In this document: in pieces, positions 1 through 30,798 of the stretch
Layout: every line of letters starts with the position of its first letter
Position numbering within the stretch: the stretch's first letter is position 1
Assembly (NCBI GenBank): GCA_028714055.1
Contig: JAQTNB010000001.1
Coordinates: forward strand, 1-30,798
From: Candidatus Omnitrophota bacterium
GTDB lineage: Bacteria; Omnitrophota; Gorgyraeia; Gygaellales; Profunditerraquicolaceae
DNA length: 30,798 bases
Reading direction: 5' to 3'
Made by a program: the position numbers and the translations under genes
The notes under the pieces: generated by a model
Told to the model about the DNA's origin: nothing
Seen by the model: only the letters and a program-made list of their open reading frames with translations
Databases searched by the model: none

Positions 1-1833
1 CCGGAGATCAGGATGCTTTACAGCGGCATCGCCCTGACGATCACCTATTCCCTGCTTGCATCCCTGCTTGCAGCCGTCACGTTTATCCCGATGCTTGCCG
101 CGCGGATAAAATTCAAACACCTGCCTCTTCCGGTTCCAAACGAAGCGCCTACGGAAGAAAAGGCGGGGGACACCCAGCAGCAACCGGAACCGCCTGGCAA
201 ACCGGAATCTTTTTCCTACCGGATGCAGACGCTCTATAAGAATATCGTCTCGGTCACCCTTACCCTGCGCTACCTGGTTATAGTGCTTGCGATCCTCGGC
301 CTCGCCCGGATCATGCTGGAATCAAAAAAACTGGAAAAAGAATTCATCGGGATCGCCGAACAGAACAAGTTTACCGTGTTCGTGGAGATGCCGACCGGGA
401 CCAGGCTTGAGGTCACGGATAAAGTGGTGGCGCAAGTGGAAGAATTCGTGACCCGCGTCCCGGAAGTCAAGACCGCCACATCAAAGATCGAGCCATGGTC
501 AAGCAAGATCTACGTGGAACTTCAGCCCCTGAGCAAACGCCAAAGGGCCACACCCCAGATCATCAATGAACTACGCCAGCTCACCGAAAAACTCGACCCT
601 GCCTTTATTTACTATGAAGAGCCCGAAGAGATCGGGACAAAAGAAATCCTGATAGAGCTCTACGGGTACGATTACCAGGTCCTCAAAGGGCTTGCGATCC
701 AGGTCGCCCAGAGGATACAGACAATACCGAAGTTTACCGATACCAAGATCAGGATGCGCGAAGGAAGGCCCGAGATGCGGCTGAATGTCGATAAAACCCA
801 GGCAGCGCTCCTGGGGCTCTCTACGCGCGATATCGCCATGACCCTGCACACCCATATGCGCGGGATGGTCGCCACGCACTACCGCGGCAAAACCGGGCCG
901 CTGCTGCGTTATAACAAAGAGGAATCGCCGGTGCCGGAGTTCTCTCTCGGGGATATACCAAGGCCGGCGGCGGGAGAGCGCGACTCGCAGGAAGGCAAAG
1001 AAACAGAGACGATCGTGCGCCTGGAAGAAAGGTACCGCAAGACCTTTGAGGCGCTGCGCCGCGTTATCCTGGTCTCCCAGGAAGGCGAACCGGTATTTTT
1101 ATCGCAGCTGGCCAATTTCAAATTCGACATCGGCCCCAGCGAAATATGGCGCAAGAATAAATTCCGCATGGTCCAGGTAAGCGCCAACACCGGCGGCGTC
1201 GCCCTGGGCACGGCGGCAGATCTGGTAAAAGATGTGCTGAAAAATTTTACGCTCCCCAAGGATTACTTTTGGCAACTGGGAGGCAATTATGATAAAATGA
1301 TACGCAACCAGAATGAATTGAGCCTGGCGCTTGTCTTGAGCCTTATTCTGGTCTATATGCTCCTTGCGGGGCTTTTTGAATCTTTCGCGCAGCCTTTTAT
1401 CATCCTGATGACGGTGCCCTTGGCCGCGATCGGCGCGATCATTGCGCTGCGCCTGACCAACAAGCCGGTCGGTACCGGTGTGCTGATCGGTGCGATCATG
1501 CTCGGCGGTATCGTCGTCAACAATGCGATTATCCTGATCGACCGCATTAATTTCTTGCGCCATAGGAGGGCCGAGGAATTCGGCCTCAAAGGCGGGATCA
1601 GGGACCTGGTGATCATGGCATCGTTCGACCGGTTGAGGCCGATCATGATAACGTCCTTGACGACGATACTGGGGCTCATACCGATGGCGCTGGATAAAAG
1701 CGAATCCGCGAGCCTCTGGTCACCGCTTGCCATTACCGTTATCGGAGGCATGACGCTGGCAACATTCTTGACGCTATTCGTCATCCCGTGCGTGTATCTT
1801 ATTTTTGTCGACCTAAGGCTGACCAGAAAATAG
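1..1833 (+). CDS. RND efflux permease (AcrB/AcrD/AcrF family), C-terminal half; 5' end lies outside the window
   Basis: Frame is open from base 1. TM10-12 motifs GIVVNNAIILID, RLRPIMITSLTT and PLAITVIGG are present, along with porter/docking segments. Confidence 0.95.
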   Translation, partial: PEIRMLYSGIALTITYSLLASLLAAVTFIPMLAARIKFKHLPLPVPNEAPTEEKAGDTQQQPEPPGKPESFSYRMQTLYKNIVSVTLTLRYLVIVLAILGLARIMLESKKLEKEFIGIAEQNKFTVFVEMPTGTRLEVTDKVVAQVEEFVTRVPEVKTATSKIEPWSSKIYVELQPLSKRQRATPQIINELRQLTEKLDPAFIYYEEPEEIGTKEILIELYGYDYQVLKGLAIQVAQRIQTIPKFTDTKIRMREGRPEMRLNVDKTQAALLGLSTRDIAMTLHTHMRGMVATHYRGKTGPLLRYNKEESPVPEFSLGDIPRPAAGERDSQEGKETETIVRLEERYRKTFEALRRVILVSQEGEPVFLSQLANFKFDIGPSEIWRKNKFRMVQVSANTGGVALGTAADLVKDVLKNFTLPKDYFWQLGGNYDKMIRNQNELSLALVLSLILVYMLLAGLFESFAQPFIILMTVPLAAIGAIIALRLTNKPVGTGVLIGAIMLGGIVVNNAIILIDRINFLRHRRAEEFGLKGGIRDLVIMASFDRLRPIMITSLTTILGLIPMALDKSESASLWSPLAITVIGGMTLATFLTLFVIPCVYLIFVDLRLTRK

Positions 1834-1845
1834 CCAGGAGGCTGT

Positions 1846-3090
1846 ATGCAGCTAAAAAAAACCACCATCTTTTTCGGAATCTTCATACTATTCTGGATCG
1901 TAGTCATCGGCTGGGGGATGTTCAAGACCACCCTGAAACTGCAGATAAAGACGCCGTTCTCTCCGGCAAAAGAAGCGGCTCCGGGAGCCCCGGAACAAAC
2001 ACCCGGCCAGGCTCAGCCTCCCGAAGGAGCGAAAACCACTGTCAAAACAGAAGTTAAACCGATACTGGTGCGCGTATTCAGGGCGAGGCCATCGAATTTC
2101 AAAGATATCCTGCCTGTTATGGGGACTATCAAAGGGAAGACCGAAATAGAGATACGCTTTGAGGTGGCCGGAGTAATCAAGCAGATATTTTTCCGGGAAG
2201 GCGAAAAGATCAAGAAGGGCGATTTGGTTGCCTGCCTCAACCCGAAAGATGCTGAACTAAAAGTCTCCTATGCAAAAAACAAGTTCAACGCTGCCCAGGC
2301 ATCGTATGATTCCGTGATGAAAAAGCTGGAGGTGCACCGGAAACTCTACGAAGTCGGCGCCTTGATCAAATCCAAGATGGAAGAAGTAGAACTGGAGACG
2401 AAAAGCGCGCAATACCAGGTTGAAACGGCGCGCAGCGAATGGGATCTGGGAGAAAACGAGCTGAAGAAGACTTTTTTCTATGCGTCCAAGGATTGCGCGA
2501 TGGGGCCGCGTGAGGCCGAAGAGGGTGAGTTTGTGACCCCGCAGGATAAAGTTGCCTCTCTTTATGAGATCGACGAAATATTCGTCGAGGTGGGGGTGGT
2601 CGAACGGGATATCAATAAGATCAAAACCGGCCAGATGGCCAAGGTGTATGTCGATGCCTACCCGAACCGGGTCTTCTCCGGGCTTATCGACAGTATTTAT
2701 CCGGTTGTCGAAGGAAAAAGCAGGACGCTTACCGCGAAAATCAAGGTCACCAATCCCGACTGGCTGCTTTTCCCGGGGATGTTCAGCAGGGTGGAGGTCA
2801 TGATCATCGAACTGGATAATGCGCTGGTGATACCCGCGACTACCATCATACCTGCCGGCAATACGACGCTTTTGCCCGTCATCCCCCTTCAGTCGCTTAA
2901 GAAAGATGAAGACGAAGTTGAGACCGGGGTGGTGAGGCTCCGCCAGGTAAGCCTGGGCTATATCACCAGCGATTACGTGCAGATACTGGATGGCTTAAGC
3001 CCCAATGACCTGGTAGTCCTTGAGGCGCAGGGCGAACTGAAAGATAATTATCCGGTTAAGATCGTCGGGCTTGAGGAGTTGAGCTTGTAG
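1846..3090 (+). CDS. RND periplasmic adaptor (membrane fusion protein)
   Basis: GGAGG RBS, N-terminal TM anchor, split lipoyl domain (EVAGVIKQIFFREGEKIKKGD), ~77-aa alpha-hairpin, beta-barrel ending LFPGMF. Confidence 0.93.
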   Translation: MQLKKTTIFFGIFILFWIVVIGWGMFKTTLKLQIKTPFSPAKEAAPGAPEQTPGQAQPPEGAKTTVKTEVKPILVRVFRARPSNFKDILPVMGTIKGKTEIEIRFEVAGVIKQIFFREGEKIKKGDLVACLNPKDAELKVSYAKNKFNAAQASYDSVMKKLEVHRKLYEVGALIKSKMEEVELETKSAQYQVETARSEWDLGENELKKTFFYASKDCAMGPREAEEGEFVTPQDKVASLYEIDEIFVEVGVVERDINKIKTGQMAKVYVDAYPNRVFSGLIDSIYPVVEGKSRTLTAKIKVTNPDWLLFPGMFSRVEVMIIELDNALVIPATTIIPAGNTTLLPVIPLQSLKKDEDEVETGVVRLRQVSLGYITSDYVQILDGLSPNDLVVLEAQGELKDNYPVKIVGLEELSL

Positions 3091-3108
3091 GGAACAGCTA
3101 TCGGCATA

Positions 3109-3133
3109 GAATTTTCCGCTTTGCGGAAAATTC
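3109..3133. terminator. Perfect 11-bp hairpin between the convergent RND adaptor gene and tRNA-Glu
   Basis: GAATTTTCCGC-TTT-GCGGAAAATTC, 3 nt from the tRNA 3' end. There is no clear U-tract, so it may be a terminator or a processing stem. Confidence 0.5.
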
Positions 3134-3136
3134 TAA

Positions 3137-3211
3137 TAGCCCCAACCGGATTTGAACCGGTGTTTAGTGGCTGAGAACCACGCGTCCTAGACCGGGCTAG
3201 ACGATGGGGCC
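3137..3211 (-). tRNA. tRNA-Glu (anticodon CTC); CCA not encoded
   Basis: Reverse complement GGCCCCATCGTCTAGCCCGGTCTAGGACGCGTGGTTCTCAGCCACTAAACACCGGTTCAAATCCGGTTGGGGCTA folds as a cloverleaf with anticodon loop TTCTCAG and T-loop TTCAAAT. Confidence 0.95.
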
Positions 3212-3235
3212 GTAGTAAACCGATAAAGTGCATTT

Positions 3236-3264
3236 ATTGTAATCTATGCGGATTTGTAAGTCAA
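3236..3264 (-). promoter_or_regulatory. Sigma70-type promoter of tRNA-Glu
   Basis: TTGACT-N17-TACAAT, 24 nt upstream of the tRNA 5' end. Confidence 0.75.
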
Positions 3265-3283
3265 CGATTTTATTGGATCTCAT

Positions 3284-4492
3284 ATGTATGTAGGCCTGGG
3301 GGTAAGCACAGAAAAGGACCCCGTGCTGGCGGTCAAGGAAGCCGCAAAAATCGCGGCGATCAACATGCACGGCGCAAAGGTCGACCTTGCCATCACCTTC
3401 ACCTCTTTTGATCATGCATACCCGATACTGCTTAAAACCCTCAATATCCTCTTAAACCGCATCCCGATCATCGGCTTGACGGGTGCTGCGATCATGTCCA
3501 ATGAAGGGGTTTTCAGCAGTGCCGTTGCGGTGATGCTGCTCGGTTTTCCCAAAGGCACGTATTTTAACGCTGCCTGCGTCAAGGATATCAAAGAAAAGGG
3601 GACCCTGGAAGCAGGCCGGGAACTCGGCGTGAAGCTGATGGCCGGGTTCCAAAACATGCACAGGGTTTTGAGCGTAACGTTCTGTGACGGCCTGATAGAA
3701 GAAGGCACCGGGATCATAAACGGCCTTCAGGAAAGGCTGGGCAGAAGCTTCCCGCTTATCGGCGCTTCGGCGTCGGACAACCTTCGTTTCCTGAAAACCT
3801 ACGTTTATTCCAACCAGGAAATGATAAATGACGCGATCGTGGGCATACTTTTTGCGGGTAAGATCAGCTTTGGCCTGGGCCTCAAACACGGCTGGAAGCC
3901 GCTCGGGAAACCCCGGACCGTCACCAGGGCAGAAGGCAATGTCGTATACGAAATAAACAACCAGCCCGCGATCAAGATGTACCAGGAATACCTGGGCCGC
4001 GGCTTTGCCGAACTACAGAGGGAAATAAAGCGTATTTCGGTACTTTATCCGCTCGGGATGTTCCTCCCGGGAGAACAGGAATACCTGCTGCGTAATGCCC
4101 GCCTGGTCGGCGACGACGGGTCGCTGCACATGCAGGGTAATGTTGAAGAAGGCAGCACCGTACGGCTGATGATCGGCACGAAAGAATCGTGCCTGGCCGC
4201 TACCCACCAGGCGCTGGAAGAAGCAAAACAGAACCTCGTTTCCCAGCGCAGGGAGCTGTTAAAAGACCCGGACATCAACTTTCTTCTTGTATTCGATTCC
4301 GTTTCGCGGTATATGTTGTTAAAAAGGGACGCGGATAAGGAACTGGAGATCATAAAAAGCGGGATCCGGAAGGATACGCCCATACTGGGCATTTATACGT
4401 ATGGGGAGCAGGCGCCGCTTTTATCGATCGATTACCAGGGACAAACGCACCTGCATAACCAAACCATCACCATGCTTGCAGTCAGCAATTAA
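3284..4492 (+). CDS. Stand-alone FIST-domain signal transduction protein (FIST_N + FIST_C)
   Basis: Motifs LIGASASD, HGWKPLG, YPLG, RLMIG, GIYTYGEQAP and C-terminal HNQT. Confidence 0.9.
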   Translation: MYVGLGVSTEKDPVLAVKEAAKIAAINMHGAKVDLAITFTSFDHAYPILLKTLNILLNRIPIIGLTGAAIMSNEGVFSSAVAVMLLGFPKGTYFNAACVKDIKEKGTLEAGRELGVKLMAGFQNMHRVLSVTFCDGLIEEGTGIINGLQERLGRSFPLIGASASDNLRFLKTYVYSNQEMINDAIVGILFAGKISFGLGLKHGWKPLGKPRTVTRAEGNVVYEINNQPAIKMYQEYLGRGFAELQREIKRISVLYPLGMFLPGEQEYLLRNARLVGDDGSLHMQGNVEEGSTVRLMIGTKESCLAATHQALEEAKQNLVSQRRELLKDPDINFLLVFDSVSRYMLLKRDADKELEIIKSGIRKDTPILGIYTYGEQAPLLSIDYQGQTHLHNQTITMLAVSN

Positions 4493-4493
4493 A

Positions 4494-6008
4494 ATGCCAA
4501 ACGCCCCGGACCCTTCACTCTCTATGCTTTCCGTCATGCTCAAGCTCATCTATATCCTGATCCTTGCGGGCCTGGCGATCGCCCTCTTCCTGAAAGCGGA
4601 GAAACAGAAACGGCTTCAGCGTGAAACCGACAAATTGAGGAAATCGGTCGATGAGATGGATGAACAGGCAAAGCTCATCATGCGCACCGATATGGCCCTG
4701 AACAAGACACAGGAAGAACTCGATAAAAAAATAACCGGCCTCTACGCGCTCCAGAAGCTGTCCCGCTCGATCAGTACGACCCTGGAAGAACGCCAGATCC
4801 TCAAAAGGGTGCGGGGAGATTTCCTGCAGGAGCTCGGGTTTGAAAAAGCCTGCGCGCTTGTCTGGAACCAGCGGGAGGCGAAATTCAGCATAAACTTAAG
4901 CATCGGGTACCTGGAAGACGAGGCATACAAGATAAAGGCCGCCGTAGACGCGGAGAAAGAAAAATACCTCGACCTTATCTTCAAGGAAAAGACGGTTTCC
5001 TCGATCTCACTGTCGCAGGATACGGGGCTCAACGAAGAGAGGATAAGTACTGTTTTTAAGGTTACGGCCTTCGTTATCTCCCCCATTACCCCAAAAGAAG
5101 GGAACAAAGGTTTTTTCTTCCTCGGCACCGAAGACCCGGATGTGGCGATCACCGCGGGCGACGAAGAGTTGATCACCATCCTGACCAATCAAATAGGGCA
5201 GGCGATCGAAAACGCCCGCCTGTTTGAAAAGACCTGGATGGCGCAGCAGGAGCTCGAAAACAAGGTCGACGAACGCACCCGCGAGCTGACAGCGGTCTTA
5301 AACGAAGTGAAGCTGATAAACAAAAGGAAAACAGACTTCATCTCCAGCGTTTCCCATGAACTGCGTACCCCTTTGACCTCGATCAAGGGGTATGCCGCCA
5401 TCCTCCTTGCGGAAAAACTGGGGGCGCTCCCGCAGCCGGTCAAGGAACGCCTGGAAAAGATAAATTCGCACAGCGACGAACTCGTGCACATGGTCAACGG
5501 CCTGCTTGACATCGCGCGCATCGAATCGGGCAAAGCCGTCATGAAGATCGAGGAGCACGACCTCAAGGCCATTATCGCCAATGTCATGGACCTTATTTTT
5601 ATCCAGTGTAAAAATAAAAATATCGATCTGACGGCCCAGGTAAGCAAAGAGATGCCGTCGATCATGGTCGATAAGAGCCAGATCGAGCGCGTCTTTATCA
5701 ACCTGCTCGCCAATGCCGTTAAATTTACTCCCCAGGATGGCAAGATCACCATCCGGGCAGAGGTAAAAAAAGACAGGACCGTCCAGGTCGATATCACCGA
5801 TACCGGCATCGGCATCCCTCCCGACGGCCTCGAGAAGCTATTCGGTGAATTCTACCGCGTTGATAACGAGATCAACCAACAGGTAAAAGGCACGGGGCTC
5901 GGACTTTCGTTGGTCAAACACATCGTAGAAGCCCATAAGGGAAAGATCTGGGTGCAAAGCGCTCCCGGCAAAGGAAGCACGTTCAGTTTTACGTTGCCCA
6001 TACGATAG
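4494..6008 (+). CDS. Membrane-anchored GAF sensor histidine kinase
   Basis: Start re-called at ATG 4494, 1 nt after the FIST stop. N-terminal TM, GAF (LTNQIGQAIENARLF), H-box HELRTPLTS, N/G boxes (NLLANAVKF, DTGIGI, GTGLGL). Confidence 0.93.
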   Translation: MPNAPDPSLSMLSVMLKLIYILILAGLAIALFLKAEKQKRLQRETDKLRKSVDEMDEQAKLIMRTDMALNKTQEELDKKITGLYALQKLSRSISTTLEERQILKRVRGDFLQELGFEKACALVWNQREAKFSINLSIGYLEDEAYKIKAAVDAEKEKYLDLIFKEKTVSSISLSQDTGLNEERISTVFKVTAFVISPITPKEGNKGFFFLGTEDPDVAITAGDEELITILTNQIGQAIENARLFEKTWMAQQELENKVDERTRELTAVLNEVKLINKRKTDFISSVSHELRTPLTSIKGYAAILLAEKLGALPQPVKERLEKINSHSDELVHMVNGLLDIARIESGKAVMKIEEHDLKAIIANVMDLIFIQCKNKNIDLTAQVSKEMPSIMVDKSQIERVFINLLANAVKFTPQDGKITIRAEVKKDRTVQVDITDTGIGIPPDGLEKLFGEFYRVDNEINQQVKGTGLGLSLVKHIVEAHKGKIWVQSAPGKGSTFSFTLPIR

Positions 6009-6027
6009 ACAGAAGGAGATCGCAGCC

Positions 6028-6993
6028 GTGATAAAACCCCGCGTATTGCTCGTCGATGACGATCCCGACATTCTTGATGTCCTGGAGATAACGCTCTCCG
6101 AGGAAAACTTCGAAATCTCCAAGGCGCATGACGGCGAAGAAGCAATGCGCATCATAAAATCGAAACCCCTGGACCTGGTGCTCCTGGACTACAACATGCC
6201 GAGAATGAACGGCCGGGAGGTCTGCATGCAGGTCAAGAAAGACATCCTGCTCAGGCACCTGCCGATCATTATGGTCACCGGGCGAGGCGAGGTCGAAGAT
6301 AAAGTAGGCGGCATTGACGCCGGAGCTGACGACTACATGGTTAAGCCTTTCGAACCGAAAGAGCTGCTGGCGCATATACGCATGATATTGAGGCGCACGG
6401 AAATCGACCTTGAGGCTAATCCCCTGACGCGGCTTCCGGGGAACGTTTCGATCATGAACGAACTCTCCCGCCGCATTGAAAAGAAAACGCTCTTTGCGGT
6501 ATGTTATATCGACCTGGATAAATTCAAGTCTTACAACGACAAATACGGCTTTGAACACGGGGATGAGGTCATACGGGAAACCGCGCGTATCCTCATACAG
6601 GTCGCCCAGCAGGTCGGCAATCCCGATGATTTCGTCGGGCATATCGGCGGGGACGATTTCGTCATCGTAACCATCCCCGCGACAGTCGACTCTCTCTGCA
6701 AAGCGATCATCGATGAATTCGGGGATAAGACTCCTTCATTCTACAATGAAACAGACAGGACCAACGGCTATATCGTCGCTTTCGACCGCCAGGGAAAGGA
6801 ACAACGCATCCCCCTTCTTTCGGTATCCATCGGCGTAGTCACCAATGAATTCAGGAAGATAGAACACGTAGCTCAGGTGGGAGAGATCGGCGCGGAATTG
6901 AAATCATACGCCAAGAAACTGCAGGGAAGTAATTACGTCAAAGACCAGCGCCGGGACGAAACCAGGACCCCCGCTCCTCCGCCAGGCGGCTAA
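6028..6993 (+). CDS. Response regulator with REC + GGDEF domain
   Basis: REC motifs (LVDDD, DYNMP, KPF); NPLTRLPGN, DLDKFKSYNDKYG and HIGGDDF (GGDDF variant). Confidence 0.92.
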   Translation: MIKPRVLLVDDDPDILDVLEITLSEENFEISKAHDGEEAMRIIKSKPLDLVLLDYNMPRMNGREVCMQVKKDILLRHLPIIMVTGRGEVEDKVGGIDAGADDYMVKPFEPKELLAHIRMILRRTEIDLEANPLTRLPGNVSIMNELSRRIEKKTLFAVCYIDLDKFKSYNDKYGFEHGDEVIRETARILIQVAQQVGNPDDFVGHIGGDDFVIVTIPATVDSLCKAIIDEFGDKTPSFYNETDRTNGYIVAFDRQGKEQRIPLLSVSIGVVTNEFRKIEHVAQVGEIGAELKSYAKKLQGSNYVKDQRRDETRTPAPPPGG

Positions 6994-7021
6994 CCGTAAC
7001 GACCGGATTCTCTCGGCTAAC

Positions 7022-7052
7022 AAAAAAACCGGCATTATTATGCCGGTTTTTT
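7022..7052. terminator. Bidirectional intrinsic terminator between the GGDEF gene and tRNA-Leu
   Basis: AAAAAAACCGGCA-TTATTA-TGCCGGTTTTTT, with T-tracts on both strands between convergent genes. Confidence 0.88.
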
Positions 7053-7075
7053 ACTGTTGCCTTTTCTCGGATTTA

Positions 7076-7158
7076 TGCGAGGAGAGGGAGTTGAACCCTC
7101 ACACCCTTGCGGGCAACAGCCCCTCAAACTGTCGCGTCTGCCATTCCGCCATCCTCGC
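7076..7158 (-). tRNA. tRNA-Leu (anticodon GAG); CCA not encoded
   Basis: Reverse complement GCGAGGATGGCGGAATGGCAGACGCGACAGTTTGAGGGGCTGTTGCCCGCAAGGGTGTGAGGGTTCAACTCCCTCTCCTCGCA; long variable arm, anticodon loop TTGAGGG. Confidence 0.96.
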
Positions 7159-7188
7159 AGGAACTTATCAAACAAAAGGAGTATGCTT

Positions 7189-7217
7189 ATTTTACGGTAG
7201 CCCTCCCGGTTAGTCAA
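7189..7217 (-). promoter_or_regulatory. Sigma70-type promoter of tRNA-Leu
   Basis: TTGACT-N17-TAAAAT upstream of the tRNA. Confidence 0.75.
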
Positions 7218-7233
7218 GACGAAAAGATTGGTC

Positions 7234-7581
7234 TTATACGACCGGCGTGACAAGATACAGGTATCGAAGGGTGCCTTTCCCGGCATTCTGCACATCGTGT
7301 CTCGTCTCCGGGGGGATGTACACCAGCTCTGGGGCCTGAGCGCGGAGATCCTTAAACCCCGCGCACGATACCCGGGCCCTTCCTTCAAGTATGATGAGGA
7401 CTTCTTCTTTCCGGTCGGTCACATGCTCTCCGACAGAACAGCGGGGCTTCAGGGCCACCAGGCCCCCGCGGAAACGGCGCGTTTGGCAAGAATCGTCAAG
7501 CAGCCGCAAAAACCTTTTTTTGCTCTTCAGGGGCATAACCAGGGGTTTGCCGCGGCCGGATCTATCGTCTGTTTTTTTCAC
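7234..7581 (-). CDS. Cupin-domain protein
   Basis: GTG start with AAGGA RBS; cupin motif 1 GEHVTDRKEEVLIILEG and motif 2 YIPPETRHDVQN. Confidence 0.85.
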   Translation of the reverse strand: MKKTDDRSGRGKPLVMPLKSKKRFLRLLDDSCQTRRFRGGLVALKPRCSVGEHVTDRKEEVLIILEGRARVSCAGFKDLRAQAPELVYIPPETRHDVQNAGKGTLRYLYLVTPVV

Positions 7582-7596
7582 GCGGTGTCCTTTGTT

Positions 7597-8148
7597 TTAA
7601 CGGTCCGGAGCCGGGCGGGGTGAGCGTTTCTTCCGGGCCTTCCTGATCTTTTCTTCGATATACCAGGAGAAATAACCTTTATATTTCCTCTGTAACGCGG
7701 GGTTTTTCCAGTCCTTCGTCGTGATCCGCTTACGGCAATCCTTTGCTCCGCAGCTGCATTGAAACGAATAATCGAAGTCGGCATCGGTCATGGCATAATC
7801 ATAGGTGATCTCTTCACCCGGCTTGATATCCTTCATGGCAACCATCAGGATATTGCCTTTGATGCCCGCATTAGGATGGCAGCTATGGTTAAAAAAATCG
7901 TCGTCTTCTAACCCGCCCTTTTTACAGGAAACCAGGAAAAATCCTTCGGCAATCTTGGTCGCATAATCATCGATGTTCCTGAATTTCCCGCGCGAAAGAG
8001 AATTGAATTCTTTTTGCGTAATGATAAAACCTCCCCATACGGCGATTATCTCGTCTTTGCGGATCGGCTTGACGGCAAAGATCCCCCGTCGATGAATCCC
8101 CGAAGAACACACGCCAACCTTGTCCGTTAAATAGGAATGTTTGATCAT
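7597..8148 (-). CDS. SET-domain methyltransferase with post-SET Zn motif
   Basis: GIHRRGIFA, NHSCHPN, GEEITYDY and post-SET CSCGAKDCR. The start overlaps the upstream stop (ATGA). Confidence 0.93.
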   Translation of the reverse strand: MIKHSYLTDKVGVCSSGIHRRGIFAVKPIRKDEIIAVWGGFIITQKEFNSLSRGKFRNIDDYATKIAEGFFLVSCKKGGLEDDDFFNHSCHPNAGIKGNILMVAMKDIKPGEEITYDYAMTDADFDYSFQCSCGAKDCRKRITTKDWKNPALQRKYKGYFSWYIEEKIRKARKKRSPRPAPDR

Positions 8149-9149
8149 GTTATATGCCGGCGATTACAAACAATACCCTGCGCCTTAAGGCCGGCCAACA
8201 GGCCATTGACCAGCCCCGGATCCCTTCCCAGTTCGTGCATAAAGAGCAATCCCCGCTGCCGCAGCGCTCCTTCGGCGATCAACCGTGCCATTACCACGGG
8301 CACGGAGGCCGTGATCTTCTGCATGGAATTACGCTCTTCTCCTTTTCGGGAAAAGGCCCTTAAGTTCCATAAGGTTTCCCCCCGCTTCCTCTCTACCGCG
8401 ATCTCGGCCAGCGTGATGTTATCCGGGATTGATGATTCAAGCGTTTTTTTCGTAAACTGCACCGCCGATTTTTTCAGAAAACCGTGGCTTTTCAAAAACT
8501 GGAAGAAATCCATGAACCCCTTTGGCCTCACCACTCTGCAGGTAAAATCGCGGATACCGGCTTCCTGCATGACATTCTCAAAACCGCTTGCGCAGAAATA
8601 GCTTTCTGCCGCTATGCCGGCAAAGCGCTCCGGGGCGTAAGCCGCGAAGGGAGGGAATTTTACCTTCTTGCCGGAACACACCTGCCAGGAAGGGATACTG
8701 TGCTCAAGCACCAGGTCCTCAAAACACCAAAGAAAAGGGAAAAAAAACTTTTTTATGCATAATGAACCTGCCTTGACTTCGATTTTTTTGATGGAGGTGG
8801 CGTCTTGGAGTTCGTGCCCGAGGATAAAATTAACCGCTCCCGGAGAGAAGCCGCAGCCGGGGATGACTGTAATCCCCTGCTTTGCGATCTCGGCCTTCTT
8901 CGCCAAATAAAACGGAGGGTCTATATCGGAGATATCCAGCAGGTTCTTACGGTATTTCAAAGCGAGCGCCAGGCCCTTTCCTCCGAGCTCCCCCGGCAAG
9001 GCGCCGATCAAAAGGTCGCAGGTTGCCGCATCGCGGTCCCTGCGGGCAAAATCCGCCCCGGCTACCCAGGGACTGAGCCTAAAAAAATGCCGGAGAGCAC
9101 AGCCTATCCGGCCATCACCTAAAATCAATATCTTCGATTTTTTGTTCAT
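8145..9149 (-). CDS. Saccharopine dehydrogenase / lysine 6-dehydrogenase-like NAD(P)-binding oxidoreductase (divergent)
   Basis: Rossmann ILGDGRIG; LDIS and IPGCGFSPG motifs; C-terminal SMQKITASVPVVMARLI helix typical of the family. Confidence 0.8.
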   Translation of the reverse strand: MNKKSKILILGDGRIGCALRHFFRLSPWVAGADFARRDRDAATCDLLIGALPGELGGKGLALALKYRKNLLDISDIDPPFYLAKKAEIAKQGITVIPGCGFSPGAVNFILGHELQDATSIKKIEVKAGSLCIKKFFFPFLWCFEDLVLEHSIPSWQVCSGKKVKFPPFAAYAPERFAGIAAESYFCASGFENVMQEAGIRDFTCRVVRPKGFMDFFQFLKSHGFLKKSAVQFTKKTLESSIPDNITLAEIAVERKRGETLWNLRAFSRKGEERNSMQKITASVPVVMARLIAEGALRQRGLLFMHELGRDPGLVNGLLAGLKAQGIVCNRRHIT

Positions 9150-9152
9150 CCC

Positions 9153-10040
9153 TTATAACTGCCACATCCTGGGCATAACCATGCTGGCAAGATGCATGGG
9201 AGGGGTGTAATATTTCAAGGAAGAAGCCTTTGTCCCAAGCCGCTCTTTAAGGCGCTTGGCGATGACGGAAGGGGGGATCGAGGCGGGGTCTATTTTCTTG
9301 GAGGCGATCATAAAACAGTACTCGCAGCCGCAGCTGTAGGAAGGCATGGGGAGCCGTACCGGATGGACATAACGGCAATAGGGCGTTAGCTTACGCGCGG
9401 TAGGTTTCACGATCAGGTCGAAATCAAGGAAAGGCCCTAACTGGAATATCGCGATCCCGTCGGAGGTAAGCGCTTCAAAGACCGTCTTATAGAAATCCCC
9501 CTGGAAAAGGACCTTCCCGGGGCCTACGGGGTCCGTGGAATCGACCACGATCACGTCAAAAAAGTCCTTATACCTCTTGATGAACTTCCTGCCATCCTCA
9601 AAGGAGATCGAGAACCTCTTGTCCGAAAACGCTCCCCGGGACACAAACGGCAGGTGTTTTTTCGCCAGGGCGACCACTTTCCGGTCGATCTCAACCTGAT
9701 AAAGCTCTGCTAAAGGGTGTTTGACCGCCTCCCGCAATACCCCTCCATCGCCGCCCCCGACTACCAATAATCGTTTTGGCGAAGGATGCGAAAGCAGCGG
9801 CACGTGCGCGATAGTCTCATGATAGATAAATTCGTCGCTCTGGGAAAATTGGATAATGCCGTCGAGTACCAGTATCCTGCCAAAACCGGGGCTCTCAAAA
9901 ATGTAGATATCCTGGAAATCGCTCTTGCCCTTGAATATTTCCTTGCCGATAAGAAAGGCGTCTTTCTTGCAGCGCCTTACTCCGGGAAAAGACGTTTCGA
10001 TGAACCAGGGGCGATTATGGTACGGCGGGATCGACTTCAC
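9153..10040 (-). CDS. speE: Polyamine aminopropyltransferase (spermidine synthase family)
   Basis: LVLDG..Q...DEFIYHE, VVGGGDGG, VEID, EDG and DSTDP motifs. Confidence 0.95.
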   Translation of the reverse strand: MKSIPPYHNRPWFIETSFPGVRRCKKDAFLIGKEIFKGKSDFQDIYIFESPGFGRILVLDGIIQFSQSDEFIYHETIAHVPLLSHPSPKRLLVVGGGDGGVLREAVKHPLAELYQVEIDRKVVALAKKHLPFVSRGAFSDKRFSISFEDGRKFIKRYKDFFDVIVVDSTDPVGPGKVLFQGDFYKTVFEALTSDGIAIFQLGPFLDFDLIVKPTARKLTPYCRYVHPVRLPMPSYSCGCEYCFMIASKKIDPASIPPSVIAKRLKERLGTKASSLKYYTPPMHLASMVMPRMWQL

Positions 10041-10447
10041 GCGTTGCCTCTTTTGATCTCTCGGACTTTCACTTCGCGGGGGGCAAACTTTTCTTTCAGG
10101 TACTCCAGGGCGTTGTGAGGTTTTGTTTTTTTGCCGCAGGTGAAGATATCGATGGAGATATAATCGTGCTCCGGCCAGGTGTGGATGGAGATATGCGATT
10201 CGGCGAGCAATATAACGCCGGTAACGCCCTGCACCGGAAATTTATAGATAGCGGTCTTAAGCGGAGTATTATGGGCAGCCTTGGCTGCCTCAAAAAGGAC
10301 CTTTTCGATCTCGTCGGGATCTTCGATAAAATTACGGGGCGCGACGAAATCAACGATCAAGTGGACCGCCGAAACGGCTTCGTCCTCTTTGAACGGCATT
10401 TCTTTAAGCTCGACGGTCTCCAGGCGCTCTTTCAATACGTTCCTCAT
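10037..10447 (-). CDS. speD: Pyruvoyl-dependent S-adenosylmethionine decarboxylase proenzyme
   Basis: Self-cleavage motif AESHISIHTWPE and DIFTCG. The stop overlaps the speE start. An alternative TTG start 4 codons in has a GAGG RBS. Confidence 0.93.
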   Translation of the reverse strand: MRNVLKERLETVELKEMPFKEDEAVSAVHLIVDFVAPRNFIEDPDEIEKVLFEAAKAAHNTPLKTAIYKFPVQGVTGVILLAESHISIHTWPEHDYISIDIFTCGKKTKPHNALEYLKEKFAPREVKVREIKRGNA

Positions 10448-10456
10448 AATACTCTT

Positions 10457-10484
10457 ATTCTAATTACAATTTGTAAAAAAGCAA
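10457..10484 (-). promoter_or_regulatory. Putative promoter of the speD operon
   Basis: TTGCTT-N16-TAGAAT with an A-rich upstream tract; the -10 is only 9 nt from the first ATG. Confidence 0.6.
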
Positions 10485-10512
10485 ATTTTTTTTGAATTTT
10501 TTTGTATTTTCA

Positions 10513-10610
10513 GTGAAGCTCCCCGGACTTAAGTCCGGGGCTTCCTCCTGAGCAGAAAATGCATAATTCCATTCATTCCTCGGGCTAAAGCTCGGGGATT
10601 TCTGCGAAGG
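10513..10610 (-). mobile_element. 98-bp non-autonomous IS200/IS605-family derivative (PATE-like)
   Basis: Minus strand reads TTGAT target | left-end imperfect hairpin TCCCCGAGC-TTTA-GCCCGAGGA ... GAAG + perfect 20-bp palindrome CCCCGGACTTAAGTCCGGGG + AGCTTCAC end. No target-site duplication and no ORF. Confidence 0.78.
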
Positions 10611-10611
10611 A

Positions 10612-11517
10612 TCAAAGCGTGTAACCGAGCTCCATGAGCACCCGCGGCTTCTCCTGCCAGTTCTTCAGCACGCTCACCCGCAGATCAAGGTAAACTTTTT
10701 TCTTAAGCATTTTCTCCAGGTCTTTCCTGGCGGCGGTGCCCGCTTCTTTTAAAAACGCGCCGTTTTTCCCGATAAGGATCGCCTTCTGCGAATCGGTATT
10801 GGCATATATGGAGGCGCTGACCCGGCACAACCGCCGTTTATCCTCTATCCCCTCTATGATGACGGCCACGCTGTGCGGCAATTCCTCCTTCAGGCTCAAA
10901 AAAAGCTTTTCCCGGATGGTGTCGGCAATCCTGAACTTCAGGGGAAAATCGGTTACCGTTTGAGGCTCATAAAACGGCGGGTGTTCCGGCATCAACCCTA
11001 TCACGGCCTCGCGGAGCCTGGAGATGTTCTTTCCCGTCTCCGCTGAAACAGGCATATAGTAACGCACCGGGTCTTTGGCCGCGGGGAAGCCGGCGAGCTG
11101 CTGATTCCAGGCATCCGTATATTCCGAAAGGCACTTGGTCCCGCGATCGATTTTGTTAAACGCCATGATCACCGGTATCCGGGAAGCCAAAACCAGGTGC
11201 ATGATATCCTGTTCTTCTTTCCCGACGTGCCGCGTGACATCGGTGACGTATAAAAGCAGCTCTGCTCCGTCAATGGCACTCAATGTCACCTCGTTCAAAC
11301 GCGCGGCCAGCTCTTCTTTGAGCGCGTGCATCCCGGGAGTGTCGACGAACACGACCTGCGCGTTATGGGTATGCATAACGCCCCGGATCTTATAACGGGT
11401 GGTTTGAGGTACGGGCGAGACGATGCTTATTTTGGTATCGAGCAGGGCGTTCAGGAGGGAGGATTTCCCGACATTAGGCCTTCCGACAATACTGACAAAT
11501 CCGCTTCTAAAATTCAT
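10612..11517 (-). CDS. era: GTPase Era
   Basis: G1 GRPNVGKS, G2 PQTTR, G3 DTPG, G4 NKID; C-terminal KH domain with IGKNG. Confidence 0.97.
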   Translation of the reverse strand: MNFRSGFVSIVGRPNVGKSSLLNALLDTKISIVSPVPQTTRYKIRGVMHTHNAQVVFVDTPGMHALKEELAARLNEVTLSAIDGAELLLYVTDVTRHVGKEEQDIMHLVLASRIPVIMAFNKIDRGTKCLSEYTDAWNQQLAGFPAAKDPVRYYMPVSAETGKNISRLREAVIGLMPEHPPFYEPQTVTDFPLKFRIADTIREKLFLSLKEELPHSVAVIIEGIEDKRRLCRVSASIYANTDSQKAILIGKNGAFLKEAGTAARKDLEKMLKKKVYLDLRVSVLKNWQEKPRVLMELGYTL

Positions 11518-12151
11518 CGAGCCTCTTTGCCTGTGAAACGCTTATATCGCCCACCTGGAGCCTCCTGAGGTCAAAGACGGTCGCCAGCGTTCCCAGGCGC
11601 TTGCCGATCTCTTCCGCCACCGACCGGGCATAGGTCCCTTTCTGGCATTTCATTTCCACGGTGATCACCGGGCCGTCAGGGCCTTCTTTGGTTTCCAGAA
11701 GATCGAGATAAAAGATCTCCGACTTCCTGAGGCGCGGCTCGACCTTGATCCGCTTTCGCGCGTATTTATAGAACGGCATGCCTTTATGCTTGACTGCCGA
11801 ATACAGCGGGATGGGCATTTCAACGACCCCCTCAAGGCTTTTTAAGACGCTCCGCACTTCCTCTTCGCTGATGGACTTTACCTCTTGTTGGCCGGTCACT
11901 GCTCCGGTAATGTCGCCGGTATCGGTCTGCTTTCCCAAAAGAATATCGATAAGATACACCTTAGGGAGGTTAAAGTATTCCGCCAGCCTTTTTGTTCCGT
12001 TGCCGACCCCGATGATCAAAAGGCCCGTGGCGATAGGGTCAAGGGTCCCGGCGTGCCCCATCTTGCGGATTTTAAGCTTCTTTCTCAGCGCCCTGATGAC
12101 CGAAAAAGAGCTCATTCCTTTCGGCTTGTCGACAAACAGGATTTCCTGCAT
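11507..12151 (-). CDS. truB: tRNA pseudouridine(55) synthase, short form without the C-terminal PUA domain
   Basis: VDKPKGMSS, GHAGTLDP (catalytic Asp), PLYSAVK and CQKGTYARS. Start re-called at MQEILF (214 aa). Overlaps era by 11 nt. Confidence 0.93.
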   Translation of the reverse strand: MQEILFVDKPKGMSSFSVIRALRKKLKIRKMGHAGTLDPIATGLLIIGVGNGTKRLAEYFNLPKVYLIDILLGKQTDTGDITGAVTGQQEVKSISEEEVRSVLKSLEGVVEMPIPLYSAVKHKGMPFYKYARKRIKVEPRLRKSEIFYLDLLETKEGPDGPVITVEMKCQKGTYARSVAEEIGKRLGTLATVFDLRRLQVGDISVSQAKRLDEF

Positions 12152-12232
12152 GGGATGTTCTTTCGGATTTACGCGCCGCCGGTCTTGCGAAAAAACCTGC
12201 CGGCCCGCGTGGGTTTTTAATCTGCCAGCCCT

Positions 12233-12260
12233 ATTATACACAAGGAGCCTCGAATAGCAA
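12233..12260 (-). promoter_or_regulatory. Putative promoter of truB-era
   Basis: TTGCTA-N16-TATAAT. Confidence 0.6.
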
Positions 12261-12279
12261 AATAGATTCCTGGAAAAAA

Positions 12280-13095
12280 TCAGCGGGGCTGATGGTGGTC
12301 GCAGTGCGTATGCGGATGCGTGTGCACCGTGTCTTTATGGCGGTGGCTGTGGGTGTGGATGAGATTATTCTCCTGCAGGAAGGCCTGGTCCGCGAGGACC
12401 TGCTCTGCGGGGCCGCTTCGGATGATCCTTTTTTGGCCCCCGATTACATGCACGGCGTCAGCGATCTCTTCAATGATATGCAGATCATGGGTCGCGGTGA
12501 CGATCGTGGTGCCTTTTTCATGTTCTTTAAAAAGAATATCCACGATCTCTCGCGAGGTCTGAGGGTCAAGCCCCGCGGTCGGTTCATCCAACAGCAGCAC
12601 CTCGGGCTCGATCGCGAGCACCGAGGCAATGGCGACCTTTTTCTTCTCTCCGATACTGAGCTGGTGAGGCTGGCGTTCAAGGAGGCCCGCGATCCCGAAA
12701 ACCGCGCATAAAGACTCCAGGCGTTTATTGATCTCTGCCGGGGAGACCCCCATCTGCAGAGGGCCAAAAACGATATCTTCCCGGACCGAGGGACAGAAAA
12801 GCTGGATGTCGGGATTCTGAAAAACAAACCCGACCTTGCGGCGAAAAAGGCGCCAGAAATCGTCATCCCCGGCCATGCGTTCGCTTAACTGTTCTCCGAA
12901 TGCGTAAAGCGTCCCCCGGTCGGGAAACGACAAACCGTCAAGAAGCGATAAAAGCGTGGATTTGCCGGTGCCGTTTGCTCCGATGACGGCAACGCGGGAC
13001 CCTTTCTGCACCTGCATGGTTATTCCGCAGAGCGCAGGGAATTTTCCCAGGTAAGAGAAATAAACATCCTCTAATGCAAATACCGATTTGTCCAT
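12280..13095 (-). CDS. nikO: ECF transporter ATPase (NikO/CbiO) with His-rich C-terminal tail
   Basis: Walker A GANGTGKS, Q-loop FQNPD, LSIGEKK signature, Walker B LLLDEP, H-loop THD. Confidence 0.92.
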   Translation of the reverse strand: MDKSVFALEDVYFSYLGKFPALCGITMQVQKGSRVAVIGANGTGKSTLLSLLDGLSFPDRGTLYAFGEQLSERMAGDDDFWRLFRRKVGFVFQNPDIQLFCPSVREDIVFGPLQMGVSPAEINKRLESLCAVFGIAGLLERQPHQLSIGEKKKVAIASVLAIEPEVLLLDEPTAGLDPQTSREIVDILFKEHEKGTTIVTATHDLHIIEEIADAVHVIGGQKRIIRSGPAEQVLADQAFLQENNLIHTHSHRHKDTVHTHPHTHCDHHQPR

Positions 13096-13907
13096 AGGCC
13101 GAAAACAAAAACAGCGATAGTAACACCCAGCCAGAAAAAATCTTTGGCCCCTGCGCGGAACTCGTATAAGATCAGCGCTTCACCCGTGTAACCGCGGGAA
13201 AGCATGGCGGAAAAAATCTGGTTCTGCAGTTGATACGACCGCAGCCAAAGGCTGGCGATATTCCAGGCTACCGCCCTTTGCCCTTTCCTGACCGAAGAAA
13301 CATGCCCCACCCTGCTTTTGATTGCCGTGAAGGTGTTCTGGACCGTCTCGATAAAAAGGTAGATATAGCGATAACTCATACCGAGCGTCATGACAAAAAC
13401 CTGGGGTATTTTGAATATGCGTAATACCCTCAACAGCACGCTGTGCCTGGTGGTGAGCGACAAAAGGACCGCCAGCGAAACGGAGGTAAGGACCCGTGTA
13501 AAAAAAATCACGGCACCATGCAAACCCTGCTCAGTAATGCTTACGCCATGCCCCAACGAGATCAGCGGCTCGCCGGGCGTGAAGAAATTAAAAAGAGCCG
13601 GAATGGCAATAAAAAAAGCAAAGGCCGGTATAAAAAGCCAGGTGCGCTTAAGAAAAAACATGGTGTGTATTGAAGACGCGGCCGCCAACAAGAGGCACAA
13701 AAGGTATGCAGAGGACAAAAAGAGCGCGCTCCTGGCAAAAAGGACCGCGAGCAGAAGCACCCCGATGCCTGCGGCCCTTATGCGCGGGTCGCGCGCCTGC
13801 AAATACCCTTTTTGCAGTGCGATATCGTCGGCAAATACGGAGTTTCTCAGAAAAGAAAGAGCGCCCGTGATCGAACGCTCAATGAAGCGGGATGAGTTAT
13901 TGCGCAA
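13071..13907 (-). CDS. nikQ: ECF transporter transmembrane T component (NikQ/CbiQ)
   Basis: DPR motif, hydrophobic helices, YRYI, AIKSR and AMLSRGY. Start re-called at TTG 13907, 2 nt after the nikN stop. Confidence 0.9.
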   Translation of the reverse strand: MRNNSSRFIERSITGALSFLRNSVFADDIALQKGYLQARDPRIRAAGIGVLLLAVLFARSALFLSSAYLLCLLLAAASSIHTMFFLKRTWLFIPAFAFFIAIPALFNFFTPGEPLISLGHGVSITEQGLHGAVIFFTRVLTSVSLAVLLSLTTRHSVLLRVLRIFKIPQVFVMTLGMSYRYIYLFIETVQNTFTAIKSRVGHVSSVRKGQRAVAWNIASLWLRSYQLQNQIFSAMLSRGYTGEALILYEFRAGAKDFFWLGVTIAVFVFGLWTNRYLH

Positions 13908-13909
13908 GA

Positions 13910-14245
13910 TTATTCGCCTTTCCTGGTTAAAAATTTCCCGAGCACGTATACTGCCAAAACTACCAGCAATACCCCGACCGCAGCTGATATTATATATGCA
14001 AAACTTAAATGCCCCAAGCCCTTTTCTTCCCACCCTTTAAAGGCATAATCGGGAAGCGGGGCATTCCAGAGGCCGGATAACTTTTCCAGCCCTTGCGGTA
14101 TGTATCCTGTCAACTCCCTGAGCGTCTGCGTCCCCCATTCTCCCCAGGCATCGCCTGCTTTGAAATGTTCCGGAAAAAAAATCCCGATCGGCGAAAGCAC
14201 GCCCAAGATCAAAATACCCATCCATAGTTTATGGGTCGTCTTCAT
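13910..14245 (-). CDS. nikN: PDGLE-domain small membrane subunit of the Ni ECF transporter (NikN-like)
   Basis: Two TM segments, AWGEW and PQGLE...APLPDY motifs; ATGA overlap with nikM. Confidence 0.85.
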   Translation of the reverse strand: MKTTHKLWMGILILGVLSPIGIFFPEHFKAGDAWGEWGTQTLRELTGYIPQGLEKLSGLWNAPLPDYAFKGWEEKGLGHLSFAYIISAAVGVLLVVLAVYVLGKFLTRKGE

Positions 14246-14931
14246 CTTAGAGCCTCTTTCCCTGCCGCCAGAAGAGCGGGATCCTGTTTTTGCAGGTATT
14301 TAATCACCAGCCCCGTCACCAGCGCTTCGATCCAGCCGAATAACAAGAGGTGTTCGCCTGCCATCGCGGGGATAGCGATATGCAAGCCATAAGGGCAATA
14401 CAATGCCTGCCCGTTTGCAGTTTTATGTAAGAGCGGCTGGATACCAAACATGATCGCGGTAGATAATGCGGCGATGTTTAAAGCCAGATACCCGGCGATT
14501 CCCGCGGCGATCACCCTCCTGCCCGAGGCAATAGGCGATGATCCGCTGAGCAGCTTATAGATATAATATCCGGCGAAGACTTCTATAAAAGCCATATTAA
14601 AGCAATTCGCGCCTACGGCAGTAATGCCCCCGTCACCAAAAAGCAGTGCCTGCACCACTAACGCCACCGTAACCGCGATACAGGCAGCCCAGGGCCCTAA
14701 AAGTATGGCCACCAATACTGCGCCTACGGCATGGCCGGTAGTTCCCGCCGGTATCGGCACATTGAACATCATGATCACAAAACTGAATGCCGCGCCTATA
14801 GCAAGCAAGGGGACCTGCCTTGCCCGAAGCGTCTTTTTTACCATTCTTGAAGCAACCGCCCAAACCGGCAGCATCACGGCATACATGACGCCGCTTGTTA
14901 CCGGACCCAGATATCCATCGGGGATATGCAT
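14242..14931 (-). CDS. nikM: Nickel ECF transporter S component (NikM/CbiM family)
   Basis: Start re-called at MHIPDGYL with GGAGG RBS; GTTGHAVG and GDGGITAVGAN motifs. The MHIPDG N-terminus and adjacent nikR favour Ni over Co. Confidence 0.92.
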   Translation of the reverse strand: MHIPDGYLGPVTSGVMYAVMLPVWAVASRMVKKTLRARQVPLLAIGAAFSFVIMMFNVPIPAGTTGHAVGAVLVAILLGPWAACIAVTVALVVQALLFGDGGITAVGANCFNMAFIEVFAGYYIYKLLSGSSPIASGRRVIAAGIAGYLALNIAALSTAIMFGIQPLLHKTANGQALYCPYGLHIAIPAMAGEHLLLFGWIEALVTGLVIKYLQKQDPALLAAGKEALR

Positions 14932-15004
14932 AACATCCTCCTTTTGCTTCGGCGAATACCAACCGACCAATTATTGCTCAGAAATCAACCTGCGCCATCA
15001 TATT

Positions 15005-15041
15005 TTCATACGTTTATAAAAATCGTGCTACTGATGGGCAA
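15005..15041 (-). promoter_or_regulatory. nikM promoter with overlapping NikR-like operator
   Basis: TTGCCC-N17-TATAAA; operator GTAGCAC-N13-GTATGAA (15031-15005) straddles the -10. Confidence 0.7.
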
Positions 15042-15053
15042 AAAAAATAATAC

Positions 15054-15470
15054 TTACGTGATTTCCTTTCCGGTCGTAGACATACTCAATGTCGCGTGCT
15101 TTACCCCTTTGACAGCCTTGAGGTTTTCAGATAAACGCTGTACTTTTTGAGGAGCGCCTCGTACCGCAAGCAGCTCAAGGCAATTATTGTGGTCCAGGTG
15201 GATATGCTGAGCGGAAATGATGATAGCGCCGAAATCGTGCTGAATATCCAGCAGTTTGTTGACTAATTCCCTTTTGTGGTGGTCGTAAATAAGCGTAATG
15301 GCGCCGGCGATCTCTTTGGCATCGTGCCATTCCTCTTCCACCAGCTCCTGGCGGATCAAATCCCGGAATGCCTCCGAACGCGTCCCATAGCTTTTTGCTC
15401 CGATGAGCCTGTCAAATTTTTCCAGAAGGCCCCTATCGAGAGAGATGCCGAAACGCACGAGATTAGACAT
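15054..15470 (-). CDS. nikR: Nickel-responsive transcriptional regulator
   Basis: RHH N-terminus (RFGISL, RSEAFRDLIR) and Ni ligands YDHH and HIHLDHNNCLE. Confidence 0.97.
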   Translation of the reverse strand: MSNLVRFGISLDRGLLEKFDRLIGAKSYGTRSEAFRDLIRQELVEEEWHDAKEIAGAITLIYDHHKRELVNKLLDIQHDFGAIIISAQHIHLDHNNCLELLAVRGAPQKVQRLSENLKAVKGVKHATLSMSTTGKEIT

Positions 15471-15488
15471 ACGCCATCCTTATCATCA

Positions 15489-15533
15489 GTAATACGAATG
15501 TTATAATAGTAACACTTGTTGCTTGCTTGTCAA
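15489..15533 (-). promoter_or_regulatory. nikR promoter with overlapping NikR-like operator (autoregulation)
   Basis: TTGACA-N16-TACTAT with TGn extension; operator GTGTTAC-N13-GTATTAC (15515-15489) covers the -10. Confidence 0.78.
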
Positions 15534-15575
15534 GCGACAATCATCTGCAAAAATTTCCGCGGTGGCAGAGGGTAC

Positions 15576-16136
15576 TTACGGAGTTTTTACCGTGGCCGCG
15601 ACGATCTTCTGCTCGGATACCGGCCTGTCTGAAGGGTCGGTTGCCGTATTCTCTATCTTTTGCACCACGTCGTAGCCGGCAACGACTTTCCCGAATATCG
15701 TATGGCGCATGTTAAGCCAGGGGGTTGGTGCGGTGGTAATGAAAAACTGGCTTCCGTTGGTATTCGGCCCGGCATTTGCCATAGCCAATATCCCGGGGCT
15801 GTCAAATTTGACGTTCGGGGTCACTTCATCCTCGAAAGGGACACCCCAGATAGAGTCCCCGCCCCTGCCGGTACCGGTGGGGTCGCCCCCCTGGATCATA
15901 AATCCTTTTATGACCCGATGGAAGATTATGCCGTTATAATATCCTTTTTCGGCCAGTTTAATGAAATTTTCACACGTCTTGGGGGCGACATCGGGCATAA
16001 GCTTGATCTCGATTGTTCCCTGGGTGGTCTCGAGCACAACGGTTTTTTCGTCCACGGCAAACGCTCCTTTATGCATAGTAAAACAGGTTAAAAGCAATGC
16101 CGCTATAAGAGCGGCGCCCATTTTTTTCTTCCGCAT
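15576..16136 (-). CDS. Cyclophilin-type peptidyl-prolyl cis-trans isomerase with signal peptide
   Basis: [31 protein letters not shown] and HTIFGKV. Start re-called at MRKKKM (AAGGAG RBS). Confidence 0.95.
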
Positions 16137-16199
16137 TCCAAGGCTCCTTTCTTCTTGCGCCGTTGAGCCTAAAAATTCGCCCTGCTCATCAGCGTTTTT

Positions 16200-16227
16200 A
16201 TTATACAATATCTTCGCCTAATAGCAA
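16200..16227 (-). promoter_or_regulatory. Putative promoter of the cyclophilin gene
   Basis: TTGCTA-N16-TATAAT. Confidence 0.6.
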
Positions 16228-16279
16228 GAAGACAGCATACAAGGCATCCCGCGCCGCGTCATATGATTGCGTTGGGTGT

Positions 16280-18247
<1,968 letters not shown>

Positions 18248-18249
18248 GG

Positions 18250-19221
18250 TTATCTGGAGCCCTGCCTCCGCGGCGGTGTGGGCAGGAAAGGATTGGTGCC
18301 GATCTTGCTTTTTTGCTGCATTAATGTTTTATTTTGGACGACCACGGTATCTTCTTTGGCCAAACCGGAAATAACCTCAACGTTCTTTCCATCGGAGATC
18401 CCAAGCTTGATATCCCGCCTGAGGGGAGTTTGGCCTGTGCCGCCTTTTACATATACGGCAGGGTTTTCCCCTTCCCAGGCGATCGCATCGATAGGGATCA
18501 GGAGTGCATTCTCCCTGCTATCCTGTATGAAATCTATCGTGGCGTTCATCCCCGAGCGGAAAAACGCGGGGACCTCTTGCGGGCCTAAATCGACTTCATA
18601 TATCGTTACGTTGTTGACGGTCTTGGATTCGTAATATATGTGCTCGACAGTCGCCTTTATTCTGTTATCCGAATAGGCATCAAGTATTATGACCGCTTCC
18701 TGCCCGACCTTTATCTTGCCGATATCGGTCTCATCGACCTGCGCGCGCACGATCAAATGGTCCGAAAGGACGATGACGGGATCGGTCGCGGTCACGGTCT
18801 GGCCGGGCTGTGTCGTGGCAACGATCACTTCTCCGTCGATGGGCGAAATCAGGGGTATTGCCTTGTAGGCCTCCTGCCAATACTGCAAAGTCTCGTCCCC
18901 CTGGCCGCGCGCGGCGTCCAGGAGTGCGGCCCTCTCGGTTGAGCTCATCCAGGCGATGACCTCGCCGGATTTAACCTGCTGCCCCTCTTTCACCAGGATC
19001 TTATCGACCCGTCCGTTCACCGGGGGCTTAATCTCCAGCCTGTTTTTAGGCAATACCGTTCCGGTAGAAGAGATGGTAACCTGGACCGTCCCCACAAAAG
19101 GCCTGACTTCTTTTGGTTCTTCCCCGTTTTGTTTTTGCGGCCGGGCCTTCAGCAGAAAGAAAATCAGAGGGACCATGAAAAGCAAAAAGATAAAGATGAG
19201 TTTCGATTTTTTATTGCGCAT
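18250..19221 (-). CDS. MacA-like periplasmic adaptor with very short alpha-hairpin
   Basis: Start re-called at MRNKKSK. TM anchor, lipoyl halves IKPPVNGRV and ISPIDGEV, VDETDIGKIKVGQ, RSGMNA. Confidence 0.9.
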   Translation of the reverse strand: MRNKKSKLIFIFLLFMVPLIFFLLKARPQKQNGEEPKEVRPFVGTVQVTISSTGTVLPKNRLEIKPPVNGRVDKILVKEGQQVKSGEVIAWMSSTERAALLDAARGQGDETLQYWQEAYKAIPLISPIDGEVIVATTQPGQTVTATDPVIVLSDHLIVRAQVDETDIGKIKVGQEAVIILDAYSDNRIKATVEHIYYESKTVNNVTIYEVDLGPQEVPAFFRSGMNATIDFIQDSRENALLIPIDAIAWEGENPAVYVKGGTGQTPLRRDIKLGISDGKNVEVISGLAKEDTVVVQNKTLMQQKSKIGTNPFLPTPPRRQGSR

Positions 19222-20503
19222 ATTCGAGCGTCTCTCCTTTCGCCTTGATCCAGCTTGCTTCGGCAAGCAAGGCGTTTGCCTGAGATTGGACATAGTCTTT
19301 TTTCGCTTTGACCAGGTCGTTTTCAATGATGATCCAGTTATCGAAAGCGATAAAGCCGGTGGCGTATTGCGCCGCGGCTATCTTTGAGCGTTCCTGCGCA
19401 GCCTCCAGAAGCTTTTGCTGCACATGCACTCCCTCAACGGCGTCCTGCAGCTCTTTCCAGGCCTGCTCAAGGCTCACGACGGCCGTATCGCGCAGGCTCC
19501 GTTCGTTTTCTTCTGCCTGTTTATAAATGGATTCTGCCTGGGTAAGCTGGGCGGCCTTAAGCCCTCCCTCAAAAAGGGGCATCGTCAAGCTCAAGCCCAG
19601 GTTCCACTGGTCGTCTTTGGGAGGCCAGCGCGAACTTGCTTTTGCGGCCCCGGCACTGCCTGAAAGCTGCGGGGAAAAATTCCCATAAGCTGACCTGATA
19701 CCGAACATCGCGGCATTTTTTTGCGCAACCGCCTGCAACACGGAAGGGTTAGCCTTGACCAATTGCAGGAAATCGGGTTTATCTTTTGCCGTATCCTGAA
19801 CCGCAAAATCACCCTTGACGCGTACCGATCCGGACTCGGTACTCCCCATCTCTTTCCTCAGCTGCCGCTGCACGACATCGATCTCACGCTGCGCCTGCGC
19901 AAAGGCTAGTTTAGCCTCGGCAACGTTTGCTTCCGCAGTCAATAAAGCACCCTTATGCTCAAGCCCTGACTGGTACCGCAGGGCTATCGATACAAGGCTG
20001 TCCCGCCGGATCTTTACTATCTCTTCGTTGACCCTGACCAATTCCTGCGCCTTTAACAGGTTCACGAAGGCGCTGCGCAGATCGTACCTTATTTCCGAGG
20101 AGGTAAAGCGGTATGCCTGACGGGCAGCGCTGATATTCTCCGAGGCGGCCTTGACATCGTTGGCGGTTTTGAGGCCGTTAAAGATAACCTGGCTGCCGCT
20201 CACCCCATAAGAGTAGGAATCCGTCGTTGTCTTGGTGGTAACGCCGGTCAGGGTACTGGTCGTCTCTTTCATGGAAGTCCCTGCGTCTGTGCTGGCGCTT
20301 ATCTGAGGATAGAAACTGCTGGCGGTTATGTCCTTTCCTGCCTGCTGTTCTTTGATATTTTCTGCCGCAGCGATCAGGTCAGGATGGTTTTTACGCGCTT
20401 CAGAAAGACAGTCTGCCCAGGTAAGCGTTTCTTGTGCCTGGACGTGCCGCGAAAAAACGCAGTAAAATAATGCAAAGATTAAGAATGATCCTGCGCGCTT
20501 CAT
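19211..20503 (-). CDS. TolC-family outer membrane efflux protein
   Basis: Signal peptide, two OEP repeats (KNHPDL...FYPQIS; ANPSV...FSPQLS, PLFEGG); overlaps both neighbours. Confidence 0.92.
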   Translation of the reverse strand: MKRAGSFLIFALFYCVFSRHVQAQETLTWADCLSEARKNHPDLIAAAENIKEQQAGKDITASSFYPQISASTDAGTSMKETTSTLTGVTTKTTTDSYSYGVSGSQVIFNGLKTANDVKAASENISAARQAYRFTSSEIRYDLRSAFVNLLKAQELVRVNEEIVKIRRDSLVSIALRYQSGLEHKGALLTAEANVAEAKLAFAQAQREIDVVQRQLRKEMGSTESGSVRVKGDFAVQDTAKDKPDFLQLVKANPSVLQAVAQKNAAMFGIRSAYGNFSPQLSGSAGAAKASSRWPPKDDQWNLGLSLTMPLFEGGLKAAQLTQAESIYKQAEENERSLRDTAVVSLEQAWKELQDAVEGVHVQQKLLEAAQERSKIAAAQYATGFIAFDNWIIIENDLVKAKKDYVQSQANALLAEASWIKAKGETLEYAQ

Positions 20504-20739
20504 TCTGCCTCAGAAGAATGTTTTTTAATCGCGGCCAGCATACCGGAGGCGTGCTCCAGGAATTGACTGAACTCTTCGGCCGGGATAAGGCCGATAGGCC
20601 CCCCGGGCTTGGCAAAGACAAGCAGCTTATCCCCGTTTTTTATCCCGAAAACCTTCCTGATTTCGGCGGGGATGACCACCTGGCCGCGTTCTCCGACCGT
20701 TACCGCGCCATACATCTTCGGAAAGGGGAATTTTCCCAT
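20500..20739 (-). CDS. AbrB/MazE/SpoVT-family DNA-binding protein
   Basis: VTVGERGQVVIPAEIRKVFGIKNGDKLLVF. Start re-called at MGKFPF (GGAGG RBS). ATGA overlap with tolC. Confidence 0.9.
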   Translation of the reverse strand: MGKFPFPKMYGAVTVGERGQVVIPAEIRKVFGIKNGDKLLVFAKPGGPIGLIPAEEFSQFLEHASGMLAAIKKHSSEAE

Positions 20740-20763
20740 CTTGAACCTCCCGTCATAAGTACG

Positions 20764-20799
20764 TTTTATATGATTTGTATGCTTTGTATGCTTTACATG
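20764..20799 (-). repeat. Four tandem 9-bp repeats (candidate operator)
   Basis: CATGTAAAG CATACAAAG CATACAAAT CATATAAAA immediately downstream of the -10 box. Confidence 0.8.
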
Positions 20800-20802
20800 A
20801 AA

Positions 20803-20830
20803 AGTATAACACATTGCTTCTTACATGCAA
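20803..20830 (-). promoter_or_regulatory. Promoter of the abrB-tolC-macA-macB operon
   Basis: TTGCAT-N16-TATACT with TGn extension. Confidence 0.7.
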
Positions 20831-20945
20831 AACAAAATTTATGGGCGGATTATATTATGAGGTGTTCCGTGAGTAAATGACTGTGGTGAGCTTATGGATT
20901 ACCGCGGCCAGAATGCATCAATGACCATACATGCAATACGTTGAT

Positions 20946-21335
20946 TTACAGATGTGCCTGTATTCTTTTCAGGATCTTTTCCGAAGCGGCCTTATCATGG
21001 CTTACCGCTCCTACGCGCACCTCTACCTTCGTAGCTGTTTCGGTGACCTTACGGATATCGATCCAGATATTTTTCCCGTCGCTGTATTCACTTCTCAGCT
21101 GCGTGACATTCGCTTCCTTCGACTCCTTTATTACGCCGAGCTTAAGCGACCGTAAGGCCGAATCCGCGGCATCGATGGTCCGCTCATAAGAAGCGTCAAA
21201 TTGCTGTGTTAATTTCCCGGATAACCAGACCGCTGTCCCCGCGCCGGCGGCTGCCCCCGCGAAGATGGCAAGACATCCATATATGTTCATCAGCAATAAC
21301 CCGGTTAAAACAAAAATGCCTGTTTTCTTAAACAT
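20946..21335 (-). CDS. DUF3568-like lipoprotein
   Basis: Lipobox-like NIYGC, Gly/Ala-rich segment GAAAGAGT, and TKVEVRVG...ASEKILKRI C-terminus recalled for this family. Confidence 0.75.
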   Translation of the reverse strand: MFKKTGIFVLTGLLLMNIYGCLAIFAGAAAGAGTAVWLSGKLTQQFDASYERTIDAADSALRSLKLGVIKESKEANVTQLRSEYSDGKNIWIDIRKVTETATKVEVRVGAVSHDKAASEKILKRIQAHL

Positions 21336-21480
21336 GTCCGGCCTTTCGTTCTAAATAAACGTTAAAATATGAACTCAATCACACCCGCGATGAGCTTGAA
21401 AGGAAACACGAAGACCTGGCTTTTAATAGATGATCGAGCCTTTTTTTATCTGGTCCCTGCGGATCTCGTATTCCTCCTTT

Positions 21481-21993
21481 TTATTTTGAACGGGACAAAA
21501 ACTTGATTGTTTCCCTGCAAAACGCGGGCAGATCGTAAGGATTGCGGGAGGTGACCAGATTATCGTCAACGACCACTTCCTTATCCTCGTAGAGCGCTCC
21601 CGCGTTCACTAGGTCGTCTTTTATGGAGAAGAACCCGGTAGCCCTTTTGTTTTTCAGCACGCCGGCAGACACAAGCACCCAGCCACCGTGGCAGATGGAA
21701 GCGACAAGCTTATGCCCGTCGAATACGCCTTTCACAAAGTCAACCACCTCTTGGTGTCTCCTTAAAATATCCGGGGCATACCCTCCCGGTATGATGACGC
21801 CGGAGAAATCCTGCGGTTTGACTTCTTGAATAGACCGTTCCTCCTCGACAGGGTAGCCTTCTTTGCTTTTGTAATGCTTCTTGCCGGTGCCGACAAAAAC
21901 TGCCGCCATTGCCTCCTCGCGAAGGCGCAAATACGGATACCAGACCTCAAGGACCTGGTAATTGTCTTCTGTCAAAACCGCCACCGGTTTCAT
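21481..21993 (-). CDS. DJ-1/PfpI family protein
   Basis: EDNYQVLE, IPGG, nucleophile ICHG and VTSRNP. Start re-called at MKPVAV. Confidence 0.92.
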   Translation of the reverse strand: MKPVAVLTEDNYQVLEVWYPYLRLREEAMAAVFVGTGKKHYKSKEGYPVEEERSIQEVKPQDFSGVIIPGGYAPDILRRHQEVVDFVKGVFDGHKLVASICHGGWVLVSAGVLKNKRATGFFSIKDDLVNAGALYEDKEVVVDDNLVTSRNPYDLPAFCRETIKFLSRSK

Positions 21994-22001
21994 AACAGGC
22001 C

Positions 22002-22397
22002 CTACTCTATCTCCAGCCCGCTGGCATTCTGCCACAATCCGTGGATGTTACAGTAAGAAGATGCCAGGATGACGCCGGGCTTATCGGTTTTAAAAGTGCA
22101 TGACGCGACCGGCTGAGTATACACCGTGCTTGTGTTCGGGCCCTGGATCGACTCACCGTGCGAAGCGAATTCAAAACGGCCCAATTGATAGGGAAACTTC
22201 TCCCCTTGAGGATGAAAGTAGAGCTCGATCCAGCGTATGTGATGCTCCGTGGTGTTCGGATGTGCTATCTCCTTCCCGACGCTCACCGTGACCTGGATAG
22301 GTTCCTGTTTTTTTGCCTTGCCTGCGGCTTCGATCACCGGAACGTGTTTCTCGGCTTTCCAATCCGCTGATTGAAACAGATCCTTCATTTCTGCCAT
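22002..22397 (-). CDS. sor: Class II (1Fe) superoxide reductase, neelaredoxin type
   Basis: Iron-site motifs EKHVP, EHHIRWI, SHG and YCNIHGLW; no N-terminal desulforedoxin domain. Start re-called at MAEMKD. Confidence 0.92.
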   Translation of the reverse strand: MAEMKDLFQSADWKAEKHVPVIEAAGKAKKQEPIQVTVSVGKEIAHPNTTEHHIRWIELYFHPQGEKFPYQLGRFEFASHGESIQGPNTSTVYTQPVASCTFKTDKPGVILASSYCNIHGLWQNASGLEIE

Positions 22398-22420
22398 ATA
22401 TGCTCCTTGAGTAAAATGGT

Positions 22421-22861
22421 TCACCCCAATAACAGCGAAAGCTCCACGACGTGCTCCTGCTCATCGATGATCACGTGGCGTACTTCGTGCTCGAGAGTCT
22501 CAAACTCATAGCGCAGGCCGTCTTTATTCTCGGTGATCTTCCGGTATATCTCCTTATAGAAGTCGATCGCCTCTTTTTCGTTCTTAAGGTTGATCTTAAG
22601 GATCTTTTCGGTCTCCTGCGCCGGATGGGTCTCGGCCAGTTTCATGGTCGGTTCTCCGTCAAGATAGCTGCCTATAAGGTTACGGAAGATACCTTCGTGT
22701 TTCTCCTCGTCGGAAGCGATCTCTTTGATCCGCTCGATTATCTTTTCCGCGCCAAGCCCCTTTATGAGCTCGGCATGGGCAAGATATTGTATCCGTGCCG
22801 CATGCTCAAGCGTAAGCGCCTTGTTCAACATCGTTATCAATTCGTCTTTTATGCCGGCCAT
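22421..22861 (-). CDS. Ferritin-like diiron protein
   Basis: Ligand pattern E(LEH)...DEEKH...E(EKE)...DEQEH. Start re-called at MAGIKD (AAGGAGG RBS). Confidence 0.88.
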   Translation of the reverse strand: MAGIKDELITMLNKALTLEHAARIQYLAHAELIKGLGAEKIIERIKEIASDEEKHEGIFRNLIGSYLDGEPTMKLAETHPAQETEKILKINLKNEKEAIDFYKEIYRKITENKDGLRYEFETLEHEVRHVIIDEQEHVVELSLLLG

Positions 22862-22951
22862 CGATTGCCTCCTTTTTGAGTTGTCCGTTATTTGCTTTAC
22901 CGCAGCGCCTTCAGTAACCCCATGTCGTCGTATACGATCAACCACTTTTTT

Positions 22952-23359
22952 TTAGACGCCATTCTCCTTTTTTGCTATTTCGGTCCTTTTTGTCAATACC
23001 TGCTCTATCTGCGTAAGCAAATCGAGGATGGAAAATGGTTTTTGGATGCACCCGTCCATGTTGCCTTTTTCCAGCAGGGCATGCCGGCGGTTGAGGGGGA
23101 AATATCCCGACATCCCGATGATCGGGATACCCGCCGTATCGCTGGAACCTTTCAGTTGCTTGGCGACGTCGAATCCGCTCATCTTGCCCATCCGCAGATC
23201 CAGAAGGATGACATCAGGCCTGAGCCTGCGCGCGGTATTTAAAACGCCGGGGCTCTCCGAGATGCCCTGTGCTTGGTAACCGCAGAGAAAGAGAGTTTCC
23301 TGTATCTCTTCGAGAAAATCCTTATTGTCGTCCACGACCATTATTTTTTCTCCGGTCAT
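22952..23359 (-). CDS. Single-domain response regulator (REC)
   Basis: VVDD, phospho-Asp DLRM, GMSG and QKPF. Start re-called at MTGEKI (GGAGG RBS). Confidence 0.9.
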   Translation of the reverse strand: MTGEKIMVVDDNKDFLEEIQETLFLCGYQAQGISESPGVLNTARRLRPDVILLDLRMGKMSGFDVAKQLKGSSDTAGIPIIGMSGYFPLNRRHALLEKGNMDGCIQKPFSILDLLTQIEQVLTKRTEIAKKENGV

Positions 23360-23470
23360 CTGCGGCCTCCTTCTCTTGAGTTTCATGCATTATATAAAAA
23401 TTATAGAAAAAATGCAGGGGCAAAATCCTCTTTTTCTTGACTTTTTTCCCCTCCGGGCAGGATCAGAGCT

Positions 23471-23908
23471 TTATTGAAGCCCGCCGTCATGCGTTATCTG
23501 GAAAGAGGCAAGGCTATCGCTGTGCGGAGCGCGCGTGAATTCAACCACCTGCTCCACCCTTATCAGCAACATCCTTTTTACCCGGGGAGGAGGGTTTATC
23601 TTCCCTGCCTGAGGGATATAGCCGTCTAAAAAGGCATCTTCCTGCACACCCTCAACCTCTCCGGAGAGCTGATAACCGGAGTCTCTCTCCGCATCCCAGA
23701 TAATCAGAGAAACGTGTTTGTTCTCCTGCGCGTTGCGCAGAGTAGCCGGGCAAGGCCATAATTCTATCGCCAGAAGCCCGCGGTGGTCAAGGCTGACCTT
23801 TTCTGCCGCCGCAAGGTGCGGCCGCCCCTCCTTGTCTGCGCTGGTGACAAAGATGTGCCGTGCCCCTTCTGCCGTGACAATTACTTCCCTTGATGACACC
23901 CTGTCCAT
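23471..23908 (-). CDS. Pyridoxamine 5'-phosphate oxidase-like flavin-binding split-barrel protein
   Basis: FVTSADKEGRPH, TLRNAQENKHVSLIIWD and GYQLSGEV. The start may instead be 23935. Confidence 0.8.
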   Translation of the reverse strand: MDRVSSREVIVTAEGARHIFVTSADKEGRPHLAAAEKVSLDHRGLLAIELWPCPATLRNAQENKHVSLIIWDAERDSGYQLSGEVEGVQEDAFLDGYIPQAGKINPPPRVKRMLLIRVEQVVEFTRAPHSDSLASFQITHDGGLQ

Positions 23909-24055
23909 CTCTTCTTCCTTCGTGCGATGAGCCATCGATGAGCGTGAATGCGTATCGCCATCATACGCATGTACAGCACCAGTATAGTGACGACGAAGAA
24001 AAATAGAAAGAGGCTGATTCTGTTTTTTATTGATTTTTTTCTGCTTCTGCGGGGT

Positions 24056-24418
24056 TTACCTGGAGGCTTTGATTTTCCGAAGGAGGAATTCCATATCAAA
24101 AGGCTTTTTGACGGTATAGGAGACAAGGTCTGCAACGCCTTCATCTTTGAGTAATTTTTCCACAAAAGGCCTGCCGCTTGCCACGAAAATTTTTGACTTT
24201 ATCCGCTTTTCTCTTACCAGCTTCAAAAAATCGACCCCGGTCAATCCGGACATCTTGTAATCAAGGATGATAATATCGTAGTCGGTATCCTGCGCCCGCT
24301 GTATCCCCTGAGCGACGTCACAGGCCGTTTCTACAAGGTAGCCTTCGTCCTTGAGGATCTCGGATATCTCTTCGCAAAGCTCTACGTCGTCGTCAACTAC
24401 GAGTATGTTTTTTTTCAT
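24056..24418 (-). CDS. Single-domain response regulator (REC)
   Basis: VVDDD, DYKM, ASG and KKPF. The start overlaps the kinase 3' end by 26 nt. Confidence 0.92.
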   Translation of the reverse strand: MKKNILVVDDDVELCEEISEILKDEGYLVETACDVAQGIQRAQDTDYDIIILDYKMSGLTGVDFLKLVREKRIKSKIFVASGRPFVEKLLKDEGVADLVSYTVKKPFDMEFLLRKIKASR

Positions 24419-27400
24419 TGCCTGCTTTCTTCAGGGGCAGATTCACCGTGACGGTCGTCCCCTTGCCCTTTTCGCTTTCAATGCCCAGCGTGCCGCCGTG
24501 AAGATTGAGTATTTGCTTGCATACCGTAAGGCCAAGCCCTGTCCCCTTGGCCTTGGTGGTAAAGAAGGGGTCGAATATCCTTTCCAGGTGCTCTTTGTCT
24601 ATCCCCATGCCGTTGTCCTGGACGCGCACGCTGATGGAGTGCTTATCGCGCACAGCATGTATCTCTATCCTTCCCGATTCCGCAGGGATTGCCTCATAAG
24701 CATTGTTCAAAATATTGGAAAAGACCTCCTTAAGCTGCAACGGGTCACCTTCAAGAACGACCTGTTTAAGCGCGCCCAGCCTTCTTGACAAGGTTATTTT
24801 TCTTTCCGGGTGCCGCCCTTCTACAAGGCCCGTACACTCATCGATGATCTCGCTGATCCTGGTCTTCTCAAGACGGGGGGCCTTGATCCGCGAATAAAAG
24901 AGGAGGTTGCTGATGATCTGCTCGCTTTCGTTTATCTTCTTTTCGATGGTATGCAGGTGTTTCTCGAACATCGGGTCCTGCGCCTTCCGCTTAATATTAT
25001 AGGCGGCCATATGTATCGCGGCCAGCGGATTACGCAGTTCATGCGCTACGGTAGCGGCCAGGGTCCCGATATCCGAGAGCCGCTTTGACTCTATCAATTG
25101 CGCCTGGGTCCTTAAGAGCTCTTCTTCCGCTGCTTTTCGCCTGGTTACGTCGACAAGAAGCAGGATGATGCCGCTCACGTTACCGTCGGAATCCTTGACC
25201 GGCTGCAGGCTCCAATCCCAGTAGGTGGCCTTGTGTCCTGCATCGTGCTTGTACCCAAGGGGCCTGGCAAACGCTACGTAAGGTTCGCCGCTCCTGATAA
25301 CTTCCGTAAAGATCGCTTGATTTTCTTCGTCGGGATAAAGAGAGAAGAGGTTCCTCCCCACAAAGAAATCCGGGGCCTTTCCGTCGAGCGCAGCATACTC
25401 CTGGTTCACGCGGATAAAATTAAACCCTGAATCCAGATACGCGATCAAAAGATTGGTGCTTGAGAAGACCCGTTCCAGCAATTCGGCGTTCTTCCGGGCG
25501 GCATCGGAAAGATTAAACCGGTAAATCCCTTCTCCCACCAGGGGCGCCAGCGATTCAAGCGACGTGATAAGTTTCAGGCTCACTTTCCCTTCCCGCTCAT
25601 CGGCCAGGTGTATCGCCCCGATGGTCTCGTCCATGTAGCGGACCGGTATGATCGCCACGGATTTAAATCCTTCTTTGATGCAGCGTCCCCGGAATTTAGG
25701 CTTGTCTTCCTCCGGAAAACTTACGGCAAAATCCAAGGTATTCTCGCTACGGAAAGACCCAAACGCGGTCAAGGCCTGGCTTTCCACGGGAAGGAATCTT
25801 CCCTGAAAAGCCCTGATACAGATGCACTGATCTTTTTCGAGCGAAAGCGGGCTCTCAGACTCCCAAAACTCGCGAGAGAAACCCCTGAAAGCCTCGTAGG
25901 GTATCCTCCCCTCGCTGTTTTTCAGGCGGATCCCCACGCAGCGGCATCCGCTCCATCCGCTGATAAGTTTTACTACGGATTCCAAGTATCCCGCCCTCGA
26001 AGCGGTTTTGTTCAAAAGCTTCAACAGGACGTTCCTGGCATAAATATGGTGCTCGACCTCTTTTCGCTCGATGATCTCCTGGTTCAATTGTTCATTCAAG
26101 TTGCGGAGCTCTCCGGTGCGCAAGGCGACCCTCTCCTCAAGTTCCGCATGCGCTCTCCTGAGCGCTTCTTCCGAGCTCTTGCGCTCGGAGATATCCCGCA
26201 CAAAGGCGCAATTGTATTCCCGTTCCCCCATCTTTAAATAATTGACCGTTACCTCGACGGGAAAAGTCGTTCCGTCTTTTGCGCGGTGGACGCTCTCCAG
26301 GGTGAAAGACCCGTATTTTTTAACCTCTTCCCAGTGTTTTTGCCAGGCTTCCCTGGAAAAATTCTGGTCGATGTCAAGCACGGTCATATTCAATAACTCC
26401 TGCCTGCTGTATCCCAACGCCCTGCTCGCCTGATCATTGACATAATATACCCCGGCGTCGGGCTTGATCCAGAATATCGCCTCGGCTGCCCGGTCAACGG
26501 AAAACTGCGTAAAACGCAGTTCCTGCTCTATAAGCTTGCGTTCGGTGATGTCCTGCCCTTGCGCGATCGTCGCCACGAGGGTCTTGCCGTCTTCTGCGTA
26601 AATATTCGCCGAATTCCAGAGGGCGATCCGCACCCGGCCGTCCTTTCTCAGGATCGGTATCTCGACGGTCTGCCAGTATTCGCCGCTTAAGGTCTTTTCG
26701 ATCCTGGCCAGTGATTCGTCCCTGGTGTCGCGAGGAAAAAGTATGCTCAGATGTTTACCGAGCACCTCATCTGCCTTGAAACCCGATAAATGTTCAAAGG
26801 CGTGGTTAAAGCGGGTGATCCTAAATTCGGTATCCCAACAGATGATAGGGGCGTTTGCGTAATTAAAAATTTTCTCCAGGTAATCTTTGGTCTGCCTGAG
26901 GGTTTCCTCCGTGCTCTTGATCTGGGTGATATCCTGGGCTGTCCCGAAACCACTCAACAAGCTGCCCTTATCGTCGAATTCCAACTCCGCCTTTTCGCGC
27001 ACCCACTTGACCATGCCATCCGCGATGATCCTGTGCTCGATATCATACTTGCCGCCGGCAAAGGCTTCTTTCCACTTCTTGTCAACATGTTCCCGGTCTT
27101 CCGGGAAAACTGCTTCCAGAAACCTCTCGTAGGTAAGGGGTGTCCCCGGAGCGATGCCGAATATCCGATAGGTCTCCCGAGACCAGAGCAATTCGTTTTT
27201 GTGCACATCCAGCCGCCAGCTTCCGGTAAGGGCGACGGCCTGGGCACGGGTAAGGTCTTCTTCGCTCTCCCTCAATGCTTTGGTCCGCTCTTGTACTCTG
27301 AGCTCAAGCAATTCGTAGGACTTTTTGAGCGCCTCTTCAGCCTTTTTGCGCTCGCTGATATCTATACCCATCTCCAGGATGAGCATAGAGCCGTCCGTAT

Positions 27401-28928
27401 CCGTGAAGGGATAATCGAAGATATCGTAATTGCGGCCATCGGGCCCGAGCCACTCCCAATGGTGAGGCGCGTTTGTTTTCATTGCCTTATAACTCTCGCA
27501 GTTCTCGCACGCGCCGCTGCGATTAAACAGATATTCGTAACAACGCCTTCCGTGCGACTCGCCGAAGCGCTCGCGGAAGAACCGGTTGGCAAAAGGCATG
27601 CGGTAATCCTTATCCAGCAAAACCACATACACCGGCAGCGCCTCCAGGACGCTGAAAAACCGCTGGCGTTCGGTTGCAAGTTCTGCGGTACGCGCCCTGA
27701 CCCGCCCCTCCAATGCGGCCTGCGATTCCTTCAGGCCCTCTTCAAGGCGCTTACGTGCTCCGATTTCTCTGTCCAGCTCATCGCGAGATGCGGTGATCGC
27801 CTTCAAATCGCTGGTCATTTTATCAAACGCCCTTGAAAGCTGGCCGATCTCATCGTCGAGGTCAAGCGCGACTTTATAGTCTAAATTTCCGCTCCCTACT
27901 ATCTCTGCGCCCCTGGCGAGTTTTTTGACGGGTCCGGAAATCGAGCGGGCAATGTAAAACGCCATGATGCCGGACAAAACAGAACCGATGACCAGGATGA
28001 ACATGGCGAGTAGCTTTAAATTTTCAACATCCGCTAAGGCCTCTCTGCTGTCTATCTTGGCCACTACTCCCCAGTCCAGGGAAGGCAAGTGCTTCCAGGC
28101 TGCCACAACCCTCCTGCCGCGGTAATCAACCATCTCTCCGGCGCCTGTCAAACCTTGCACGGCTTTTTGTATAGGCCCGCCGAATTCTTGCTCCAGGAAA
28201 ACTTTTCTCTTAAGCGCGGCATCAGGGTCGTGCCTGAGCGGATTCAAAAATACCGCCTCATTACCTATCCGTTTTCCCAGGAGCGTCTCTCCGGTCTCTC
28301 CCATGCCGGCTGTATCCCGGATAAGCTTGTAGACAGGCTCCAAATCCACTTTGAGCACGATGAGCCCGATAAAGGTGCCGTCAAAATCAAAAACCGGGGC
28401 AGCCACCAGCATCCCCGGCCTATTGCCTTCTGTTTTGTTCAAAAAGATATCCGATATATAGACCTTGTCTTTCCCCTCTTCGAAAGCCCTTTGGCCGGCA
28501 TCGGGGAGAGACTGTAAAAAGTCTGCCGGGTAATGCCCGGGGTTGCTTGAGTATATCGTCTTTCCCCGGGGGTTTACCACCATCACATCGAGCAAAGCAA
28601 ATGCCGCCTGCATCTGCTGCGCCGGCCCATCGACCATAGCTTTAGCTTCAAGGAAAGCGGCGCTATCCGGCTCTGAAGAAAAACGGTCAAGCGCGGGCAG
28701 GTTCTTCTTGATCACGTATAGACTCCGGGCGAGCTCTATCGCCGAACGCAACCCCGCAAAATAAGTTTCGATCTTGTCCGCCTTAAATGCGACGATCTTC
28801 TGTAACTCCGACAGGTGCGCCGCTTCAAGGGAATTCCGGTAATTATGAAAGGTGATGGCCCCTATAAAGAAAGACGGGATGACCGCCACAACGATGAATA
28901 AAATGGTGAGCTTCAGCCTCAGAGACAT
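24393..28928 (-). CDS. Multi-sensor histidine kinase (TM-Cache-TM-HAMP-4 PAS-GAF-PAS-HisKA-HATPase), 1511 aa
   Basis: Two TM helices around a Cache-like domain; HAMP (DEIGQLSRAFDKM); repeated PAS/PAC units ending DI(S/T)xxK/DVTRRK; HELRNP, NILNNA, DNGMG, FFTTK and GTGLGL. Confidence 0.93.
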   Translation of the reverse strand: MSLRLKLTILFIVVAVIPSFFIGAITFHNYRNSLEAAHLSELQKIVAFKADKIETYFAGLRSAIELARSLYVIKKNLPALDRFSSEPDSAAFLEAKAMVDGPAQQMQAAFALLDVMVVNPRGKTIYSSNPGHYPADFLQSLPDAGQRAFEEGKDKVYISDIFLNKTEGNRPGMLVAAPVFDFDGTFIGLIVLKVDLEPVYKLIRDTAGMGETGETLLGKRIGNEAVFLNPLRHDPDAALKRKVFLEQEFGGPIQKAVQGLTGAGEMVDYRGRRVVAAWKHLPSLDWGVVAKIDSREALADVENLKLLAMFILVIGSVLSGIMAFYIARSISGPVKKLARGAEIVGSGNLDYKVALDLDDEIGQLSRAFDKMTSDLKAITASRDELDREIGARKRLEEGLKESQAALEGRVRARTAELATERQRFFSVLEALPVYVVLLDKDYRMPFANRFFRERFGESHGRRCYEYLFNRSGACENCESYKAMKTNAPHHWEWLGPDGRNYDIFDYPFTDTDGSMLILEMGIDISERKKAEEALKKSYELLELRVQERTKALRESEEDLTRAQAVALTGSWRLDVHKNELLWSRETYRIFGIAPGTPLTYERFLEAVFPEDREHVDKKWKEAFAGGKYDIEHRIIADGMVKWVREKAELEFDDKGSLLSGFGTAQDITQIKSTEETLRQTKDYLEKIFNYANAPIICWDTEFRITRFNHAFEHLSGFKADEVLGKHLSILFPRDTRDESLARIEKTLSGEYWQTVEIPILRKDGRVRIALWNSANIYAEDGKTLVATIAQGQDITERKLIEQELRFTQFSVDRAAEAIFWIKPDAGVYYVNDQASRALGYSRQELLNMTVLDIDQNFSREAWQKHWEEVKKYGSFTLESVHRAKDGTTFPVEVTVNYLKMGEREYNCAFVRDISERKSSEEALRRAHAELEERVALRTGELRNLNEQLNQEIIERKEVEHHIYARNVLLKLLNKTASRAGYLESVVKLISGWSGCRCVGIRLKNSEGRIPYEAFRGFSREFWESESPLSLEKDQCICIRAFQGRFLPVESQALTAFGSFRSENTLDFAVSFPEEDKPKFRGRCIKEGFKSVAIIPVRYMDETIGAIHLADEREGKVSLKLITSLESLAPLVGEGIYRFNLSDAARKNAELLERVFSSTNLLIAYLDSGFNFIRVNQEYAALDGKAPDFFVGRNLFSLYPDEENQAIFTEVIRSGEPYVAFARPLGYKHDAGHKATYWDWSLQPVKDSDGNVSGIILLLVDVTRRKAAEEELLRTQAQLIESKRLSDIGTLAATVAHELRNPLAAIHMAAYNIKRKAQDPMFEKHLHTIEKKINESEQIISNLLFYSRIKAPRLEKTRISEIIDECTGLVEGRHPERKITLSRRLGALKQVVLEGDPLQLKEVFSNILNNAYEAIPAESGRIEIHAVRDKHSISVRVQDNGMGIDKEHLERIFDPFFTTKAKGTGLGLTVCKQILNLHGGTLGIESEKGKGTTVTVNLPLKKAGNEKKHTRS

Positions 28929-29012
28929 ACCAGCCCCGTGCTCAGTAAAATAAACAGTACTGCGGAAGACAAAGTCATTGCCGAATTCACGTTTTAGATG
29001 GAATAACTGAGG

Positions 29013-29765
29013 TCATTTTTTCCGGAGTCTTTTTGAGAAACGCTTTTTTTTCGTTTCTTTCGCTTTGTTGCGGTAGGAGGTAGGCGTACGGCCGCAGAGT
29101 TTCTTGAACTGTCGTATGAACGATTCGGCATTCTCATACCCTAATTTATCGGAGATCTGGTTTATGTTGTAGCCGCTCTTCTCCAGCAGCTCTTTGGCCT
29201 TACCTATCTTAAACGCCAGTTTGTAATCGTTAAACCCGGTCCTCAGGCACTCTTTAAACACCCTGCTCAGGTACTTGGGGCTCAGGCACACGGCATCCGC
29301 CGCTTCTTTGAGGGTTATCTTCTTGTAACAGTTCCTCTCGATAAAGCGCTTAACCATCTCCATCTTGCCCTTTAAATCGAGGCTTGCCATATCCCCTTCG
29401 CCTCGCCGCGCGCCCAGGAGCCTTTCGACGGCATCTTTGATTCTTTTGATATCTATCGGTTTTTCTATGTAATCGTCGGCGCGGCCTTTCAGCGCTTCTA
29501 TCGCGACGTCTTTAGAGCTGTGCCCGGTGAGGATGATGATGCCGAGCCCCGGGTCGGTCTTCTTGATTTCCGCCAAAACGTCAAGCCCGCTTATCCCCGG
29601 CATCATCACGTCCAGGATCATCAGGCCTATCTCATGCGCCCTTTTCAAAAGCTTAAGGGCCTCTTCGCCGCTTGATGCCTCGCATACCTCATACCCTTCA
29701 AGGAAATCCTTGAGCTCGCTGCGAAGATCTTCGTCATCATCCACGATCAATATCTTATCCGCCAT
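29013..29765 (-). CDS. Response regulator with REC + AraC-type HTH
   Basis: IVDDD, DVMMP, LTGH and EKP; AraC motifs LSPKYLSRVFK, AKELL and ISDKLGYENAESFIRQFKKLCGRTPTSYR. Confidence 0.93.
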   Translation of the reverse strand: MADKILIVDDDEDLRSELKDFLEGYEVCEASSGEEALKLLKRAHEIGLMILDVMMPGISGLDVLAEIKKTDPGLGIIILTGHSSKDVAIEALKGRADDYIEKPIDIKRIKDAVERLLGARRGEGDMASLDLKGKMEMVKRFIERNCYKKITLKEAADAVCLSPKYLSRVFKECLRTGFNDYKLAFKIGKAKELLEKSGYNINQISDKLGYENAESFIRQFKKLCGRTPTSYRNKAKETKKKRFSKRLRKK

Positions 29766-29787
29766 AGCCTCTGCCGTCCTTCCGTTG

Positions 29788-29818
29788 AAAATGAAAAGGC
29801 CGGTCTTTACGACCGGCC
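29788..29818 (-). terminator. Intrinsic terminator hairpin inside the leader of the REC-AraC gene
   Basis: GGCCGGTC-GTAAA-GACCGGCC followed by TTTTCATTTT; the stem ends 32 nt before the ATG. Confidence 0.72.
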
Positions 29819-29834
29819 AAAAAGGCTTACCCCC

Positions 29835-29897
29835 TTATTTTCCTGCTTTTGTATATCCTTCGAGGATATTTGGCTCCAAAAAGGGTGCTCGCTTCAT
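29835..29897 (-). other. Candidate leaderless 20-codon upstream ORF (MKRAPFLEPNILEGYTKAGK)
   Basis: ATG lies 6 nt after a consensus TATAAT; the frame is open to a TAA 16 nt before the terminator stem. Translation is not demonstrated. Confidence 0.35.
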
Positions 29898-29903
29898 GGA
29901 CCC

Positions 29904-29932
29904 ATTATACAACAAAGCGGGGTGCTTTCCAA
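29904..29932 (-). promoter_or_regulatory. Sigma70-type promoter upstream of the REC-AraC / kinase operon
   Basis: TTGGAA-N17-TATAAT. Confidence 0.72.
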
Positions 29933-29990
29933 CTGACAAAAATCCCCTTTTTTCTGACTTTTTTCTACCCAGAACGCTTATACGTACTGC

Positions 29991-30458
29991 CTATTTTCTC
30001 ATGCCCGGGAAATTCTCATTAAGGAATTGCTCTGCGTTGATCGCATTCTCCGGGACCATTTCGCCTGCGGGGATACATTGGATAGTCAAGGTTACGTTGG
30101 GTTCGACAAATTCAGTGGAAGGTAAGTAACCTGAATATTTAAGAGGAGGCGGCTCATGAGAGTCTTCTCTGTAGGTCCCTGAACTCAAGGCGCAGATTTT
30201 AGAATTATCCTCTTTTTTTACTACCACGAAATACGGGCAGCCTTTTGACAACGCTTCGACAGAGGCACGTTGAAGCGCATATTTTTCTACTTCGTTTTGG
30301 CTCATATATGCGTTTCCGCAAAAGGTCACCGTAATGATATTGGGGGAGATCTTATCTACGGCGATGCTCGTAGTTTTCCCGGAAAGTTTGTAGTGCGCGC
30401 AGCCGTTCAAAATCATCAACCCCGCTGACGCGGCTACCATGATCCCGATTAATCTCAT
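29991..30458 (-). CDS. Lipoprotein of unknown function (resembles the CC0125/CC1285 family)
   Basis: AAGGAGG RBS, lipobox LNGC, and segment VTFCGNAYMSQNEVEKYALQRASVEALSKGCPYFVVV. Family assignment is from memory. Confidence 0.7.
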   Translation of the reverse strand: MRLIGIMVAASAGLMILNGCAHYKLSGKTTSIAVDKISPNIITVTFCGNAYMSQNEVEKYALQRASVEALSKGCPYFVVVKKEDNSKICALSSGTYREDSHEPPPLKYSGYLPSTEFVEPNVTLTIQCIPAGEMVPENAINAEQFLNENFPGMRK

Positions 30459-30798
30459 GAATCCTCCTTTTTTACCAAAGACCGCTTATTCCGGCAGGCT
30501 GACCTGGGTCATTTGAACGTATTGTAGGCCGATTGCGGAAGCGCGTAAGAGCCTGTTTCTGCTATTTATTGACTTTTTTCTACTGTTGACCCGGTTGAGC
30601 GGACGAACATAAAGGCGCGCCAAGCTTCCGCCACCGCACTTTCTTATGGCTGGGGCGGATGTTCTGCGTTATAATCTCTATTCGGGCCGAACATATGACC
30701 GGGGCGGCTGTATGCGACAGCAAGAGTTAAGGCGCTTACACCATGGGCACTTCGGTATTACGGGCAAAAACCAATTCCGGTAAAACAATCGTTTTCCT

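Follow-up and report, generated by a model that had tools for sequence, protein, structure and literature searches.

A 30,798 bp stretch of DNA from an uncultured Candidatus Omnitrophota bacterium (contig JAQTNB010000001.1 of assembly GCA_028714055.1; hereafter the window) carries speD and speE next to genes for an oxidoreductase of the saccharopine-dehydrogenase fold (SDH-like) and a SET-domain methyltransferase. The locus raises the question of which polyamine such a set of enzymes would make, and on what substrate a SET protein encoded there would act. The reading that we favour, to which we give an even chance, is that the four genes form a module whose product is a modified polyamine and not plain spermidine, the polyamine being N-methylated by the SET protein, as predicted here. 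A search of the literature returned no published description of a speD-speE-SDH-SET cassette.

Organisation and conservation of the locus

The first-pass annotation had described a polyamine operon of five closely spaced genes, ending in a cupin gene and preceded by one promoter-like element. All five open reading frames were confirmed on the minus strand (Table 1), and the reported junctions were confirmed: speD and speE overlap by 4 nt, as do SDH-like and SET, while 3 nt separate speE from SDH-like and 15 nt separate SET from the cupin gene. The GTG start of speE overlaps the speD stop by 4 nt, and the SET start overlaps the SDH-like gene as ATGA. The promoter-like element was not recovered, as a consensus scan matched none ahead of speD; the AT-rich part of the leader follows the hairpin there instead. 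This era-speD leader has a fold z-score of -2.7, and no riboswitch was detected in it by Rfam match. The claim that tRNA-Leu has a promoter of its own was borne out by a promoter-like TTGACT-17-TAAAAT at 7217-7189 (scan score 10/12), and a terminator-like hairpin with a T-run lies downstream of the tRNA at about 7020-7052.

Table 1. Positions of the genes and flanking features of the locus in the window
Feature	Position	Strand	Product	Support or description
speD	10037-10447	-	136 aa	PF02675, TIGR03330
speE	9153-10040	-	295 aa; GTG start	PF01564, NF002010
SDH-like (saccharopine-dehydrogenase fold)	8145-9149	-	334 aa	AlphaFold2, Foldseek
SET methyltransferase	7597-8148	-	183 aa	PF00856
Cupin (Cupin_2)	7234-7581	-	115 aa with GTG start	PF07883
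tRNA-Leu(GAG)	7075-7159	-		ARAGORN; Rfam 50.8 bits
era-speD intergenic leader	10448-10611	-		G+C-rich hairpin, then AT-rich stretch

Four genes make up the conserved unit: speD, speE, SDH-like and SET. Their order recurs in 6 of 40 sampled relatives, all six from other genera, and in 38 public loci, so the arrangement is not due to chance; the linkage extends over dozens of species. The cupin (Cupin_2, 9e-10), counted earlier as an operon partner, proved not to belong to this unit: it occurs only in the closest, 96%-identical relative, and tblastn gave no match to it in six relatives or in 47 loci that carry the SDH-like gene. Its start is also ambiguous, being called 41 codons later in the 96%-identical relative (74 aa, 139 nt after SET), and the 15-nt gap to SET follows from the assumed GTG start. 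The cupin is a lineage-specific passenger and, like tRNA-Leu, a neighbour outside the four-gene module.

The SDH-like gene lies directly downstream of speE in all 47 of these loci, which span several phyla and include metagenome-assembled genomes (MAGs) of the candidate phyla radiation (CPR), Nannocystaceae, Spirochaetales and Saprospiraceae; in one locus it is fused to an aminopropyltransferase, and in the CPR loci it clusters with BpsA-like branched-polyamine synthases. A sample of 401 Omnitrophota genomes contained 13 with the SET orthologue (E<=1e-55); these were also the 13 with the SDH-like gene, and in each of them the two genes are neighbours, so that neither occurs alone. Retention of the SET gene beside speD/speE, on which the first-pass annotation had staked its proposal, thus extends to 13 of 13 genomes and to 38 loci in all. 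SpeE, SDH-like and SET also diverge in step, their pairwise distances being correlated (r 0.72-0.81, Mantel p<=0.001; 37 loci), and over the same 37 loci SET is as constrained as SpeE. The SDH-like gene is present without SET in other phyla; SET is therefore an add-on, and its target may be something other than the product of the SDH-like enzyme. Linkage of the genes shows that they serve a common process, though not that they act on a common substrate.

SpeD, SpeE and the SDH-like oxidoreductase

The speD product is a class 1b pyruvoyl S-adenosylmethionine decarboxylase proenzyme with the self-processing motif AESHIS (AdoMet_dc, 127 bits, E 3.7e-37), and scores above the TIGR03330 equivalog cut-off (129 vs 75.65 bits). 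The PDB entries closest to it are 2iii and 1tlu, with whose processing region the predicted Glu-Ser pyruvoyl-forming site, AESHISIHTWPE, aligns, and speD is the sole AdoMet_dc homologue in the source assembly. SpeE matches Spermine_synth (E 2.6e-48), passes NF002010 (271.3 vs 260 bits) and narrowly misses TIGR00417 (245.3 vs 249.55 bits). The decarboxylated SAM (dcSAM)-binding motifs GGGDGG and DSTDP are present in its translation and in the alignment to its best PDB match, 1uir (2.4e-54), the Thermus thermophilus polyamine aminopropyltransferase, although this broad-specificity enzyme beats ordinary spermidine synthases only marginally. Homology thus shows SpeD as the predicted supplier of dcSAM and SpeE as the predicted enzyme that transfers the aminopropyl group to an amine.

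SpeE forms a distinct clade, 37-44% identical to canonical Omnitrophota SpeE and confined in the phylum sample to genomes with the SDH-like gene. Clusters of the types SpeD1::SpeDC-SpeE and speD-speE-speDC are known from the same phylum (Li et al. 2023, PMC10407285) and likewise have a class 1b pyruvoyl AdoMetDC directly 5' of the aminopropyltransferase. In contrast to these, the cassette is without a second SpeD (ornithine/arginine decarboxylase) domain or gene, and SDH-like and SET fill the slot after speE.

The SDH-like protein is a predicted NAD(P)-type oxidoreductase of the saccharopine-reductase / L-lysine 6-dehydrogenase (LysDH) / carboxyspermidine-dehydrogenase (CASDH) fold, with a GxGxxG loop and the signature PFLWCFED. 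Sacchrp_dh_C reached only 28 bits, under its 31-bit cut-off, and the saccharopine-dehydrogenase fold named in the first-pass annotation was confirmed by AlphaFold2 (pLDDT 89.6) and Foldseek, with 3abi as the best match (TM 0.84) and CASDH and saccharopine reductase next. The entry 3abi, L-lysine 6-dehydrogenase PH1688 of Pyrococcus horikoshii, is the best match in both sequence (full length, profile E 2.8e-35, residues 4-329) and structure, and the SDH-like protein resembles it in size and in being without a large dimerisation insert. Identity between the two is, however, only about 21%; PH1688 has KITWSPRD in place of the family-specific PFLWCFED, the Arg of its WSPRD segment aligning with Glu (WCFED); and the gene context of the SDH-like family is always speE. 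This context and the acidic conserved residues suggest a substrate other than lysine.

Carboxyspermidine dehydrogenase was rejected as the identity of the SDH-like protein, in agreement with the first-pass annotation, which had set it apart from the route through CASDH and carboxyspermidine decarboxylase (CASDC). The catalytic triad of BfCASDH is His228-Glu229-Glu230 (PMC10413350), and an H[DE][DE] tripeptide is absent from all 20 SDH-like family members examined. Carboxyspermidine decarboxylase was not found in the 85%-complete source assembly, where the single PF02784 gene is lysA (TIGR01048 404 bits; nspC 31 against a cut-off of 409); five relatives likewise have lysA as their single PF02784 gene and no CASDC. 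CASDH and CANSDH (8DEB, 8H4Z, 4INA) belong to the same fold family and serve polyamine synthesis by reductive amine-aldehyde coupling, but the SDH-like protein is about 60 residues shorter, shares 13-14% identity with them, and matches 4ina by profile at E 0.25 only. Bacterial homospermidine synthase is a member of the same superfamily (PMC10413350), and no such entry appeared among the best 50 Foldseek matches or the profile hits.

The SET protein and its possible substrates

The motifs reported earlier for the SET protein are intact: FFNHSCHPN, GEEITYDY and the post-SET Cys131/133/138, with N87, H88, C90, P92, N93, E113, T115, Y116, D117, Y118 and the three cysteines invariant in 30 orthologues (PF00856, 57.5 bits, 2.1e-15). 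An invariant acidic LEDDD run precedes NHSC, and a conserved, helical C-terminal extension ends in a basic tail. The AlphaFold2 model (pLDDT 88.3) has the SET domains of ASH1L and MLL1 as its best Foldseek matches, and the best sequence matches are the same histone lysine methyltransferases.

These features bear on the most serious alternative to polyamine methylation, which we hold to be unlikely though by no means negligible: that SET is an ordinary protein-lysine methyltransferase whose target is a basic nucleoid or ribosomal protein or an enzyme of the operon, co-regulated with polyamine synthesis since both affect nucleic-acid charge or translation. Its closest sequences and folds would fit this role, as would the retention of every protein-lysine methyltransferase motif, catalytic Tyr included, the intact post-SET zinc site and the C-terminal extension, which could dock on a macromolecule. 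A search of 1.8 billion proteins further placed SET in a wider family (380 representatives at E<=1e-30) that is mostly outside recognisable polyamine fusions. Against it, the orthologue group was never found away from speE-SDH-like (38 loci; 13 of 13 genomes), its start codon overlaps the SDH-like gene, and the patchy occurrence of the cassette (13 of 401 genomes) would be odd for a housekeeping protein target. The conserved residues of the two added enzymes are mostly acidic or aromatic (11 acidic vs 5 basic in SDH-like; 10 vs 5 in SET, the invariant EDDD included), yet the overall pI of each is about 9.5. Such residues in otherwise basic proteins fit a polycationic ligand, and the acidic patches would suit a Lys/Arg-rich protein equally well.

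Small substrates have been proposed or shown for other SET proteins. The diatom fusions of AdoMetDC, aminopropyltransferase and a histone N-methyltransferase domain, named in the first-pass annotation, are cited in the literature as described there: they were proposed to methylate long-chain polyamines (Michael 2011, FEBS Lett 585:2627, as cited in PMC6356823 and PMC12029483), a function that is itself only a prediction. They resemble the cassette in the physical linkage of dcSAM supply, aminopropyl transfer and a SET-type methyltransferase, with N-methylation as the proposed role, and differ in that the Omnitrophota genes are separate and include the LysDH-like enzyme. AdoMet_dc, Spermine_synth and Sacchrp_dh domains were absent from the 10 longest of the best 150 SET relatives, which gives no support to a close relationship with the diatom proteins.

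The earlier suggestion that a SET enzyme may act on a small molecule has a documented parallel in BurB, a Burkholderia SET-domain methionine S-methyltransferase (PDB 9L4T; PMC12542666). BurB is a bacterial SET enzyme of a biosynthetic cluster, but its reaction is S-methylation of an amino acid. Assignment of the cassette SET to the BurB type was rejected for want of specific similarity, which is weak and partial (residues 86-144 only, E 1.1e-7, weaker than to MLL/ASH1L); BurB was not among the top Foldseek matches. We also identified a second, small SET subfamily whose genes, in at least four phyla, are translationally coupled to those of decarboxylases. These partners are divergent SpeD-like proteins, with a PLP decarboxylase in one case; in one case, too, the coupling extends to an N-methyltransferase of the NNMT/GntF family. 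The SpeD-like partners score only 30-47 bits on TIGR03330, against 129 for the cassette SpeD. Pairing of this subfamily with non-homologous decarboxylases favours small-molecule amine substrates, and argues against a protein target for the cassette SET as well. The branched-chain polyamine synthase BpsA (PF01861) is likewise an N-alkylating accessory enzyme whose gene clusters with speD and speE, although BpsA moves aminopropyl from dcSAM, SET would move methyl from SAM, and the two folds are unrelated.

Proposed pathway and alternatives

In the N-methylated polyamine pathway that we favour, SpeD would make dcSAM and SpeE would move its aminopropyl group onto an amine. The SDH-like enzyme, with its conserved acidic and aromatic pocket, may then oxidise, reductively aminate or couple a terminal amine or aldehyde of the polyamine by LysDH-type or homospermidine-synthase-type chemistry, and SET would finally N-methylate an amino group of the modified polyamine with SAM. 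An aminopropyl or aminobutyl end mimics the lysine side chain and could enter the lysine channel of SET.

A different role for the SDH-like enzyme, which we rate as improbable but worth weighing, is chiefly to provide or restore the amine onto which SpeE loads the aminopropyl group. The reaction would be either the reductive amination of an aminoaldehyde, of the LysDH type, or a cleavage or transfer of the homospermidine-synthase type; the operon would then be self-contained in genomes without amino-acid decarboxylases, with SET acting later or elsewhere. The source genome and four cassette genomes of the same family that are at least 92% complete each have one AdoMet_dc homologue, and their sole PF02784 gene is lysA; genes of the arginase fold, OKR_DC_1 and PvlArgDC were not found in any of these five; the PotA-like ATPase is an orphan of the UgpC/MalK type. 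Four of five CPR genomes with speD-BpsA-speE-SDH are likewise without recognisable diamine-forming decarboxylases. At least 14 other Omnitrophota have a second SpeD homologue in the slot after speE, of the type for which ornithine decarboxylase activity has been demonstrated within the phylum (PMC10407285), and the nearest solved relative of the SDH-like protein is an amine dehydrogenase. However, extra AdoMet_dc homologues occur in 6 of the 13 cassette genomes, none of these MAGs is complete, and import through a transporter that escaped recognition would explain the missing decarboxylases more simply. No source of the required aminoaldehyde was identified, and the cycle is a proposal of this analysis with the reversibility of homospermidine synthase as its sole precedent. 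In its boldest form, which we regard as doubtful, the cassette would be a self-contained, SAM-only route to N-methylated polyamines, in which SpeD and SpeE add aminopropyl units, the LysDH-fold enzyme takes the place of amino-acid decarboxylases by forming or renewing the diamine acceptor through NAD(P)-dependent amination or cleavage, and SET would be the first bacterial polyamine N-methyltransferase. With the SpeD-like/SET pairs of other phyla, this reading would point to a whole class of SET enzymes that methylate small-molecule amines.

Lysine, free or protein-bound, is a quite improbable common substrate, its epsilon-amino group undergoing aminopropylation, dehydrogenation and methylation in a hypusine-like or silaffin-like modification. 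SpeE, the LysDH-like enzyme and SET would all act on a primary amine that ends a four-carbon chain, the nearest relative of the SDH-like protein acts on lysine, and lysA means that these genomes make lysine, with no recognisable route to a diamine. On the other hand, the flanks of the cassette vary among loci and hold no conserved protein that could be the target; the change of the WSPRD Arg to Glu and the acidic conserved residues do not suggest a site for an amino-acid carboxylate; and the patchy distribution tells against an essential modification of the EF-P type. An ordinary spermidine operon with SDH-like and SET as unrelated passengers is very improbable, for although speD and speE alone would be enough for spermidine synthesis and both added functions are only predicted, the linkage (47 of 47 and 13 of 13, in several phyla), the natural gene fusion, the translational coupling and the correlated divergence all stand against it.

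Although polyamine biosynthesis is regarded as largely mapped, the classical SpeD/SpeE pair is joined in this conserved bacterial module by two uncharacterised enzyme families. One of these, the LysDH-like enzyme, is a concrete candidate for the 'unknown dehydrogenase' steps invoked for norspermidine formation (PMC11107197), and might explain the polyamine source of reduced genomes without ornithine or arginine decarboxylases. All proteins of the module are small and soluble. If SET does methylate polyamines, the SET fold, familiar almost exclusively from enzymes that act on histone and protein lysines, would have a broader choice of substrates, and the hypothesis, unproven in diatoms, that SET-dependent polyamine methylation takes part in silica formation would gain a simple model in bacteria.

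Gene order and surroundings of the cassette

The first-pass annotation had proposed an operon for N-methylated or otherwise modified polyamines, composed of speD, speE, a gene for a saccharopine-dehydrogenase-fold oxidoreductase (SDH-like), a SET-domain methyltransferase gene (SET) and a cupin gene. Its five minus-strand open reading frames were confirmed exactly, both in their coordinates and in their junctions, which from speD to cupin consist of a 4-nt overlap, a 3-nt gap, a 4-nt overlap and a 15-nt gap. A promoter-like element had also been claimed before speD, where our scan of the upstream region found no consensus promoter; this region contains a hairpin followed by an AT-rich leader, in which no riboswitch or Rfam element was detected. 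A good promoter-like site was found for tRNA-Leu, in agreement with the earlier claim that this gene has a promoter of its own. The remaining genes of the window belong to efflux, ECF-transporter, era/truB and two-component functions, and none is polyamine-related.

The cupin was rejected as a pathway member: it is absent from all six relatives that carry the four-gene cassette (speD-speE-SDH-like-SET) and from all 47 loci described below, and its start is ambiguous. It was present only in one 96%-identical relative, where the gene caller placed the start 139 nt past SET and where the N-terminal extension has diverged faster than the cupin core. We therefore regard the cupin as a recent passenger and its 15-nt coupling as uncertain.

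Two sensory loci lie in the same window. An operon for a FIST sensor, a histidine kinase and a receiver-GGDEF protein converges with the cassette at the tRNA. In four further Omnitrophota loci (L015, L025, L055 and L057) a FIST homologue is found no more than 5 kb from the cassette, and a Saprospiraceae MAG has both a FIST gene and a kinase gene immediately upstream on the same strand. This proximity could reflect shared synteny or a sensing link. Further away, an AraC-type response regulator adjoins a sensor histidine kinase of 1511 aa, whose domains include dCache, HAMP and five or more PAS.

Coordinates of the cassette, its neighbours and the compared loci (G, genome; C, contig; L, locus from public genomes; G000, the assembly that contains the window)
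Feature	Location	Strand	Description
speD	window 10037-10447	-	class 1b AdoMet decarboxylase; TIGR03330 129 bits vs 75.65 cut-off
speE	window 9153-10040	-	polyamine aminopropyltransferase; NF002010 271 vs 260 cut-off
SDH-like	window 8145-9149	-	Sacchrp_dh_C 28 bits, under 31-bit cut-off
SET	window 7597-8148	-	SET domain 2.1e-15 (Pfam)
cupin	window 7234-7581	-	Cupin_2 domain
tRNA-Leu(GAG)	window 7075-7159		follows cupin gene
FIST operon	window 3284-6993	+	FIST sensor, histidine kinase, receiver-GGDEF
Sensor histidine kinase	window 24393-28928	-	1511 aa
Response regulator	window 29013-29765		AraC-type
ABC ATPase	G000:C70:4011-4924		UgpC/MalK-type
Spermidine-synthase-like protein	G000:C10:6291-6779		weak domain
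speD-speE-speD2	G248:C8:1361-2893, G229:C5:57499-59034, G083:C4:12392-13933		examples, other Omnitrophota
speD-BpsA_C-like-speE-SDH	L034:2808-6060, L048:3601-6981, L050:613-5085, L053:3590-6975, L056:3546-6990		CPR-type tiny genomes (0.5-0.9 Mb)
SDH-like/aminopropyltransferase fusion cluster	L058:1737-12080		Nannocystaceae MAG
FIST gene and kinase	L060:2261-4400		Saprospiraceae MAG
Second SET subfamily	L072:4906-5756, L073:5087-5910, L074:5071-5900, L075:5168-5991, L076:4947-5800, L080:3586-4495, L081:2512-4152, L082:3612-4453, L083:4001-5811		SET gene with decarboxylase neighbour

Conservation and linkage

Named homologues came nearly all from Candidatus Omnitrophota MAGs. The cassette, with its order kept and similar spacing, was found in 6 of 40 sampled relatives, belonging to other genera and one other family. 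When an SDH-like profile was run against one genome per prokaryotic species, 47 loci were recovered, and in every one the SDH-like gene lies immediately 3′ of a speE. SET follows directly in 38 of these, all from Omnitrophota, and is clearly missing in eight (five CPR-type MAGs and one MAG each from Nannocystaceae, Spirochaetales and Saprospiraceae); the sequence of L034 stops within the SDH-like gene and is uninformative on SET. Among 401 evenly sampled Omnitrophota genomes, SET orthologues (E≤1e-55, at least 51% identity) were present in 13, the identical 13 that hold the SDH-like gene, and the two are adjacent in each; other SET paralogues in this sample scored E≥1e-20. The expected retention of SET beside speD and speE in relatives is thus upheld by these 13 genomes and by the 38 public loci. 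The cassette SpeE forms a separate clade confined, within this sample, to the same 13 genomes. Over 37 loci, SpeE, SDH-like and SET show correlated pairwise distances (r 0.72-0.81), and constraint on SET equals that on SpeE, with mean distances of 0.38 and 0.39, respectively.

The loci that lack SET show the SDH-like gene in other polyamine settings. In five CPR-type MAGs, speD, speE and SDH-like are grouped with one or two genes for BpsA_C-like branched-polyamine synthases, and L034 begins with the same arrangement, speD-BpsA_C-like-speE-SDH. In the Nannocystaceae MAG the SDH-like domain is fused to an aminopropyltransferase (655 aa) and is accompanied by speE, a third aminopropyltransferase, two JmjC/cupin_8 proteins, a flavin monooxygenase and an AMP-binding enzyme, a combination that suggests an elaborate polyamine product, perhaps with a long chain or hydroxyl groups. 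A candidate SDH-SET fusion (P0054, 541 aa) was discarded, as its C-terminal region proved not to be SET. As kin are non-independent, the counts are to be read as stable co-inheritance rather than as a formal statistic; added to the fusion and the occurrence in several phyla, they render a functional link very likely.

The SDH-like and SET proteins

We see an even chance that the cassette specifies a modified-polyamine pathway, in which SpeD and SpeE carry out aminopropylation, as their homology shows, the SDH-like enzyme, with its L-lysine 6-dehydrogenase (LysDH) fold, would perform NAD(P)-dependent chemistry on the polyamine at a terminal amine or aldehyde group, and SET would N-methylate a polyamine nitrogen. 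No NCBIfam model matched the SDH-like protein. Its AlphaFold2 model is confident (pLDDT 89.6), and the nearest Foldseek match was Pyrococcus horikoshii LysDH (3ABI; TM 0.84, E 3e-27), followed by carboxyspermidine dehydrogenases (CASDH) and saccharopine reductases at E of about 1e-18 to 1e-19 and 13-15% identity. The family profile matched 3ABI over its full length at 2.8e-35, against 0.25 for the CASDH 4INA. CASDH is defined by a His-Glu-Glu triad, which is missing from LysDH and from saccharopine reductase (PMC10413350), and a tripeptide of this type was found in none of 20 SDH-like family members. The route through CASDH and its decarboxylase, already doubted in the first-pass annotation, can therefore be dismissed: the triad is missing, identity is 13-14%, and the decarboxylase partner is missing, the sole PF02784 gene of the genome being lysA. 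The family keeps the GxGxx(G/A) loop, and the signature PFLWCFED takes the place of the KITWSPRD of LysDH. Acidic (11) and aromatic (14) side chains predominate among its conserved residues, although the protein as a whole is basic, as would be expected for a polyamine site. Recent polyamine papers explicitly name "unknown dehydrogenase" steps (PMC11107197).

In 30 SET orthologues the catalytic motifs and post-SET cysteines are invariant, and so are three further features: the acidic run LEDDD, which directly precedes NHSC, a TDAD segment that follows YDY, and the C-terminal extension DW..LQ.KY.GYFSW. The structure model is confident (pLDDT 88.3), and the closest structures and sequences are ASH1L, MLL1-4, SETD2 and NSD. 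That SET instead targets a protein lysine is a credible though doubtful alternative. A SET profile searched against 1.8 billion representative proteins revealed a large family in bacteria: 380 representatives reach E≤1e-30, and many of these are tandem SETs. Diatom fusions of polyamine enzymes with SET domains, which the first-pass annotation had named as a parallel, are described in the literature; a specific kinship with the cassette SET found no support in the ten long members scanned from the best 150 representatives, which contained no AdoMet_dc, Spermine_synth or Sacchrp_dh domain. The long proteins among these 150 were tandem SETs, SETs joined to a class I methyltransferase and probable gene-call fusions, and none was diatom-like.

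A further SET subfamily is coupled to decarboxylases; its members measure 145-175 aa, share about 28% identity with the cassette SET and carry the motifs LHSCDPN and TMDY. In five Omnitrophota genomes its gene overlaps by 4 nt the 3′ end of a divergent SpeD-like gene, whose product scores 30-47 bits on TIGR03330, far under the cut-off. The pair recurs in a Spirochaetota contig, a 5.2-Mb genome and an Anaerolineae contig, the last with a GntF/NNMT-family N-methyltransferase gene before it, whereas in a "Pseudomonadota" MAG the SET gene adjoins a PLP decarboxylase instead. All nine examined thus have a decarboxylase neighbour, of two unrelated folds, a pattern usual for metabolic pathways whose substrate is an amino acid or amine; we found no paper describing the SpeD-like/SET pair. 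BurB, a bacterial SET enzyme that sets a precedent for small-molecule chemistry (PMC12542666), matches the cassette SET only partially. Taken with BurB, this second subfamily shows that the involvement of bacterial SET enzymes in amine metabolism is no isolated case.

Diamine supply and alternative readings

Searches of the assembly (1.37 Mb, 233 contigs, 85% complete) yielded one AdoMet_dc homologue and nothing of the arginase-fold, OKR_DC_1 or PvlArgDC types; lysA is its only alanine-racemase-fold decarboxylase. The same pattern was seen in four cassette genomes of this family, each at least 92% complete. CPR genomes with the SDH-like cluster have one AdoMet_dc homologue in four of five cases and a PF02784 decarboxylase in none of five. 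A PotABCD uptake system was rejected, the best PotA-like ATPase being a UgpC/MalK-type orphan beside accD and GGDEF genes, as it likewise is an orphan of this type in the four family genomes; uptake through other transporters may still occur. In the genome of the window an in-frame TGA interrupts this ATPase gene, which may be explained by faulty assembly, by pseudogenisation or by recoding.

Among other Omnitrophota, at least 14 genomes whose speE is canonical contain a three-gene cluster, speD-speE-speD2, an arrangement that was found by experiment in Omnitrophota to give ornithine decarboxylase activity (PMC10407285). Their speD2 scores merely 65-72 bits on AdoMet_dc and fits the published SpeDC ornithine decarboxylases of the phylum. 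The slot after speE is thus occupied by a second pyruvoyl decarboxylase in one lineage and by SDH-like and SET in another. Both this shared slot and the decarboxylase-poor cassette and CPR genomes would suit an SDH-like enzyme that supplies or regenerates the acceptor amine, a role compatible with the modified-polyamine pathway; however, 6 of the 13 cassette genomes hold extra SpeD homologues and uptake is the simpler explanation, so that we think this role unlikely. Independently of the cassette, this genome and about 130 Omnitrophota genomes encode long proteins (about 750-800 aa) that match a spermidine-synthase-like domain weakly and are probably fusions of the MFS/spermidine-synthase type.

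A lysine-centred modification by the cassette enzymes, which the LysDH-like fold might bring to mind, appears improbable. That SDH-like and SET are unrelated passengers is very improbable given their stable co-inheritance.

Full-text searches returned no paper on SET with polyamines and aminopropyltransferases, or on gene clusters of saccharopine dehydrogenase with aminopropyltransferase, and searches on N-methylated polyamines in bacteria turned up nothing relevant by title or abstract. The cassette is of a known basic kind, a polyamine biosynthetic operon, and is itself undescribed in the literature searched; it offers a real chance of new enzymology.
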